This document shows positions 1 to 64,000 of a stretch of 64,000 nucleotides of DNA, piece after piece (positions within the stretch are counted from its first letter, which is position 1; the number at the start of each line of letters is the position of its first letter). The DNA lies in assembly GCA_963676395.1 (NCBI GenBank), contig OY781066.1:384001-448000 (forward strand), in the 5' to 3' direction. Position numbers and translations under genes: made by a program. Below the pieces are notes generated by a model. The model did not search any database and was not told the origin of the DNA. It worked only from the letters and a program-made list of their open reading frames with translations. The stretch comes from a bacterium (GTDB lineage: Bacteria; Fidelibacterota; Fidelibacteria; Fidelibacterales; Fidelibacteraceae).

Positions 1-582
1 ATAAATAAAGCCATACTTCAAGATCTCACCAAAACCACAAACCACTTCGCGCAGATCCAGAGTTTTCAATACGGTAGGATCAATTAAGACAATTTCAGGT
101 TGATAAAATGCTCCAATCAAATTCTTTCCGGCCGAGTGATTCACCCCTACTTTTCCACCAACCGAAGAATCAACCTGCGAAAGCAAGGTGGTCGGAACTT
201 GAACAAAGGGTAAACCGCGGTATAAACTCGATGCGATAAAACCGGAAACATCTCCAACAATACCACCGCCTAAAGCAAGAATAGCGCAAGAGCGATCAAA
301 ATTATCATCAATTAATTCATCATACAATTTCGAAACCGTTTCGAGATTTTTATGTATTTCGCCCGATGGCAGTAAATACGATGTTACTTGGTAACCCTGT
401 AATTCCAAAGAGCGCATAACGCGCTCAAGATAAAGTTTTTTTACGGTTTTCGAGACTAAAACAGCAATTCGCTTACCGGGTTTAAGTACATGTTTTAATT
501 CATTTCCAATATCCATCAATAGATGTTGATCTATCCTGATATCATAGGGGTGTTCCGCAATATCTACTTTTACTTTTATCAT
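1..582 (-). CDS. aroB: 3-dehydroquinate synthase (partial, runs off the left edge)
   Basis: Manual minus-strand translation from ATG at 582 (ATGA overlap with the aroK stop) gives MIKVKVDIAEHPYDI...LPSGEIHK...ALGGGIVGDVSGF...QVPTTLLSQVDSSVGGKVGVNH...GKNLIGAFYQP, the DHQ synthase motifs. Confidence 0.95.
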   Translation of the reverse strand, partial: MIKVKVDIAEHPYDIRIDQHLLMDIGNELKHVLKPGKRIAVLVSKTVKKLYLERVMRSLELQGYQVTSYLLPSGEIHKNLETVSKLYDELIDDNFDRSCAILALGGGIVGDVSGFIASSLYRGLPFVQVPTTLLSQVDSSVGGKVGVNHSAGKNLIGAFYQPEIVLIDPTVLKTLDLREVVCGFGEILKYGFIY

Positions 583-1073
583 CTTATCATGCTCTTTATC
601 TTTTGAGCCGCTTGTTTAGGAGTAAATCTATCCGTATTAATGATCATATCCGCTTTGTTGTAAATATGGATACGTCCATTCAAAATCTTAACTATATGGT
701 CCACTTCGATAGGTTTTGGCAGTAAGGGTCTATCCTCGTCTTTAATCCTTTCAAGAATAACTTCCGGTACACATTTCAACCATACGATCTTGCCATTTTT
801 TTTCATCCACTTTCGATTTTCTTCTCTTACCGGGAATCCCCCACCCGTCGCAATAACGGTAGGTTTAGTGAATTTAAGCTGTTTTGCCGTATCCGATTCA
901 TACCTTCGGAATACGACTTCACCATCTTCAAGAAAAATATTTTCTATACTTTTACCGTATTTTTCAACAATCTTACGGTCCAAGTCCAACAGATCATAAT
1001 TTAAAACCTCTGCCAATTCTTTAGCTACAGCCGATTTCCCGGATCCCATCATACCTATAAGAAATATATTCAT
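579..1073 (-). CDS. aroK: shikimate kinase
   Basis: MNIFLIGMMGSGKS P-loop, DLD, FRRYE, ATGGG, RPLL; start trimmed to ATG 1073. Confidence 0.95.
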   Translation of the reverse strand: MNIFLIGMMGSGKSAVAKELAEVLNYDLLDLDRKIVEKYGKSIENIFLEDGEVVFRRYESDTAKQLKFTKPTVIATGGGFPVREENRKWMKKNGKIVWLKCVPEVILERIKDEDRPLLPKPIEVDHIVKILNGRIHIYNKADMIINTDRFTPKQAAQKIKSMIR

Positions 1074-1074
1074 A

Positions 1075-2211
1075 TTATTCTTCAAAATATCTTTCCTTGA
1101 TCTTTTCCCATCGATCAGCACCAAACCGAGATAAGACAGCATTTAAAATCGGACGTGCTATCAGGTTCTCGGCCACTACGGCAGCTGCAGGTAATGCACA
1201 GGTGTCTGAACGCTCCTTATGGGCTTCAACTTTTTCCATACTGTCTATACTAAAACTATCCAGTGGTGTGGTCAGTGTAGGGATAGGTTTCATCACTGCC
1301 GAAAGGATTAACGGTTCGGCATTGGTCATACCACCTTCTAAGCCACCGGCATGATTGGAGGCCCTTTCAACCTTACCATCCACTAATACAAAAGGATCAT
1401 GATACTCCGATCCACGTTTTGAGGCCGCAGAAAAACCGTCACCAAATTCCATGCCCTTGATCGCTTGCATACCCATGATCTCAGCGGCAATAGAAGAAGT
1501 TAATTTATCATCCCAGTGCACATAAGATCCCAAAGCTAAGGGTAAACCATATACAACGATCTGAAAAATACCCCCAATGGAATCTCCGGCAACTTTGACC
1601 TCATCTATCTCTTTACGCATTGCTTCAGCCTGATTTTCATCAACACAACGAACATCGGATCCATCTGCTTTCTTTAGCATGTCTTCATCAAGTTCATCGT
1701 ATTCGCAACTTACCTTTCCCAATTGGGTAATATGAGAGTATATTTTAATTCCAATATCTTCAAGCAATTGTCTGCATACTGCACCCGGCAAAATCCTGGC
1801 ACCGGTTTCTCGGGCAGATGCTCTCTCCAAAACATTCCGAACATCGTCAAAACCATATTTAACTATCCCTGCATAATCGGCATGTCCGGGACGTGGGATC
1901 AGTACTTTATGACTGATATCTGCATCTACCGGATCCATGCGATTCTGCCAATTGGCAAAATCTTTATTCTGGACCATCAGGGTTAATGGTGATGCTAAGG
2001 TCATGCTATCACGTAAACCGCTTAATACAGCAACGCGATCTTGCTCAATTTTCATACGTCCACCTCGACCATAACCCTGTTGGCGTCGCCAAAGCTGATA
2101 GTTAACTGCATCAACATCAAGTTTAAAACCGGCCGGTAATCCTTTAATTATGGTGGTTAAAGCCGGGCCATGACTTTCACCGGCGGTAATGTAACTTATG
2201 TGTTCTTTCAT
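1075..2211 (-). CDS. aroC: chorismate synthase
   Basis: TAGESHG, RRQQGYGRGGRM, PRPGHAD, ERASARET, GGLEGGMTN, MKPIPTL, ERSD motifs. Confidence 0.97.
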   Translation of the reverse strand: MKEHISYITAGESHGPALTTIIKGLPAGFKLDVDAVNYQLWRRQQGYGRGGRMKIEQDRVAVLSGLRDSMTLASPLTLMVQNKDFANWQNRMDPVDADISHKVLIPRPGHADYAGIVKYGFDDVRNVLERASARETGARILPGAVCRQLLEDIGIKIYSHITQLGKVSCEYDELDEDMLKKADGSDVRCVDENQAEAMRKEIDEVKVAGDSIGGIFQIVVYGLPLALGSYVHWDDKLTSSIAAEIMGMQAIKGMEFGDGFSAASKRGSEYHDPFVLVDGKVERASNHAGGLEGGMTNAEPLILSAVMKPIPTLTTPLDSFSIDSMEKVEAHKERSDTCALPAAAVVAENLIARPILNAVLSRFGADRWEKIKERYFEE

Positions 2212-2226
2212 GTATTCTCCAATGGT

Positions 2227-3042
2227 CTAGGATATGGTATTTAAGGTCACCAGTCTACGAATTATCTCATTAACGTTCAGATCTTTGATCTCATGGCTCT
2301 TAAACCATATTTTTTGGGCTTCCACTGCCTGATAAACAAGCATTTTCATGCCATTGATCGTTTTCAATCCTTTATTCTGAGCATAAAGTTCCAAATGTGT
2401 CGGATAGGGTGTATAGTTCAAGTCAAACAAAACATCATTTGCATTAAATGGAATATAGTCTTCGGGAATATCCTTAATTTTAGCCCCTCCTACAGGGGTT
2501 CCATTGATCCACAGTGTGGGCAATTCGGGTAAAAAATCAAGAATTTTTATTTTAGCATTTAAATTCATTTCTTGAATAAAGTCTTGTCGCTCTACATCAT
2601 CAACTCCACCAATCACCGTAATTGAGCGAAAACCCATTTCCTGTAAAGCAAAAATTACGGCTCGGGCTACTCCACCATAACCAACCAATACAGGATGAAA
2701 ATCAAAGTAATTTTTTAAACTATCTTTTAGACTGCGAATAAACCCCAAATAATCTGTATTGTAGCCCGTCCAAATCCCATCAACAATTTCAACAGTATTA
2801 ATAGCACCTATCTTTTCTGCAACAGGATCCACATGATCACAGAAAGATAAAATTGATTGTTTATGAGGGATCGTAATATTAAATCCATTCAGAGCTTGTA
2901 ATTGTTGAGGTCTTTCCTTCAACAGCTGCTCGGGGGCCAGATCAATGATCTCATAATGAATATCGGTGGTCGATATCATATCATGAATAACCGGACTCAT
3001 TGAATATGAGATATGATGTCCTAAAAGTGCAAATTTCATCAT
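2227..3042 (-). CDS. aroE: shikimate dehydrogenase
   Basis: SMSPVIH, GFNITIPHK, GAINT, GYNTDYLG, GYGGVARA, GMKMLVYQA. Confidence 0.95.
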   Translation of the reverse strand: MMKFALLGHHISYSMSPVIHDMISTTDIHYEIIDLAPEQLLKERPQQLQALNGFNITIPHKQSILSFCDHVDPVAEKIGAINTVEIVDGIWTGYNTDYLGFIRSLKDSLKNYFDFHPVLVGYGGVARAVIFALQEMGFRSITVIGGVDDVERQDFIQEMNLNAKIKILDFLPELPTLWINGTPVGGAKIKDIPEDYIPFNANDVLFDLNYTPYPTHLELYAQNKGLKTINGMKMLVYQAVEAQKIWFKSHEIKDLNVNEIIRRLVTLNTIS

Positions 3043-4334
3043 TTACTGATCCTGGCAAGAATATCATAAAAGTTTGGATATGAAATATCAACGGATGACC
3101 AACCGCTTAATTTCACAGGATTTTCACAAATCAGAGCGGCAATGGAAGCTGTCATTGCAATACGATGATCACCATGAGCATCCACTTTGCCACCTTTTAA
3201 TTTGGTATCACCATGAATGATCATACCGTCTTCAAGTTCTTCTACCTCTGCTCCCAAACTTCTCAACATTTCTATCGTAGTTTTAATGCGATCACTTTCT
3301 TTAAAACGTAATTCTTTTGCGCCTGTAAATTTACTTACACCTTTTGCCTGAGTTGCAATTAAGGCAAGAAGCGGTAACTCGTCGATAAGTGAAGGTACGG
3401 TCTTTGAACGAATTTCAAAGGCCTTCAATAAAGATGAACGAATCGTAATATCACCTACAGGCTCAAGACTCTTTTCTTTTTCTAAACATTCAATGTTGGC
3501 TCCGGAATTCTTCAAGATCGATATAAATGCTGTACGCGTGGGGTTCATTGACATTTTTTTCAGCAACAACTTACTTTTAGGTAATAATAACCCGGCTGCA
3601 ACCCAATAAGCCGCAGATGAGGGATCACCTGGGACAGAATAATCAAAACCCGGGATCGAACGCTTAAGTGTATGAACAGAGATCAAATTTTTATTATGAA
3701 AAATGGGAATTTTAAAGATTTTCATCATGCGCTCGGTATGATCGCGACTTTTAGTGTTCTCTTCAACAAAAGTTTTTCCTTTTGCCGATAAACCGGCCAA
3801 TAGCACACATGATTTTACCTGAGCGGAAGCAATTGGCAAGGCATACTGGATACCATCAAGGACTTTGCCACGAATACGCATGGGCAAATGACCGTCTGTT
3901 GAAGAAATATCAGCGCCCATTTTCTCAAGCGGTGTTATTACTCGTCCCATTGGTCGCTGTGATAAAGAATCATCACCTATCATTGTTACATCAAGATTTT
4001 CACGACCCGCAAGCAAGCCGGACATCAATCGAACTGTAGTACCTGAATTCCCACAATTTAGAACACCGTCAAGGGGTTGAGTCCAAGCCGCAATGCCCGG
4101 CGAATCAACATCAACGGTAAATTTACCCAATTGAAAGTTAACTCCCAGTTTTTGCAAACAAGCAATTGTGGATAAAGCATCAGCACCAATGTTTAAATGC
4201 TTGATCTTTGAGCGTCCTTTTGCAATGGCCGCAAACATCAAGGCTCTGTGAGAAATTGATTTATCTCCAGGTAAGGTTATCTGTCCACGCACTGAGTCAA
4301 CGGATGAAATATTTTTTACATTGTTATCTGACAT
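3039..4334 (-). CDS. aroA: EPSP synthase (3-phosphoshikimate 1-carboxyvinyltransferase)
   Basis: PGDKSISHR, CGNSGTT, ASAQVKS, RDHTE, ELRFKESDRI, DHRIAM. Confidence 0.97.
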   Translation of the reverse strand: MSDNNVKNISSVDSVRGQITLPGDKSISHRALMFAAIAKGRSKIKHLNIGADALSTIACLQKLGVNFQLGKFTVDVDSPGIAAWTQPLDGVLNCGNSGTTVRLMSGLLAGRENLDVTMIGDDSLSQRPMGRVITPLEKMGADISSTDGHLPMRIRGKVLDGIQYALPIASAQVKSCVLLAGLSAKGKTFVEENTKSRDHTERMMKIFKIPIFHNKNLISVHTLKRSIPGFDYSVPGDPSSAAYWVAAGLLLPKSKLLLKKMSMNPTRTAFISILKNSGANIECLEKEKSLEPVGDITIRSSLLKAFEIRSKTVPSLIDELPLLALIATQAKGVSKFTGAKELRFKESDRIKTTIEMLRSLGAEVEELEDGMIIHGDTKLKGGKVDAHGDHRIAMTASIAALICENPVKLSGWSSVDISYPNFYDILARISK

Positions 4335-4437
4335 AGTTTCCTCAATTTAGAAGCCGAAAGCCAATAGAAAGTAATTATAGTTAAAAGTTACATAAGCTTG
4401 ATGTATCTAACAATCTTTTTGCTTTGCTCCATACTCC

Positions 4438-5766
4438 TTACTCTTTAATAACCGTCACAAAATCTGTCACATTATAGTCCAAATCTTGAATGCCTTTTTC
4501 GATCATTTTCAGATCATACAAAGGTTTACAATTCTGCGAAGCAATAATATATGCATCTTCCGGCAACTTACCTTCTGCTAATTTTCTTGCTGATAAGGCC
4601 GTATCGTCTTCTTCAACTAGCGGTACACCCGGATAATGCTTATTTAAATATGATTTACACTGTCTGAGCGCTTGAGGATGAGAATGAATTGAAGATGGTT
4701 TTTCTACAGATACATCCTTTCTTCCCATTAAACATTGTTTAACAATGAATGGAAAGAAACCGGTGATTTTACAACGATATTTAGCTAATCCTTGTACTGT
4801 TTCCAAAACCATGCCACCCACTGAATTTTGAATTGGTAATAAACCGATTTTAATAAAACCAAAATTCAAGGCATCATATACTCGCTCAGCTGTCGTTAAG
4901 CAAAACAATTCGCCATTCTTGACATGATTATTGCTCATCCAGCGTTGGCCGGCTTCCTGAGAAAAAGACCCTTCTTCTCCCATAACACCAAGTGTACAAT
5001 TTTCTGTAATCTCGATATTTTCTCTTCTGATATGTGTAGATACTTCATGTGTGGCATCAAGAAATTTCTTGAACATATTAGCCGATTCAGGATTATATAA
5101 TAGCATATCCTTAAACAATTGAGCCGTATCATGTTCACAAAATGCCTCCACATCTCGTAGCATTTTATAGCCACGAGTCGGGGTATCGGTATTCGGTAAA
5201 TCCATGCGTTTAAGCACATTACCTACAAAATGAGTAAGACCTTGAGAATAAGCAATACTTTTATCATGGCTTGTGGGGGTAATACATTTTGTAAACAGGC
5301 GCCAGGATGCAAAAATATCTGACCAGACCTGTCCAAGCTCCGGATATTGCTCAGAAGGAGTAATAATCATAAGATTATTACGATTCTCAGCATAAGAATC
5401 CGGTCCAAACAATGGATGTACACCTATATGTTTGATCTCGGGAATAACTCCATCCATCCATTGTACCGGCATAGATTTTACCGAAGCCATATCAATAAGC
5501 GTAGAATCTTTTGCTATCTTAGATGCATTCGATCTTATAAACTCTTCCATTGTTGAAATGGGAATACATAAAAAGATAACATCCTGTTGCAAGGCTGTTT
5601 TAAGATTAACAAATTTAATATTTTGTTGTTCATCCGGGAAAAGGTCAACGTTTGTTTCATGAACAAATACTTCGGCATGTTCCGAAAGAATATCTACCCA
5701 TAAACGGCCAAAACGACCGTATCCTATCACGGAATAAGATAAATTTTTATAATCAGATTTTTGCAA
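4438..5766 (-). CDS. prephenate dehydrogenase - prephenate dehydratase fusion (TyrA-PheA-like; no chorismate mutase or ACT domain)
   Basis: N-half GYGRFG, DMASVK, HPLFGP, HD..IAYSQ (PDH); C-half GEEGSFS, LPIQNSVGG, SHPQALRQC, IQD..NVTDF (PDT). Confidence 0.85.
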   Translation of the reverse strand: MQKSDYKNLSYSVIGYGRFGRLWVDILSEHAEVFVHETNVDLFPDEQQNIKFVNLKTALQQDVIFLCIPISTMEEFIRSNASKIAKDSTLIDMASVKSMPVQWMDGVIPEIKHIGVHPLFGPDSYAENRNNLMIITPSEQYPELGQVWSDIFASWRLFTKCITPTSHDKSIAYSQGLTHFVGNVLKRMDLPNTDTPTRGYKMLRDVEAFCEHDTAQLFKDMLLYNPESANMFKKFLDATHEVSTHIRRENIEITENCTLGVMGEEGSFSQEAGQRWMSNNHVKNGELFCLTTAERVYDALNFGFIKIGLLPIQNSVGGMVLETVQGLAKYRCKITGFFPFIVKQCLMGRKDVSVEKPSSIHSHPQALRQCKSYLNKHYPGVPLVEEDDTALSARKLAEGKLPEDAYIIASQNCKPLYDLKMIEKGIQDLDYNVTDFVTVIKE

Positions 5767-6775
5767 TGGTCTTCCCTAATGCTCCTGCAATAATTTTAAT
5801 TTCTTTCATTAATTCGGCAAATTGTTCCGGGTAAAGTGATTGAGCACCATCGGACAGTGCTTCATCGGGATTATTATGTACCTCAACCATAATACCGTCA
5901 GCTCCGGCCGCGATGGCTGCTCTTGCCATAGGAATAACCAGTTCTCGCTGCCCCATTGGATGAGAAGGATCAACAATAATCGGTAAATGTGATTTTTGTT
6001 TGATTACCGGAACAGAGGACAGGTCTAAAGTAAATCTTGTCGATTTCTCAAAAGTCCTGATGCCACGTTCGCAAAGCATCACTTTATTATTACCTTCACT
6101 TGCCAAATATTCCGCAGAATTCAACCATTCTTCGATAGTAGCCGAAATACCACGTTTTAACAAAACAGGTTTATCAAGATATGCCAATTCTTTCAGTAAT
6201 GAAAAATTCTGCATGTTTCGGGCCCCGATCTGAATAACATCAACATATTTTTCAAAAAGAGGGATATCGGCGATCTTCATGATCTCTGAAACGACAGGTA
6301 TACCATGTTTCTTCTTAACATCACTTAGGTATATCAAGCCTTCTTCTCCCAAACCCTGAAAAGCATAAGGTGATGAGCGAGGTTTAAAGGCCCCTCCACG
6401 AACCATGTTTGCGCCATATTTAACCAAATCATCCGTGATATTGTGCAGCATGTCACTGTTTTCTACAGAACAAGGACCGGCCATCACAACCAATTCATTC
6501 GAACCAATATTAAGATTATCTACTTTTACGATAGAATTTTCAGGATGAAACGCTCTTGAACAAAGTTTATATGATTCCAAAACTCTGAATGCATCGGATA
6601 CACCATCAAAGGTTTTAAAATATTCAGGTGCTAACTTTTTCGTATCTCCTATCACACCATAAACTGTATACTCATCACCTTTGATCGGGTGGATCTTATA
6701 TCCTCGTTCAATCAGGTAGCTCTTTACCTGAGTCATCTGTTGCTTTGCTGCATTTGGTTTAAAAACAATAATCAT
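5753..6775 (-). CDS. aroF: DAHP synthase type I-beta with N-terminal ACT-like regulatory domain (copy 2)
   Basis: AGPCSVE, RGGAFKPRSSPYAFQG, QIGARNMQNF, LCERGIRTF, VDPSH; start trimmed to MIIVFK at 6775 (340 aa, same length as paralog). Confidence 0.95.
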   Translation of the reverse strand: MIIVFKPNAAKQQMTQVKSYLIERGYKIHPIKGDEYTVYGVIGDTKKLAPEYFKTFDGVSDAFRVLESYKLCSRAFHPENSIVKVDNLNIGSNELVVMAGPCSVENSDMLHNITDDLVKYGANMVRGGAFKPRSSPYAFQGLGEEGLIYLSDVKKKHGIPVVSEIMKIADIPLFEKYVDVIQIGARNMQNFSLLKELAYLDKPVLLKRGISATIEEWLNSAEYLASEGNNKVMLCERGIRTFEKSTRFTLDLSSVPVIKQKSHLPIIVDPSHPMGQRELVIPMARAAIAAGADGIMVEVHNNPDEALSDGAQSLYPEQFAELMKEIKIIAGALGKTIAKI

Positions 6776-6843
6776 ATATCTTTTCCTTTTTATTATCAAC
6801 GTAACAAATGGCAATATCTCAATAAGGGAAATAAATATCCCAA

Positions 6844-6888
6844 AGAGAAAACCTTAAATACCTCAAATCGATCAAGTGTTATTTAAGG
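6844..6888 (-). terminator. putative intrinsic terminator between the two aroF paralogs
   Basis: CCTTAAATA...TATTTAAGG inverted repeat followed by TTTTCTCTTT on the minus strand; large loop. Confidence 0.5.
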
Positions 6889-6903
6889 CAGCTAATTGTT
6901 AAC

Positions 6904-7926
6904 TTAAAATTTTGCTATGGTTTTACCCAAGGCACCGGCAATTATTTCCACTTCCTTCATTAAATCGGCAAATTGCTCCGGATACAAGGATTGTGGTCCA
7001 TCTGAAAGCGCTTCATCGGGATGATTGTGTACTTCAACCATAATACCATCTGCACCTGCTGCGATGGCAGCTCTTGCCATAGGAATAACCAGTTCTCGCT
7101 GCCCCATTGGATGAGATGGATCCACAATAATAGGCAAATGTGATTTTTGTTTGATTACCGGAACAGAGGATAGATCTAAAGTAAATCTTGTCGATTTTTC
7201 AAATGTACGAATACCCCGCTCACAAAGCATAACCTTATCATTTCCCTTGCTTGCAAGATATTCTGCTGAATTCAACCATTCATCTATTGTCGCCGAAATA
7301 CCGCGCTTTAGTAAAACGGGCTTATCAAGGTGCGCCAATTCCTTTAGCAAAGAAAAATTTTGCATGTTTCTGGCACCGATCTGGATGACATCTACATACT
7401 TTTCAAACAAAGGAATGTCGGCGATCTTCATGATCTCTGAAACAACCGGGATACCGTGCTTGTTATTTACCTCCTTCAGGTATTTCAGACCTTCTTCTCC
7501 GAGTCCTTGAAAAGCATAAGGTGAAGAACGTGGCTTATATGCACCACCTCGAACCATATTGGCACCATGTTTAACCAACTCATCAGAAATTTCATGTAGC
7601 ATTTTATTATTTTCTACGGAACAAGGACCGGCCATAATGACCAGTTCATTTGAACCGACATGAATATTTCCAACTTTAACAATTGAGTTTTCAGGATGAA
7701 AAGTACGTGAACAACGTTTGTATGATTCTTGTACGCGGAAAGCATTTGAAACACCGCTAAAGACTCTAAAAAAATCGGGACTTAATCTGTTTGTATCACC
7801 AATAACACCATACAAAGTATAGTCTTTTCCCTCACTCGGATGGATTTCATAACCATGAGTGCTTAAATAGTCTTCAACATGAGCTTTCTGCTCTACAGTT
7901 GCATTCGGCTTGAATACAATGATCAT
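6904..7926 (-). CDS. aroF: DAHP synthase type I-beta with N-terminal ACT-like regulatory domain (copy 1)
   Basis: Same motifs as copy 2; 340 aa; ATGA overlap with tsaD. Confidence 0.95.
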   Translation of the reverse strand: MIIVFKPNATVEQKAHVEDYLSTHGYEIHPSEGKDYTLYGVIGDTNRLSPDFFRVFSGVSNAFRVQESYKRCSRTFHPENSIVKVGNIHVGSNELVIMAGPCSVENNKMLHEISDELVKHGANMVRGGAYKPRSSPYAFQGLGEEGLKYLKEVNNKHGIPVVSEIMKIADIPLFEKYVDVIQIGARNMQNFSLLKELAHLDKPVLLKRGISATIDEWLNSAEYLASKGNDKVMLCERGIRTFEKSTRFTLDLSSVPVIKQKSHLPIIVDPSHPMGQRELVIPMARAAIAAGADGIMVEVHNHPDEALSDGPQSLYPEQFADLMKEVEIIAGALGKTIAKF

Positions 7927-8954
7927 GTGTTCACTCCTTCATCTAGTTTTAAATTTGGGACAGCTCCAATATTTAAATCGGACAACCAAGCTTTTTTATA
8001 ATACATAACACCGGTTGCTGCGATCATGGCAGCATTATCGGTGCAATATTGCAATGGAGGATAAAACAACTCAACACCCATGGCTGTGGACATGGCTTTC
8101 AATTCAGAACGCAAACGTCGATTGGCTGCCACTCCACCGGCAACAATAACTTGTTTGTGTCCCGTTGCAACAATGGCCCTTCGTACTTTTTCTTTTAGAA
8201 CATCTACAACGGCTTCCTGAAAAGAAGCGGCAATATTGGCCTTATCTTGCTCGGAAGGATCTGGATGTTTTTTCATATAATTCAACACAGCTGTTTTCAT
8301 ACCACTGAAAGAGAAATCAAGACTATCGGGTTCTAATAGAGACCGCGGAAACTTCACGGCATTCGGGTCACCGACATCGGAAAGTTTATCGATCACAGGG
8401 CCACCGGGGTAACCGATCTTTAACAATCTGGCAGTCTTATCAAATGACTCACCCGCCGCATCATCCCTTGTAGTACCAAGAATCTTAAACTGTTTAACGC
8501 CTTTAACATCCACAATCATAGTATGTCCACCTGAAACAAGTAAACACAAAAATGGCGGTTCCAACTCCGGAAACTCCAACATGGGAGCATATAAATGAGC
8601 CTCAACATGATTAACGCCAATAAAAGGTATGTTTTGCGCTAAAGCGAAACCCTTTGCATAATTCAAACCAACCAACAAAGCTCCCATTAGGCCGGGGCCA
8701 TAGGTGACGGCAATCGCATCAATATCTTCAGGCTTCATCTTAGCTTCTTCAAAAGCTGAGTGAACAACCTGAGAAATTGCATGTTCATGTGCTCGTGACG
8801 CCAATTCGGGAACCACTCCCCCATATTTTTTGTGTACCATTTGGGAATATACAATATGCGAGACAACATCAAAGTTATTTAAAATCGCGGCAGATGTTTC
8901 ATCACAAGAGGATTCAATACCTAAAATTACTGGGGATTTTTTCATTTCTTTCAT
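7923..8954 (-). CDS. tsaD: tRNA N6-adenosine threonylcarbamoyltransferase
   Basis: LGIESSCDET, GGVVPELASRAH, HVEAH, LVSGGHT, DDAAGESFDK, GGVAAN, CTDNAAMIA. Confidence 0.97.
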   Translation of the reverse strand: MKEMKKSPVILGIESSCDETSAAILNNFDVVSHIVYSQMVHKKYGGVVPELASRAHEHAISQVVHSAFEEAKMKPEDIDAIAVTYGPGLMGALLVGLNYAKGFALAQNIPFIGVNHVEAHLYAPMLEFPELEPPFLCLLVSGGHTMIVDVKGVKQFKILGTTRDDAAGESFDKTARLLKIGYPGGPVIDKLSDVGDPNAVKFPRSLLEPDSLDFSFSGMKTAVLNYMKKHPDPSEQDKANIAASFQEAVVDVLKEKVRRAIVATGHKQVIVAGGVAANRRLRSELKAMSTAMGVELFYPPLQYCTDNAAMIAATGVMYYKKAWLSDLNIGAVPNLKLDEGVNT

Positions 8955-9000
8955 AATTCACCATTGAGACAAGGCACACAAGTCTCTACATTTTTATTTA

Positions 9001-9948
9001 TTAGTTCACCCTTAATTCCGGGATTTGTTTTTTCAATACGATCACCTCAACCTGCTTGGGTGAGCTATCTATTACATCAAGCACCGTTTCGGGTGTTTTC
9101 ACCTTGACGGGATAATAATTCCTATTCGGAAACCATTGTGTTAAATAATCAAAGTACACCGTAAAATCATCTTCGGTGAGAGATTGAATTTGCGAATTGC
9201 CTCCTGTGATCCTTAAGCTGACGGTTTTGGGTAAAAACTGTATTTCTAGATCATCCGGCTGATTTTTCACGGTAATAGGGATATTCATAATACTCCTTTC
9301 ACCTATCATTTCCACCTCAAATTCCACTTCAAGAACATCTTGCGATAACTGCATTAATTTCGGGAAAGGATTAATTATCTCAAGCTCTTCAGAAAAGGCT
9401 ATATCAACATTATCACGCTGATAATCTTTTGTAGCCAGTTTATGAATATCTCTTAAAAGCTTTTCAGGTCCACTTATTTCTAAAGCATACTCTTTGTGCT
9501 TATCAACAAGAATAAAACCCGGTTTGAGCGAAATATCAGAGTGAACTTCAATGGGAACAGTCTTATTGATCTTCTCATCAATCTCAATTCTTATACTATC
9601 GGGATAAACAATTTCAAGAAATTGCATATCATCCATTAATCGAACTTGATTTTCTCTTTCGCTAAAATACTCTTTTAAAGAAATACTCTGAGAACCGGAA
9701 ATTGCGCCAACATCTAAAATAAGTTGAGATTTTTTAGACCAACGCTGAAAGTAAAGATTTCGACCATTTCCCTCGACCCGAAGCTTTACCGTCTCAGGTA
9801 AATCTTCAGCTAGTGTTTTATTATCTCTTGGTTCATAAATCTTTAAAGGTACATCGATCACACCGACATATTTTTGTCCGGACACGATGAGGAACCATAA
9901 AACAATGGCTGAAATGATCACAATAATTTTAGGAACTACATTTTTCAT
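9001..9948 (-). CDS. YbbR/CdaR-like domain protein
   Basis: N-terminal KIIVIISAIVLWF anchor followed by beta-rich YbbR-like repeats (PETVKLRVEG, PKTVSLRITG); start trimmed to MKNVV. Confidence 0.7.
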   Translation of the reverse strand: MKNVVPKIIVIISAIVLWFLIVSGQKYVGVIDVPLKIYEPRDNKTLAEDLPETVKLRVEGNGRNLYFQRWSKKSQLILDVGAISGSQSISLKEYFSERENQVRLMDDMQFLEIVYPDSIRIEIDEKINKTVPIEVHSDISLKPGFILVDKHKEYALEISGPEKLLRDIHKLATKDYQRDNVDIAFSEELEIINPFPKLMQLSQDVLEVEFEVEMIGERSIMNIPITVKNQPDDLEIQFLPKTVSLRITGGNSQIQSLTEDDFTVYFDYLTQWFPNRNYYPVKVKTPETVLDVIDSSPKQVEVIVLKKQIPELRVN

Positions 9949-10294
9949 ATAAAAACCCCGAAATTGAGGCAATTTAATGAAATTATCAGTCATTCACAAT
10001 TTAAAATGAGATTATTAGACAGATAATAGTATTTTATCGACTATTCTCAAATTTTCACAATGCATTGCTTATGATTATTCGAAATATTAATAATTAGGAT
10101 TAAAATTTATGTATAAAAGTGATAAGTAACAAATGATAAGCAAGGACAAACTCGTCATTGCTACCCGAGTGTAACAAAGGTCTACCGACCGGTAAGAATA
10201 ATAATTAAACCAATGCAAACAAAAGCGACAGAGTAGAAAGAGCTTAAACAACTTTGTTGTATGGTTTATATATCAGAACTATTATAAATGAGGA

Positions 10295-12427
10295 TCAGTT
10301 TTTTGCATCAAGTCACAACCTAGTGGTGGTGGGCAATATAGTGGGAGTTGTTGTTTTTAGTCAGTTTTTTGCATCAAGTCACAACTACCGTAGGGACACC
10401 CTGTTTTGTTAATGTGTTGTTTTTAGTCAGTTTTTTGCATCAAGTCACAACAGTCAACCTTCTGCTGGTCGTGTCAATATGTTGTTTTTAGTCAGTTTTT
10501 TGCATCAAGTCACAACATGCTTTTGTTTGCTTCGATGGAACTGGAAGTTGTTTTTAGTCAGTTTTTTGCATCAAGTCACAACATAAAAACAGGCACTGTA
10601 AAATTCATAAAAGTTGTTTTTAGTCAGTTTTTTGCATCAAGTCACAACATATTGAATTTAATCGATCGATGATCTCGCGTTGTTTTTAGTCAGTTTTTTG
10701 CATCAAGTCACAACCGATCTCTATCAATCGAAATCAATGCGGAAGTTGTTTTTAGTCAGTTTTTTGCATCAAGTCACAACCCAATACTCTTAATACTAAG
10801 ATAAAAAAAAGTTGTTTTTAGTCAGTTTTTTGCATCAAGTCACAACCTAATGACCTTTATAAGGCATTTTCCGGTAGTTGTTTTTAGTCAGTTTTTTGCA
10901 TCAAGTCACAACACATCGGCCGAGGAGTAGTGCGCATTGGAGTTGTTTTTAGTCAGTTTTTTGCATCAAGTCACAACATATTGCGATAATTCTTTTGACC
11001 TGGCCAAGTTGTTTTTAGTCAGTTTTTTGCATCAAGTCACAACCGTGGCGGTGGTTGCTCTTGCTGTCGTCGCGTTGTTTTTAGTCAGTTTTTTGCATCA
11101 AGTCACAACCTCGATGTTCTTAAATCATTTGTGGAAGTCGTTGTTTTTAGTCAGTTTTTTGCATCAAGTCACAACCATCAGATCGTTAATTGTCATTAGC
11201 TTCATGTTGTTTTTAGTCAGTTTTTTGCATCAAGTCACAACACGAAACCTTGATCAGTTAGAAACAGCTCTGTTGTTTTTAGTCAGTTTTTTGCATCAAG
11301 TCACAACTCAATCTGGTGTTCATCCTTATAGCCATTGGTTGTTTTTAGTCAGTTTTTTGCATCAAGTCACAACAAAGCTTAACGAATTATGTCGGCTACA
11401 TATGTTGTTTTTAGTCAGTTTTTTGCATCAAGTCACAACAGAAAGCTCAACATCCAACATAGAAGAAATGTTGTTTTTAGTCAGTTTTTTGCATCAAGTC
11501 ACAACTAGCAAACGAAATGTCGTAGTTGCTATTAAGTTGTTTTTAGTCAGTTTTTTGCATCAAGTCACAACCGTACCTCGTTTAATACCGTTTATCGTAT
11601 CGTTGTTTTTAGTCAGTTTTTTGCATCAAGTCACAACGAAGAGGGCGAGAATTTAACAACACAGCCAGTTGTTTTTAGTCAGTTTTTTGCATCAAGTCAC
11701 AACCTGTGATCCTGAATGTCAATGGAACAGAAGGTTGTTTTTAGTCAGTTTTTTGCATCAAGTCACAACTAAAATAAAGGAATATAGTTCTTCTATTCGT
11801 TGTTTTTAGTCAGTTTTTTGCATCAAGTCACAACCGGAGTGTTCTTCATCGACTCTGAGAAAAAGTTGTTTTTAGTCAGTTTTTTGCATCAAGTCACAAC
11901 AAATTGCCAGTTATTGCCCTTCCGACATTTGTTGTTTTTAGTCAGTTTTTTGCATCAAGTCACAACATTTCTCAACTTCAAATAGAACTCTGAACTGTTG
12001 TTTTTAGTCAGTTTTTTGCATCAAGTCACAACATAAAATCGTTTTGGATATTTCTTTTTGAGTTGTTTTTAGTCAGTTTTTTGCATCAAGTCACAACCAA
12101 CACAATCTGACCCATCATACTTCAGCGGTTGTTTTTAGTCAGTTTTTTGCATCAAGTCACAACGGGTGACATGTTTCTTGTCAAATTTCACCTGTTGTTT
12201 TTAGTCAGTTTTTTGCATCAAGTCACAACACATCGAATTTAATAAGTCGATGATCTTACGTTGTTTTTAGTCAGTTTTTTGCATCAAGTCACAACATATC
12301 GAGAATCATCAAAAAGAAAGGCCTTGTTGTTTTTAGTCAGTTTTTTGCATCAAGTCACAACCGGAGACAACGCCTGTACTGTCGAGAGTTTGTTGTTTTT
12401 AGTCAGTTTTTTGCATCAAGTCACAAC
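10295..12427 (-). CRISPR. type II-C CRISPR array: 32 identical 36-nt repeats plus 1 truncated trailer repeat, 32 spacers (28 x 30 nt, 4 x 29 nt)
   Basis: Repeat on the minus strand is GTTGTGACTTGATGCAAAAAACTGACTAAAAACAAC; full repeats run from 10350-10385 to 12392-12427, with a degenerate repeat at 10295-10319 marking the trailer. Orientation is supported by the leader promoter and tracrRNA complementarity. Confidence 0.99.
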
Positions 12428-12581
12428 CAAGGTCCATTTTAGCCTTTATTTATAAGGGTTTGGCGTGATTTTCTTGTCATTAAAATCACATATTTCAATG
12501 GAAGCGTATGATACAAAGTCCTTTTTTTCAATCCTAATCATTCTACTAAACTTAATCCTCAATGTCAAAGATCAATTAAAT
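12428..12581 (-). promoter_or_regulatory. CRISPR leader with sigma70-type promoter
   Basis: AT-rich segment between cas2 and the first repeat; minus-strand TTGACA (12563-12568), 17 nt, TAGAAT (12540-12545). Confidence 0.8.
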
Positions 12582-12920
12582 TTAAAACATTTCCAATTGT
12601 GCCTTTGGCGGAGGCAATGCTTTGGTCTTATGTCCCCAAAAATTTACAATATTCCCATATTGTTTATCCGTAATACTCATAATGCTCACCTGACCTTCAG
12701 AGGGTACAGATGTTTTGACCCGTTTTACATGTACATCCATGCTTTCCCGGCTGGCGCAGTGCCGGATATACACCGAATATTGCATCATCGTAAATCCGTC
12801 TTTCAGTAATTTCTTACGGAATTGCGAAGCGGCCTTGCGTTCCGCTTTCGTATTGGTCGGAAGGTCAAAAAAAACAAATAACCACATAATACGATAGGCG
12901 TTGATCCGGTTAAATTCCAT
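12582..12920 (-). CDS. cas2: CRISPR-associated endoribonuclease Cas2 (type II)
   Basis: MWLFVFFDLPT, FRKKLLKDGFTMMQYSVY, ITDKQY. Confidence 0.97.
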   Translation of the reverse strand: MEFNRINAYRIMWLFVFFDLPTNTKAERKAASQFRKKLLKDGFTMMQYSVYIRHCASRESMDVHVKRVKTSVPSEGQVSIMSITDKQYGNIVNFWGHKTKALPPPKAQLEMF

Positions 12921-12923
12921 GGT

Positions 12924-13814
12924 TTACTCAATAAACTCGGGCAATTCCAGTTTTCTTGTTTCACCTTTATAACATTTTGCCAATGATGCGGATGTCGTCT
13001 GCATCGCCAGCATCAATGGCTTGATTTCATCATTCATTTTGCAATCGCAAGATAGCACAGCCAATAATTCCATTTTAATTTCTTTTGTTAGATCATCTTG
13101 CTCAGGAAAGGTGGCATTCATCTCATGCACTACAGCATCCACAAAAGGACGATAGGCTTCCATGATATCATCTGCCAAGCAAAATGCATTATAGCGATTA
13201 CGATGGTGAATACCCAAAGTGTTTAATAGTCCGGATCCGGCCAAAGCTCTCGCTACAGCTGCTCGGATTATAGCATACCCGTAATTCAACATATTATTCG
13301 GAGGCAATCCTTCCCGTAAACGCCGAAAATCATAGCCAAATAAACGAGTCCAATACACCCGTGCCGCATAGCCTTCCCGATTATCACTGTCACCGCTTTT
13401 CACTTGTCTTGACATGGATAAGATATCATCACCATTCGAACCCACATATGCCAAAACAGCCGCCTGATTTCTTAATTTTGCTTCTATGCATTGTTTCCAT
13501 AGATTCTTTTTTAAAGGCTCACTTGCATTGATCTGCTCCCTGAATATTTCGTTCTGTATCGTATTCCCATCCAAATTCAGTAACATAGAACGAGGATGAT
13601 GCAAGGTATCGCAGAAGATTAACGCTGTATTATTTTCTCGTAAAACATTCATTAATGGCATAGATAAAGTGATTCGTTGATTATCTAAAACCAAAAAACC
13701 GATATCCTCAATCGGAGTTGACTGAACAGGCTCATTCTCCTTTTCGATCTGCAATTGCCGGTGTTTTACGGAAAGATAGCAGGGTGATGTAATAATGATG
13801 GTGCGTTTAATCAA
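12924..13814 (-). CDS. cas1: CRISPR-associated endonuclease Cas1 (type II)
   Basis: PIEDIG, SGDSDNREGYAARVYW, NNMLNYGYAIIR, LGIHHRNRYNAFCLADDIME. Confidence 0.97.
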   Translation of the reverse strand: MIKRTIIITSPCYLSVKHRQLQIEKENEPVQSTPIEDIGFLVLDNQRITLSMPLMNVLRENNTALIFCDTLHHPRSMLLNLDGNTIQNEIFREQINASEPLKKNLWKQCIEAKLRNQAAVLAYVGSNGDDILSMSRQVKSGDSDNREGYAARVYWTRLFGYDFRRLREGLPPNNMLNYGYAIIRAAVARALAGSGLLNTLGIHHRNRYNAFCLADDIMEAYRPFVDAVVHEMNATFPEQDDLTKEIKMELLAVLSCDCKMNDEIKPLMLAMQTTSASLAKCYKGETRKLELPEFIE

Positions 13815-16800
13815 ATATTCTTCCTAAAATAGTTTGATTTACTTTCATTGGATTAAAGGTTAACCAACCAGTTGTACCTTTCCCAAAATTTTTTATATAT
13901 ATATAATCATTCTTTGCTTCATTATCCTTCCTTGAATCTAAATGATGTTTAAAACATAATTCCATAAAATAACTACCACCTGCAATTTTTTGAACTTTAT
14001 ACAAATGTTTTGAAAACTGCTCTATAGGGATATTTGCTAAATTAATACTTTCATTTAACCCCAAAAAAAACATATCATTCTTTTTTAAAGTTGTTACAAT
14101 TCGTTTGCCATCACTAGGAAGTTGATATATTGACTCTTTTCGTTTAATTCGTTGCGAAACGTCCCAAAACGATACAACGTTCTCTTTCAACTCATCATTA
14201 ATATCTTTATAAATCATCACATGATGATTAGACCTTGGATTTACATATTGAGTCAAAGTGTTCTTAAGCTTTCTGGCATTCCCAATTTCTTCTCGTATTC
14301 TAACCTTAGTAACAGGAACTTCTTCCCCATTTTTATTTGGAAGTTTTATCATAAATTTCCCGTTTTTATAGAATGCATCTTTGGGAATTGTATATTTATT
14401 ATTTGTATCAATTCCATATTCATTTTGCAAATATGATTCAATTAATTTTCTAATACCCTTATCAACAACTTTATCTACATGTGTTTTTCCAGATAAACTT
14501 GTAATGGATTTTCTTACATGAAAGGCTTCTCGACCATCAGGAGCAGTCCTTTTCCCAAATACAGTCTCTTTATGCAACTGCCCCCTAGCAGCATGTTTAC
14601 CACTATTAAAAGTACGATTATCTTTAAAATATGATACCAATATTGCATCTGCAGATTTTTGAACATCAACTCTAAAATTCTCCCAAGGGGCATCAAATTC
14701 AGGTCTTCCAGATCTTTTACCTTCATATCGCTCACGTATTTGAGCATTATATGTACTCAGCTTTTGCAAAAAGCTTCTTTCTGTACACGCGATTGCCATT
14801 GCATCAATAGCATGATGTCGTTGATCTTCTCTATTTTTCTTTGGATCAAAACGTACTTCACCCTGTTTATCTATCCAAATATTACCTTCGATAAGTTTTT
14901 CATTTTTATTTAATTTAGGTTCTTCACTTTCGACGGGAATAAAATCAATTTCTTCATCTTGTTTTTCAAATACAGCCCAATATTTTCCAAGAGGTAGATC
15001 GGTTCCATATGCTTGATCGGGATTTTCATCGGATATCCATGTACCATTATTATCTGTGCTACCAGACAACATAATTTGATTTGCGTTAATAACAGGTTTA
15101 TCAGCTAATACACGCATCAAAGAAACATCGCTAACATTAAGATCTAGTACAGCCCAAACATCTACTTCTTCATGTTCTGTTGGACAAGAATATTGATAAG
15201 AAGAAAAATACCCATTCTCAATCTTTCCCCAAATAGCTAACTGCCCTTTTTTAGGTTTTGGTTTTTCTTTATCTATAAATGTTACTTTCAACACATCAAA
15301 ACTAGCCCAATATTTCCCATTAAGCTTATCTTTTACATCAATCTTTATCCCGATCTTTTCATAAATAAATTTTTCATTACTAACACTACCTTTTAAAACA
15401 ATCACCCTTGAAGTGGGAACGGGTTTATCATTAAAAAATCGATAGAAAGTCGGAGTATTTTTGACCGATATTTTGCACCAATATTTTCCATTTCTATTTT
15501 CAGTTGCAACTATATCATGACTATTATCTGACTTAAACACTTCTTTATTCACATAACCGGGAAACAAACAATAACCTCTTGTAACCTGTGGTTTTATATT
15601 TTGTTTTTTATGTACCGATACAAATGAACCATCTTCTCTAACAACTGCCCAGTGAGGGATCTTAACATTATCTTTTGCATCAATGATTAAATTTGCATCG
15701 GTGAGATTTTTTGCCGGTTGAAGTACATTGTTTAGTCCCCATAAATGACGCAATTCTGCTGTTAATTTACCGGGTAATATTTGCACATTATCACATATCT
15801 CTTGAAGTAAATTCTTTGCTTCCTTGCTGATATAACGCATATCATTTAACTGTCTCGAAATAAAGCTATCTTGATCAATTGACTTTCTTGATGTAAAACG
15901 CTTCGCTTTATTATAGGGCAGCAATGAAAATGCTCTTATTTGGATATCATCCCAGGATTTAGCACCACCCCATAATGCCGGATCTGAATTACTTTGATAA
16001 AATTCACAAGGCGTTTTTTCACCCTTTTCTCGATTAAAATTTGCTTCACATAAAGTAATATTAGCAAAACTGTCATCTAGAGAAACGCTATATGGAATAA
16101 TGTGCTCTATTTGAAATAGATTTCCGCTACCTAAGACATCATTGATTCTGATAGTTTTACCTGTATATGGACATACCACAGGATTCATATGTTCTTCAAT
16201 TTCTTTGTACAATAAATACTTGCGAATATTCTGTCTTGTATGGGCCAATCCAAATTCAGATAACTTTTCTTTGGCAACGTCATTTTTTCTTTTATTATCA
16301 TTTATTTTATATGACATTTCCTGGCGTAATTTTGAATTATTTTTCAAATCACGGCCCATTTCCACCTTAATTATATCCATTTGCCCATATTCCTTGAGCA
16401 AAGCATTTACCACATGACGGGTTTCAGATAAAGCTCTCTGAACTAATGGATTTCTTAAGTTTGGAACTGTTGATAATTTACGTTTCAATTCTCCTGTGTT
16501 TGCTTTGAGGTCCACTGAAGGATGATATAATTTTTTAAATTTTTTGTCCTTTGCTTCAAAACCAAAATCAATTTCTTTAGTACCTGATAATAAGAATGAT
16601 TTTATTTTTTCTATCAACTCACCCTCAGCATTTTTTTCTTTCATAAAATGTTTTACAGTATTTTCGATGAGTTCATGTTCTTTACTAAACAAATTCCACT
16701 TTTCCTTACCAAAGGCATTTTTTATACCACCAAGAATAACCGCTAAACTCAAAGAATACCCTTTAATTAAGAAAGGATTTATATTACGAATAGCTTTTAA

Positions 16801-18324
16801 AGAAAGTGAACCATAGTCATCTGCTAAATGTATTTTTCTTATATCATCTACTGATTTGCATTTACATGCATAATCTTTTTTAAGCTTGTTATACAATTTG
16901 TCATTATCAGCGTAAAAATGAAAACAATGCCAAATATCAAGATAATTATTTTCCCATACGGCTGCATCAAAAAGTGGTTTTAAATTAGCTATTGTTTTAT
17001 TGCAGGGAACGGAGAACTCATCATCATAATTAAAGCGTTCCGATGTTAGTTTTAGCTTTTTAGGTATATCTTTAAACTTAAAATTTGATTTTTTACTATT
17101 AATTAACTCCAGTACAATCTTTCGCTGTTCTTCATCAAGCTTCTGCCTTGTCCCATATTCAATATTGTTGATAAATTGATATGCACGATATAACTCAAAT
17201 TCCGGATGTGAGAGACAACATGGACTTTTTCCTGTCACAATCTTTTTTTTATCAATAACAACCGTTTGATGTTCATATCTACACTTGTTTAATAAATTCT
17301 TTTGACTCCTCAGAGGACGTTGCCAGAATAATACACTTTCATTTGTGTTTTTATGCACTATAAAATCTTCTTTCATCCAAATATCGCCGGCTAAATATTT
17401 AAATAAGGGAACTTCTGTTTCACTTATGACAACATTACCACGTATTTTGATATTATTCTTGCCATATTTATTTTCCAAAAAGTTAATTTTCTCTATGTTT
17501 CTTTTTGCTGATAACGATCCCCGAAGCATCCGAACTTTTTTTTGAATTACTTTCTGATTATTTAACCCCAAATGACCTGCTTGGCATTCCCAAATATGAT
17601 ATAATTCTTCAATGTACATATCTCTTAGCGTATATCTTGATCTTGCACGAAGAATTTTCCCATCTTCATCTCTATATTCTTTATATGGCTCACCTTTTGC
17701 CGGAATAATTGAATATAAGTATTCACCCAATAACTTATCTTTCATTTTATCCTGAGTTTCCGAAATCCCAACCTTATCATCTTTGCCTTTATATAGAGTA
17801 CCGGTATCGCTATTCTGATCTTTTCTACTGCTAACAAAACCTCTTCTTTGAATAAAATGATAAAGTATCCTACCTAATTCTTGAAGTGTAATTTCTTCTT
17901 TAACAGCTCTATTTCTTAGCTCATATGGATTTAATTTTAACCATTCGTTAAACTCAGGTGTGTTAGGAAATTCTCTTTGGGTGCCTGTTATATCTTTATG
18001 ATATTTTTTCCATCCATCCAAATCATGCATGCTAAGTGGACACATATTCTTTTCGATTAATATTTCAAGCAACTTGATTTTTCTTAATCTTTTCCGATAG
18101 AATTGTCTTCTTTTTTGACGAAATTCACGTCGTTTAGCATTTCTTGATTTTTCATTTTGTCCCTTACCAATTGTATCTGGTTCTAAACCTTCGGGAAAAA
18201 TTCTCACACCCGAATCAATGATAGAAGTATATTTTTCTACCTGTCCCTTAATGTTTATATCAGCCTCCACTATCGCCCAACCGATACTGTTTGTTCCCAG
18301 ATCCAATCCTAAAATGCGCCCCAT
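13807..18324 (-). CDS. cas9: type II-C Cas9, 1505 aa, with a large repeat insertion in RuvC-III
   Basis: RuvC-I ILGLDLGTNSIG, Arg-rich bridge helix, RuvC-II VEMGR, HNH CPYTG..IEHIIP..NREKG, RuvC-III RHHAIDA; RBS AGGAG at 18331-18335; no csn2 or cas4 in the locus. Confidence 0.98.
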   Translation of the reverse strand: MGRILGLDLGTNSIGWAIVEADINIKGQVEKYTSIIDSGVRIFPEGLEPDTIGKGQNEKSRNAKRREFRQKRRQFYRKRLRKIKLLEILIEKNMCPLSMHDLDGWKKYHKDITGTQREFPNTPEFNEWLKLNPYELRNRAVKEEITLQELGRILYHFIQRRGFVSSRKDQNSDTGTLYKGKDDKVGISETQDKMKDKLLGEYLYSIIPAKGEPYKEYRDEDGKILRARSRYTLRDMYIEELYHIWECQAGHLGLNNQKVIQKKVRMLRGSLSAKRNIEKINFLENKYGKNNIKIRGNVVISETEVPLFKYLAGDIWMKEDFIVHKNTNESVLFWQRPLRSQKNLLNKCRYEHQTVVIDKKKIVTGKSPCCLSHPEFELYRAYQFINNIEYGTRQKLDEEQRKIVLELINSKKSNFKFKDIPKKLKLTSERFNYDDEFSVPCNKTIANLKPLFDAAVWENNYLDIWHCFHFYADNDKLYNKLKKDYACKCKSVDDIRKIHLADDYGSLSLKAIRNINPFLIKGYSLSLAVILGGIKNAFGKEKWNLFSKEHELIENTVKHFMKEKNAEGELIEKIKSFLLSGTKEIDFGFEAKDKKFKKLYHPSVDLKANTGELKRKLSTVPNLRNPLVQRALSETRHVVNALLKEYGQMDIIKVEMGRDLKNNSKLRQEMSYKINDNKRKNDVAKEKLSEFGLAHTRQNIRKYLLYKEIEEHMNPVVCPYTGKTIRINDVLGSGNLFQIEHIIPYSVSLDDSFANITLCEANFNREKGEKTPCEFYQSNSDPALWGGAKSWDDIQIRAFSLLPYNKAKRFTSRKSIDQDSFISRQLNDMRYISKEAKNLLQEICDNVQILPGKLTAELRHLWGLNNVLQPAKNLTDANLIIDAKDNVKIPHWAVVREDGSFVSVHKKQNIKPQVTRGYCLFPGYVNKEVFKSDNSHDIVATENRNGKYWCKISVKNTPTFYRFFNDKPVPTSRVIVLKGSVSNEKFIYEKIGIKIDVKDKLNGKYWASFDVLKVTFIDKEKPKPKKGQLAIWGKIENGYFSSYQYSCPTEHEEVDVWAVLDLNVSDVSLMRVLADKPVINANQIMLSGSTDNNGTWISDENPDQAYGTDLPLGKYWAVFEKQDEEIDFIPVESEEPKLNKNEKLIEGNIWIDKQGEVRFDPKKNREDQRHHAIDAMAIACTERSFLQKLSTYNAQIRERYEGKRSGRPEFDAPWENFRVDVQKSADAILVSYFKDNRTFNSGKHAARGQLHKETVFGKRTAPDGREAFHVRKSITSLSGKTHVDKVVDKGIRKLIESYLQNEYGIDTNNKYTIPKDAFYKNGKFMIKLPNKNGEEVPVTKVRIREEIGNARKLKNTLTQYVNPRSNHHVMIYKDINDELKENVVSFWDVSQRIKRKESIYQLPSDGKRIVTTLKKNDMFFLGLNESINLANIPIEQFSKHLYKVQKIAGGSYFMELCFKHHLDSRKDNEAKNDYIYIKNFGKGTTGWLTFNPMKVNQTILGRIFD

Positions 18325-18350
18325 GCTATACTCCTAAAAATGAATGAAAT

Positions 18351-18427
18351 AAAAGAGTCCCCACCGAGGCGGGGACATAGACATCAAAGTCTTCGGCATA
18401 TAGCCTTATTGTGACAAGATGCAATTC
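18351..18427 (-). ncRNA. tracrRNA (~75 nt)
   Basis: Anti-repeat TTGCATCTTGTCACAAT (18408-18424) pairs with the repeat 5' end GTTGTGACTTGATGCAA (two U-U mismatches). It is followed by a nexus-like AAGGCTATATGCC, hairpin AGAC-TTTGAT-GTCT, and terminal hairpin GTCCCCGCCTCGGTGGGGAC plus TCTTTT. Confidence 0.9.
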
Positions 18428-18432
18428 TTTTA

Positions 18433-18461
18433 ATATTATCTGTTTTTAAATAAAATGTCAA
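18433..18461 (-). promoter_or_regulatory. tracrRNA (and possibly cas operon) promoter
   Basis: Minus-strand TTGACA (18456-18461), 17 nt, TAATAT (18433-18438). Confidence 0.8.
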
Positions 18462-18850
18462 CATTTAATTATTCACCCAATTCGCCCCCATTGGTTTAAC
18501 TTCATACTATTAGATAGTTATATTTTTTATTACCAAGAAATTTAGAAGAATATTTCTTTTTATGCAAAAACTATTTAATCTGTTAAGATTTTACCTTACC
18601 CCATTTAAGTAAGGTATATATCCTCCAGGCTAAAACCTGGGATTATTCATCCTCAATAAATAATGCATCATTTGTAATTCACAGTTACTTCTTCTTATTC
18701 TAAACCCTATCAAATGATTTCGCGACTCACCCTTATCTATATCTCTCCACTTTGTTAGCCTCTCCGTCAGTCGACGGATATGTCTTTCTTCGATCAAGAT
18801 GGCATTATTCTTTCACCTTTCAATCCTCAACTCTTCAACTTTTCGACCAC

Positions 18851-18878
18851 AAAACAAAAGGGCTCGACAAGCGAGCCC
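18851..18878 (-). terminator. rpsA intrinsic terminator
   Basis: GGGCTCG-cttgt-CGAGCCC followed by TTTTGTTTT on the minus strand, just after the rpsA stop. Confidence 0.85.
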
Positions 18879-18905
18879 AATTGAATATGTAATACTCCTA
18901 AGAGC

Positions 18906-20813
18906 TTACTTATCTTCGTTCAACTTAGATAGAAGTTCTTCGGGGATCTCGATCTTCTGTGATACGTCTTCTTGTTTAGCCATAACACGAGCGACATCTT
19001 TATCTTCTTCCGATAGACCTAAGTCTTCAGATGCAAGAACGATCTTACGATCATCTTGACGAACTTCGACTACGCGCAGTTCAAGTTCATCGCCAACTTT
19101 GATATTACGTGTATAATCACGTTTGTCTTTTTTAGACATATTGTTCAAAGGAACGATGGCTTCAACTTCTTCGCCTTCAATGGTCATAATAATACCTTTG
19201 TCCAAAACTTTCAGGACAGTAGCTTTAACCATTTTGTTCGATTTATATTTGTTTTCCAAAACTTCCCAAGGATTTTCTTCAAGCTGTTTGTAGCCCAAAG
19301 AGATCTTACGGGTTTCATTGTTTATCTCAAGGATAACAACGTCAATTTCTTGACCTTTCTGGAGAACTTCTTTAGGATGACGAACCACTTTGATCCATGA
19401 TAGATCTGAAACGTGGATCAAACCGTCAATACCATCTTCGATCTCAACAAATGCACCGAACTGAGTCAAGTTGCGTACAATACCCTTGACTTTCATACCG
19501 CTTGTGTATTTCTTTTCAAGTTCATCCCAAGGATCGGGTTGCAATTGTTTAACACCCAATGATATCTTACGATCCTGTGAGTCGATAGCCAATACTTTAG
19601 CTTCAACTTCATCTGAGATCTGATAGATTTCTGAAGGATGTTTAATATGTTGTGTCCAACTCATTTCAGAAATATGGATCAAGCCTTCAACACCTTTTTC
19701 CAATTCTACAAATACACCGTAGTTTGTAATTGAAACGATGCGACCTTTGACAACTGAATCGATGGGATATTTAGATTCAATATCTTCCCAAGGATGTGAT
19801 TCAAGTTGTTTGATACCCAAAGAAACACGTTGCTTTTCTGTGTTATAGTCAATGACTTTAACTTCAACAACATCATCAATAGATAACATTTCCGAAGGAT
19901 GCTTAATACGGCCCCATGACATATCAGTGATATGTAAAAGTCCGTCAACACCACCAAGATCAATAAAAGCACCAAAATCTGTAATATTCTTTACGCGACC
20001 TTTAAGTACCTGATCAACTTGGATCTGTGAAAGCAATTCTTCACGTTTTTCTTTGAGAGCTTCTTCAAGAATTTCTTTGCGAGACACAACAATGTTCTTA
20101 CGAGCTTCGTTAAGTTTCACAATCTTCAATTCCATGTTCTTACCAACGTATGCATCGAAATCAATAACGGGGCGTACATCGATTTGTGAACCGGGTAGGA
20201 AACCTTCAACACCGCCAAGATCAACGACCATACCGCCTTTAATACGTTTGACAATGTAACCTTCAATGATACCATCGGCATCATGAACTTCTTTGAGGCG
20301 TTCCCATGCGCGGAGGAAATCCGCTTTTTTCTTAGACAGGATCAACTGGCCTTTACGGTCTTCGATCTTGTCGACATATATTTCAATCTCATCTCCAAGT
20401 TCGGGGATATTGTTGCCAAATTCATCAACAGGGATCAAACCTTCAGATTTGAAACCTATATCAACGACAACTTCTTTGTCCGTAATACGGATAACGTGAC
20501 CGTTCACGCGTTCATTGTTAGAGAACTTGTTTAATGTCTTTTCGTACATTTTTTCAAGTTCAGGATTGATCTCTTCTTCTACCGCTTCGATCAAATCTTC
20601 ACGTTTAACTGTTTTGATCTGTGCGTAGATGTCACTAGACAGTTGGTTTTTAGCCTCAGCTGCCTTTTCAACAGGTGCTTCTTCTACAGTTTCTTCAACT
20701 TTTTCCTCAACCTGTTCTTCTTTTACGTCTTCAGTTGCAGTCTCAACGACTTCTTCAACTTTTACGTCTTCCTGAGGGTTTACGGGTTCTACGTTTTTCA
20801 ACTCTTCAGCCAT
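18906..20813 (-). CDS. rpsA: 30S ribosomal protein S1
   Basis: Tandem S1 domains (DIGFKSEG, FLPGSQID, FGAFIDLGGVDGLLHI, YGVFVELEKGVEGLIHISE); acidic N-terminal extension. Confidence 0.97.
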   Translation of the reverse strand: MAEELKNVEPVNPQEDVKVEEVVETATEDVKEEQVEEKVEETVEEAPVEKAAEAKNQLSSDIYAQIKTVKREDLIEAVEEEINPELEKMYEKTLNKFSNNERVNGHVIRITDKEVVVDIGFKSEGLIPVDEFGNNIPELGDEIEIYVDKIEDRKGQLILSKKKADFLRAWERLKEVHDADGIIEGYIVKRIKGGMVVDLGGVEGFLPGSQIDVRPVIDFDAYVGKNMELKIVKLNEARKNIVVSRKEILEEALKEKREELLSQIQVDQVLKGRVKNITDFGAFIDLGGVDGLLHITDMSWGRIKHPSEMLSIDDVVEVKVIDYNTEKQRVSLGIKQLESHPWEDIESKYPIDSVVKGRIVSITNYGVFVELEKGVEGLIHISEMSWTQHIKHPSEIYQISDEVEAKVLAIDSQDRKISLGVKQLQPDPWDELEKKYTSGMKVKGIVRNLTQFGAFVEIEDGIDGLIHVSDLSWIKVVRHPKEVLQKGQEIDVVILEINNETRKISLGYKQLEENPWEVLENKYKSNKMVKATVLKVLDKGIIMTIEGEEVEAIVPLNNMSKKDKRDYTRNIKVGDELELRVVEVRQDDRKIVLASEDLGLSEEDKDVARVMAKQEDVSQKIEIPEELLSKLNEDK

Positions 20814-21470
20814 TCATTTTCCTCCATGTTTTGGCTCTTTGGATTTGATGTATGATAATATATTATCAACCTGTTCGTCAAACGATACATTCGATGTATC
20901 AATTTCAATGGCATCGTCCGCTTTTTTTAAAGGGGAGTGCGCTCTAGAAGAATCTTTTTCATCTCGCCTTAAAAGATCTGCTTTAACTTCTTCTAAACTC
21001 ATTTTCTCTTTACTTTCCTTTTGTCTGCGCTGCGCGCGAACTTCGGGATCGGCAACAAGAAAAAACTTATAATCGGCATCAGGAAAAACAACGGTACCAA
21101 TATCGCGTCCCTCCATTACAATATCATGATCAGCTGCAATCTCACGTTGTTTGTCGACCATAAGACCTCTTACAACCGGATTTGCCGATACCGGAGTAAC
21201 CGCTTTATTCGCGGCATCCATGCGTATCTCTTCGCTAACATTTTTGCCATCAAGAAAAACTTTCTGTCCTTCAAAACGAATTTCCATACTCTTAGCGACC
21301 CTGGCGACCTCATTGTCGTCATAAGGATCTATGCCCAAATGAAGTGCTCCAACCGATATGGCGCGATACATTGCACCTGTATCTAAGTATGTGATCTTCA
21401 ACGCTTTAGCTATCGCTTTAGCTGTTGAACTCTTCCCGGATCCGGAAGGACCATCAATAGCAATAATCAT
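20814..21470 (-). CDS. cmk: cytidylate kinase
   Basis: IAIDGPSGSGKS, YLDTGAMYR, EGRDIGTVVFPDA, RD..DSSR; upstream of rpsA; start trimmed to 21470. Confidence 0.97.
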   Translation of the reverse strand: MIIAIDGPSGSGKSSTAKAIAKALKITYLDTGAMYRAISVGALHLGIDPYDDNEVARVAKSMEIRFEGQKVFLDGKNVSEEIRMDAANKAVTPVSANPVVRGLMVDKQREIAADHDIVMEGRDIGTVVFPDADYKFFLVADPEVRAQRRQKESKEKMSLEEVKADLLRRDEKDSSRAHSPLKKADDAIEIDTSNVSFDEQVDNILSYIKSKEPKHGGK

Positions 21471-21583
21471 GATATAATACCTTTTCCACTTTTTCAAAAA
21501 AGCAGGTGAATTTAAGTCTGAAAAAAGTTCAAACAAAGTATTTTTTTCTTTGGTTAGATTAATTAATTATTGTATAATAAGAG

Positions 21584-21705
21584 CGTCAATTGACATATCT
21601 CATAATTGAGTGGAACAAGTTAAAATAACTTGATTATATATTTCAAGTTCCCTCCTGTGTAGAAAAATGCCGACACGACCCCAAGTGTCGGCATTTTTCG
21701 TTTTT
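21584..21705 (+). ncRNA. candidate small RNA with an anti-Shine-Dalgarno motif
   Basis: Promoter TTGGTT(21550)-17-TATAAT(21573), short hairpins, single-stranded CCCTCCT at 21650-21656, and a strong terminator. Confidence 0.5.
21662..21705 (+). terminator. intrinsic terminator (perfect 15-bp inverted repeat)
   Basis: GAAAAATGCCGACAC ... GTGTCGGCATTTTTC followed by GTTTTT. Confidence 0.8.
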
Positions 21706-21871
21706 ACGGGTGTTTTTTCACCTATCAATACGCTTAAAAACTGCTGAATTATTTCCATATAATGTAGTGATATTAAAGCCAATATACCATATATCGACAT
21801 ATTTCGAGAATTCCAAGGTTCTGAGGTCACTATTATATTGATTTTTATAGAATTAAGTATTAAAATATTGC

Positions 21872-22570
21872 ATGAATAAAAAACGACTCCTGTTCGCACT
21901 GCTTATTGTTCCATTTCTATTTTCTTATGCATCAGAAGAAGTGTTTTTCACTTTTGGCAGTGATGTCAGCACCTCATATATTTTCCGAGGACAACTTCCC
22001 GCAGCCAAGCAACCAAGCTTTGGATTGAATTTTTCAGCTTTCTTTTATAATTTAAATATCAATATTTCACAATGGTTTGTAAACTCGATCTCTCATCCGG
22101 GAGATTATCGTGAGCTAGGTACAATGGTAAGTTATTATCATTATTTCAGTGACAGGTTCATCGGCTCTGCCGGAATGACATTATATCTCCTTCCCGATGT
22201 TGCCCAAACCCCTTTAGCGAATACCGAAGCAAGCATTACCTTTGCTGACATGAATTCATTTATCCCTTATTTTATCGAAGCATATTACGATTTCGTTTTA
22301 AAAAGCATGTATGTTAAACTTCTTGCCGGCTATAGTTTTGATGCCTTTATTCCAGTTAATTTGACATTAGCAAGTGGATTTGATTTACTATCATACAATC
22401 GCTATGGACGCAACAACCCGGCCGGTCTTTCAAACATTGGGCTTTCTGTCAGCACCTACTTCTCCCTAAAAAATTGGCAAATAACTCCTAAAGCATCATT
22501 ATTCTTTTTAAACTCATTAAATTCAACTATATTACCGCAGGTTAACGTAAACTTGAGTTATTCCTTTTAA
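21872..22570 (+). CDS. putative outer-membrane beta-barrel protein (TorF-like)
   Basis: Signal peptide, STSYIFRG motif near the N-terminus, alternating aromatic beta strands, C-terminal LSYSF. Confidence 0.55.
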   Translation: MNKKRLLFALLIVPFLFSYASEEVFFTFGSDVSTSYIFRGQLPAAKQPSFGLNFSAFFYNLNINISQWFVNSISHPGDYRELGTMVSYYHYFSDRFIGSAGMTLYLLPDVAQTPLANTEASITFADMNSFIPYFIEAYYDFVLKSMYVKLLAGYSFDAFIPVNLTLASGFDLLSYNRYGRNNPAGLSNIGLSVSTYFSLKNWQITPKASLFFLNSLNSTILPQVNVNLSYSF

Positions 22571-22585
22571 GTAAGGAGTTCAAAT

Positions 22586-23443
22586 ATGAAAAAAATATTA
22601 GTCGTTTTATTTACATTGTTTGCTTTAAACTCTCTTCTCGCGAGCGAAGAAGTTACGGTTGTCGTATACGAAAAAGAGCTTGAAGGCATATTAACGACAA
22701 GTGGAGATTATTTTTCTCATAAAGAGCTCACTGCCGGTCATGAATCTCTCCCGATGGGTTCAATCATTGAAATTATTAATCCGGCAAATAATAAACGAGT
22801 AGAATTAACAGTTAACGACAGGATACTTGATACTAATGGTATGTATTGGATTTCAGGATCTGCAGCTGACATATTAGAGATTAAAAGTATTTATCCTACC
22901 AAAGCACAATTAAATATTTTATATAAGCCCGAAATAAAAGAAGTTTACGAAGAAGAATTACCGACAGCTACAGAGCCGGTCTATGTACATTCAAATCTTA
23001 CAACGGTAGGCTATACTCCAAACCCCTTACCCCCTACACCTATTCCGAACCCACCCGCACAAGTAAAAACATCCACACCAAACATTGTTACCATAACGCC
23101 AAGTATAAGTCAATCAACCCAAACAAGCCCTATACTTGAAGGCTTATCAGAAAATCTTGAGACAGCGATCGGAGATCCGCGTATACCTAAATCTGTTTTC
23201 TCTCAAAGAATAGCATACGGTGTACATATTTATACAACCGTTAACTCTACGGAAGCAATTGAAGTCTCACAACGCTTATACAACTATTTTTCTTGTCCAT
23301 CATATATTGAAAAATATTACTCTCCCTTAGGTAATTGCTACCGAGTCATTGCCGGAGATTATAAAAATGAAGCTGAAGCTATCCAATGGTACAACAAACT
23401 TCTCTCCAGTATTCCTGATATTTTTCTTGTAGAAATTTATTAA
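22586..23443 (+). CDS. RlpA-like protein (DPBB domain, Pro/Thr linker, SPOR domain)
   Basis: LTAGHESLPMGS..INPANNKRVELTVNDR resembles the RlpA DPBB domain; C-terminal YRVIAGDY..EAEA SPOR-like segment. Confidence 0.7.
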   Translation: MKKILVVLFTLFALNSLLASEEVTVVVYEKELEGILTTSGDYFSHKELTAGHESLPMGSIIEIINPANNKRVELTVNDRILDTNGMYWISGSAADILEIKSIYPTKAQLNILYKPEIKEVYEEELPTATEPVYVHSNLTTVGYTPNPLPPTPIPNPPAQVKTSTPNIVTITPSISQSTQTSPILEGLSENLETAIGDPRIPKSVFSQRIAYGVHIYTTVNSTEAIEVSQRLYNYFSCPSYIEKYYSPLGNCYRVIAGDYKNEAEAIQWYNKLLSSIPDIFLVEIY

Positions 23444-23597
23444 CCTTCATATCAGTTCCGAGTTAAAACCGGTTATCAAACATAAATCATTTAATCAACA
23501 AACTGTAGCCACGAGATAAACTGATTCTTAATTCATCTTTATTGTTTTTACTAGCTTAATTTTGTATCATATATCTTTGCGAAAATAAGGAGAATTA

Positions 23598-24740
23598 ATG
23601 CTACATCACCATCCTCTTTTAGATTCTAAGAAACAGGATCTTGCAAGATTATACGAAATTCAAAAAAGAGAAGTCTCTTTTTTTAATATGATTACAGGAT
23701 TTATTTTAAGCATCATCTTTATTCTTTTTGTTTCACAGCCTTTGATTTATGTATTACCCGGTCCCAATACCTTAAGATTTATTATTTTCATTTGGTGTAT
23801 GAGTGTTTTTTCATTACCCTTTGATTTAATCTTTGCTTACATATCATCCTACAAAATCGAACATCAATACGGATTTTCAAACCAGAATAAAATACAATTT
23901 TTCATTGAACAATTAAAGGGATTGGGTGTAAATCTAATCATAGGACCTATTCTGGCGGCCGTACTTTTTCTTGCCTTTCAATTAACACCTCAATACTGGT
24001 GGTTGATTGCTGCATTGGCTATGATTCTTATATCCGTTATATTTGCGACACTATATCCTATTTTGATCATGCCTATATTTAATAAATATACACCGATCGA
24101 AGATGAAGAGTTAAAATCCCGTCTAAGTAAAATTCTTGAAAAAGGCGGATTAAAGATCAAAGGCTTTTTTATCCAAGATATGAGCCGACAAACAAAAAAA
24201 GAAAACGCCTTTCTTGGTGGCCTGGGAAAAACCAGACGCGTTGTCCTCAGTGATAATATTATTAAGAATATGAATATTGATGAACTTGAAACCGTTATCG
24301 CTCACGAAGTAGGACATTATAAACATAAGCATATTTGGAAGAACATAGCACTCGGTACAGTTTATCAACTTATTCTATTCTATATTACACACAGACTTAT
24401 GTTTGCATACAATGAATACTATCTTTCAACCTTTGAAAGCAGATTAGAATCATATCCACTTTTCATTCTTTGCTTTGGTGTTCTTAACTTAATGATGTTG
24501 GCACCACTCTCAAATGCTATCTCAAGACATTTTGAAAGACAAGCAGATAATTATGCACTTAACAGCACAAAAAATCCTGATGCTTTCCAGCGTGCAATGG
24601 CCGGACTAGCGAACCGAAACCTTTCAAATGCTTACCCAACAAAATTTATAAAACTTCTTTACTATTCTCATCCACCTGTCGGAGAAAGATTAGAAACCGG
24701 AATAAAATGGGCAGAAGATCACAAGCATGAAAAAGCATGA
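23598..24740 (+). CDS. M48 family (Ste24-like) membrane metallopeptidase
   Basis: NAFLGGLGKTRRVVL, HEVGH, SRHFERQAD, YSHPP. Confidence 0.92.
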   Translation: MLHHHPLLDSKKQDLARLYEIQKREVSFFNMITGFILSIIFILFVSQPLIYVLPGPNTLRFIIFIWCMSVFSLPFDLIFAYISSYKIEHQYGFSNQNKIQFFIEQLKGLGVNLIIGPILAAVLFLAFQLTPQYWWLIAALAMILISVIFATLYPILIMPIFNKYTPIEDEELKSRLSKILEKGGLKIKGFFIQDMSRQTKKENAFLGGLGKTRRVVLSDNIIKNMNIDELETVIAHEVGHYKHKHIWKNIALGTVYQLILFYITHRLMFAYNEYYLSTFESRLESYPLFILCFGVLNLMMLAPLSNAISRHFERQADNYALNSTKNPDAFQRAMAGLANRNLSNAYPTKFIKLLYYSHPPVGERLETGIKWAEDHKHEKA

Positions 24741-25281
24741 TCATGAAACGATAAAAGGTGCTCGCCCCAGCGAGGCATTTCTGATTACTCAAAAACGTCG
24801 AGACATTTATGTGATAGCGGATAACATTCGTTCATTACATAATGTTGGGTCTTTATTTAGAACTTCAGAAGCTGCCGGAATAAAAAAATTATATCTCGTG
24901 GGTATTACAGCCTGTCCTCCGCGGAAAGAGATAAGTAAAACAGCTATAGGTGCTGAAGAAAATGTCCCGTGGGAATATCATAAAAATATTATTCCTCTAC
25001 TGAAATATTTCAAATCTCAAAATATCCCAATTCTCGTATTAGAACATACCGATTCATCAAAAGAATTTCAAAATATAGATTATCCTTTCCCGATTTGCCT
25101 TATTGTTGGAAATGAAGTTGATGGTATTTCAGAAGAAGTGATGGATTATGCAGATATTGCAGTAGAGATCCCGATGTTCGGGATGAAACAATCACTGAAT
25201 GTTTCTGTTGCTTATGGCATTATGCTTTATGAGTTATTGCGACAATTAGGCAATACCAACTTACCCAATACCACTGGATAG
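24727..25281 (+). CDS. TrmH/SpoU family RNA methyltransferase
   Basis: DNIRSLHNVGSLFRT, VGNEVDGI, IPMFGMKQSLNVSVA. Confidence 0.92.
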   Translation: MKKHDHETIKGARPSEAFLITQKRRDIYVIADNIRSLHNVGSLFRTSEAAGIKKLYLVGITACPPRKEISKTAIGAEENVPWEYHKNIIPLLKYFKSQNIPILVLEHTDSSKEFQNIDYPFPICLIVGNEVDGISEEVMDYADIAVEIPMFGMKQSLNVSVAYGIMLYELLRQLGNTNLPNTTG

Positions 25282-26378
25282 TTTGAACCGGTAACTCCAG
25301 AAATATTACCCGGAATTTTCCTGATATGTAAATAAGCAAGATAAGCGAATCCAAAAGCCTCTTTAATATCGGAATCTAAGTTACCATGCTTAAATTTTCC
25401 CACTTGAATATCAGGAAGCTTTTCGGCTAAACGTGTCATTACATACTTATTTAAAGCACCCCCACCCGAAGCCAATACATTAATATCACATGTAGAATTT
25501 TTACTTATTTTATTAATCTCATCAGCAACAGTAATGGCAGTCAATTCACTTAATGTGCGGATAAAATTCAACCATTCATTATAATTCTTTGGTGAATATT
25601 TCTTTAGTAAGTTATTGAAATAATCATAACCAAATTGTTCCTGTCCGGCCGATTTTGGCAATGATCTTTTATAGTAAGGATGTGATAATAATTCATTCAA
25701 TAGCACATTATTAATTTTTCCTTTAAAAGCATATGCACCATCTTTATCGTAATCTTCTCTTCCCTCGGAAAAAGCAATGACTGCCTTATCTATAAGTGTG
25801 TTGGCAGGTCCTGTATCATAGGCAAGAATCTGTCTCTGACTGTTTCTTGCCGGCAAATATGTAAAATTTGCAATACCACCCATATTAAGAGCTATTACAT
25901 CTTCATCGTCTTGTCTTAATAAAAAATCATCTACAATGGGGATCAGTGGTGCTCCTTGCCCACCCGCAACAAGATCCGCTGTTCTAAAATCATAGACAAC
26001 CGGTTTTTCGGTACGGTCGGCGATGCAGTGCGCCTCACCGATCTGTAAAGTATATACCGGTGGATTATGTAATAGAGTTTGTCCATGACTTGCAATAAGA
26101 TCATAATCCATATCAAGCGAAGCAAGTACTTCACCATACCACATTCCAAGTTCCATATCGTAGGTTAAAATATCGACTGTCGATAATTCCAAAGGTTTTT
26201 TGAAAGCTTCGGAAAACTTTTGCGGATAAGGTATATATGTTTTTCCCAACACCTTAAATTTAGGATATTTTCCAAATCCTGTAAACTCTACACAAGCTAC
26301 ATCCAGACCATCAGCTGAGGTCCCGCTCATTAGCCCAAGGATCTTAATACGTTCATCTTCTTTGATCGCCATGGTCAT
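25227..26378 (-). CDS. anmK: anhydro-N-acetylmuramic acid kinase
   Basis: GLMSGTSADGLD, SHGQT, DFR..D..AGGQGAPL, NMGGIAN, DTGPAN, KEAFGFA. Confidence 0.95.
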   Translation of the reverse strand: MTMAIKEDERIKILGLMSGTSADGLDVACVEFTGFGKYPKFKVLGKTYIPYPQKFSEAFKKPLELSTVDILTYDMELGMWYGEVLASLDMDYDLIASHGQTLLHNPPVYTLQIGEAHCIADRTEKPVVYDFRTADLVAGGQGAPLIPIVDDFLLRQDDEDVIALNMGGIANFTYLPARNSQRQILAYDTGPANTLIDKAVIAFSEGREDYDKDGAYAFKGKINNVLLNELLSHPYYKRSLPKSAGQEQFGYDYFNNLLKKYSPKNYNEWLNFIRTLSELTAITVADEINKISKNSTCDINVLASGGGALNKYVMTRLAEKLPDIQVGKFKHGNLDSDIKEAFGFAYLAYLHIRKIPGNISGVTGSNYPVVLGKLVLPNCRNNS

Positions 26379-26476
26379 CCTATCTATTTATTTTATCACG
26401 GTGGCAAAATACAATAAATTCCTTTTTAATAAAATAATTCATTTGTAAAATAGTCAGTAATTTCATGAGGTAATAA

Positions 26477-26923
26477 ATGAGCTATATTCAAACGATCCAA
26501 GCAGACCTGAAGCAAGCTATGCTAAACAAAGAAAGTGATAAAGTTAAAACACTTCGCATGCTAATTTCAAAGTTAAGAGAAAAAAAGATCGCATTAATGA
26601 AAGATCTTGAAGAAGTAGACGAAATTGCAGTCTTAAAAAAAGCTGCAAAAGAACGTCAAGATTCCATATCAACATACACAGCTGCAGGCAGAGAAGATCT
26701 TGTTAAGATCGAAGAAGTAGAACTTGAAATAATAAAAGCATATCTTCCTGCAGAAATGGAAGACAAAGATATTGAAAAGATCGTTAAATCAGTAATAGAG
26801 AAAACAGGTGCATCCTCAATGGCGGATATGGGACGTGTTATGGGTGCTTCAATGAAAGAAATTGCCGGACAAGCGGATGGTAAACGTGTCCAAGCAATCG
26901 TAAAAATAATGTTAGGAGCATAA
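26477..26923 (+). CDS. GatB/YqeY domain protein
   Basis: DLKQAM, KERQDSI..Y..AGREDL, YLP, DMGRVMG, ADGK. Confidence 0.92.
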   Translation: MSYIQTIQADLKQAMLNKESDKVKTLRMLISKLREKKIALMKDLEEVDEIAVLKKAAKERQDSISTYTAAGREDLVKIEEVELEIIKAYLPAEMEDKDIEKIVKSVIEKTGASSMADMGRVMGASMKEIAGQADGKRVQAIVKIMLGA

Positions 26924-26924
26924 T

Positions 26925-27650
26925 ATGTACTGGGTAGATATAATTGCCTTAATCCTAACATTGATCATGGCTTACAGAGCTCAGCAGCATGGTCTGCTGA
27001 CCTCAGCAATGAGACTCATAGGACTTGTCGTGGGTATCATTGTTGCGGTTAATCTTGGAGCATGGGCCGGTGATATGTTAATATCTCAATTTAACATTAC
27101 GCAGGAATTGGCTAATATTATTGGTTACATTCTGGTTTTTATTATTGTTTTACTTGCAGCACAAGTTGTAGGATACTTCTTGCGTTCTATCATACATGCA
27201 ATAAAGCTGGGATGGCTTGATCGCATCGGTGGTATTTTTCTTGGCACTTTAAAAGCTGCTATCATTATTTCTTTATTATTTTGGGTACTTATGGCTCTTC
27301 CATCAGACACTCTAGGTAAAGAAATTCAAGAAAAATCAATTGCTTACAGTATACTTGGAGAATTTACACCAACAATTTATGAAAAATATATTCAGCCTAA
27401 TTTAGATGAAGGTGACATGAAAGACCGTTTAGATTCTTTGATATCACCTACGACTCCTTCAGTAAACATTATGTCAGATTTCGAAGAACAGGTTGAGGAA
27501 CTGAGTCCGGGGAATCAACAAGCCGTCGAGGATATGAAAGAACGTTTTCAGGGACTACCTTTATCTAAGCAAATGACAATTATGTCAAAACTGACAAAAG
27601 AAAACCCCGATCTGCAAGAGATCATTAATATCCTATACGAGAAAGAATGA
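26925..27650 (+). CDS. CvpA family membrane protein with C-terminal extension
   Basis: WVDII, four TM segments, LGWLDRIGGIFLG. Confidence 0.85.
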   Translation: MYWVDIIALILTLIMAYRAQQHGLLTSAMRLIGLVVGIIVAVNLGAWAGDMLISQFNITQELANIIGYILVFIIVLLAAQVVGYFLRSIIHAIKLGWLDRIGGIFLGTLKAAIIISLLFWVLMALPSDTLGKEIQEKSIAYSILGEFTPTIYEKYIQPNLDEGDMKDRLDSLISPTTPSVNIMSDFEEQVEELSPGNQQAVEDMKERFQGLPLSKQMTIMSKLTKENPDLQEIINILYEKE

Positions 27651-28621
27651 AAAATAAAAAACTCCAACTGATTATTGCTATTATCATTTCCGCTGTGGGC
27701 TTGTATATAGCTTTTCATGATATTGAATGGAAAAATTTTATATATGAGATCAAAACGGTAGATATCTACTGGTACTTCGGTGGTATGCTTGCAATGATTA
27801 TTATCATGTTCATTAGAGCGTTAAGATGGCGAATACTGTTATTACCGATAGGAAATTATTCTACCATAAAATTATATAAAGGAACCATTGCGGGATTTTT
27901 TACAAATTATGTTCTACCCTTCCGTATAGGTGAAGTAGTTCGCGCTTATGTAACCGGTCAGTACGTAAAAGAAAAAGGTGCCGTACTCCTCCCCTCTATT
28001 GTAATAGAACGTACTCTTGATGGTATATCTTTTATTATTTTTGTTGTGATCTTTTCGCTGTTTGTAGACCTACCTTTAACCGACAAACAGATTTTCATCG
28101 TAAGAATATTGCTTTTTGTTGTACTTTTTATTCTAATACTAGCTGTTTACTTATACTCCAAGTTTAGGAATAAGATCACTATTTACCTTGATTCCAAGAA
28201 TGGCAAAGCAGCGGAATTTTTAAGAGACTTACACAAAGGGATGTTAACAATTTTTAAAATCCGCCATCCATTTCAAATCATTTTATATAGTTTTTCCATC
28301 TGGTTCATTACAGGCTTGACGTATTGGGCGGGAATCAAAGCAACTCATATCGAATTGGGTTTTATTGAAGCTTTCATACTTTTTGCAACTGCAATGATCG
28401 CAATAGCAATTCCTGCAGCACCCGGCTTTGTTGGAACTTTTCATGCCGCTATGGTGGCAACGCTTGTAGCATTTAATATTGATAAAAACGTGGCTGCCAG
28501 TTATGCTTTCCTACAACATCTTATTGGGATGATCCCTATTTGTTTATTCGGTTTTATTCACTTCCTTGAAGCCAATGTATCAATTAAAGAAATAAGAGAA
28601 AAACAGAAAGAAAACAAATAA
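27647..28621 (+). CDS. lysylphosphatidylglycerol synthase TM / flippase-like domain protein
   Basis: RALRWRILL, NYVLPFRIGEVVR, IERTLDG, PAAPGFVG. Confidence 0.85.
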   Translation: MKNKKLQLIIAIIISAVGLYIAFHDIEWKNFIYEIKTVDIYWYFGGMLAMIIIMFIRALRWRILLLPIGNYSTIKLYKGTIAGFFTNYVLPFRIGEVVRAYVTGQYVKEKGAVLLPSIVIERTLDGISFIIFVVIFSLFVDLPLTDKQIFIVRILLFVVLFILILAVYLYSKFRNKITIYLDSKNGKAAEFLRDLHKGMLTIFKIRHPFQIILYSFSIWFITGLTYWAGIKATHIELGFIEAFILFATAMIAIAIPAAPGFVGTFHAAMVATLVAFNIDKNVAASYAFLQHLIGMIPICLFGFIHFLEANVSIKEIREKQKENK

Positions 28622-28648
28622 GATTAATAAAGATTTTACTATGAATAA

Positions 28649-28680
28649 GAATAGCCTGGGATTTACCCCCCAGGCTATTC
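28649..28680. terminator. bidirectional terminator between convergent genes
   Basis: GAATAGCCTGGG...CCCAGGCTATTC 12-bp inverted repeat. Confidence 0.75.
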
Positions 28681-28758
28681 ATTATTTAAACCCGTTTTTA
28701 TAAAAATAACGGAAATCAATAAATTTGAAAGAAAACCCGATTTAACATTGATAATTAT

Positions 28759-29541
28759 TTATCGTTTTTTCTTCTGTGAGAACATCCACTTCATCAATTC
28801 CGGATCAGCATATGTCGGTTTCCAAGAGCCATGTCCAACCCCGGGATACTCAGTGTATTTAATCAGTTCACCATCGGCATCTTTAATGGCTTTAACCATG
28901 TTACGTGAACGTATAACAGGTACAACGGGATCATCACCACCATGAAAAACCCAAATAGGCATATTGACTAACTTATAGGCTTGCTTTTCATCGGCACCAC
29001 CACAAACCGGTGCTGCAGCAGCAAATGTTTCCGGTAAACGTGATATAAGATCCCAAGTACCATAACCACCCATAGATAATCCACTTATATAAATTCTTTT
29101 TTTATTGATAGGATATTTATCAAGCGTTTGTTCAATTAATTCCATTACCAATGCCATCGTTTCAGAAGGGTCTTCCGGCATATCATGAGCATCCAATGCC
29201 CAATTTATTTCTACCCAACGTTTTTCTTTTGGACATTGAGGAGCAATCACGTAACATGGAAAATCCTTTCTATTTCCTTCATCAACAAAAGCACCCGCCC
29301 CCCAGATCAACTGACGTTCATTATCATTTCCACGCTCGCCTGCTCCATGTAAAAAAATGACTAAAGGGTATTTTTTCAGGAAGCATTTTTTTTGAGGTTC
29401 AAGCAACCTGTACAGCAGTGTATCATTATCATCATTAATATACTGTTCGGCCGAGAAAGCTGCCAAAGCTTCAGGGGACGCCTCTATCGCAAAAGCAAAA
29501 AGGATTAAAAACGACAGAATCAGTATTCGCAAATATTTCAT
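28759..29541 (-). CDS. secreted alpha/beta hydrolase (esterase/peptidase S9-like)
   Basis: Signal peptide, PLVIFLHGAGERG, GLSMGG nucleophile elbow, FHG..D.VV, GH. Confidence 0.88.
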   Translation of the reverse strand: MKYLRILILSFLILFAFAIEASPEALAAFSAEQYINDDNDTLLYRLLEPQKKCFLKKYPLVIFLHGAGERGNDNERQLIWGAGAFVDEGNRKDFPCYVIAPQCPKEKRWVEINWALDAHDMPEDPSETMALVMELIEQTLDKYPINKKRIYISGLSMGGYGTWDLISRLPETFAAAAPVCGGADEKQAYKLVNMPIWVFHGGDDPVVPVIRSRNMVKAIKDADGELIKYTEYPGVGHGSWKPTYADPELMKWMFSQKKKR

Positions 29542-29724
29542 TTCATTACTCCACTTAGTTTATTTTTACGCTTAAATTTACCGTTCATAGCAGAACAAAA
29601 CAATTTAAGAATATTTTTACAATTTTATCCATATTTTTCACATCAATTTACACTTTACTTTTGCATCACATTTAGATTCGATGTAATTTTAAACGTAAAC
29701 AAAATAAATAGAAGGGTTTTACGA

Positions 29725-30252
29725 ATGGATGTAGTAAAAATTCTACCTGAGGTCAATGAGATCAAAGATGCCGGTTTAAGAAAAAAAGTTATCGACATCT
29801 GGAAGGAAGCTGCAGATTACCGTGGTTGGACAGAAGAATTACTTCTAGCTATACCTTTTACGCTTTTGGCAGAAAATGTAAGTATCCCATTTATCAATCA
29901 TGTTCGTGCGGTATGTCGTATGTGTATGGCTGTCGATGATGTTCAAGAGGTCTTGCATGGTGACCGCCGAACACCCGTAAATCGTGATTATCTTATCGCG
30001 GGTGCTTTACTGGCCGATGTTGGCAAACTTCTTGAATACGAGATCGTAGATGGCAAATCTGTCAAATCAAGTTATGGGCGTTACCTCCGTCACCCCTTTT
30101 CAGGTGTTGGGTTGGCATTCAAACATGATATACCTGAAGAGGTCATGCATGTAATAGCGACTCACTCAAAAGAAGGCACCGGTGAAAAGCGCTCACCCGA
30201 ATCCATTATTTTCCATCATGCTGACTTTATTGACTTTGAATTGGTAAAATAA
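29725..30252 (+). CDS. HD-domain metal-dependent phosphohydrolase
   Basis: H...LLADVGK, RHPFSG, ATHS, HHAD (HD-like; His of the HD pair replaced by Ala). Confidence 0.75.
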   Translation: MDVVKILPEVNEIKDAGLRKKVIDIWKEAADYRGWTEELLLAIPFTLLAENVSIPFINHVRAVCRMCMAVDDVQEVLHGDRRTPVNRDYLIAGALLADVGKLLEYEIVDGKSVKSSYGRYLRHPFSGVGLAFKHDIPEEVMHVIATHSKEGTGEKRSPESIIFHHADFIDFELVK

Positions 30253-30279
30253 GCCAAACATAATTTTAAAAATGTCCTT

Positions 30280-30310
30280 AGCCCTTTCAATATGAAAGGG
30301 CTGTTTTTTT
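30280..30310 (+). terminator. intrinsic terminator
   Basis: AGCCCTTTCA-at-ATGAAAGGGCT hairpin followed by GTTTTTTT. Confidence 0.8.
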
Positions 30311-30450
30311 ATTAATAATATTTTCCATCCAACAAAATTGGTCAGTTGTTTTATCACTTGTTATTCAAAAACGAATCATATAATTTCGAGTTACACATTG
30401 GAATACAGGAGCCGATGTGTATTAAACATAAAAACAGAAGGGAACTCAGT

Positions 30451-31395
30451 ATGATGAATCAAGGGAAATTAGCATTTATTTTTCCGGGACAAGGCTCACA
30501 AAAAGTAGGCATGGGTTTGGATCTCTTTAAGAACTACCCAAAGGCAAAAAAAGTTTTCGAAAAAGCTGATACGGTTTTACAATATCCTCTTAGCAAACTT
30601 TGTTTTGAAGGTCCCGAAAAAGAACTAACCTTAACCGCAAACACACAACCGGCAATTTTAACCACCAGTATAGCTTTACTGAGGATATTGCAAGATAAAA
30701 TAGATATAAAACCGGATTTTGTAGCCGGACATAGCTTAGGTGAATACAGCGCTTTAGTATGTGCCGATGCCCTCAATTTCGACGATGCAATACTGGCCGT
30801 AAATAAGCGTGGCACTTATATGCAAAATGCCGTACCGGTTGGGGTTGGTAGCATGGCGGCAATTATCAAAATCAAAGAAGAAACAGTTCAAGAGTTTTGT
30901 GATAAGGTAAGCCGTAAAGATCATATAGTAGTCAATGCAAATATAAATTGTCCACAACAGTACGTGATCTCGGGACATACAAAGGCCGTACAAGAAGTCA
31001 TGGCTCTTGCAAAAGAAAATAGAGGAATAACCATCTCCCTAGCGGTAAGTGCTCCTTTCCATTCTCCCTTAATGCAAAAAGCAGCTGACGAGCTCTCAGC
31101 CTGGTTGGATACAGTCCAGTTTTCTGATTTAAACACTACATTGATAAACAATGCAGAAGCAGAACTTATTGACAAAGGTGACGATGCAAAAACCTCGCTT
31201 GTAAGACAAATGCAAGCATCGGTAAAATGGGAAGCCTCTATGCGAAAGCTTATCGATAAGGGTGTAACAACATTTGTTGAAATCGGTCCGGGTAAAGTTT
31301 TAAGTGGACTTATGAAACGAATCGACAAAAATGTAACAGTATTAAATGCCTTTGATTCTGATAGCCTTGAAGAAACAGTAAAGTTACTGAAATAG
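30451..31395 (+). CDS. fabD: malonyl-CoA:ACP transacylase
   Basis: FPGQGSQ, TQPAI, GHSLGEY, VSAPFHS, EIGPGKVL; start trimmed to 30451. Confidence 0.96.
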   Translation: MMNQGKLAFIFPGQGSQKVGMGLDLFKNYPKAKKVFEKADTVLQYPLSKLCFEGPEKELTLTANTQPAILTTSIALLRILQDKIDIKPDFVAGHSLGEYSALVCADALNFDDAILAVNKRGTYMQNAVPVGVGSMAAIIKIKEETVQEFCDKVSRKDHIVVNANINCPQQYVISGHTKAVQEVMALAKENRGITISLAVSAPFHSPLMQKAADELSAWLDTVQFSDLNTTLINNAEAELIDKGDDAKTSLVRQMQASVKWEASMRKLIDKGVTTFVEIGPGKVLSGLMKRIDKNVTVLNAFDSDSLEETVKLLK

Positions 31396-31441
31396 ATCAA
31401 AGTATTTATTCCCTAACAAATACTTTTATGGGTTAGTATCT

Positions 31442-31807
31442 ATGATTGAAACCGGTATAGACATTATCGAAATAAATAGAATCGAGGATTCTATCAAAAA
31501 TTCTGAATTCGTGAGAAAATATTTTCATCCGAAAGAAATAGCCTATTCAGAAGCAAAACAAAATAGTGCTCAACACTTTGCAGTGCGTTTTGCCGCCAAA
31601 GAAGCTGTTCGTAAAATATTATTATCTCATATTGATAAATTGAGATGGTCTGACAGCTGGATAGAAAATGACAAAACGGGAAAACCGATATTACATTTTT
31701 CAACTGCCATCAATCAAAAAATTAAAATCCATCACTCAAGCGTCAGCTTAAGTCATACAAAGGATACTGCGATCGCCATTGTCATTATGGATGTAACAAG
31801 CCATTAG
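31442..31807 (+). CDS. acpS: holo-ACP synthase
   Basis: GIDIIE, RFAAKEA, GKP, SLSH. Confidence 0.93.
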   Translation: MIETGIDIIEINRIEDSIKNSEFVRKYFHPKEIAYSEAKQNSAQHFAVRFAAKEAVRKILLSHIDKLRWSDSWIENDKTGKPILHFSTAINQKIKIHHSSVSLSHTKDTAIAIVIMDVTSH

Positions 31808-32047
31808 TCCATCCAATAATCTTAACCATCTCACTCCCTATATTAGGGAGTAAGTCGTTATTTTATTACAAAGCATATTTTATTTTAGAGGATCATAATT
31901 GTCCGTAATTTTATTCCCTTAATATTCAACACATTAGGATGATTGATCGCAAATTGTTTATATCGAAATAATCCGTAATACATTGATCAATCCTACATTT
32001 TTGCATTTTTTTATTACATCATTGCATATCAGTGATGAAATAAACTG

Positions 32048-32077
32048 TTGACAACTTATGATTTAATTTATTATAAT
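32048..32077 (+). promoter_or_regulatory. consensus sigma70 promoter upstream of acpP
   Basis: TTGACA (32048-32053), 18 nt, TATAAT (32072-32077). Confidence 0.7.
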
Positions 32078-32154
32078 CTCATTGAGGCTTTTTATGTTTT
32101 TTTAAAAACATTACTAAGACATAAAAAACCTTAAACACACACACGGAGGAAAAA

Positions 32155-32379
32155 ATGAAAGAACAGCTAATCAAACTAATCGCAGAAGAGTTAAGCGTAC
32201 CTGAGGAGAAAGTCACACTGGAAGCAAATATCCAGGATGACCTTGGTGCTGATTCTCTTGATGCAATCCAACTGATCATGACCATCGAAAACGAATTTGA
32301 TATTACCGTTCCCGAAGAAGAAGCGGAAAATCTTAAGGTGGTTAAAGATGTGTTGAAATATATCGAAGAAAATAAATAA
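32155..32379 (+). CDS. acpP: acyl carrier protein
   Basis: DDLGADSLD phosphopantetheine site; GGAGG RBS. Confidence 0.96.
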   Translation: MKEQLIKLIAEELSVPEEKVTLEANIQDDLGADSLDAIQLIMTIENEFDITVPEEEAENLKVVKDVLKYIEENK

Positions 32380-32755
32380 TCATTGTAAATAGTTGATCAA
32401 CTGATTTTCTTTTCTTGCTAGAGAAAGCTTTAACTTGTTGCATAATAATTTATTGACAATCATTGTAGCTTCGTTATTGTTAAACATCCAGTAAAGAAGA
32501 ATATTTTAATCAAAACATCATTTAATAAAAATAAACTATTTATTTTTTAATGGATGATGTTACCCATTAAAATTTACAGAAGAGATCAGTGATTTACAGC
32601 AAGCAACATGATTTTAATATTTCCAATATTTTTACTTAAAAGCAATATAATTCATTTTGCTCTAGGGATAAGCATATACAACTCTACCCTATCGTAAAAT
32701 ATTCTTGCATGATCAGGAAATATTCAACAATTATAATACCGATAAGGAATATATT

Positions 32756-33694
32756 ATGGCAATAGATAAAGGATCATTTAAAGTTGTCTCCACAGGACGT
32801 TTTACCCCTGCGGGAGTTCTTACTAATAAGGACCTGGAAAAGATCGTAGATACATCAGATGAGTGGATTAGTTCAAGAACGGGAATAAAAGAACGTCGCA
32901 TAGCCAATGGCCAAACAACATCCGACTTAGCTACCTTGGCTGCAAAAAATGCAATTGAAAAAGTTGCTTACGATAAAAACAAGTTTGACATTATAATTGT
33001 AGCGACATTCACACCTGATATGAGAAGTCCAAGTGTTGCATCATTAGTCCAGGCTAATCTTGATCTTGATAAACCCGGAATCATGACATTTGACATTAAT
33101 GCTGCTTGTACGGGCTTCGTTTACGCCTTAAATATTGCAGAAAGGATGCTTCATAGCGGCTCACACAAAAGCGCACTTGTTATTGGAGCAGAAGTGATCA
33201 GCAAGGTAACGGATTATAAAGATCGAAACACCTGTGTACTTTTTGGAGATGGTGCAGGAGCTGTAATTTTGGAAAAAGATGAAACAAAAGAAGTCATATT
33301 CAATGTTTCATCAAAACCGGATAAAAATTTAATCCTGAATGTTGATGATTATGTGAGCATGAATGGACCCAAAGTATATCAATTTGCATCACGCGTTATT
33401 AAGTCTAGTGTTGAAGAAGTACTCTCATTTGGTAATATTGAAAAATCAAACATTAGTAAGATCATACCTCACCAGGCAAATATCAGGATCATACAAAGTG
33501 CCTCCAAAGCGTTGGATATACCTTTGGATAAATTCTTTGTAAATATTCACAAATATGGTAACACATCAGCTGCAAGTATTCCTATTGCATTAGATGAAAT
33601 GCTTGAAAAAGAAACAGTAAAGCCTAATGAAAAAATTCTTATGGTAGGATTCGGTGCCGGACTTACATATGGCGCAGTGTCCCTAACATATTAA
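32756..33694 (+). CDS. fabH: 3-oxoacyl-ACP synthase III
   Basis: DTSDEWI..RTGI, AACTGF, LFGDGAGA, PHQAN, YGNTSAASIP, FGAGLT; start trimmed to 32756. Confidence 0.96.
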   Translation: MAIDKGSFKVVSTGRFTPAGVLTNKDLEKIVDTSDEWISSRTGIKERRIANGQTTSDLATLAAKNAIEKVAYDKNKFDIIIVATFTPDMRSPSVASLVQANLDLDKPGIMTFDINAACTGFVYALNIAERMLHSGSHKSALVIGAEVISKVTDYKDRNTCVLFGDGAGAVILEKDETKEVIFNVSSKPDKNLILNVDDYVSMNGPKVYQFASRVIKSSVEEVLSFGNIEKSNISKIIPHQANIRIIQSASKALDIPLDKFFVNIHKYGNTSAASIPIALDEMLEKETVKPNEKILMVGFGAGLTYGAVSLTY

Positions 33695-33751
33695 TTTACT
33701 GTAATTTAACGAAAAGAATATTATCTTTCTAAAAACCTAAGAGGTACTGTA

Positions 33752-34498
33752 ATGAATTTAAAAGATAAAGTTGCTCTGGTAACCGGAGGAGCCAGTGGGA
33801 TTGGTGAAGCCATTAGCACAAAACTAGCTAAAGAAGGTGCACATGTAATCGTCAATTACAACCACTCCGAAGCTAAAGCTAGGGCACTCTGTGAAAAACT
33901 TACTCAAGAGGGATTGATCTGCAGTTCTTACCAAGGAGATGTCAGTAAATTCGAAGAGACACAAACTTTAGCAAAAAAGATCATTAGTAATCATGGAAAA
34001 ATCGACATTCTGGTGAACAATGCCGGGATCACAAAGGATCAACTATTATTTAGAATGACAGAAGATGATTTTGATCGCGTGATTGAGACCAACTTAAAAG
34101 GTAGCTGGAACATGATTAAAGCCGTTTCAATGCCCATGAGCAAAGCAAAGTTCGGAAAGATCATCAACATCACATCAATTTCAGGTGTCATGGGTAATGC
34201 AGGACAAACGAATTATTCGGCCTCAAAAGCAGGACTCATTGGGTTAACCAAATCGGTCGCTAGAGAATTTGCTAAAAGAAATATTACATGTAATGCGGTT
34301 GCTCCGGGTTTTATAGAAACTAATATGACCGCTGAACTTCCAGAAAGTTTAAAAGAAAAATACATTCAACAGATCCCAGTCGGAAGATACGGACATGCTG
34401 AAGACGTTGCTTCCTTAGTAAACTTTTTGGTTAGCAATGAAGCAAACTATATTACCGGCCAGGTCGTCCACGTTGACGGTGGCCTAGTTATGAATTAG
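33752..34498 (+). CDS. fabG: 3-oxoacyl-ACP reductase
   Basis: TGGASGIG, NNAGITKD, GQTNYSASK, APGFIET. Confidence 0.95.
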   Translation: MNLKDKVALVTGGASGIGEAISTKLAKEGAHVIVNYNHSEAKARALCEKLTQEGLICSSYQGDVSKFEETQTLAKKIISNHGKIDILVNNAGITKDQLLFRMTEDDFDRVIETNLKGSWNMIKAVSMPMSKAKFGKIINITSISGVMGNAGQTNYSASKAGLIGLTKSVAREFAKRNITCNAVAPGFIETNMTAELPESLKEKYIQQIPVGRYGHAEDVASLVNFLVSNEANYITGQVVHVDGGLVMN

Positions 34499-34509
34499 GA
34501 GATAAAAAA

Positions 34510-35748
34510 ATGAAACGAAGAGTAGTTATTACGGGACTGGGAACTGTGAATGCGATCGGTAATGATGTCAAATCTACTTGGAAAAGTGTACTGATCGGTA
34601 AAAATGGTATAGACAACATCACGCTATATGATAATTCAGAACATAAGCCTTACTTAGCCGGTGAAGTAAAAGATCTCATACCCGAAGATCATATTCCTCC
34701 AAAGGAAGTGCGCCGTTTGGACAGAACAACTATCCTGGGACTTATTGCGGCAAAGGAAGCATATGAGGATAGTAAACTAGGCGAAGCAAAGGTCGACAAT
34801 GACCGCTTTGGTGTTTTTGTTGGTAGTGGCATTGGTGGTCTTGGGACTATATATAATGAAACGAAAAAGGCAATTGAAAAAGGACCGGAACGCATGAGTC
34901 CTTTTTTCATCCCCAATTCCATAGTAAATCTGGTGGGTGGCAATATTGCCATCAAGTACAATGCAAGAGGTCCGGCAATTCCAATCGTTACGGCATGTTC
35001 TTCAGCAACAAATTCCATTGGAGAAGCATTCCGATACATTCGCGACGGATATTTGGATATTATTATGGCCGGTGGTGCCGAAGCACCGATCAATGTACTT
35101 GGGGTTGGCGGTTTTTCAAAAATGAAAGCTATCTCTCCCAGTTTAGATAAAAATCGTGCATCGATTCCATTTGATAAAGAACGATCCGGTTTTGTCATAG
35201 CAGAAGGTGCTGGGATTCTCATATTAGAAGACTTGGAACATGCAAAAAAACGAAATGCAAAAATTCATGCAGAGATAGTTGGTTACAACACAAATTGTGA
35301 TGCCTTTCATATCACTCAACCGGATGAAAGTGCTTCAGGTATAATCAAATGTATGAAAAACGCTCTTTCAGATGCAGATATTGAACCCGAAAGCATTGAT
35401 TATATTAATCCACACGGTACTTCAACATTTTATAATGACCGCGTAGAAAGTAAAGGGATCAGAGAAGCGTTTGGCGATTATGCATATAAAGTAAGTATCG
35501 GGGCTACCAAATCCATGCATGGGCACTCCCTAGGAGCAGTAGGTGGAGTTGAATCGGTTATTACAATAAAAGCTATTCAAGAAAATATTGTACCTCCTAC
35601 GATCAATTATAGCGTAAAAGACCCGGATTGTGATCTTGACTATACCCCAAATAAACATAAAAATCGTACAATTCGTTATGCTTTGAAAAATAGCTTAGGA
35701 TTTGGTGGTCATAATGCTACCCTTATCTTTAAAAAATGGGAAGATTAA
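34510..35748 (+). CDS. fabF: 3-oxoacyl-ACP synthase II
   Basis: RRVVITGLG, TACSS, HGTST, KSMHGHSLG, NSLGFGGHN. Confidence 0.96.
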   Translation: MKRRVVITGLGTVNAIGNDVKSTWKSVLIGKNGIDNITLYDNSEHKPYLAGEVKDLIPEDHIPPKEVRRLDRTTILGLIAAKEAYEDSKLGEAKVDNDRFGVFVGSGIGGLGTIYNETKKAIEKGPERMSPFFIPNSIVNLVGGNIAIKYNARGPAIPIVTACSSATNSIGEAFRYIRDGYLDIIMAGGAEAPINVLGVGGFSKMKAISPSLDKNRASIPFDKERSGFVIAEGAGILILEDLEHAKKRNAKIHAEIVGYNTNCDAFHITQPDESASGIIKCMKNALSDADIEPESIDYINPHGTSTFYNDRVESKGIREAFGDYAYKVSIGATKSMHGHSLGAVGGVESVITIKAIQENIVPPTINYSVKDPDCDLDYTPNKHKNRTIRYALKNSLGFGGHNATLIFKKWED

Positions 35749-35749
35749 C

Positions 35750-36175
35750 ATGTTATTAGATAAAACTCAAATCCAGGAGATCATTCCACATCGTGATCCC
35801 TTTTTACTAATTGATAAAGTACTAGATTTGAAACCGGGCGACTCGGCCATCGGCGAAAAATATGTATCTCCCCAAGAAGATTTTTTCAGAGGCCACTTCC
35901 CCAGTGAACCGGTCATGCCAGGTGTATTGATTATAGAGTCCATTGCGCAAACCGGTGCAATTACACTTTTATCCCTTCCTGAAAATAAAGGGAAAAGTGT
36001 TTATTTTGGAGGACTTAAAAACGCCAAATTCAAAAGAAAAGTCATTCCTGGAGATACCCTACGTTTAGAAGTAAAATTAACAAAAGTAAAAGCAAAATTC
36101 GGAGTTGGTACAGGCAAAGCATATGTGGGAGAAGAACTCGCATGTGAAGCAGAATTTATCTTCTCGTATATGTAA
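35750..36175 (+). CDS. fabZ: 3-hydroxyacyl-ACP dehydratase
   Basis: IPHRDPFLLID, FFRGHFP..PVMPGVLIIE; start trimmed to 35750. Confidence 0.96.
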   Translation: MLLDKTQIQEIIPHRDPFLLIDKVLDLKPGDSAIGEKYVSPQEDFFRGHFPSEPVMPGVLIIESIAQTGAITLLSLPENKGKSVYFGGLKNAKFKRKVIPGDTLRLEVKLTKVKAKFGVGTGKAYVGEELACEAEFIFSYM

Positions 36176-36192
36176 AAAATACCGTAAATAAT

Positions 36193-36234
36193 AAAAAACC
36201 GGAGACATTATTCATCAATAGTGTTTCCGGTTTT
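36193..36234. terminator. bidirectional terminator between fabZ and plsX
   Basis: AAAACCGGAGACATTAT...ATAGTGTTTCCGGTTTT inverted repeat. Confidence 0.7.
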
Positions 36235-36354
36235 GCAATGTAAGTTTCTTTCTGTTTAAGCACTACAAACTTAAAAAAAGAAAATTATTTTATCATTCTA
36301 GAGTTTATTGAAAAAATTAAAATAACAAGATCCCCTATATTTCATAAAATAAAA

Positions 36355-37401
36355 TTAGCTAAGATTTTTATCCGATTCATACTGCGAGATCGATTCACGC
36401 ATTACACCTATTACATCATCTTGTGCTGCTTGAATGGCAACCTTTAAAGCATTTTTAAATGCATAAGCTGTTGATCTACCATGCGCTTTTATAATGATCT
36501 TATCATATCCAAAGATAGGTGCACCGCCATATTCTTCATAACTGGAAACCTTCATTATCTCTTTGATTCCCCCTGATAAACACAATAAACCTAATTTCCA
36601 GATCAGTTTACCCTTCATTGCCATCTTCGCAAGTTTTTTAACGGCTTCAGAGGTACCTTCGATGGTTTTCATGGCAATATTTCCGGTTAAACCTTCCGTT
36701 ACAACCACATCAGCCTTTCCTTTCATCAAATCATTACCTTCGATATTACCAATAAAATTAATATCGTCTCTAGAAGATAATAATTGATAAGCGGCTTTCA
36801 TTGTTTCGTTTCCCTTGTGTGACTCAGCTCCAATATTCAGTAATCCAACCGTTGGATTTTCAACTTTCAGGATTTTCTTCTTATAGCTGATACCCATATA
36901 TGCATAATGAACCAGATCATCAGGCGAGTTCACAACATTTGCTCCAATATCAAGCAACAATGAAAATATTTTACTTCTTTTTTGCTCATTAAGCGTTGGA
37001 TAAATAGTACCCAAAGCCGTGCGTCTTACTCCCGGTATGCGCTTTATTTGAAGCGCAACAGAAAGCACAACAGCGCCTGTACTTCCTGCTGAAACCATGG
37101 CATCTGCCCTACCTTCTCTTAACATCTTGGCTGCTAAACGAACTGAGGCATTGGGTTTTTCTTTAATGGCTACTTTGGGAGAATCCTCGTTAGTAATCAT
37201 TTCAGAGGTATGAACAATCTCTATTTGTTCTTCATTATATTTATGTTTTGTAAGCTCTTGTTTAATCTTGCTTTCATCCCCAACTAAAATTAAATGTGCA
37301 GGAGATTCCAGGGTCATTTGACAGGCGCCGGCAACCGTGATCCCGGGCGCATGATCTCCCCCCATTGCATCAATAACTATTCGAATTTTTGAATTAGACA
37401 T
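36355..37401 (-). CDS. plsX: phosphate acyltransferase
   Basis: IDAMGGDHAP, VSAGSTG, LDIGAN, GLLNIG.E..KG, FIGNIEG, GNIAMKT.EG, KAHG. Confidence 0.95.
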   Translation of the reverse strand: MSNSKIRIVIDAMGGDHAPGITVAGACQMTLESPAHLILVGDESKIKQELTKHKYNEEQIEIVHTSEMITNEDSPKVAIKEKPNASVRLAAKMLREGRADAMVSAGSTGAVVLSVALQIKRIPGVRRTALGTIYPTLNEQKRSKIFSLLLDIGANVVNSPDDLVHYAYMGISYKKKILKVENPTVGLLNIGAESHKGNETMKAAYQLLSSRDDINFIGNIEGNDLMKGKADVVVTEGLTGNIAMKTIEGTSEAVKKLAKMAMKGKLIWKLGLLCLSGGIKEIMKVSSYEEYGGAPIFGYDKIIIKAHGRSTAYAFKNALKVAIQAAQDDVIGVMRESISQYESDKNLS

Positions 37402-37537
37402 TTTTCCTCCATTGTGTGTTAGCAATAATCTAAGCCATTTTTATGCAGGGGTCTATATATTTTTTTGAGTAGTTGTCACTCTCAGTTCTTTATTTATTTC
37501 CAATTGCACTTATTTATAAAAATAATTAAATTACGCG

Positions 37538-37693
37538 TAATTGTCATTGTCGTTTACGATTCAAATTCTGGCGGATTTCAATTCATTACAATGAAACGAC
37601 AACCGACGCTCGTAAGAGCGGGGGTTGCTCCTCATTGTAAGGGTTTGCCAGAAACCCGAATCGTGCGGTTGTTAGTCCCCGCTTTTGACTAAC
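37538..37693 (+). ncRNA. candidate structured ncRNA (long interrupted hairpin; 6S-like?)
   Basis: Promoter TTGCAC(37504)-17-TAAATT(37527); nested stems spanning 37556-37664 with a GTAA tetraloop; G-U pairs favour the + strand. Confidence 0.55.
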
Positions 37694-37734
37694 AAAATAC
37701 TTATAAGCCAAAACCAGTCACTCATAATAAATAT

Positions 37735-39828
37735 TTAGTTACTGATAGCTATTTCAAAATCAGCTTGAGCACGTGACATATTTATCTTTACCACTCTAAC
37801 ATTCAGTTTATCGCCCAATCTATATTTTTCACCTGACCTAAGGCCTGAAAGTTGATGATATTTTTTTTCATAATCCCAAATATCTGAAGGTAGAGAATCT
37901 CTACGGACATATCCCTCAACAAATATATTTTCCAGCTCAACCCAAAAACCACCGGGAGATACGCCTGAAATAATGCCAGGAAATACATCTCCCAAATGAT
38001 TCGATATATATCGCATTTGCTTGATCTTATGATACTCTCTTTCAGCTTCTAAAGCTCTCAGCTCAGATGCGGAACACTTTTTAGCGACTTCTTTTAACTT
38101 GCTTTTTAGCTCGGGATTATAAAATTGCCCCTTGATGTACAACTTTAACAAACGATGAACTATCAAATCGGGATATCGTCTGATAGGTGATGTAAAATGC
38201 GTATAATCATCAAAGGCTAGACCGAAATGTCCCACAGGTTTTACACTATACTTGGCTTTGGTCATTGTACGAAGAGCAAGCTTCATGACATAAGGAGAAT
38301 CATTTTGTTTGAGAATTGATTTTAAAGCTTTCTGAAACTTCTTAGATGTAATAGGCATTCCGAAAAAAGTTACATTCAATCCAAAAGCATCCATTAATGC
38401 AAACCATTCATAAATACTGTCCGCCTCGGGAATATCGTGGATTCTATAAATAAAGGGGACGGTTGTCCCACGAGATCGAGCAAACTTTGCAACACTTTGA
38501 TTTGCCAACAACATAAATTCTTCAACAATATGATGTGACCACATTCTTTCCCGTAAGGTAATACTGATAGGAATGCCTTTATCATTCAATTTATATTGCG
38601 GTTCAGGCAAATCGAAATCAATACTTCCTTCATTTATTCGCTTTTTGTTCAATAACTTTGCCAATTCACTCATACGAATTAATTCTTTTACATAATCCCC
38701 ATCGCCTTTATCAAGAATGCTTTGAGCTTCAGTGTAAGTGAATCGTCGTTTACTGTGAATAATGGAATTGAACACATCATACTTGATACATTCCCCGGTT
38801 TTTGTTACGGTCATCAAAACCGACATGGCAAGTCTGTCTTGATTCGGTTGAAGCGAACATAATTCGGTAGAAAGTTTTTCAGGGAGCATATGCACAACGT
38901 GATCTGTAAAATAAACAGATGTCCCTCTTAAAATAGCATCATCATCTAGCGGAGTATTTTCACAAACATAATGAGCTACATCGGCAATATGGACCCCCAA
39001 CAAATAATGACCTTCTTCTGTAATCTCAATCGAAACTGCATCATCATAATCTTTGGCGTCATCAGGATCTATTGTAAAACAATCTAAGCCTCGAAGATCC
39101 CGTCGTTCAGGATCATTCGGGATACTAAATTCAAGCTCATCCACATACTTCATTGTTAGATCAGAAAAAGCGTCGGGTATATTATGCTTATTGGCGACCA
39201 TCACGGCATCAAATTCCGCCACCTGTTCTTTCCCAATAATACTAACAATCTCTCCACGATGACGCTCTCCTCCCTTACGCCAATCCGTAATACGTGCCAT
39301 AATATATTCACCTTCTTGAGGTTCCAGTCCATTGAATTTTTCCAGAATGATCTCATTTTGAAGATGATGTATTGCGGGAATTGCCAATTCGTATCCACGC
39401 AATTGGTGATATGTACATACAAATTTATCTTTACGACGTTCAATTATTCGTGTAACATGCCCTTCGCGATCTTTATCTCCGGCTTGCTTACGATGTAAAA
39501 CCAAAGCTACGGTATCACCGTGACAGGCACTTAGAAGATTGTGCTCTGATATATGTATCTTTTGTCCGTCTTCCAGATGAACAAAAGCAAATCCACGAGG
39601 ATGCATATCAATAGCACCCTGTACTTCGCCACTTTGATCAACCAAACCATAGGAATTACCTTTAAAACGATACAATTTCCCCTCTCTAGCCATGTTTTTT
39701 ACGGTATCTCTAAAGAATGGATATTCGTGGCTATCGATGTTCAGTTTATCTGCAAATTGTTTGATCTTAAGACGTGAATGAGGTTTCACCTTAAGATATT
39801 TCATGATCATGTTAGAATAGTTTTTCAT
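37735..39828 (-). CDS. rnr: ribonuclease R
   Basis: N-terminal HTH and cold-shock domains, FTIDPDDAKDYDDA, VHIADV, VEEFMLLAN, YTHFTSPIRRYPDL, C-terminal S1. Confidence 0.95.
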   Translation of the reverse strand: MKNYSNMIMKYLKVKPHSRLKIKQFADKLNIDSHEYPFFRDTVKNMAREGKLYRFKGNSYGLVDQSGEVQGAIDMHPRGFAFVHLEDGQKIHISEHNLLSACHGDTVALVLHRKQAGDKDREGHVTRIIERRKDKFVCTYHQLRGYELAIPAIHHLQNEIILEKFNGLEPQEGEYIMARITDWRKGGERHRGEIVSIIGKEQVAEFDAVMVANKHNIPDAFSDLTMKYVDELEFSIPNDPERRDLRGLDCFTIDPDDAKDYDDAVSIEITEEGHYLLGVHIADVAHYVCENTPLDDDAILRGTSVYFTDHVVHMLPEKLSTELCSLQPNQDRLAMSVLMTVTKTGECIKYDVFNSIIHSKRRFTYTEAQSILDKGDGDYVKELIRMSELAKLLNKKRINEGSIDFDLPEPQYKLNDKGIPISITLRERMWSHHIVEEFMLLANQSVAKFARSRGTTVPFIYRIHDIPEADSIYEWFALMDAFGLNVTFFGMPITSKKFQKALKSILKQNDSPYVMKLALRTMTKAKYSVKPVGHFGLAFDDYTHFTSPIRRYPDLIVHRLLKLYIKGQFYNPELKSKLKEVAKKCSASELRALEAEREYHKIKQMRYISNHLGDVFPGIISGVSPGGFWVELENIFVEGYVRRDSLPSDIWDYEKKYHQLSGLRSGEKYRLGDKLNVRVVKINMSRAQADFEIAISN

Positions 39829-40068
39829 TGTTGAAAAATACTATATCGCAAGATAATATCCCAGTCTTCTTTTCAATAGACTTTGTCTTAAAGTCAAAGT
39901 TGTTAAATTCTCAAAATAATACTCAATTCTCTTTATCGCCCTGCAATAACTTTATTTCATTGACGGATCTTCAAGCTTTTACTTTTCTTTTTCCTTTATA
40001 CTTTTGCCTTTTGTCTTGAATGGTTATATTAGGCAGTAATTTACAACAAAATTTTAAAAGGGCACATC

Positions 40069-40338
40069 ATGGCCAGACACGCAGCAAAAGTCGGACGGGT
40101 AATAGGGATCATCCTAATTGCAGCCATCATTGGTGGAGCATTGGGACATCTTTTCGCAAACATTCTACCAGCAGGGCCGGTAAAAGATTTCTTTGGAGTG
40201 AATTTCCCAATTGGATTTAACAATTTCACACTCAATCTGTACTTTTTGGAATTCACGTTGGGATTTAGGATCCATATTAATTTCTTAAGTGTGATCGGTG
40301 TTCTTGTCGGCTACTATATCATGCGCTTTACCAGATAA
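40069..40338 (+). CDS. small membrane protein (DUF4321-like)
   Basis: Two hydrophobic segments flanking a beta hairpin ([21 protein letters not shown]). Confidence 0.65.
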
Positions 40339-40349
40339 AAGAGGAAAAC

Positions 40350-41705
40350 ATGTCAAAACTTATTCAGGAATTTTTAAAACGATATAATGATACACTTGAT
40401 TTGAATATCATGACTCAGGTTAATGAAAAGTGGTTGACCGAGCATGAGAACGAACAAGCTAAAATAAAAGGACCGCTTTCCGGTAAGCTTATCGCCATTA
40501 AAGATAATATGAATGTTACGGGATTGCAGACTTCCTGCGGCTCTGAATTCTTAAAGAATTATATCGCTCCCTATGATGCTACCGTGATCGAAAAAATTAA
40601 AAAAGCCGGTGGAATTATTGTAGGCAAAGCAAATCAAGATGAATTTGCCATGGGTTCTTCAAATGAATATTCAGCCTTTGGCCCAACTAAAAATCCTGTA
40701 AATCCCAACCATGTACCGGGTGGTTCCAGTGGTGGTTCTGCGGCAGCTGTTGCAGCCGGCTTGGTTGATTATGCTTTAGGTTCAGATACAGGTGGTTCTA
40801 TCCGCCAACCTGCCGGCTTTTGTGGTGTTGTCGGACTTAAACCAACTTATGGTCGTGTATCCCGTTACGGATTAACAGCTTTTGCATCATCATTGGATCA
40901 GATTGGTCCCATCACGAAAACAGTTAAGCAATCAGCAGAACTTCTTCAGGTTATCGCCGGTAAAGATCCTAACGATGCAAGCTCTGCCGAGGTTGATGTG
41001 GAAGATTATGTTGCTACGTTAAATAATGATTCTGTCAAGACTATCGGCGTCCCATACCATCTATTACAAGAAGGTTTAGACCCCGAAGTAAAAGCGCGTA
41101 TAGAAGAAGCAATCGAGATGTTAAAAAAAGATGGAAAAGAGATCAAAGAGATCGAACTTCCATACTTAAAATATTCAATCGCAGCTTACTACATTCTTGC
41201 TACAGCAGAAGCTTCATCAAACCTTGCCCGCTTTGACGGGGTTCGTTATGGTGCACGCAAAGAAGGTGATGTTGAGAGCATTAATGAGTTTTATGCCAAG
41301 AATCGTGAAGCGGGTTTTGGGCCAGAAGTCAAACGACGCATCATGTTAGGCACCTATGTTCTTTCATCGGGATATTACGATGCATACTATGCAAAAGCTC
41401 AAAAAGTCCGCAGACTAATCTATGAAGATTTCCAAAAAGCATATGATAAAGTGGATGCCATCATCTTACCGACTTGTCCAACACCGGCTTTTAAGATCGG
41501 TGAACTCGTCAATGACCCTATGGCTATGTACTTAAGTGATATCTTTACCGTTTCGATTAATATTGCCGGTATCCCGGGAATTTCGGTTCCCGTTGGGAAA
41601 ACTGAAGGCGGATTACCTGTCGGAATGCAAATTCTTGGGAACCTCTACGAGGAAGGCAAAATATTACAATTAGCCCAACGAGTGGAAATACTGCAAAACT
41701 CATAA
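40350..41705 (+). CDS. gatA: Asp/Glu-tRNA amidotransferase subunit A
   Basis: [55 protein letters not shown]. Confidence 0.96.
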
Positions 41706-41716
41706 CGGATTATTAT

Positions 41717-43267
41717 ATGAAAGTGAAGCAACTCCTTTCATTACTTATTTTACTCATTTCATCGCAAGCTTTTGCTTTATATCATGATGCCGGCAATTTT
41801 TTTGCGAAACCGGCAGACAGACAAGTCGTAAAATCAAGTTTAGAAACTATGGGCTTGGCTAAACAAAACTCTCGCCCGGAAAGGAATTTCCAATACAGAA
41901 CACCCGAAGGTTATTTTATTATCCACTATGATACAACAGGTATACATGCAGTTCCTATGGATTTCAACCATAATGACAGTCTTCCTGATTTTGTAGTTAA
42001 AGCGGCAGAATATCTGGATGCCTCATATAATACACTGCACCGCGAACTTGGCTTTAGTACACCGCCCGTTGATCACATCGATTCACCGGAAATTGATGTA
42101 TATTTTAAATATGATCTGACTTACTATGGCGTAACAATGTTCAGCAATACCGGGAATACGGATCCCAGGCCTGCATACCTCACATTAAGCACCGAATTAA
42201 ATGATTCTACTACATTTTACACCTATGGTCTTGAAGGACTAAGGGTTACCTGCGCTCATGAGTTATTCCATATTTTTCAACTGGGTTACAGATTTCGCTC
42301 CCAAGATATATTCTATTTTGAGATGTCCTCAGTATGGTTCGAAGAACACATGTATCCTGAAGTAAATGATTATCATTCTTATATTGAAGAGTATTCTCAA
42401 AATTGGAAATACGCCATAAACTCCGGATCCCTGTGGTATAATAATGTTGGATTTAATATGTATATCGATAAACGCTTTTCTACAGAGAGTGTTAATATTA
42501 TAAAAAATATATGGGATAGAATTAGAACAGTTGAAGCCTTGCCTGCTATAAAAGATGAACTGGAGGCGCAAGGCATTACATTTGAAGAAGCTCTTCGTGA
42601 CTGGGGAACAGCGCAAGTACTGTGCGGTTCTTACGCTGCCGAAGGTTTTGCTTATGCTTTTAATGATGCCTCCGATCTTGAGCCAATTTCATTTGACAAT
42701 TATGAAGAAATGATAGTTGAAGGTATGGCCAAAGACATCGGTCTTACATCAAATCCCGGTGTCTTTTATTACAAATTAACAGATCTGCCCGAAAATGTTT
42801 TTCTATTCGATATGATCATTAGCGAGGGCAGCGATGCAAATCTTGTCTGCTTGGATAGCAATCGCTCCGAAATAAAGCACTTTACCGGCTCACCGCTCCT
42901 TGTTGACGGCAATCGGTTCAGAGAGTGTATTTTAGTGATTGGATTAGATGCTGAAAATGCCATCGGCTCACTTTCTATCACAGAAATGTTTTCAGATCAA
43001 TTAGCAAATATTTGGCCTAATCCTTTAGGCCGAAATGAGGAACTCTCTTTATCCTATGTTCTTCTAGAAGAAAGCAATAAAGCAGATATCACCATCTATG
43101 ATCTCAAGGGTAGGAAACTCTATTCCCAATCTTTGGCAACGGCATTAAAAGGTGCCGGCTTACAAGAATTGCGAATACGCCCCCAGAACCTGGCCTCAGG
43201 CATTTATATTATTAGCCTTCATACAGATGAAGGAGTAATGGCAGGAAAATTTACCTTTATCAAGTAA
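41717..43267 (+). CDS. secreted zinc metalloprotease (MXAN_6640-like) with T9SS type A C-terminal domain
   Basis: Signal peptide, F.IHYDTTG, AHELFH..Q.GY, FEMSSVWFEE, C-terminal WPNP...IYDLKGR...LASGIY. Confidence 0.75.
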   Translation: MKVKQLLSLLILLISSQAFALYHDAGNFFAKPADRQVVKSSLETMGLAKQNSRPERNFQYRTPEGYFIIHYDTTGIHAVPMDFNHNDSLPDFVVKAAEYLDASYNTLHRELGFSTPPVDHIDSPEIDVYFKYDLTYYGVTMFSNTGNTDPRPAYLTLSTELNDSTTFYTYGLEGLRVTCAHELFHIFQLGYRFRSQDIFYFEMSSVWFEEHMYPEVNDYHSYIEEYSQNWKYAINSGSLWYNNVGFNMYIDKRFSTESVNIIKNIWDRIRTVEALPAIKDELEAQGITFEEALRDWGTAQVLCGSYAAEGFAYAFNDASDLEPISFDNYEEMIVEGMAKDIGLTSNPGVFYYKLTDLPENVFLFDMIISEGSDANLVCLDSNRSEIKHFTGSPLLVDGNRFRECILVIGLDAENAIGSLSITEMFSDQLANIWPNPLGRNEELSLSYVLLEESNKADITIYDLKGRKLYSQSLATALKGAGLQELRIRPQNLASGIYIISLHTDEGVMAGKFTFIK

Positions 43268-43301
43268 TAAAGCGACTCGATTTATCGCGTCTCAAAATTT
43301 T

Positions 43302-43904
43302 ATGAAATTCCTCACCATAAAATCGCCAGCAGAAAGCAAATTCACCGTCAAGGGAAGCAAATTCTTAGGATATGCCTATCCGGTGGAAAATACAGAAGCA
43401 ATCGAAGACATATTGACCGGTATTCGAAAAAAATACTATGATGCTACTCACCATTGTTATGCATGGCAGTTGGGACTTGATAAAAACATTACTTTTCGGT
43501 ATAACGATGACGGCGAACCGTCCGGAACGGCCGGAAAACCTATTTATGGCGCTATACAGCGCTTAAATCTAACACATGTACTCGTAGTGTCCATTCGTTA
43601 CTACGGCGGCACAAAACTCGGCACAGGCGGACTTATCAAGGCCTACGGACAATCCGCAAGTGATACGCTGGAGCTTGCCACGATCAAAACGGTTGAGATC
43701 GGCGACAGACTCTCATTTACATGTTCTTATGAGCAGCATCCCATTATCATGCGTTTGCTTAATCAATATCATCTCATCAATTTTTCTCAAGATTTTACGG
43801 ACAAAGTTATGATTAATATCGAAGTGGATGAAAATGATACGCAGCGCATCCTGGAAGAAGTAAAGAATGCTACGAATGGGATGATTATAGGAGATATTCT
43901 GTAG
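43302..43904 (+). CDS. yigZ: IMPACT family protein YigZ
   Basis: KGSKF, ATHHCYA, DDGEPSGTAGKP, RYYGGTKLGTGGL. Confidence 0.93.
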   Translation: MKFLTIKSPAESKFTVKGSKFLGYAYPVENTEAIEDILTGIRKKYYDATHHCYAWQLGLDKNITFRYNDDGEPSGTAGKPIYGAIQRLNLTHVLVVSIRYYGGTKLGTGGLIKAYGQSASDTLELATIKTVEIGDRLSFTCSYEQHPIIMRLLNQYHLINFSQDFTDKVMINIEVDENDTQRILEEVKNATNGMIIGDIL

Positions 43905-44035
43905 GTAGCATCATTTCGAGGATGTACGGGTGATTCGCAAATTGCCCTTTGGTCTCCTACGGGAGGCTTTCTTCTTTGCCATGGCTATGGCAAGCAGGTG
44001 GGAGCATTTCTTATTTCAAGATCAATTTTAATTTT

Positions 44036-44065
44036 AAAAAGCCACGCAAATGCGTGACTTTTTTT
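44036..44065. terminator. bidirectional terminator at the left end of the island
   Basis: AAAAAGCCACGCA-a-ATGCGTGACTTTTTTT. Confidence 0.75.
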
Positions 44066-44095
44066 AATAATCATTGTTTATAATGAATATTAAAC

Positions 44096-44515
44096 TTATT
44101 GTGTAACCGTAAAAGTCCCAATTACTTGACCAACAGTATTTTGGGTACACTTTGCAATAACTCCACTAATTTCACCATCCTCATATATAGCACTTTCAAT
44201 ACCCAAGAAATATTGGCCGATATAACCGGCTTCAAGAGTCATATACATATCACCCTGTACAGTGGGAGAATAATACCCACGTGTAATTAATGCATTTTCC
44301 CATTCCCAAACATCAATAGTTCCAGTTATATCCCAGCTATCACCGAATAAGCTTTCTTCATATTCGCCTTCTAATACTAATGTCAAATCACTTGCTTCAC
44401 CATTAATAGTTGCCGTTCCTGTCCAGGTACCGAACAAAGGAAAAGCCGGCTCCAGTGAGCAACCGACAAAAATAATCATAACGAACATTGCCAAATTTAT
44501 TAGAGCTGATTTCAT
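44096..44515 (-). CDS. hypothetical lipoprotein (beta-rich)
   Basis: MKSALINLAMFVMIIFVGC lipobox; GTWTG motif; start trimmed to 44515. Confidence 0.7.
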   Translation of the reverse strand: MKSALINLAMFVMIIFVGCSLEPAFPLFGTWTGTATINGEASDLTLVLEGEYEESLFGDSWDITGTIDVWEWENALITRGYYSPTVQGDMYMTLEAGYIGQYFLGIESAIYEDGEISGVIAKCTQNTVGQVIGTFTVTQ

Positions 44516-44567
44516 TTTTTCCCTTATTCTTTGTATTATTTCTTTTCCAGAACAAATAATAATTAGA

Positions 44568-45344
44568 TTACTCTGTCCCTTTAACAGGAGGTAATCCTTC
44601 TTTCCATCTCTTATTTTCTTTATCAAAGTATAAATCAATGGCTTTATTTGTAATAGGAAACTCGAATTTTGTTTTTTCTAATACGTTTCCAGCAACATCT
44701 GTTTTAGTAGTAATATCAAAAAACGCTACTTTTACATTAATTGACTCTGGTTTAGGCGCTGTGGGAAATATAAGTAAACCACTGTATTCAAATCCGGGTA
44801 GAATTTCTTTATTTAAATCGTTTATGAGAGTATAGTTACGACGATTACTCTCTATTACTCTGGCACCGAAACCTGCGTATGACCAAGAATCATTATTTTC
44901 AATAGATGTAATCCAATCCTTTAATTCATTAATATCACCGATGGCTTTTAAAGGTTCTCTTTCATCTTCAATTAAATAAATCCTGGCATCTTTCATTCTC
45001 AATATATGTTCTGTATTATTTATTATCCTTACTTTGAAAACTGTCATCCCGGCATTACTACGTTCAAACATATAATACCATTGATGACCGTTAAGATCCT
45101 TTGGGAATACAGATGCGGTATATTCATATGCCCCATTGAACAATGAAGGTGATATTTCAAAGTATTCCGGGTAATCATATGTTTCTGCAATTGAAATTGG
45201 GGTTAAATCAATAATAACATTTGATTTTTCAATACTAGGATTATCGTCAATTCTTCTGGTACGAAAAGTATGTGTAGTTGAAAAACAACCAAATAGTAAT
45301 GCCATAAGACTTAAAACTAGACAAAGGTTTACCATCTTTTTCAT
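44568..45344 (-). CDS. hypothetical lipoprotein
   Basis: MKKMVNLCLVLSLMALLFGC lipobox; AGGAG RBS; EILPGFEYSGLLIFP Ig-like strand. Confidence 0.75.
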   Translation of the reverse strand: MKKMVNLCLVLSLMALLFGCFSTTHTFRTRRIDDNPSIEKSNVIIDLTPISIAETYDYPEYFEISPSLFNGAYEYTASVFPKDLNGHQWYYMFERSNAGMTVFKVRIINNTEHILRMKDARIYLIEDEREPLKAIGDINELKDWITSIENNDSWSYAGFGARVIESNRRNYTLINDLNKEILPGFEYSGLLIFPTAPKPESINVKVAFFDITTKTDVAGNVLEKTKFEFPITNKAIDLYFDKENKRWKEGLPPVKGTE

Positions 45345-45504
45345 TTTTTTCTCCTTATTTTTTTATTAACTATATATCTTTTATTTAATCCATGATTATA
45401 ATACTATATTATTTTTGGGTAGGGCACGCTGATATATATCGATGCCACAACATTTTCAAAAATCATTTATCGTAAACATTCCCTCTCATTGCAGACGTGC
45501 TAAT

Positions 45505-47865
45505 CTACTTCATATATACCATCTTCCTCGTCTCAACAAAATCCCCGGCTTTTAGGGTATATATGTATATCCCCGTCGATAAACCGTGTACAGATGGATC
45601 GAATTTTAATTCATAGTGACCGGCATCCAATTCATCTTCCATTGAAAATACTTCTTTTGAATTTAGATCAAATACCTTCAATGTTACGTCTGAATGTTCC
45701 GGAAGATCATAGGATATTGTTGTACTTGGGTTGAAGGGATTGGGATAGTTTTGTGAAAGGTTATATTCACTTGGTATCTTTGTAATTGAAGTACCAATTG
45801 CTTGAATATATAATTTATAATTTGAGCACCAATATTGACTTTGACTTGGCACATTAACTCCAATATAATATTCTCCAATATTTATTCCATTAACATCTTG
45901 AGGTTTAAAGGTTATTGTTTCTGAACCAGAGCCATTTTCCGACAAAGTAACATTATCGTTTCCGATTTTATAATCACTACTATTAATAGTAGAATTTGAG
46001 GATAAATAGTATTCTATTTCTAAGTTTGAAAGCATACCACCAGCTACTTCATTCGTTATAACAGTTATTGTAATCGTTTCATCCATATTTGTGGGATTAT
46101 TATCAGCTGATATTGATGTTATATTAAGCTCTCCATTAACTTGTGTTAAAGTCAATTGGGTGTTGGTAACCCAATATTCTCCTTCATCGGGTATTGTTAT
46201 CCCGATATAGTAATTACCTGCACTTAAACCACTTATATCTTCTGGAACAAACGTAATATCTTCAGTCCCAGATGCATTTGCAGATAAGGTCACCTGATCA
46301 TCACCCAAATAAAAATCTGAAGTAGTTATAACATTATCAGTTGATAAATAGTATTGAATTCTTCTATTCGCTACTGCTACTCCACCTGCTTCTCGTATAC
46401 TAATTGTAATCGTTTCACTTTCATTTAAGGAACAAGGATTCAGAGTGGCTGCAATTCCTGTCAGTTCTAGATCTGTATATATCGGCGATGTAATTGTAAC
46501 AGGATCAGTTCTCCACCATCTATTACCTTCATCGGGAATCATCACACCCACATAATAATCTCCAGTTGTTAAACCAGTAATATTTTCTGGTTTAAAAGCT
46601 ATATTTTCACTTCCCGAGCCATTTGCAGAAAGGGTAACATAATCATTACCAATATAATAATCACTTGTTGTAATGTCCGTATCAGTTGATAAATAATATT
46701 TTATTTCACGATTTGATACTGATTCACCACCAACTTCTCTTACATCTAAAGTAATTGTTTCATTGACATTCATTGGACATGGATTTTGGCTGAAAGATAT
46801 ACCGGGGATTTCAAGATCCGCATATACGGCCGACTCAATATCAAGTGGTGTTGTATAATTCCAAGATGCCAATTGATCAAGTATTCGAATTGTTAACCAG
46901 TATCTACCAGGCGTTAATGAACTTATACTTTCAGGAACGAAAGATAATGATTCTGTTCCTGAACCATAAGCTGAAAGATTAATATAATCTGAACCAATCT
47001 CGTATGTTATTGAATGATTACTATCATTTGTTAAATGATAAGTCATTTTTAAATTTGATACCGATCCACCTTGGATTTCCCTAACGTTAACTGTAATACT
47101 ACATGATTTATTCATTTTACATGGATTGGGATTAACACTTATATGGTAAACTTCGGCTTCAGCAGCATCCTGAATGGTTAATAAATCATTACGCCAATAA
47201 TATTGATTTTCATCAGGAATTATTATTCCGACGTAATAGTCACCTTTTGTCAATCCACTAACACTATTAGGTCTAAAACTTATTGTTTCGGTACCTTGTC
47301 CATATGCAGATAACGAGACATAATCATCACCAATATAATAATCACTGGTTGTAATTGTTGTATTTGTAGATAAATAATACTGTATTTTACGATTAGAGAC
47401 AGAAGAACCTCCCACCTCGTTAACCGTCAGAGTAATTGTTTCAATTTCATTCATCTTACAGGGATCCTTACTCAATGCAATAGCAGAAATTTGGAGATCA
47501 GAAGCAGTCGGAACTAATGAAACTTTACTTTTTTTTTCACTACCCTCATTAATAAATCCGGATTCTACTGAAGTATTTTCTTCTCTTGGAGATAATATTA
47601 TTTCTTTTTTATACACGGTTTTTTCTGGTAGAGAATTTGTCTGCTCAATTTCTTTAGCTATTATTTCTGAAGATTCTGTTTTAGAGTTTTGAGAATTCAG
47701 TGGAAAAACATTAATTTCAAATATATTTTGTTCACTTTCTTTTTCCGTTTCGATTTTAGGATTCTTTGAAATCTGAGCAGACTCACCACCCATAAGTATT
47801 GTCACGGATAAAAGTATTGAAAATAGAACAAATTTCTTCAGTTTAACACTTTTTACAGTTTTCAT
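45505..47865 (-). CDS. secreted protein with five CARDB/Ig-like repeats and a T9SS type A sorting domain
   Basis: Signal peptide; five ~113-aa repeats (DL.I..I...NP...NETIT..V.E.GG...YYLST..TIT.SDY.IG.D.V.L...G.YY.G); C-terminal LSQNYPNPFNPST...GIYIY.L; start trimmed to 47865. Confidence 0.85.
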   Translation of the reverse strand: MKTVKSVKLKKFVLFSILLSVTILMGGESAQISKNPKIETEKESEQNIFEINVFPLNSQNSKTESSEIIAKEIEQTNSLPEKTVYKKEIILSPREENTSVESGFINEGSEKKSKVSLVPTASDLQISAIALSKDPCKMNEIETITLTVNEVGGSSVSNRKIQYYLSTNTTITTSDYYIGDDYVSLSAYGQGTETISFRPNSVSGLTKGDYYVGIIIPDENQYYWRNDLLTIQDAAEAEVYHISVNPNPCKMNKSCSITVNVREIQGGSVSNLKMTYHLTNDSNHSITYEIGSDYINLSAYGSGTESLSFVPESISSLTPGRYWLTIRILDQLASWNYTTPLDIESAVYADLEIPGISFSQNPCPMNVNETITLDVREVGGESVSNREIKYYLSTDTDITTSDYYIGNDYVTLSANGSGSENIAFKPENITGLTTGDYYVGVMIPDEGNRWWRTDPVTITSPIYTDLELTGIAATLNPCSLNESETITISIREAGGVAVANRRIQYYLSTDNVITTSDFYLGDDQVTLSANASGTEDITFVPEDISGLSAGNYYIGITIPDEGEYWVTNTQLTLTQVNGELNITSISADNNPTNMDETITITVITNEVAGGMLSNLEIEYYLSSNSTINSSDYKIGNDNVTLSENGSGSETITFKPQDVNGINIGEYYIGVNVPSQSQYWCSNYKLYIQAIGTSITKIPSEYNLSQNYPNPFNPSTTISYDLPEHSDVTLKVFDLNSKEVFSMEDELDAGHYELKFDPSVHGLSTGIYIYTLKAGDFVETRKMVYMK

Positions 47866-47917
47866 TTTCTTCTTCTCCTTATTTGTAATTAATTGCATTA
47901 TCTGTACTTTTTTACAT

Positions 47918-48181
47918 TTATTCCTTGACGGTTACGCGTAACCGCTGTAACTTTTCTCCGTATTGTTTAGCAAGATCTTCGAAATAGGATAGAACCCGGG
48001 CAGAATTGTCTTTGCGTAAAATCACGCGATTGACGATAGTCTTTTTAACCCCCAACGCACGGGCGACATCGGTCTGTTTTAATCCTGCTACGATCAGCAG
48101 TTCTTTCATATACAAGGTATCGACTTCCTGATTTCCACTTAGAATGGGTGAATCTGGCGTATTCGCAGTTCGAGAACTCAT
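47918..48181 (-). CDS. small Cro/Ner-like helix-turn-helix protein
   Basis: GLKQTDVARALGVKKTIVNRVI HTH; divergent from the CI-like gene. Confidence 0.7.
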   Translation of the reverse strand: MSSRTANTPDSPILSGNQEVDTLYMKELLIVAGLKQTDVARALGVKKTIVNRVILRKDNSARVLSYFEDLAKQYGEKLQRLRVTVKE

Positions 48182-48308
48182 AAAACCTCTAGTTTTTCAA
48201 ATTCCGGGTCAGTCTATACTAATTTCTTTATTGAGAGCAGGTAATGATGTAATAAATCGTTTAATTATGTTTAAATGTCTGTCCCTGCCTTATTGGCGCG
48301 TACGATAA

Positions 48309-48374
48309 TGCACTATTTTACACGTCTGTATTATATTATGTATTATCATACACTTTGTCAAGTACTATTATACA
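48309..48374 (-). promoter_or_regulatory. promoter overlapped by three operator-like palindromes
   Basis: Minus-strand TTGACA(48356-48361)-17-TAATAT(48333-48338); TGTA-N6-TACA-like sites at 48309-48322, 48339-48352 and 48361-48374. Confidence 0.7.
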
Positions 48375-48407
48375 TTATTTCTTTTTTATTTAATAAAAGG
48401 TACACTT

Positions 48408-49040
48408 ATGAGAATCGCAGATAGATTAAAGATGATCAGAAAAGACCTTGGACTTTCTCAGGAACGTTTCGCCAATGAGCTTGGTATTCATCTGCGTTCT
48501 TATGTCTCTTACGAGAAAGGCGATCGCGCCGTCCCTCAAAAGGTCATGCTTGATCTGATGCATATGGGGTATAATATCCATTGGTTATTAAATGGCTCCG
48601 GTAGCATGAAATTATTGCATACCATAAGTAATGAAACTCATGAATATCCAAGCAAGAATGATATACCGATCTTAAAGAATTTAAGCGCTGTTTTTAAAAA
48701 TAGCATTCTCCCGGACGTAAGCCTGTCCCCTAACACCCTTCCTCGTCCTGAAAACAATCAAGATCCTTTTACATATGCCGTCCAATTAAAATCACTTGGG
48801 GACAAGGGAATGTCTCCGGCATTTCATCCAGATGAATATCTAATTGTTTCACCTCTTGAAACCGTTCTGAATAATGATAAGGCTATCATTAAACTTACAA
48901 ATGGTCGTATTGTTTTTAGGGTCGTTCAGTTCAAAGATTATACAATAGATCTTATACCGGCAAATATTAGCTGTAAAATGGAATCAATACCTTCAGAAGA
49001 ATTGGTTTTTGCTCATAAAGTTGTTTCTACCACAAAGTAG
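48408..49040 (+). CDS. CI/LexA-like repressor (XRE HTH plus degenerate S24 domain)
   Basis: RLKMIRKDLGLSQERFANELGI...YEKG HTH, NIHWLLNGSG, S24-like C-terminal domain (IPIL..., GDKGMSP, HKVV). Confidence 0.88.
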   Translation: MRIADRLKMIRKDLGLSQERFANELGIHLRSYVSYEKGDRAVPQKVMLDLMHMGYNIHWLLNGSGSMKLLHTISNETHEYPSKNDIPILKNLSAVFKNSILPDVSLSPNTLPRPENNQDPFTYAVQLKSLGDKGMSPAFHPDEYLIVSPLETVLNNDKAIIKLTNGRIVFRVVQFKDYTIDLIPANISCKMESIPSEELVFAHKVVSTTK

Positions 49041-49072
49041 CTAAAAATTAGATAAATTTAATTCCTAAAAAG

Positions 49073-49103
49073 AAAAAAGCCGTCCCGAAACTTCAGGGCG
49101 GCT
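49073..49103 (-). terminator. aspS terminator
   Basis: AGCCGCCCTG...CGGGACGGCT followed by TTTTTCTTTTT on the minus strand. Confidence 0.7.
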
Positions 49104-49174
49104 ATATATATGTGTGTTATATTTTCGACCAGACAACATCCTTCGTCCCCAGGACGATCTGGCAGGTCTACCTC

Positions 49175-50944
49175 TTAATCTTCAACTTTCAATTGTATTG
49201 AGAGGTCATCCAACTGTTTTTGATTCACACCCGAGGGAGCTCCATCCATCGGAGACTGTGCCGTTGTGGTCTTGGGAAAAGCAATAACGTCTCGAATGGA
49301 ATCTTCGCCGGTCAGGACCATGATCAAGCGGTCTAAACCAAAGGCGATCCCACCATGAGGTGGTGCACCGTATTCAAAGGCACCCAATAAGAATCCGAAT
49401 TTTTCCTGAGCTTCTTCATCGTCAATACCCAGAGCTTTGAACATTCTTTGCTGCAAATCCTTTTGATAGATACGAATGGAGCCTCCACCAATCTCATAAC
49501 CATTCAAAGCCATATCATATGCACGGGCTTTCACGGCTAGAGGATCACTTTCAAGTTTATCGATATCCTCTAGTTTGGGTGAAGTAAAAGGATGGTGACG
49601 AGCAACCAGTCGGCCGCTTTCTTCATCTTTTTCAAATAGAGGGAAATCAGTTACCCAAACAGCCTTATGTTCGTTTTTCTTGATGAGACCAAATTCTTTT
49701 GCTAATCTTGTTCTTACGGCACCCAAAACAATTAATGACGTTTCCCAAGCATCTGCCATGAATAAAATTAGATCACCGGCCTTGGCTTCTGTTTTCTCCA
49801 ATAGAAGTTTTGCAGCGTCTTCATTTATAAATTTTGAGATACCACCTTGTAAACCTTCTTCGTTAACTTTCACAAAAGCCAAACCTTTGGCACCGTATTT
49901 CTTGGCAAATTCGGTGAGTTCATCAATTTTCTTGCGAGAAAAATCTGCAGCACCTGTTACAGGCAATGCACGGATTACACCTCCATTGTCCATAGCAGAA
50001 TGGAAAACCGAAAAATCTGTCGCTCTAGCGAAGTCTTCCACATTCTTGATCTCCATGTCAAAGCGCACATCGGGTTTATCCGACCCGTAGCGTTCCATAG
50101 CATCATGAAAGGTAATTCTTGCTAGCGGCGTGGGGATATCAACGCCGAGCGTTTCCTTAAATACGGTTGAGACCATATTTTCCATGAGTGTTTGAATTTC
50201 CAGTTCATCTACAAAAGACATTTCGCAATCGATCTGGGTAAACTCAGGTTGACGATCCGCACGTAAATCTTCATCCCTGAAACATTTCACGATCTGAAAG
50301 TAGCGATCATACCCCGCAACCATCAGAAGTTGCTTATAGGTCTGAGGAGACTGAGGCAACGCATAGAATTTGTGCTTATTTACACGTGAAGGCACAAGAA
50401 AATCACGAGCACCTTCTGGAGTAGATTTCATTAGCACAGGTGTTTCAACTTCCATAAAGTCATTTTGGGTTAAATAATTACGTACGATCTGAGATGCCTT
50501 ATGGCGCATGAACATATTTTTCTTAAGTTCTTCAGTACGAAGATCAAGATATCGATATTTTAAACGAAGATCTTCTGAACCGGTTTCGCGTTTTGTGATC
50601 TCAAAAGGAGTTGGTATAGCTTTATTTAACAATTCAAAATCGATTGCTTCAACTTCAATCTCACCACTGGGCAATTTTTTATTAACATTTTCTTCGGGGC
50701 GAGCCACAACAGTACCCAAAACAGCGATCACATCTTCGTTATTAAGATGCTTTACCACATCAAGAATTTCTGCTGAAAGATCGTTATTAAAACGAACCTG
50801 AACCAGACCGTAACGGTCTCTGAGGTCGACAAAAAATATTCCACCAAGATCACGACGGGTATTCACCCAGCCATTGATCTTTACAACATTTCCAATATGA
50901 GATTTGTTTAATTCACCACAGCGATGGTCTCGTTTTATACGCAT
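49175..50944 (-). CDS. aspS: aspartate--tRNA ligase
   Basis: FVDLRDRYG, STPEGARDF, LPQSPQ, FRDEDLRADRQPEFTQID, HHPFT, PPHGGIAFGLDR; start trimmed to 50944. Confidence 0.98.
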   Translation of the reverse strand: MRIKRDHRCGELNKSHIGNVVKINGWVNTRRDLGGIFFVDLRDRYGLVQVRFNNDLSAEILDVVKHLNNEDVIAVLGTVVARPEENVNKKLPSGEIEVEAIDFELLNKAIPTPFEITKRETGSEDLRLKYRYLDLRTEELKKNMFMRHKASQIVRNYLTQNDFMEVETPVLMKSTPEGARDFLVPSRVNKHKFYALPQSPQTYKQLLMVAGYDRYFQIVKCFRDEDLRADRQPEFTQIDCEMSFVDELEIQTLMENMVSTVFKETLGVDIPTPLARITFHDAMERYGSDKPDVRFDMEIKNVEDFARATDFSVFHSAMDNGGVIRALPVTGAADFSRKKIDELTEFAKKYGAKGLAFVKVNEEGLQGGISKFINEDAAKLLLEKTEAKAGDLILFMADAWETSLIVLGAVRTRLAKEFGLIKKNEHKAVWVTDFPLFEKDEESGRLVARHHPFTSPKLEDIDKLESDPLAVKARAYDMALNGYEIGGGSIRIYQKDLQQRMFKALGIDDEEAQEKFGFLLGAFEYGAPPHGGIAFGLDRLIMVLTGEDSIRDVIAFPKTTTAQSPMDGAPSGVNQKQLDDLSIQLKVED

Positions 50945-51109
50945 AATGCTCCCTTTAATTTCGGGCATAAATTACACGAAAACAGGCATAATTCAAATGG
51001 TTTCTTTAATCATATGTGTAGGAACGCTCAACTTGTCGAGTCCGGAATTACCCAAACTGGATTATATCCAATCTTAACATTTTCAAATTAATGTTATTTC
51101 AAGTAATCA

Positions 51110-52270
51110 TCAACCGAAAATCACCTGCATCAAATAAGCAAATCCAATACCGGCATAATTACCAATGATCCACCCGGCAATACCAACCAACATACCCGTC
51201 ATGATCACTTTTTTATTTTTAAGAACCGAAGCTACAACAGGAACAAAAGGAGGAGAATATACCAAAGCCGTCATTGCGACAAGATGAGTATCGGCATCTA
51301 CCTTGGTCCATTTAGAAATTAGAGTATGTAGCACAAATGATAATATCAGTAAAACAGCTACATACAGAATAACTACGGGGGCCGTCCCCGCCAATTGAGC
51401 AATATCGGCCATAGATGATACGACTAAAGCGAAAACCAGCAAGAGATAATGTCCCAACTGAAAAGTCATACGAATATTTCTTACCTTAGGAATAAAGGAT
51501 GCCAGAATTCCAAGAGTTGTTATCAGTAAAATTGCGACAACCGATGAGATACCTTTGGGAACCAAAAATGAAGCTCCACCACCAATTGCAAAGATCAATA
51601 CAGCCAGAAAAAATGCTCCTATCAGTGGGAAAATATCTTTCTTGTTAAAACCTTTAAAATAAGGTTCAAAGCTTTCGTGATCAATGCTATTTTCTTGAAT
51701 AACAGCATCATCTGCTTTAAAAGGATTCAATATCTTCTTAAGCAAACGGGGAATCACAGAAAGGATAAGCAAAAACAATACACCACCCACAAAAACGTCA
51801 GCCGTATGTACCGAGATATAATTCGTTGATGAAATCTCTAAACCGGTTCCGATCGCAGCTAAGTTCGGTGTTCCACCTGTATAGCAGCCAATGAGCATAC
51901 CGGCCATTTTCCACGCTTCTTCACCTAAAACTGATTGAAAAACAGTATAAGCAAGAAAAGAGGCTACAACAACCGCCAATAAAGCACCACCAAAAGATTT
52001 TGCGGCCAAACCTGCTTGTTTGCCCCAACCTTTTAAATTCATGGAGAAAAAGATCAATGGTAAAGCTAAGGGAATAACAATAGTATTAAAGGTATCTTGT
52101 ACCTGAAAAATGTTATTGGGCAAAACGCCAATATTACCAATAATCAAACCGGTAACATAACAAAATACAATAGCACCTACAGAATCAAGAAATTTATTTT
52201 TTGAGCAAAGCCAAAGAATGAAAGCCGGACACGCCAAAAAGAATACCGACCAAAGAATGGTTGATAGCAT
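51110..52270 (-). CDS. DUF819 family membrane protein
   Basis: About 10-12 TM segments; GCYTGGTPNLAAI, SPPFVPVVA, GWIIGNYAG. Confidence 0.8.
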   Translation of the reverse strand: MLSTILWSVFFLACPAFILWLCSKNKFLDSVGAIVFCYVTGLIIGNIGVLPNNIFQVQDTFNTIVIPLALPLIFFSMNLKGWGKQAGLAAKSFGGALLAVVVASFLAYTVFQSVLGEEAWKMAGMLIGCYTGGTPNLAAIGTGLEISSTNYISVHTADVFVGGVLFLLILSVIPRLLKKILNPFKADDAVIQENSIDHESFEPYFKGFNKKDIFPLIGAFFLAVLIFAIGGGASFLVPKGISSVVAILLITTLGILASFIPKVRNIRMTFQLGHYLLLVFALVVSSMADIAQLAGTAPVVILYVAVLLILSFVLHTLISKWTKVDADTHLVAMTALVYSPPFVPVVASVLKNKKVIMTGMLVGIAGWIIGNYAGIGFAYLMQVIFG

Positions 52271-52472
52271 ATAATAACTCCTGTGTGTTTGTTATATCCC
52301 CAAGCGTGAAAATTAATGAAAATGTATTGTGAAGGAAAGTATTTTTTATAGAGCTTGTAATTCATTTTTTTACATTAGCTGAGCAATCCTATTGCTCAAG
52401 TAGGGATTTTACTTATTGAGTCAATACGTTTTTTTATTGACTCTATACTCAAATTTATTTGTAAATTCCCCC

Positions 52473-54029
52473 ATGCGCATCGCTCTCATCCAAACACCAA
52501 TTGAAGATTTTTATTCCACTCAACAGCGGACATATCCACTCGGACTCACTTATCTTGCCGCTTCGATAAAAGATCTGCCGGTAAATGTTAAAATCCTTGA
52601 CTTGCTTACAGGACATGGGCGCCAAAGTATTCCAATTCCGAAATCCTTTAAAGCTATTATGCCGCTTCTACCTTACGACCGCTCCCCTATTTCTGCATTT
52701 CATACTTACTATCACTGGGGTATGAGCTGGAAAAATATCAAACGCTACTTCACTGAGAACATTTTCGACCTTTATGCGATCTCGTCAAATTTCTATACTT
52801 ATTCGCAAGAAATACTCAAAACAGCTGAAATAATAAAAAAGATAAACCCCCAAGCTATCATTCTGGTAGGTGGTCAGAATGTAGGGCCTGAGCATGAACT
52901 TTTTACTTCTTCAAAATATATTGACCTATGTATCAAAGGTGAAGGAGAATTATCTTTCCGAAAGCTGCTAACTCAATTACTCAACAAGCAGAACATTTCA
53001 AGTATACCGGGTTTATGGTGTAATAAAACTAAAACATGGAATGCAATTTCTGTTAAAAGCGATTTCAATCATTACCCGGATTCGGAGCTATTGCCTACCG
53101 ATAAATATAAGATCGCCGGAAAAAAGGCTATGATGATTGCGACGTCCCGTGGTTGTCCCATGGGTTGCAGTTTTTGTTCTGTTGCTCATACCTTCGGTTC
53201 CCGAATGCGAATGCGTCCGATTAATCAAATAGTTCAGGAAATGCGACATGCCTACGATAGAGGTATACGAGCATTCGATATTGAGGATGATAATTTCACT
53301 TTCGTAAAAGATCACTGTATTAAACTCCTCAAAGCTATTTCAGATGAATTCAGTGGTAATATTTCTCTATATGCAATGAATGGTTTATCTGCTGAGCATT
53401 TGGACAATGAGGTCATCAGCCTATTAAAAAAATGTGGTATGAATCTCTTGAACTTATCAATTGCCACATCATCCAAAGAACAATTGAAACGTATCCACAG
53501 AAAAACAAGCATTGCACATTTTATAGAAATATCAAATATGGCGGCCTCACACGGACTAAAAGTTATGGGGCATTTTATTTCCGGAATGCCGGGACAAACC
53601 GCCAAAGAGATCATTGATACCATGTGTTTACTTTCAGAGTTACCTCTTATTCTAGGGATCTCACCTTTTTATTATATTCCAGGAATGCAAATGCAGGTCC
53701 CCAATATTCCACCTTCTTGTAAAGAAGCTCGACTCTCGCGGTTTTGGCCAGCTGATATGCTTCTCAGTGAAATAGATCTCATTACGCTATTCAGATTATC
53801 ACGGTGGATCAATTATGTAAAAAAACAATTGAGTGATCAACACATTAACTCTTTGGAATTTTCCATGCTGAGTTCTCAATTTCCAAATGATCCCTACATA
53901 ATCTCACTTATTGATCAGCTCAACATAATCGGACAAGATGCCAACAAAGAACATTTTACCCATCAAACATCCCCAAAAATCATTAATCTCTTCCTAAAGC
54001 GCTTTAAAGGATCCCTAATTCGGATATAA
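52473..54029 (+). CDS. B12-binding radical SAM protein
   Basis: PLGLTYLAA, LVGG, GEGE, TSRGCPMGCSFC (CxxxCxxC), EDDNF; start trimmed to 52473. Confidence 0.9.
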   Translation: MRIALIQTPIEDFYSTQQRTYPLGLTYLAASIKDLPVNVKILDLLTGHGRQSIPIPKSFKAIMPLLPYDRSPISAFHTYYHWGMSWKNIKRYFTENIFDLYAISSNFYTYSQEILKTAEIIKKINPQAIILVGGQNVGPEHELFTSSKYIDLCIKGEGELSFRKLLTQLLNKQNISSIPGLWCNKTKTWNAISVKSDFNHYPDSELLPTDKYKIAGKKAMMIATSRGCPMGCSFCSVAHTFGSRMRMRPINQIVQEMRHAYDRGIRAFDIEDDNFTFVKDHCIKLLKAISDEFSGNISLYAMNGLSAEHLDNEVISLLKKCGMNLLNLSIATSSKEQLKRIHRKTSIAHFIEISNMAASHGLKVMGHFISGMPGQTAKEIIDTMCLLSELPLILGISPFYYIPGMQMQVPNIPPSCKEARLSRFWPADMLLSEIDLITLFRLSRWINYVKKQLSDQHINSLEFSMLSSQFPNDPYIISLIDQLNIIGQDANKEHFTHQTSPKIINLFLKRFKGSLIRI

Positions 54030-54136
54030 ACTAGGTTTGTTTTTTAATTTGCCAAAACCCACATCTTGTTTAAATTTACTAAAACAGAACATTTACATGA
54101 AAAATATTATTAAGGGTCATTTCAATAGGAGTTCTG

Positions 54137-54748
54137 ATGTTTTTTCACTTACATACCAACAAGGCTAAAGCTCAAGTACCGAAAAATACAATAGTTTTAC
54201 CTGCAGCGGTTAAGACCGGCGGTATGCCGTTAATGGAAACTTTGGATATTAGACAAAGTACTCGTTCTTTTTCAAAGAAAAAACTAAGTGAACAAGATCT
54301 ATCGAATATTCTTTGGACAGCTTGGGGTTACAATCGAAATGAACAAAAGAAAAGAACAGCTCCCTCTTCCATGAACAAGCAAGAGATCTCTGTTTATTGT
54401 GCACTCGAAGAAGGACTATATCTTTACAATGCAAAAGCTCATCATCTTGAGTTAATACTGGATCAAGACGTCCGCTCACATACCGGGAAGCAACCCTTTA
54501 TTGCCTCTGCTCCCTTAAACTTAATCTATGTTGCCGATTCAAAAAAACAAAGTTCTCTTAATACCAGTCATACCAACGTCGGCTTTATTTCACAAAATGT
54601 ATCTCTTTACTGCGCTTCAGAAAATTTGGCAACCGTTGTCCGTGCCTGGTATAATGAAACAAAACTACACAAAATAATTAAGCTACAAAAACATCAGAAT
54701 ATCATTCTCTGTCAAACTGTGGGATACCCAAAAAGGAGTACAGAGTAA
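54137..54748 (+). CDS. nitroreductase / SagB-ThcOx family protein
   Basis: LP...GGMPLMETL..RQSTRSFS, LSNILW.A.G, RTAPS, GFISQNV.L; true start may lie ~40 nt upstream. Confidence 0.85.
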   Translation: MFFHLHTNKAKAQVPKNTIVLPAAVKTGGMPLMETLDIRQSTRSFSKKKLSEQDLSNILWTAWGYNRNEQKKRTAPSSMNKQEISVYCALEEGLYLYNAKAHHLELILDQDVRSHTGKQPFIASAPLNLIYVADSKKQSSLNTSHTNVGFISQNVSLYCASENLATVVRAWYNETKLHKIIKLQKHQNIILCQTVGYPKRSTE

Positions 54749-54877
54749 AGAATATGAAAATTTTCGACAAAAATAACATAAATAATTCAGACCTTCTTAT
54801 CCGATTTTACTTTACTATTAACATTAATTTAGCTTAAATTTGAAGTTAGTCAATAGTACACCCAAAAAAGAAAGGAA

Positions 54878-55531
54878 ATGTACATGGACGGAGCAAGTTG
54901 GAACTACTCGGATAAGGTTAAAGAGCACTTCTTTCACCCTAAAAATATCCTTGAAATAGATGAAAAAGAGTATAATGCAGACGGTGTAGGTTATGTTGGT
55001 TCACCGGCCTGTGGTGATATGATGAAGATTTTCATCAAAGTTAAAGACGACAGAATAGCAGATCTCAAGTGGCAGACTTTCGGTTGCGCATCAGCTATCG
55101 GCTCAACATCAATGTTGTCCGAAATGGTCATGCGTGACGGTGGCATGCCTTTGGATGATGCCTGGAAGCTGACCCCTGAAATGATCATCAATGAGCTTGG
55201 TGGACTACCTGCGAACAAGATCCATTGTTCAGTTCTCGGTGATAAAGCACTGCGGGAAGCCATCAAAGATCATTTCAAACGCACAGGGCAAGAAGATCGC
55301 ATTCCTCACGACGACAAATCACGCGTGATCTGTGAGTGTTTGAATGTCACCGAAGATGATATTCGCATGGAAGTTCTTGAAGGTGTCAAAGATTTCAAAA
55401 CCCTTCAGGAACGCACCAAACTTGGCACCATGTGCGGGAAATGTGTTGACACAGCAAAAACTCTGGTTGATTTCTACGTCGGCCGTTATTATACCGAAGA
55501 CATCTATACCGGTAAAGAAGAAAAAAAATAG
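54878..55531 (+). CDS. Fe-S cluster scaffold (NifU/IscU-like) with C-terminal BFD-like [2Fe-2S] domain
   Basis: YSDKVKEHF, GSPACGD, TFGCASA, LP.NKIHCS, then CEC...GTMCGKC. Confidence 0.9.
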   Translation: MYMDGASWNYSDKVKEHFFHPKNILEIDEKEYNADGVGYVGSPACGDMMKIFIKVKDDRIADLKWQTFGCASAIGSTSMLSEMVMRDGGMPLDDAWKLTPEMIINELGGLPANKIHCSVLGDKALREAIKDHFKRTGQEDRIPHDDKSRVICECLNVTEDDIRMEVLEGVKDFKTLQERTKLGTMCGKCVDTAKTLVDFYVGRYYTEDIYTGKEEKK

Positions 55532-55540
55532 GAGGCAAGC

Positions 55541-56698
55541 ATGATCTATCTAGATAATTCTGCCACCACTCCCCTGCACCCTAAAGTCAAAGAAGCGATA
55601 ATAAGTGCACTTGATCTTTTTGGAAATCCTTCCTCAATGCACACCGTTGGCCGACAAGTCCGCGCTCTTCTGGAACAAAGCCGAAAAGAGATCGCTGATT
55701 TTTTAAATTGTTCTCCTGACGAAATAATTTTTACAGCCGGTGCGTCTGAGGCAAACAATACAGTATTAAAAAGCGCAACAAATTGCTGCGCATTCTGCGA
55801 AGATAATCGTGGACATATCATCACTTCAAACATCGAACATCCTTCGGTCTTAAGCACTCTTGATTGTTTAGCTAAAAAACATGTAGACATCACACATATC
55901 AAAGTTAAAGAAAATGGAATCATTGACCCTAAAGATGTCGAAGCCGCAATTCGTCCAGACACCATGATGATATCGATCATGTATGTTAATAATGAGATCG
56001 GCACGATCCAACCCATTAAAGACATTGCAGAGATCGCGAATAAACATAATATCCCTATGCATACCGATGCTGTTCAAGCGGTAGGTAAAATCCCTATCGA
56101 TTTACAGGAACTGAAAGTAGATTTCTTATCAATGTCCGGCCATAAGATCTATGCCCCTAAAGGTATTGGGATTTTATACAAAAGAAAAACGGCCAAGAAT
56201 ATCTGCCCCCTCATTGTTGGTGGTCATCAAGAGAATTCAATGCGTGCCGGTACCGAAAACACTTTGGGCATTATCGCTCTTGGTGAAGCGATCAAGCAAG
56301 CTGGTCTTGAGATGAATGACAATAAAAAACGTATTGGAGCTCTCAGAGATAAGCTAGAGAAGGGCATTATAGATCAACTTGATGATGTTAGGATCAATGG
56401 AGATGTTGAAAAGCGCGCATACAATATTACAAATCTTTCATTTACAACCATTGAAGGCGAATCAATATTGTTACGACTGGACATGCATGGTATTTCCGTT
56501 TCAACGGGATCGGCCTGTTCATCCGGATCACTCGAACCTAGTTACGTTGTAACATCCTTGAACGTTGAACCTGAAATTGCTCATTCATCAATCAGATTTT
56601 CTCTCGGCCGTGAAACAACCGAAGAAGATATCGATAAAACCATTGAAGCTGTTGTGGAAACGGTAACATTCCTAAGAAAGATCAGTCCAATAAAATAA
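55541..56698 (+). CDS. nifS: cysteine desulfurase (NifS/IscS family)
   Basis: IYLDNSATT, GNPSS.H, IEHPSV, HTDAVQA, SGHK, STGSACSS. Confidence 0.9.
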   Translation: MIYLDNSATTPLHPKVKEAIISALDLFGNPSSMHTVGRQVRALLEQSRKEIADFLNCSPDEIIFTAGASEANNTVLKSATNCCAFCEDNRGHIITSNIEHPSVLSTLDCLAKKHVDITHIKVKENGIIDPKDVEAAIRPDTMMISIMYVNNEIGTIQPIKDIAEIANKHNIPMHTDAVQAVGKIPIDLQELKVDFLSMSGHKIYAPKGIGILYKRKTAKNICPLIVGGHQENSMRAGTENTLGIIALGEAIKQAGLEMNDNKKRIGALRDKLEKGIIDQLDDVRINGDVEKRAYNITNLSFTTIEGESILLRLDMHGISVSTGSACSSGSLEPSYVVTSLNVEPEIAHSSIRFSLGRETTEEDIDKTIEAVVETVTFLRKISPIK

Positions 56699-56711
56699 AC
56701 GGGAGCAATTC

Positions 56712-57335
56712 ATGTTAAATGTTCAGTTGATCGACCACCCTCTTGTAAAGCATTCATTATCCATTCTCCGAGATAAAAAAACAGATACAGAAACCTTTCG
56801 TCGTCATACGGCTATCGTCTCTCAGATTATCATTATGGAAGCCAGCAGGACATGTAAACTGAGCAGCATTGAGGTTCAAACACCCATTTGCAAAACTAAG
56901 GGACATGAAATCTATCGTTCCATGATCTTTGTCCCTGTGCTACGTGCCGGTATATCCATGTTGGTTCCAGCCAGGGATTTCTTACCCTGGACACCTGTTG
57001 GTTTTATTGGACTTGAGCGTGACGAAGAGACAGCGATTGCTCGAGAGTACTACCAAAAATTCCCGGCTAATATTGATAAACAATTGGCACTGATCCTTGA
57101 CCCAATGCTCGCATCAGGTGGTTCTGTATCGGATACAATAACCAGGCTTAAAGAAAAAGGAGCCAAAAAGATCGCTATCGCTTGTATCGTTGCCGCTCCA
57201 GAAGGTATTAAACGCATCAACAAAGAACACCCCGATGTTTATATCTACACATCAGCCATCGATGATTATTTGAACAATAAAAAATATATCGTTCCCGGCT
57301 TAGGGGACTTTGGAGACAGGTATTTCGGCACCTAA
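56712..57335 (+). CDS. upp: uracil phosphoribosyltransferase
   Basis: HPL, VPVLRAG, RDEET, LDPMLASGGS, YIVPGLGDFGDRYFGT. Confidence 0.97.
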   Translation: MLNVQLIDHPLVKHSLSILRDKKTDTETFRRHTAIVSQIIIMEASRTCKLSSIEVQTPICKTKGHEIYRSMIFVPVLRAGISMLVPARDFLPWTPVGFIGLERDEETAIAREYYQKFPANIDKQLALILDPMLASGGSVSDTITRLKEKGAKKIAIACIVAAPEGIKRINKEHPDVYIYTSAIDDYLNNKKYIVPGLGDFGDRYFGT

Positions 57336-57354
57336 ACTTTCCTTACACAAAATC

Positions 57355-57386
57355 AAAAGCCTTGGGTTTCAGCCCAAGGCTTTTTT
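57355..57386. terminator. bidirectional terminator
   Basis: AAAAGCCTTGGG...CCCAAGGCTTTTTT. Confidence 0.8.
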
Positions 57387-57433
57387 CCAGGTGTCAGATT
57401 TTTCAAAGGTTAAACCCAGGATTATTAAATAAA

Positions 57434-59281
57434 TTAAGATTCCCGTTTACGATTCGACAACAAGATCACATCACGTAGTTCTTCGATATTTCTTGCCTTC
57501 ATCCAACGCTCACTGAAATCACTTTCTTGAACAAGATTAGCAATTGCCATAAGTGCACGTAGATGATAGGAACGCTCATCAAGGGTTCCAACAAGTACGA
57601 ACATTGTATGTACCGGTTCATTAACATTCGGAAATTTTATACCTTCTATGCAGCGTACAGGTATTATATGGAAACATTTTTCACCCGGTATCACGATATG
57701 TGGTATGGCAAGTCCGGGCTTTAATACCGTACTAGATTGTTCTTCTCTATCTTTAAAACCTTTGATCAGTAAACTTTTATCGACCTTACATTGTTTTTCA
57801 AATTTCTCTGAGATATCTTCAAGAAGCTCTTCAATCTCAATTTCTTCCATGACATCAACAATATCGCATTGTTTGATCAATTTATCAAAACGATCCTCCA
57901 CGATCTCATCACGAGTAATTACGATCTGCCGCAATTCATTTTCAAGTGTACTACTTTCCAATTCTTTAGCAGAAATACGTTTAATGATATGCATCAATGC
58001 TGATGTTCTTTTGATTCGTTTTCTTGCATAAATAAAATAAATTAAAATACCAAGACTCAAAAAAGTACTTGAAATCAAAATTGGTATTATTCCCATATTG
58101 AACAATAAATACAAATATGATAAAATTGCAAAAATCGGCATAAAGGGATACAAGGGTACTTTAAATTTTGGACGATAATTCTGAATACGACTTTCACGCA
58201 TAACGATCACTGAAACATTATTCATCATAAACAAAATGATCATAAGAGATGACGCTGTTTTAACCAAATTTTCGATATTAAGAAAAACAATTACAATTAT
58301 CATAAAGGCACAAGTAAACAATATTGAGATGATAGGTGTGTTCGTTTTCTTATTAATTTTAGACATAAATTCGGGAAGTAATTGATCCCGACTCATTGCC
58401 ATAGGAGTCCTAGAAGCCGACATAATACCCGCATTGGCAGTAGTAATAAAAGCTGTCATAGCCGCTATACTTAAAATGATCATTCCCGGTTTCCCCATTA
58501 AATGACCTGCTCCAATAGATAAAGGTATAGTAGAGTTGCGCAGTTCTTCTGCTGGTACAATACCTATTGTAACACCAACTACAAGTAAATATAAAAGAGT
58601 TACAACAGAGAAGGATAGTAACATACCAAGAGGAATGTTTCTGCCTGAATTATCAACTTCTTCAGCAATACTGGCAACTTTTGTCAGTCCTCCAAAAGAA
58701 ACAAATACTAATCCTGCCGTAGCTATAATCGATGAAAAATCACCCGGCATAAAGGGTCTGTAATAATCAGGATGTGTGGAAATAAATCCTCGACCTACAT
58801 ATAAGATTAATATGGTCAATAAAATAAATACCAGAATGATCTGAATTTTTCCGGCCATTTTAACACTTAGAATATTTGTTACAGCAAAAAGCAAACATAC
58901 AAAGACTGCAATAGTTTTGATTTGAACGATAGAGATATCTGGGAAAATCAATACAGCAAACGCTCCCATTCCAATTAAAGCAAAGGCCGACTTAAAACTC
59001 AATGAAAACCAATTGGCAAAACCACCAAATATTCCAAGCCAGGGGCCCATAGCCCTATCAATAAAAAAGTATACACCCCCCGCTTTGGGCATTGCTGTAG
59101 CTAATTCGGATTTTGCAAGCATAGATGGTATAATAAGAATGGCAGCCAATAAATATGCCAAAATCATCGCAGGACCTGATTTTGCGTAGGCAAATCCGGG
59201 TAATACAAAGATCCCCGAAGAAATCATAGCGCCTGCTGAAATGGAAAACACATCTAAAAGGTTTAATTGTCGTTTTTTCAT
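57434..59281 (-). CDS. APC-family amino acid permease fused to a PTS EIIA-like domain
   Basis: GAMISSGIFVLPG, ELATAMPKAGG, ~12 TMs, C-terminal RE...ST....GLAIPH. Confidence 0.88.
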   Translation of the reverse strand: MKKRQLNLLDVFSISAGAMISSGIFVLPGFAYAKSGPAMILAYLLAAILIIPSMLAKSELATAMPKAGGVYFFIDRAMGPWLGIFGGFANWFSLSFKSAFALIGMGAFAVLIFPDISIVQIKTIAVFVCLLFAVTNILSVKMAGKIQIILVFILLTILILYVGRGFISTHPDYYRPFMPGDFSSIIATAGLVFVSFGGLTKVASIAEEVDNSGRNIPLGMLLSFSVVTLLYLLVVGVTIGIVPAEELRNSTIPLSIGAGHLMGKPGMIILSIAAMTAFITTANAGIMSASRTPMAMSRDQLLPEFMSKINKKTNTPIISILFTCAFMIIVIVFLNIENLVKTASSLMIILFMMNNVSVIVMRESRIQNYRPKFKVPLYPFMPIFAILSYLYLLFNMGIIPILISSTFLSLGILIYFIYARKRIKRTSALMHIIKRISAKELESSTLENELRQIVITRDEIVEDRFDKLIKQCDIVDVMEEIEIEELLEDISEKFEKQCKVDKSLLIKGFKDREEQSSTVLKPGLAIPHIVIPGEKCFHIIPVRCIEGIKFPNVNEPVHTMFVLVGTLDERSYHLRALMAIANLVQESDFSERWMKARNIEELRDVILLSNRKRES

Positions 59282-59340
59282 TATACACCCAATGTTAACC
59301 CAATGGCCAGATCACATATATCTGTTATAAGCTATATTTG

Positions 59341-59760
59341 TTATTTTTTCTTAGAAAATTTATTTTCGAGCTCATCAATAGATGCTTGAACTTCATTCAA
59401 TTGACGAGATACATTATTTAAACGAAATTCAATTGAATTAAGTATCCAAAATTGAAAGTGATCTACTTTTGCTTGGCGATTAATCATCCAGATAATTTTT
59501 ATAGAAACAAGTAAAACACCGATCTCAATAGAAAACAAAGGTGGTAAAGGGATACCCTCCCAATGCAAGAAATGTCGTGCCAGATCAAATGCAAGCAACA
59601 AAACAATAAGTACTATAAATACCCAATTAACGATTTTATCTCGTTCAACATCGGATGACGAGCCAATCTGTCCCATTAATTGTTTAATTCGTTCGCGTTC
59701 ATCCTGATAAGCTTTCAGTTGCGTTTTAAGTTCCTCAATGTTCGGGGCTTTATCATTCAT
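59341..59760 (-). CDS. hypothetical membrane protein (coiled coil, two TMs, coiled coil)
   Basis: ORF with RBS-like AAGGA; HFQFWILNSIEFRLN motif; start placed at ATG 59760. Confidence 0.7.
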   Translation of the reverse strand: MNDKAPNIEELKTQLKAYQDERERIKQLMGQIGSSSDVERDKIVNWVFIVLIVLLLAFDLARHFLHWEGIPLPPLFSIEIGVLLVSIKIIWMINRQAKVDHFQFWILNSIEFRLNNVSRQLNEVQASIDELENKFSKKK

Positions 59761-59860
59761 CTGTTTTATCCTTGTTTTCAATTAAAGTTAAGGAAAAATC
59801 AGGGTAAGTGGAAATATAATTTTAACCGAATGTATAAGATTTGCCATTATATGAAAAAAA

Positions 59861-59888
59861 GTACCAACACGATATATCGCGTCGGTAC
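59861..59888. repeat. REP-like palindrome (GTAC-headed)
   Basis: GTACCAACACGATATATCGCGTCGGTAC imperfect palindrome; related sequences at 43274-43293 and 43924-43947. Confidence 0.45.
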
Positions 59889-59910
59889 AATTTTATTTTT
59901 TTATATCTTC

Positions 59911-60216
59911 TTATTTCGCTATTGGAATTTGATTTTTGGCTTTTGGTTCAGCCTTCTCTTTCTTCTCAAGAAAATGGTTTCGAATATACAAACCGACATC
60001 TATACCAACCATTAATAGGTTGAGTGCATATAAATAAACCACAAGATCAAAATGGAAATATATTTTATGGAGTATACCTGCGACATATCCAACCTCAACA
60101 ATGAGCATAAATAATAAACTTTTGCCTCTCGTTGAACGTGATTTCCATGACCTTACAATAGAAAACGGCCATGCTGCTCCAAAACAAATGAGCATAATGA
60201 TTTCAAAATGACTCAT
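59911..60216 (-). CDS. small three-TM membrane protein (PQ-loop/SemiSWEET-like)
   Basis: FEIIMLICFGAAWP.SI..S.KSRST.GKS; three hydrophobic helices. Confidence 0.65.
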   Translation of the reverse strand: MSHFEIIMLICFGAAWPFSIVRSWKSRSTRGKSLLFMLIVEVGYVAGILHKIYFHFDLVVYLYALNLLMVGIDVGLYIRNHFLEKKEKAEPKAKNQIPIAK

Positions 60217-60225
60217 AATATTCCT

Positions 60226-61488
60226 TTATGATTTAGGTTTTCCCAATAATTCAAACATGTTCTTCTTATAAGCCTCAACACCGGGTTGATCAAATGGATT
60301 TACATCCAGCATATATCCTGACACAGCTACGCCAACTTCAAACAAAACACAAAGCGCTGCCAGATGTTCTTCATCCAAATAATCTAAATGTATAACCATT
60401 GTTGGCACACCACCATCCATATGTGCATATTTTGTACCTTTATATGCTTTTTGATTAATATCACTTAATGTTTTTCCTGCAAGATAATTCAATTTATCCA
60501 GGTCAGAATCATCAGTAGGGATCACAACATCTTTATTATAATGGTCAATAACCATAAAAGTCTCAAAAATATTCCTGACTCCATCCTGTATCCATTGTCC
60601 CATACTATGAAGATCTGTAGTAAAATCTACAGATGCCGGAAAAATACCTTTTCCATCTTTGCCTTCACTTTCACCATACAACTGTTTCCACCATTCAGAA
60701 ATAAAATGCAAACGGGGTTCCATAGAGGCAAGGATCTCAATTCCTTTACCGTTACGATAGCAAAGATTTCGGCTTGTAACATAATTCAAGACGGGATTAT
60801 CAATATTCACATCATAGGCAAGCTTAAATCCCTTTACTGCTCCGCGAATAATCTGGTCCATATCTGCCCCGGCAACAAGAATGGGTAATAAACCAACCGG
60901 TGTTAACACTGAAAACCTACCACCTACATTTGATGGAATAACAAAAGAACGATATCCTTTTTGTCGAGTTAACTCACGCAAAGCACCTTTTTTCTCATCG
61001 GTTGTTGCAATAATTCTTTTTGAAACCTCATTACCGTATTTTTTCTCAGCCAAATCACGTAAAACCCTTAATGCGATACCCGGTTCGGTAGTTGTACCTG
61101 ATTTAGAGATCACATTGATATAAAAATCTCTTTCTTGTAGTTCTTCGATCAGATCACTGAGTTCAAGAGGTGATAAATGATGACCAATAAAACGTACATT
61201 ATGCTTTTCACCGTACAAGGCATAAATGAAGGCTTTCGAACCAAGATATGAACCACCAATACCAACACAAATTAACAAATCACCTGATTCTCTGATCTCA
61301 TTGGCAACATTTTTTAATTCTTCTAGATGGGTCGTATCCTGTTTGGGCAGATCCAACCACCCTAAAAATTCATTACCTTTCCCTTTTCTGCTTTGTAAAA
61401 GTTCCAAAGCATCTTCTGCCTCTTTTCGTACGGCATCATAACTATTATTATATTGTTCGCGTATATACTTATCTACGATCGTGATCAT
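60226..61488 (-). CDS. pgi: glucose-6-phosphate isomerase
   Basis: GIGGSYLG, ISKSGTTTEP, VGGRFSVLT, QLYGESEGK, DLHSMGQ, PFDQPGVEAYK. Confidence 0.97.
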   Translation of the reverse strand: MITIVDKYIREQYNNSYDAVRKEAEDALELLQSRKGKGNEFLGWLDLPKQDTTHLEELKNVANEIRESGDLLICVGIGGSYLGSKAFIYALYGEKHNVRFIGHHLSPLELSDLIEELQERDFYINVISKSGTTTEPGIALRVLRDLAEKKYGNEVSKRIIATTDEKKGALRELTRQKGYRSFVIPSNVGGRFSVLTPVGLLPILVAGADMDQIIRGAVKGFKLAYDVNIDNPVLNYVTSRNLCYRNGKGIEILASMEPRLHFISEWWKQLYGESEGKDGKGIFPASVDFTTDLHSMGQWIQDGVRNIFETFMVIDHYNKDVVIPTDDSDLDKLNYLAGKTLSDINQKAYKGTKYAHMDGGVPTMVIHLDYLDEEHLAALCVLFEVGVAVSGYMLDVNPFDQPGVEAYKKNMFELLGKPKS

Positions 61489-61491
61489 GTA

Positions 61492-62706
61492 TTACTCCCT
61501 TACTTTTTTTAGGATGCCTAATACTTCATCAATGTCGGCTGCCTTATGATCCGCGTTTATCTGAAACCGAATCTCTTCTTCGCCTTTTGGCACCACGGGA
61601 AAATTTAGTCCGGTAGCTAATACACCATTCCCCTGTAAAAAGCCAACAATTTCTGCTGTTTTTTGTGTATCTCGCACCATCAAAGGCACCACGGGATGTT
61701 CACCTTGAATTGTTTCCAATCCAAGATCCAACAGTCCGTTTCTGAACTTATCAGTCATACTTTTTAAATGTGCTAATATGCCTCTACCTTCATTGCTGTT
61801 ACAGATATCTATGCTTTTCTTTGCAGCTGCAGCTTCGGAAACTGTAATTGGATTTGAATAAATATAAGTTGGAGCGGATTCTCTTAAAAATGCTATCAGC
61901 TCAGAAGAACCTGTAACATATCCTCCATTCACTCCAAAGGCTTTACCCAGTGTGCCGATCAAGATATCAACTTTTGTTGAACATAATTCCTCTGTACCTC
62001 GGCCACTCTTCCCACAGGCACCCACGCCATGTGAATCGTCAACAAGCAGCGAAACACCTTCTTCGAAAACTTCATCTGCTTTTTTACAAAGATCCTGAAT
62101 CTTGTCTAGAGGTGCATGATCACCGCGCATGGAAAAAATTCCATCTGTGATCACAATAACTCGTTTACCTTTACCCTTAGCTTCTTCAAGCTTACGTTTG
62201 AGGTCTTGCGTATCATTATGCTTATAAATCATTTTAGCTATAGGACGAGACATACGCATGGCATTGATAATACAATTATGATTCAATTCATCTGAGATTA
62301 CGACAGTCTCTTTCGTTGTTAGTGATGAAATAACTCCCAAACTGGTCATATATGCCGATGAAAAGATCATCGCAGCTTCTCGCTCATGAAAATCAGCTAA
62401 AGTCTTTTCCAGATCTGTATGCACATCATATGAACCGGAAATAAAACGAACAGCACCCGGCCCTACACCAAAAGATTTAGTAGCATCTTCTTCAGCCTTT
62501 ATAACTTCGGGATGCATACTGAGCCCCAAATATGAGTTTGAGTTCATCTTAATATGCAAAAGATCTGAACCTTTAAGTCGATATCGGGGACCTCTATCGG
62601 AAGTTGCGGGTATGATCTCTGAAATAACGTGCTCTTTTCCTTTGGCTTTACCACTTGCAATAAGATCTTTGGTATATGTTTTTAAAGCTAGGTTGAGTTT
62701 ATTCAT
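61492..62706 (-). CDS. kbl: glycine C-acetyltransferase (2-amino-3-ketobutyrate CoA ligase)
   Basis: NSYLGL, AVRFISG, DELNHNCII, TDGIFSMRG, VDDSHG, GTLGKAFG; adjacent to tdh. Confidence 0.85.
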   Translation of the reverse strand: MNKLNLALKTYTKDLIASGKAKGKEHVISEIIPATSDRGPRYRLKGSDLLHIKMNSNSYLGLSMHPEVIKAEEDATKSFGVGPGAVRFISGSYDVHTDLEKTLADFHEREAAMIFSSAYMTSLGVISSLTTKETVVISDELNHNCIINAMRMSRPIAKMIYKHNDTQDLKRKLEEAKGKGKRVIVITDGIFSMRGDHAPLDKIQDLCKKADEVFEEGVSLLVDDSHGVGACGKSGRGTEELCSTKVDILIGTLGKAFGVNGGYVTGSSELIAFLRESAPTYIYSNPITVSEAAAAKKSIDICNSNEGRGILAHLKSMTDKFRNGLLDLGLETIQGEHPVVPLMVRDTQKTAEIVGFLQGNGVLATGLNFPVVPKGEEEIRFQINADHKAADIDEVLGILKKVRE

Positions 62707-63668
62707 TCTATTCCCTTTTCTGCAAAACGCTTTGTAAGCACATCGATCATGTCCTTGCTCATGCTATCCAGATCATAATCGGGTTTCCATCCCCAATCTT
62801 CCCTGGCAGCTGTGTCATCCATCGTATTTGGCCAAGTATCAGCAATACCCTGTCTCACGGGATCCACCTTATAATCAATCTCAAAATCAGGGATAAATTT
62901 TCTTATGGATTCAGCTTGTACTTTTGGAGAAAAACTCATAGAAGCAATATTATATGAATTATGATGTTTAAGTTTATCATGATCAGCTTCCATCAAAGTA
63001 GCTGCCGCCTTTAATGCATCCGGCATATACATCATATCTAAATAGGTATCCTCTTGTAGGTAACAGGTGTATTTTCCACCTTTAACTGCTTTATGATAGA
63101 TATCAACGGCATAATCGGTCGTTCCTCCACCGGGAGGGACGAGATTAGAAATAATGCCCGGGAAACGAACTCCACGAACATCGATATTATATTTATCATG
63201 ATAATAGTCACATAAGAGCTCACCGGCAACCTTCGTAACACCATAAATACTATTAGGTCGTTGTATGGTTAACTGAGGAGTTAAATCTTTTGGTGTTGTT
63301 CTACCAAAGGCACCAATTGAAGATGGAACAAACATTCTAAATTTTAATTCATTGGCTACACGAAGGACAGAATTCAAGGTACCCATATTAATATCCCAAG
63401 CCATTTCGGGATTTTTTTCACTTACAGCCGAAAGCATCGCTGCCAAAAAATAAACTTGCTTAACTTTCTCTTTTTGAATAACCTGATACACCTGACGACT
63501 GTCCATAGCATCCATACGGATAAAAGGTCCACTTTCCATAAGATCATCATGCAAAGTGGCACGAATATCAGATGCAATTACATTTTTTTCTCCGTATTGT
63601 TCACGCAAATATGTAGTCAATTCTGTGCCAATTTGCCCACCGGCACCAATCAGTAAGATTTTATCCAT
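62703..63668 (-). CDS. tdh: L-threonine 3-dehydrogenase (SDR/epimerase type)
   Basis: GAGGQIG, AAMLSA, PSSIGAFG, YGVTK, PGGGTTDYAV, MMYMPDA; next to kbl. Confidence 0.85.
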   Translation of the reverse strand: MDKILLIGAGGQIGTELTTYLREQYGEKNVIASDIRATLHDDLMESGPFIRMDAMDSRQVYQVIQKEKVKQVYFLAAMLSAVSEKNPEMAWDINMGTLNSVLRVANELKFRMFVPSSIGAFGRTTPKDLTPQLTIQRPNSIYGVTKVAGELLCDYYHDKYNIDVRGVRFPGIISNLVPPGGGTTDYAVDIYHKAVKGGKYTCYLQEDTYLDMMYMPDALKAAATLMEADHDKLKHHNSYNIASMSFSPKVQAESIRKFIPDFEIDYKVDPVRQGIADTWPNTMDDTAAREDWGWKPDYDLDSMSKDMIDVLTKRFAEKGIE

Positions 63669-64000
63669 AGCTACTTCCCTCCAACAGGTTCACATAAGGA
63701 TTAAATTTCTTTTCTTCTCCAATACTTGTTGCATCCATATGGCCCGGATACACCTTCGTCTCATCGGGAAGTTTGAATAATATTTTTTTAATTGAATTCA
63801 GTAATTGAGATTGATCACCACCCGGTAAATCTGTTCGCCCTATCGAACGATGAAATAAAGTATCTCCACTAAACAGAATATTATCAATTAAATAACATAC
63901 TCCTCCAAGTGTGTGTCCAGGAGTATGTAATATCTGCACAGTGAAATCTCCAAGAGATATATCATTCTTGCTTAAAATATCAATGTTAATTATTGGTGTA
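63661..64000 (-). CDS. MBL-fold metallo-hydrolase (partial; 5' end beyond the window)
   Basis: HTPGHT.G, LFSGDTLF..SIGRTDLPGG, VYPGH, EKKFNP. Confidence 0.9.
   Translation of the reverse strand, partial: TPIINIDILSKNDISLGDFTVQILHTPGHTLGGVCYLIDNILFSGDTLFHRSIGRTDLPGGDQSQLLNSIKKILFKLPDETKVYPGHMDATSIGEEKKFNPYVNLLEGSSYG

Follow-up and report, generated by a model that had tools for sequence, protein, structure and literature searches.

A five-repeat, all-beta insertion in the RuvC-III region of a type II-C Cas9, with a proposed nested architecture

Introduction

The closest described systems are compact type II-C Cas9s of solved structure (9ar4_A, 8uza_A, 8jtj_A, 6jdv_A, and others), which have the same nuclease motifs and domain order as the Cas9 studied here and likewise stand in a cas9-cas1-cas2 locus with an array. 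Residues 617-865 and 1159-1223 of the Cas9 encoded in the window (the whole stretch of 64,000 nucleotides that was analyzed) align directly with these enzymes. The difference lies at a single insertion point, where the compact Cas9s have 0 residues and the window's Cas9 has 293. Further relatives, of the same subfamily, are insert-less (∼1125-1146 aa) and one-unit (∼1143-1227 aa) Cas9s, such as P0101 (labelled Flavivirga abyssicola) and P0143, which are 45-49% identical to the window's Cas9 over the C-terminal 344 residues and share its flanking motifs, WGLN and (K/R)xR(E/D)DxRHHAxDA. They have 0 or 1 repeat unit, in contrast to 5, and are also without a REC-lobe insertion; the one-unit insert corresponds to the base module of the longer one, a C-half followed by an N-half.

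CbCas9 (PDB 8iyq), a large Bacteroidota-type II-C Cas9, has ∼42 extra residues in the same loop, but these are not detectably similar to the repeat unit, and a PDB sequence search with the one-unit region matched only HHALDA of CbCas9. A reference entry in PMC12669027 (Zhang et al., Nature 2024) gives CbCas9 as PcrIIC1-associated. This enzyme acts together with a distinct accessory protein, whereas the window's cas9 has no such adjoining gene.

Two systems outside Cas9 offer points of comparison. The Nuc/TNB domain of Cas12 is an accessory domain that interrupts RuvC immediately ahead of the final catalytic helix and handles the strand to be cut; Cas9, unlike Cas12, already has HNH for the target strand. 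Nuc/TNB and the insert described here are both RuvC-inserted accessory domains and may work alike, but Nuc/TNB belongs to another protein family and fold and has no sequence or structural match to the insert. The term "RuvC insertion" appears with a Cas12j3 paper (PMC8298400). In TOBE/di-Mop domains (the regulatory domains of MalK, CysA, and GlcV; ModE), two repeats build two intertwined small barrels, as the two central units of the insert may do; there is no sequence relationship, and the predicted pairs of the insert would be nested and lie inside a nuclease.

Results

An otherwise complete type II-C locus

The locus runs in the order tracrRNA candidate, cas9, cas1, cas2, 32-repeat array:

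18347..18424, minus strand: candidate tracrRNA, recognized by eye against the CRISPR repeat (anti-repeat TTGCATCTTGTCACAA, then a GC hairpin and a T run)
13807..18324, minus strand: cas9, an open reading frame of 1505 aa, type II-C (Pfam RuvC_III, E 3.5e-32; HNH_4, E 1e-18)
16009..16173, minus strand: HNH nuclease motif, aa 718-772 (Pfam HNH_4, intact)
14800..14817, minus strand: HHAIDA, aa 1170-1175, RuvC-III His/Asp helix (aligned to LHHAVDA of 9ar4_A)
12924..13814, minus strand: cas1 (Pfam Cas_Cas1, E 2.8e-28)
12582..12920, minus strand: cas2 (Pfam CRISPR_Cas2, E 5.9e-19)
10350..12427, minus strand: CRISPR array of 32 identical 36-nt repeats with a period of 65-66 nt (repeat search)

The array repeat gave 32 matches with 0 mismatches, 0 being expected by chance. 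Beside cas9 the locus has just cas1 and cas2 (neither csn2 nor cas4), an array, and a candidate tracrRNA whose anti-repeat was found by eye, and it is of type II-C. From cas2 to the array, the window's list of open reading frames holds no further frame of 100 aa or more. Here and at the Odoribacter laneus locus, cas9 is accompanied by cas1 and cas2 only, with no conserved accessory gene.

The window's Cas9 matched 41 solved Cas9 chains in a PDB sequence search (best E 4.4e-41); these chains and Pfam identify a split RuvC-like nuclease with an internal HNH. Its motifs GLDLGTNSIGWA, QIEHIIPYS...NFNREKG, and RHHAIDA line up with their counterparts in 9ar4_A, supporting an earlier sequence-only reading in which all RuvC and HNH catalytic motifs looked intact. 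We take these motifs to supply the RuvC-I Asp, the HNH His/Asn, and the RuvC-III His/Asp, the role of HHAIDA being assumed from SpCas9 H983/D986. Apart from the insertion described below, this Cas9 is a complete type II-C enzyme.

A 293-residue domain replaces a 5-residue RuvC-III loop

14842..15720, minus strand: insert, aa 869-1161, 293 residues in RuvC-III forming a five-repeat, predicted all-beta "tower" (delimited against solved Cas9s, by repeat profiles, and by AlphaFold2)

In the alignment with 9ar4_A, query residues 617-865 correspond to chain residues 462-710 and query residues 1159-1223 to chain residues 707-772. Because the two blocks abut in the chain (710, then 707-712), 9ar4_A has no linker at the insertion site. 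Close relatives without the insert read WGLNxIL-NDENA-KTREDHRHHAIDA at this site, that is, they have a 5-residue loop, and the boundaries that the sequence-only reading gave to an insertion of ∼290 aa (aa 869-1161) are therefore exact. The Pfam RuvC_III match is broken into two stretches around the insert, and the insert alone matches 0 Pfam families at E of ≤1. Proximity to the RuvC active site had also been proposed, and the HHAIDA helix, which holds the catalytic His/Asp, indeed begins 9 residues past the insert end. The insert is a genuine lineage-specific accessory domain that replaces a 5-residue RuvC-III surface loop.

The insert is built of five ∼55-aa units

15601..15720, minus strand: U0, aa 869-908, linker and leading C-half (IPHWAVV..FVSVHKKQ); aligned by hhalign to the C-halves of U1 and U4, and a putative partner of U5 (fold-match ranges 4..296)
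15433..15600, minus strand: U1, aa 909-964 (hhalign 98.1-98.9% to U2, U3, and U4)
15268..15432, minus strand: U2, aa 965-1019 (hhalign 97.5-98.9%; jointly with U3, aligned to TOBE/di-Mop double barrels at Z 4.2-5.3)
15103..15267, minus strand: U3, aa 1020-1074, the most diverged in the single sequence (single-sequence z 1.0-2.6; profile 97.5-98.8%)
14929..15102, minus strand: U4, aa 1075-1132 (hhalign 98.3-98.8%)
14842..14928, minus strand: U5, aa 1133-1161, trailing N-half (EEPKLNKNEKLIEGNIWIDKQGEVRFDP), the best-conserved part of the insert by invariant columns (hhalign to the N-terminal 17 residues of U1, U2, and U4)

Unit pairs of the single sequence were scored against 500 shuffles. Similarity was high for U1-U2 (z 6.5) and U2-U4 (z 8.8), with 0 of 500 shuffles as high in either case, and lower for U1-U4 (z 3.6; 7 of 500); U3 was weak by this measure (z 1.0-2.6). 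Unit profiles built from 30 homologous inserts and compared by hhalign gave scores of 48-70 and probabilities of 97.5-98.9% for all six pairs among U1-U4, against 7.5-13.0 for reversed targets and at most 13.5 for column-shuffled ones, which establishes the repeats as real. The leading piece matched the C-halves of U1 and U4 (78-88%), the trailing piece matched the N-terminal 17 residues of U1, U2, and U4 (61-78%), and the two pieces joined matched U1, U2, U3, and U4 at 96, 94, 82, and 97%.

The natural frame of the unit comprises one or more GxYW strands, N-x-K/R-P, a hydrophobic strand ending in G-x-V (hhhhG-x-V-x-x), and G-x-F. Judged on these motifs, a shift of frame by half a unit resolves the insert into five whole tandem units, and the circularly permuted fifth unit of the sequence-only reading appears as a matter of frame and is not needed. 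That reading was nevertheless right to assign the leading C-half and the trailing N-half to each other: fold matches run across both (4..296), and the module that they form occurs alone as the 55-63-aa insert of related one-unit Cas9s.

The predicted fold is compact and all-beta and may be a nested hairpin

AlphaFold2 models of the insert were all-beta, with a pLDDT of 85.3 and a pTM of 0.63 from 8 sequences and a pLDDT of 91.8 and a pTM of 0.77 from 30 sequences (five models, 90.5-91.8). The insert is thus predicted to fold confidently and compactly, and both models bear out the earlier suggestion of a beta-rich accessory domain. A PDB sequence search with the insert gave a best E of 0.037. 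Foldseek searches with two models returned nothing at E of ≤0.001 from PDB (best E, 0.035 and 0.013; TM of ≤0.15) or from BFVD (best E, 0.022), VIA-align against 48,161 chains returned none at Z of ≥8 (best Z, 5.8), and the ESM Atlas held no usable match to the insert. Neither Pfam nor these structure searches gave the insert a known family or a solved counterpart. The listed matches of the Foldseek and VIA-align searches included no beta-propeller, pinwheel, or trefoil.

VIA-align gives Z of 7-8 as typical for unmatched models, and every similarity that follows lies below this noise guide. U2 and U3 together superpose on TOBE/di-Mop double barrels (92-106 residues; Z 3.9-5.3; rmsd 3.2-4.4), and the best 13 rows of one VIA-align list all come from the C-terminal regions of MalK-type ABC ATPases or ModE and align 93-106 residues to 100-210; by sequence, no TOBE/Mop family was matched, the insert alone having no Pfam family at the threshold given above. 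OB-fold proteins (aIF1A, cold-shock domains, S17, a ligase OB domain, and IF1) fill much of the VIA-align list at Z of 3.2-4.0 with 44-55 residues aligned. The base module resembles AcrIIC1 (9j1y_B, Z 5.8, rmsd 2.3, 59 of 90 residues; 9j2g_B, Z 5.5), as did the first AlphaFold2 model (Z 5.0 and 4.7 for the same chains), and the PDB sequence search with the insert found no AcrIIC1-like match. All of these similarities (Z of ≤5.8) are weak and say nothing about function.

The spans of the fold matches, taken from the two end residues of each alignment and not from coordinates, fall into classes. Among the 50 VIA-align rows listed, 33 span ∼100-210 (26 of these with only 44-55 aligned residues), 13 span ∼43-54..265-267 (41-57 aligned), 3 span 4/5..296 (52-59 aligned), and 1 lies outside all three classes (Cas7-11, 91..255). 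Such classes are expected if the N-half of each unit pairs with the C-half of its mirror unit, and the range 4..296 would pair the insert termini. On these ranges we lean toward a nested hairpin "tower" (U0·U5, U1·U4, U2·U3) over a five-fold ring; the closed, pseudo-symmetric domain of the sequence-only reading would then give way to mirror-paired units. In a mean-field direct-coupling analysis of 102 inserts (Neff 88), the top couplings were dominated by gap-rich columns.

The insert marks a Cas9 branch and is kept in discrete sizes

A profile search of 1.84 billion (1.84e9) representatives returned 34 matches to the insert; all 34 are Cas9s and carry RuvC_III, with no occurrence outside Cas9. 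As had been suggested, the insert marks a clade, being common to a whole Cas9 branch. Named relatives are Odoribacter laneus, Gaoshiqia sediminis, Mangrovibacterium sp., and Bacteroidales, Marinilabiliaceae, Prolixibacteraceae, and "Ca. Neomarinimicrobiota" metagenome-assembled genomes; Fluviicola taffensis Cas9, named in the sequence-only reading, may have a similar insert.

Cas9 relatives were taken from searches that each listed 120 matches, of 3125 and 1032 family members. Insert sizes among the matches listed are discrete, at 0, 1, or 5 units, with none between 80 and 299. All 102 five-unit inserts measure 300-348 residues between the flanking WGLx and HHAxDA, insert included, and partial decay is seen in none of these proteins. 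Relative to the query, the insert averages 33% identity and its flanks 58% and 49%; in 87-90 of 90 comparisons it is the insert that diverges faster than either flank.

This faster divergence, with length and fold-defining residues kept, fits an interface under changing pressure. The insert might accordingly be a protein-docking or shielding module, serving as a platform for Cas1-Cas2, a host factor, or a second Cas9, or as a decoy or shield that keeps anti-CRISPRs off the HNH/RuvC face. The MalK-type regulatory/TOBE domain, nearest to the insert in fold, is a protein-protein regulatory platform, and the top structural row of the base module is AcrIIC1, which binds Cas9 HNH, although that match is weak, like all others below the noise guide. 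In neither locus, the window's or that of Odoribacter laneus, is cas9 flanked by a conserved accessory gene; we know of no anti-CRISPR documented against this RuvC loop, and we consider a docking or shielding role unlikely, if the strongest of the rival explanations.

Between proteins, units at the same position resemble each other more closely (62.6) than different units of a single protein do (40.5), and the same-position unit was the best match in 1043 of 1740 comparisons. Orthologous units are recognizable down to 15-30% identity, and ∼880 nt of insert coding sequence is kept in small genomes of ∼2.3 Mb. Recognizable units, discrete sizes, absence of decay, and the retained coding length together argue for purifying selection on the whole tower. 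They also count against a tolerated structural passenger, a self-folding repeat in a permissive loop that gains or loses units by duplication or deletion and hardly affects activity. Closely related, apparently intact Cas9s do have 0, 1, or 5 units in this loop, the conserved residues are structural only, and the one-unit clade of a 239-row tree contains four insert-less proteins, a sign that loss may be tolerated; given the evidence of maintenance, we regard a passenger as quite improbable.

Growth from 0 to 1 to 5 units fits a 131-row tree but not the 239-row tree, which needs 6 changes and gives no direction. Three candidate sources of the unit were rejected: other parts of Cas9 (hhalign against N- and C-terminal alignments, probability of ≤14%), a weak look-alike in the CbCas9 C terminus (score -3.7), and a donor elsewhere in the genome, which contains no second copy of the insert at E of ≤10.

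The insert is mostly acidic and co-occurs with a basic REC-lobe insertion

Of 30 representatives, 25 have an acidic or neutral insert (pI 4.9-6.8) and five a basic one (pI 8.0-9.4); the rest of Cas9 is basic in all 30 (pI 8.8-9.7). The columns conserved among the 30 inserts consist nearly entirely of Gly, Pro, or aromatic residues, i.e., structural ones, and no conserved basic or catalytic surface stands out among them. Each unit has a conserved Tyr-Trp pair, the preceding residue of which is not conserved as basic.

17410..17559, minus strand: second, basic insertion in the REC lobe, ∼aa 256-305, ∼50-60 aa (from anchor distances; co-occurs with the five-unit insert)

The REC anchor distance is 52-104 in 82 of 82 five-unit Cas9s, 39-45 in 38 of 38 insert-less Cas9s, and 34-40 in both one-unit Cas9s; in P0042, a five-unit Cas9, the REC insertion is largely absent. 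The two insertions may occur together because of one ancestral event and not through coupling. Complex prediction of the tower with REC aa 200-384 scored 0.00 in two runs with no folded controls and weighs neither for nor against contact.

The charge contrast, the attachment of the insert right beside the RuvC catalytic helix, and the basic REC insertion as a possible docking site could be read as an acidic gate for autoinhibition. Before R-loop formation, in the apo or binary enzyme, the tower would fill or screen the basic DNA-binding cleft or the non-target-strand groove, and the R-loop would displace it, limiting stray nuclease activity. This is pure inference: five of the 30 towers are basic and acidity is therefore not universal, no conserved acidic patch was identified in the tower, and a gate of this kind seems highly improbable. 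Least probable of all is a single-stranded DNA-binding array in which five OB-like barrels grip the displaced strand or cleaved products through the GxYW aromatics, for despite the OB-fold proteins in the VIA-align list and the Tyr-Trp pair of each unit, the OB rows reach only Z of 3.2-4.0, the net charge is acidic, both aromatics may be buried in intertwined barrels, and no conserved basic residue precedes them.

Discussion

We hold with high confidence that the insert is a 293-residue domain of five ∼55-aa all-beta repeats, confined to Cas9 and with no Pfam or structural counterpart. Neither an experiment on the insert nor a description of it was found in the open-access literature searched, in agreement with the earlier statement that no functional characterization was known.

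If the nested arrangement holds, the chain would leave RuvC, climb through the half-barrels of U0C, U1, and U2, turn, and descend through U3, U4, and U5N, with the mirror partners U2·U3, U1·U4, and U5·U0 completing small OB/TOBE-like barrels. The result would be a nested tower anchored at one RuvC point and giving no catalytic residues. We take SpCas9 residues 961-976 to line the non-target-strand groove, and on this basis the tower would stand at the edge of this groove, in which the displaced strand lies. There it could form a steric lid on, or a clamp around, that strand or the R-loop and adjust entry into the RuvC site or the time spent there, and would be a functional analogue of Cas12 Nuc/TNB at a topologically equivalent RuvC place. 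It might also reach the REC lobe, where the basic insertion co-occurs with the mostly acidic tower.

The lid or clamp is possible but rather doubtful. An acidic or neutral tower in 25 of 30 representatives is unlike a generic nucleic-acid binder, the conserved columns are structural and include no conserved basic or catalytic surface, and P0042 is largely without the REC insertion. Taken as a whole, the domain description, the nested architecture, and the lid or clamp form our best explanation, one that we put forward tentatively. A fuller version is somewhat less probable than the lid alone: a new fold, a stack of nested, mirror-paired half-barrels that changes by whole units, would serve as a RuvC-groove lid bridging to the co-acquired REC insertion and altering DNA opening, holding, or trimming, as a Cas9 counterpart of Cas12 Nuc/TNB. 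Were that so, it would be natural proof that the loop accepts domains of 55-300 residues.

At least 100 sequence clusters of the intensively studied Cas9, from Bacteroidales, Marinilabiliales-type, and "Ca. Neomarinimicrobiota" genomes, carry this undescribed, confidently folded 293-residue domain near the RuvC catalytic helix. The discrete 0/1/5 series amounts to a ready-made set of natural deletion variants. Even if the insert is passive, a loop beside the displaced strand tolerates domains of 0, 55, or 300 residues, a property of use in building domain-inlaid editors. Contact of the tower with the displaced strand or the REC lobe would mean a new control of RuvC cutting, cut geometry, or R-loop stability.

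The cas9 locus and the insertion site

The window's Cas9 is encoded in a CRISPR locus with the following features:
13807..18324, minus strand: cas9, an ORF with a 1505-aa product
12924..13814: cas1 (Pfam)
12582..12920: cas2 (Pfam)
10350-12427: CRISPR array in which all 32 repeats (36 nt) are perfectly identical, with 31 spacers
18347-18424, minus strand: candidate tracrRNA, read by eye, between rpsA and cas9, just upstream of cas9

The anti-repeat of the candidate tracrRNA, TTGCATCTTGTCACAA, pairs by eye with the repeat's 5' half at 14/16 positions, leaving a 2-nt internal mismatch; downstream lie a GC-rich hairpin and then a run of T (terminator). It is likely a tracrRNA element. A 239-aa plus-strand ORF at 10937..11656 was rejected as a gene, being merely the array in translation, with recurring LFLVSFLHQVTT.

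Pfam identified HNH_4 and RuvC_III in Cas9, the latter broken into two stretches. Residues 869-1161 (window 14842-15720), here called the tower, matched no Pfam family at E ≤ 1 and no solved chain by sequence (best E, 0.037). The solved Cas9 chain 9ar4_A aligns at residues 462-710 with Cas9 617-865 and at 707-772 with Cas9 1159-1223, with no residues of its own between the blocks. The nearest insert-less relatives read WGLNxIL-NDENA-KTREDHRHHAIDA at this site and the window Cas9 WGLNNVL-[QPAKN...RFDP]-KKNREDQRHHAIDA; comparison of these flanks indicates that 293 residues replace 5. The gapless alignment and the five-residue loop of the relatives confirm the placement inside RuvC-III proposed by the sequence-only reading. 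CbCas9 (8iyq) has ∼42 residues at the insertion point. The insert ends 9 residues ahead of the HHAIDA helix, which we take, by reference to SpCas9 H983/D986, to carry the catalytic His and Asp.

The tower comprises five tandem units

From the one sequence alone, two pairs of units exceeded 500/500 shuffles (z, 6.5 and 8.8), and the third unit was weak (z, 1.0 to 2.6). Thirty complete inserts were taken from homologues, divided into units, and compared profile against profile. All 6 pairs of the four full units (U1 to U4) aligned at 97.5 to 98.9% probability, with scores of 48 to 70, against 7.5 to 13.0 for reversed targets and ≤13.5 for column-shuffled targets. The repeats of the sequence-only reading are thus significant. 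The leading piece (U0) matched C-halves at 78 to 88%, the trailing piece (U5) matched a unit's first 17 residues at 61 to 78%, and the two joined matched full units at 82 to 97%.

The distance between flanking motifs was measured in 244 of 265 collected Cas9s, the other 21 being fragments or lacking a motif. Insert sizes were strictly discrete, with motif-to-motif distances of 15 to 17 residues (n = 84), 70 to 79 (n = 58), and 300 to 348 (n = 102), proportions that reflect a sample seeded by searches with the insert or its flanks rather than population frequencies. No distance of 80 to 299, and no two-, three-, or four-unit form, occurred among the 244. The middle class carries a single unit with its C-half before its N-half (..DGEYLAAVD...W......L.KKG..v.G.V.dG.F..), equal to the window insert's leading and trailing pieces directly joined. 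In this frame the insert is five whole tandem units. The end pieces do form one unit, as originally proposed, but the circular permutation invoked to explain it is unnecessary.

Distribution and history

An insert profile searched against 1.84 billion representatives matched 34 proteins at E ≤ 0.001; RuvC_III was present in 34/34, and all are therefore Cas9s or Cas9 fragments. The genome from which the window comes has no second copy at E ≤ 10. Within a sample of its phylum, 7/401 genomes matched, its own included and one doubtful. The doubtful match, L012 (G032:C15:32902-33081), from another family of the same phylum, weakly aligns 60 residues with tower units 3-4 (E, 7.6e-4); its frame is 109 aa long and contains one TAG stop, and the match may be a remnant or due to chance. 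Named carriers of the five-unit form include Odoribacter laneus YIT 12061, Gaoshiqia sediminis, and Mangrovibacterium sp., and metagenome-assembled genomes of "Ca. Neomarinimicrobiota," Bacteroidales, Marinilabiliaceae, and Prolixibacteraceae.

Across 90 five-unit homologues, mean identity to the window Cas9 was 33% in the insert versus 58% upstream and 49% downstream, and insert length was kept despite this low identity. Units at the same position in different proteins were more alike than those at different positions in one protein (62.6 versus 40.5) and were the best match in 1043/1740 comparisons, so all five units are old and each has been maintained individually.

Insert columns were excluded from every tree (FastTree, long branches flagged). 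In a 131-row tree (22 dropped), every size class formed one side of a branch; in a 239-row tree (26 dropped), the classes need six changes, and 79 insert-less Cas9s are divided, with 99% support, from a clade of all 156 insert-bearing and 4 insert-less Cas9s. With the root placed on the insert-less clade, the five-unit lineages become paraphyletic with respect to the one-unit clade. Because supports at the deciding nodes are only 16 to 75, expansion from one unit to five and reduction from five to one are both possible. Four insert-less Cas9s (P0203, P0239, P0204, and P0209) nest within the one-unit clade, a position suggesting that they have secondarily lost the one unit.

Predicted structure of the tower

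AlphaFold2 modeled the tower with a pLDDT of 85.3 and pTM of 0.63 from 8 sequences, and 91.8 and 0.77 from 30 sequences (five models, all 90.5 to 91.8). The model consists of beta structure throughout, with one long, two short, and one very long and sometimes broken strand per unit. Foldseek searches of the PDB (best E, 0.035 and 0.013; TM ≤ 0.15) and of BFVD returned no match, and VIA-align against 48,161 chains gave no Z ≥ 8.

The highest score, 5.8 over 59 residues, was to AcrIIC1, an anti-CRISPR that binds HNH. It tops the matches to the base module (residues 4-45 and 268-296 of model m33e8fcdeb919; Cas9 aa ∼869-910 and 1133-1161) in both models (Z, 5.0/4.7 and then 5.8/5.5), below the tool's noise guide.

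The sole family aligning across ∼100 residues comprises the regulatory C-terminal portions of MalK-type ABC ATPases and of ModE, which are TOBE/di-Mop double barrels; it matched model residues 100-210 (units 2 and 3; Z, 3.9 to 5.3). Among the 50 matches listed, 26 were single small barrels (44 to 55 residues) across about 100-210, 13 were single barrels (41 to 57 residues) across about 43-54 to 265-267, and 3 extended from 4/5 to 296. Such ranges are expected if the N-half of each unit pairs with its mirror partner's C-half (U2·U3, U1·U4, and U5·U0). Read from these ranges, the tower would be a nested hairpin, not a five-fold ring. Of the closed, pseudo-symmetric, beta-rich domain in the sequence-only reading, the beta-rich character is retained; the ranges suggest mirror pairing in place of a closed ring.

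A second insertion in the REC lobe

The five-unit Cas9s have a further insertion:
17410-17559, minus strand: basic REC-lobe insertion of ∼50 to 60 aa (Cas9 aa ∼256-305), K.R.L.GS....RN..KI..L..KYG

The distance between two invariant REC motifs was 52 to 104 in 82/82 measurable five-unit Cas9s (at least 78 in 81), compared with 39 to 45 in 38/38 insert-less and 34 to 40 in 2/2 one-unit Cas9s, in which the insertion is absent; 31 proteins were unmeasurable. In the five-unit P0042 it is reduced to a stub. Since kin share traits, this is co-occurrence with the tower, not coupling.

What the tower may do

Of 30 representatives, 25 have an acidic or neutral tower (pI 4.9 to 6.8) and 5 a basic one; the remainder of each protein has a pI of 8.8 to 9.7. 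Among the 30 inserts, columns conserved in ≥70% hold Gly, Pro, or aromatic residues with few exceptions. The mechanism favored here, with low confidence, is that the tower would act as a steric lid or clamp above the displaced strand or R-loop, possibly extending to the REC insertion and working like the Nuc/TNB domain of Cas12. Its acidity and the absence of a conserved functional surface keep three alternatives alive: a protein-docking or shielding module, an autoinhibitory gate, or a tolerated passenger. The same two properties disfavor simple DNA binding. A search of open-access literature found no description of the insert. We conclude that the tower is an accessory domain confined to Cas9, all-beta and built of five repeats, set in the RuvC-III loop beside the catalytic helix.

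Follow-up and report, generated by a model that had tools for sequence, protein, structure and literature searches.

A phage-derived CI/Cro-like switch retained without its phage, beside exchangeable envelope genes

Why a bacterial chromosome would keep the regulatory pair of a temperate phage when no phage accompanies it, and which genes the pair might control, is the question raised by a short interval in the window, the 64,000-nucleotide stretch of DNA analysed here. The source genome (G000) is a single contig of 2.34 Mb, is 95%-complete, and contains each of the two regulators in single copy. Five genes lie between yigZ (43302–43904; PF01205) and aspS (49175–50968; PF00152), coding for a CI-like repressor, a Cro-like protein, an Ig-repeat protein, and two lipoproteins. 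Pfam, PHROG, and open reading frame inspection found this interval free of integrase, transposase, replication, and structural genes, as the first-pass annotation had stated. The 210-aa CI-like repressor (48408..49040, + strand) combines an S24 fold with an HTH domain whose recognition helix, HLRSY, starts at residue 28. Its HTH_3 match (32 bits) is above the cut-off, its Peptidase_S24 match is weak and just below it (22.6 bits), and the top PHROG is the phrog_4 repressor (E 3e-16). The predicted fold resembles LexA, lambda CI (3bdn), and 186 CI. The 87-aa Cro-like protein (47918..48181, − strand) has only weak HTH matches by sequence, and its predicted model is an XRE/Cro-type HTH whose best Z, 6.2 against the lambda CI N-domain, is a middling score. 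The two genes diverge, giving the lambda-type layout of an HTH+S24 repressor opposite a small Cro-type HTH gene. The HTH_3/S24 and PHROG matches and the fold models confirm the assignment originally made from the layout.

The other three genes, referred to as cargo, lie on the cro strand. The first encodes a 786-aa secreted Ig-repeat protein (45505..47865, − strand) and begins 52 nt past the cro stop, in the slot that cII occupies in phages. Its most likely start is 47865, given a ribosome site at 47872–47881 and a database gene call that is also 786 aa. The second and third encode lipoproteins of 258 aa (44568..45344, − strand) and 139 aa (44096..44515, − strand; start revised to 44515), each with a lipobox Cys and no Pfam family. 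The early description of a five-repeat T9SS protein followed by two lipoproteins stood for the repeats (112–115 aa each), the tail (PF18962, 30.2 bits against a cut-off of 27), and the lipobox, but the CARDB family (PF07705) was not matched directly on the protein itself and was found on 21 of its 22 homologues. Third-position GC is low for the cargo (2nd, 4th, and 10th percentile in G000) and ordinary for the regulators (93rd and 49th percentile). The Ig-repeat protein occurs in none of 21 genus relatives, and the 258-aa lipoprotein has a homologue in one relative (G002), at another locus. We take the three cargo genes to be recent and genome-specific.

A bidirectional terminator-like hairpin (44040..44059) closes the cro-side unit. 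No terminator was found between cro and this hairpin by a script that overlooked hairpins visible by eye. Together with the position of the first cargo gene in the cII slot, this makes co-transcription of cro and the three cargo genes likely. The 160-nt gap upstream of the 258-aa lipoprotein contains a TATAAT, which could be that gene's own promoter. The hairpin has one other occurrence in G000, and a near-identical copy lies ~70–86 nt after cro in G017 and G013, two relatives whose cro slot holds no cargo, which suggests that the G000 cargo was inserted within the cro unit.

A homologue of the repressor was identified in 11 of the 21 genus relatives. Nine of them carry the cI/cro pair between yigZ and aspS as G000 does, with cI adjoining aspS and cro facing yigZ; contig breaks divide two of these nine loci, and in G013 two copies are linked to aspS. 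The remaining two (G021 and G005) have a prophage copy, in a prophage that holds SSB-like, replication-like, and terminase-like genes (names read from sequence). Eight genomes have the yigZ–aspS site without either gene, with gaps of 66–159 nt in six and of 0.4 and 1.4 kb in two, and the site was not assessable in four. The synteny comparison suggested at first pass thus confines the pair, at this site, to one clade of the genus. Carriers form a single clade in a flanking-gene tree (support 1.0) and in a tree of gyrB, an unlinked gene (0.99 from codon positions 1+2 and 0.57 from protein), which does not include G013, where gyrB is missing; they are not grouped together in a recA tree. All trees were constructed with FastTree. 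Nine of 11 metagenome loci are host-type, eight of them with aspS on the contig, and the other two are one tRNA-Leu integrase element in which a host-type cro is present and cI is absent.

Both regulators are constrained. Over 14 pairs, dN/dS is 0.014–0.255 for cro and, where dS is unsaturated, 0.04–0.22 for cI, and the dS of both genes is mostly similar to that of aspS. In three pairs the dS of cro is far below that of its neighbours, which hints at recombination or constraint; because the recA tree also splits the carriers, some recombination has occurred. Mean identity across nine genomes is 87% for AspS, 86% for Cro, 75% for YigZ, and 66% for CI, with 75% in the CI N-domain, 46% in the linker, and 69% in the C-domain. 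Cro identity is 74%–90% among host copies and 56%–68% between host and phage copies. By these sequence measures, the host cI/cro pair is vertically inherited and under purifying selection, and is not a decaying prophage. This agrees with the initial proposal of a domesticated switch, as do the conserved promoters and operators described below. In the G021 and G005 prophages and on IMG/VR contigs, the cI–cro pair is followed by a CII gene (PF06892). G000 carries three remnants of the integrase of this phage family, and open reading frames of the G021 prophage match G000 only at cI, cro, the integrase remnants, SSB, an exonuclease domain, and a piece of the last gene. The host pair evidently derives from this temperate phage family of the same genus.

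Two homologue searches yielded 46 CI proteins in two groups, 14 phage-type and 32 host-type; genomic context was checked for the fetched loci, and the other protein ids were typed by sequence group. Ala-Gly, GDSM, and Lys are kept in 14/14 phage-type proteins, which provides 14 cleavable repressors for comparison. Ala-Gly is found in 0/32 host-type proteins, all of which have a deletion at the site; Gly replaces the catalytic Ser in 6/32, and Arg replaces Lys in 16 of the 30 that are full-length. All three features are gone in G000, where Ala-Gly is replaced and the site is four residues shorter, and Gly134 and Arg171 stand in place of Ser and Lys, respectively. These positions were assigned from motifs in the alignment of phage-type proteins together with the S24 fold, the comparison with a UmuD profile being weak. 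On this assignment, the domesticated repressor has lost the site of RecA-triggered self-cleavage. The recognition helix has 10 forms among 13 phage-type proteins and a single form among 32 host-type proteins, and mean overall identity is equal in the two groups (63% and 62%, respectively).

The establishment gene is missing as well. A CP76-family cII (PF06892) directly follows cro in the phages, starting at +47 or +68 nt; its products are 67%–84% identical among phages, with a core that is invariant in the three aligned. A search of the G000 genome found no cII, and none was found in the 5/5 other carriers searched, in a search that had no positive-control genome. With neither a self-cleavage site nor CII, the host switch cannot flip in the manner of lambda. 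The phage also has a separate small HTH gene 3' of cII.

The control DNA has been retained. The cro promoter (TTGACA-17-TAATAT; 48333..48361, − strand) belongs to a TTGACA-17-TAWWAT type found across host copies, with the −35 and spacing conserved in 14/14 and the −35 also in 4/4 phages. Three operator-like palindromes accompany it: O1 (48360..48375) abuts the −35, O2 (48338..48353) lies inside the spacer, and O3 (48308..48323) is just past the predicted cro transcription start. They share the consensus RTGYAC-N4-GTRCAY and are equally spaced in 14/14 host copies, with one O1 off register. In phages, the palindromes that correspond in position to O1 and O2 vary in sequence with the CI helix type, which suggests that they are CI operators; the O3 position in phages has a different palindrome that is constant among them. 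No convincing candidate for a conserved cI maintenance promoter was identified in the host copies. The cro leader contains conserved complementary arms (GGCAGG / CCTGC; 48235..48291, − strand) with weak covariation, and a second, crossing helix is present in most relatives and absent in G000; both helices pair in 92% of cells. A riboswitch was considered for this leader and rejected, as no Rfam family reached its gathering score and covariation was not above that of shuffles (53/500 reach the same value).

A second set of sites lies at the far end of cro. A promoter-like element on the opposite strand (TTGACG-17-TAACTT; 47925..47953, + strand) sits inside the 3' end of cro, points toward cI, and is predicted to be the equivalent of pE/pRE. 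It is present in 14/14 host copies and 4/4 phages, as judged by a pattern that was derived from these same sequences and has 10 occurrences in the G000 genome. Synonymous codons beneath it are frozen, with K86 as AAG in 11/11 (26% genome-wide) and L81 as TTA in 11/11, whereas mid-gene Leu codons of cro, used as controls, occur in four to six forms; one mis-anchored row was excluded from these counts. The palindrome O4 (47902..47917) starts immediately past the cro stop and ends 7 nt before the antisense −35, and a weaker palindrome, O5 (47883..47898), lies 19 nt beyond O4. O4 scores at least 7 in 14/15 host copies versus 0.3% of 1,899 other stop codons, using a matrix trained on O1–O3 with O4 excluded, a null window of 42 nt, and a test window of at most 52 nt. 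The antisense promoter and a palindrome 7–8 nt before its −35 have an identical register in 4/4 phages and 14/14 host copies. In phages, the sites on this side are independent of the CI helix type, unlike O1 and O2. Because the antisense promoter was kept while cII was lost, the host appears to have retained an establishment promoter without the establishing protein.

Genes next to the switch differ among carriers. A gene starts +47 to +52 nt after cro in 6/15 host copies and codes for a protein with a signal peptide, behind a strong ribosome site. This gene is the Ig-repeat protein in G000 and, in five other copies, a lipoprotein of an unnamed family that has look-alikes in Bacteroidota; on contigs that extend further, small membrane proteins come next. 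The slot is empty in the other copies (9/15). The slot after cI holds a 167–177-aa lipoprotein in 6/16 copies and an AbiE pair in one. Cargo is therefore found on at least one side in 12/15 copies; the three without any (G019, G003, and G007) have an intact switch, so cargo alone does not explain retention. A search for the same repressor/Cro pair beside other cargo had been suggested at first pass, and relatives do carry different envelope genes after cro or cI. That the switch was kept for the three cargo genes of G000 does not hold, given an Ig-repeat protein confined to this genome among the 22, a cro slot that is mostly empty, and copies with no cargo at all.

The most likely reading, to which we give about even odds, is that this switch of the genus phage family, fixed in one host clade, now works as a closed circuit with two states that does not respond to DNA damage, and that it serves to express whichever exchangeable envelope genes lie behind cro or cI. 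CI dimers would bind O1 and O2 over the strong cro promoter, as well as O3, keeping cro and cargo off. A second contact at O4 and O5, ~400 nt distant, would form a loop across cro and set the antisense promoter, in the way that 186 CI acts at FR. DNA damage would not open this state, and changes would be rare, arising through noise or a CI-binding protein. In switched cells Cro would repress cI and the cro unit would stay on, which in G000 would mean expression of the Ig-repeat protein and both lipoproteins. Return to the CI state would come through the antisense promoter. The advantage would lie in inherited differences in surface between cells, with the switch possibly serving as an inherited on/off memory. 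Besides the copies without cargo, other observations fit this platform reading poorly: a regulator with a purely local task would not need the conservation seen in Cro, and the site also accepts insertions without the switch (G010 and G018). The cargo-less copies and the conservation of Cro leave room for other roles. In one, which we think improbable, Cro (or CI) acts elsewhere in the genome and the local switch only sets its level. Cro matches AspS in conservation, the pair is kept where cargo is missing, and regulators of E. coli cryptic prophages control host operons (PMC11879457 and PMC13492144). However, matches to the O motif outside the locus are no more frequent than in column-permuted controls (12 versus 15.7 at a score of at least 14; intergenic 1 versus 2.0), and no paired O-type sites occur elsewhere in G000, a result that covers the O-type motif alone. 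The best outside match (genome position 1460075) is part of a longer inverted repeat.

Two further roles would involve phages of the same family. The host might have kept the antisense promoter and its upstream palindromes as CII-responsive parts, so that CII or an antirepressor from an infecting or induced family phage would flip the host switch and leave a heritable mark, proof against DNA damage; we regard this as unlikely. Equally doubtful is its fuller form, an infection recorder in which CII from a phage that enters or awakens would flip a switch that is uncleavable and maintains itself, with a heritable change in the surface proteins that the lineage displays. The shared register of the antisense promoter and its upstream palindrome would favour such sensing, as would the independence of these phage sites from the CI helix type that O1 and O2 follow, the conservation of CII among phages, its loss from G000 and the five other carriers, and the integrase remnants in G000. 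There are known antirepressors whose targets are non-cleavable repressors other than their cognate ones (PMC3121763). However, host O4 fits the O1–O3 consensus, which makes the CI or Cro of the switch itself a simpler explanation; binding of CII at O4 is only a prediction, and the cII search in the five carriers had no positive-control genome. Since O4 fits the host consensus and the phage register alike, the sequence suits self-wiring and listening to phages equally. Alternatively, uncleavable CI, or Cro, might protect the host by repressing incoming or resident family phages at their operators or through mixed uninducible oligomers formed via the C-terminal domain that both repressors share, with cargo as a passenger. 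The cleavage site is gone in all copies, the C-terminal domain is 69% identical, copies without cargo are retained, and a family terminase occurs in 2/12 non-carriers versus 0/10 carriers. That contrast is not significant (p 0.48), and prophages get lost from fragmented assemblies. The host helix is found in 0/13 phage-type CI, no phage O1 or O2 contains a site recognised by the host matrix, a frozen specificity is a poor defence against 10 immunity types, and a conserved cro is not required, so we think a protective role improbable. A LexA substitute, an FddR-like DNA-damage regulator in a family that lacks LexA, was largely refuted and is very improbable. The LexA DNA-binding domain is above the cut-off in 1/33 family genomes, recA and umuDC are present, and one O-type site (score 10.1) lies upstream of G000 recA. 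However, LexA is also missing from non-carriers, the recA-upstream site scores at most 4.5 in all nine other carriers (recA upstream regions of 21 genomes), and the cleavage residues are lost as described, with Ala-Gly absent throughout. umuD in G000 has no upstream region of its own.

Domesticated phage repressors are already known, as in FddR, the LexA-like proteins of Bacteroidetes, and Rac. A literature search, largely of open-access main texts, turned up no description of this locus or of an orphan CI/Cro pair that is uncleavable. What is new, from comparison with phage relatives in the same genus, is the loss of trigger and activator with Cro and the control DNA kept. The closest layout is cI-apl-cII of coliphage 186, in which pE is inhibited when CI occupies FR, and an antirepressor brings about induction (PMC7708051). 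Our locus likewise has a repressor diverging from a Cro-like gene, its phage relatives have CII (PF06892) immediately after cro, and the predicted antisense promoter at the cro end with palindromes upstream resembles pE/FR by sequence alone. Unlike 186, the host locus has no phage, cII, or antirepressor gene that we found, its CI descends from cleavable S24 repressors, and envelope genes fill the cII slot. In the 186 switch the Cro-like protein doubles as an excisionase; the Cro here models as an XRE HTH with a middling Z, and the phage has its separate small HTH gene. With lambda the locus shares an HTH + S24-fold repressor (3bdn), a divergent small HTH gene, operators over a strong promoter, and a pRE-like antisense promoter; unlike lambda, G000 has no Ala-Gly or intact Ser-Lys dyad and no cII, N, or replication genes, and the switch lies on the chromosome and is passed on vertically.

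FddR of Francisella (PMC13148647) and the non-canonical LexA of Bacteroidetes (PMC8565304) are described as DNA-damage responsive, with Ala-Gly and Ser-Lys kept. They too are phage-type HTH_3 + S24 repressors co-opted in a LexA-less lineage, as self-contained divergent units with a palindromic operator. Here, in contrast, the cleavage motifs are gone, the Cro partner is kept, and there is no conserved recA site. Those repressors were, on the same sources, retained for their damage trigger, and the present case runs in the opposite direction. In the RacR-YdaS-YdaT system of E. coli Rac, a reverse promoter inside the cro-like ydaS drives the repressor (PMC11879457), so that both are retained cryptic immunity regions with a reverse promoter in a cro-like gene. 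Unlike the locus described here, Rac retains the CII-like YdaT and a large prophage remnant, according to the same text; in our case cII is gone, there are no phage neighbours, and ten species-level genomes share the fixed unit. Gifsy repressors also have no self-cleavage and can be switched off by antirepressors in trans (PMC3121763). They are described there as short and from active prophages, unlike this full-length S24-fold protein, which lost its site after domestication. The circuit spans ~1.2 kb, and the locus offers a natural test of a CI/Cro circuit as host epigenetic memory. If it is true that the switch responds to phage CII, this would be a new way to sense and remember infection.

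Control of lytic or particle genes was also considered. No phage lytic genes are present in cis of the switch within the interval. A control cassette for a GTA, PBSX-like element, or tailocin was rejected, as four structural families (terminase, portal, capsid, and sheath; PF03237, PF04860, PF05065, and PF04984) had 0 matches in G000 with positive controls. CRISPR spacers gave no link either, with 0/32 G000 spacers matching any fetched locus. The switch-free insertions between yigZ and aspS measure 1.4 kb in G010 and 0.4 kb in G018, and pieces of a REP-type tyrosine transposase are present at this site in several genomes.

Three broken integrase pieces from the phage family related to the switch lie in G000, the genome that contains the window (genome positions 33356–33661, 2003812–2004093, and 2013323–2013703), next to tRNA-Met/Val and tRNA-Cys/Leu: these phages have repeatedly been encountered by the carrier lineage. 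A CRISPR array in the window (10295–12427) has 32 spacers, none of which match the phage loci compared. An integrative element at tRNA-Cys/Leu in two retrieved loci (L075:5827–8249; L074) encodes an integrase of the same phage family and a host-type cro that is 83% identical to the window copy. The element lacks cI, the cro promoter, and operators; after its cro come a gene with an FRG domain and another that is methylase-like. Phylogenetic analysis of Cro placed the protein from this element inside the host copies.

An alignment of the long cro leader (window 48190–48300 and relatives) revealed two complementary segments in a crossing arrangement in most relatives, possibly forming a pseudoknot close to the ribosome site; G000 retains just the first of them. 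In all four phages compared, a constant ACCCG-N9-CGGG palindrome is located directly past the cro promoter (e.g., L029 7804–7900 and L060 7756–7850), at the position of the operator-like palindrome O3 in host copies. This palindrome may be a binding site for Cro or a hairpin at the 5′ end of the RNA.

The slot behind cro is occupied in five relatives by a variable lipoprotein family (including L028:9249–10061, L072:8312–9133, and L048:4436–5509) with a glycine-rich, hydrophobic C-terminal end and no Pfam family; look-alikes in the Atlas are Bacteroidota. Small membrane proteins are encoded downstream wherever the contig extends, and we guess that the two could constitute a toxin-immunity-like cassette. 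The slot after cI carries an AbiE toxin-antitoxin pair in one metagenome copy (L065:1349–2970).

Downstream of yigZ, the window has REP-like palindromes (43928–43968), and relatives have genes, or parts of genes, for IS200-like (Y1) tyrosine transposases in the same place (L025:4432–4998; L018:2490–3056). Such a transposase may drive cargo turnover at this site. A duplicated 3′ piece of yigZ in the cro-yigZ interval of two relatives, G015 (L047:2373–2528) and G004 (L028:7827–7916, bordering an assembly gap), records past insertions.

Across the family, all three genera searched essentially lack LexA, and umuDC and recA are present (position recorded for this observation, G000 968827–969174). 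Nearly all 21 genomes of the genus (L088–L108) have a CRP/FNR-like palindrome of the TGTGA-N6-TCA type ~105–125 nt upstream of recA. The recA genes of relatives G004, G013, G017, and G010 (L097, L099, L102, and L103) cluster together, contrary to the gyrB tree, which suggests that recA was replaced between lineages.
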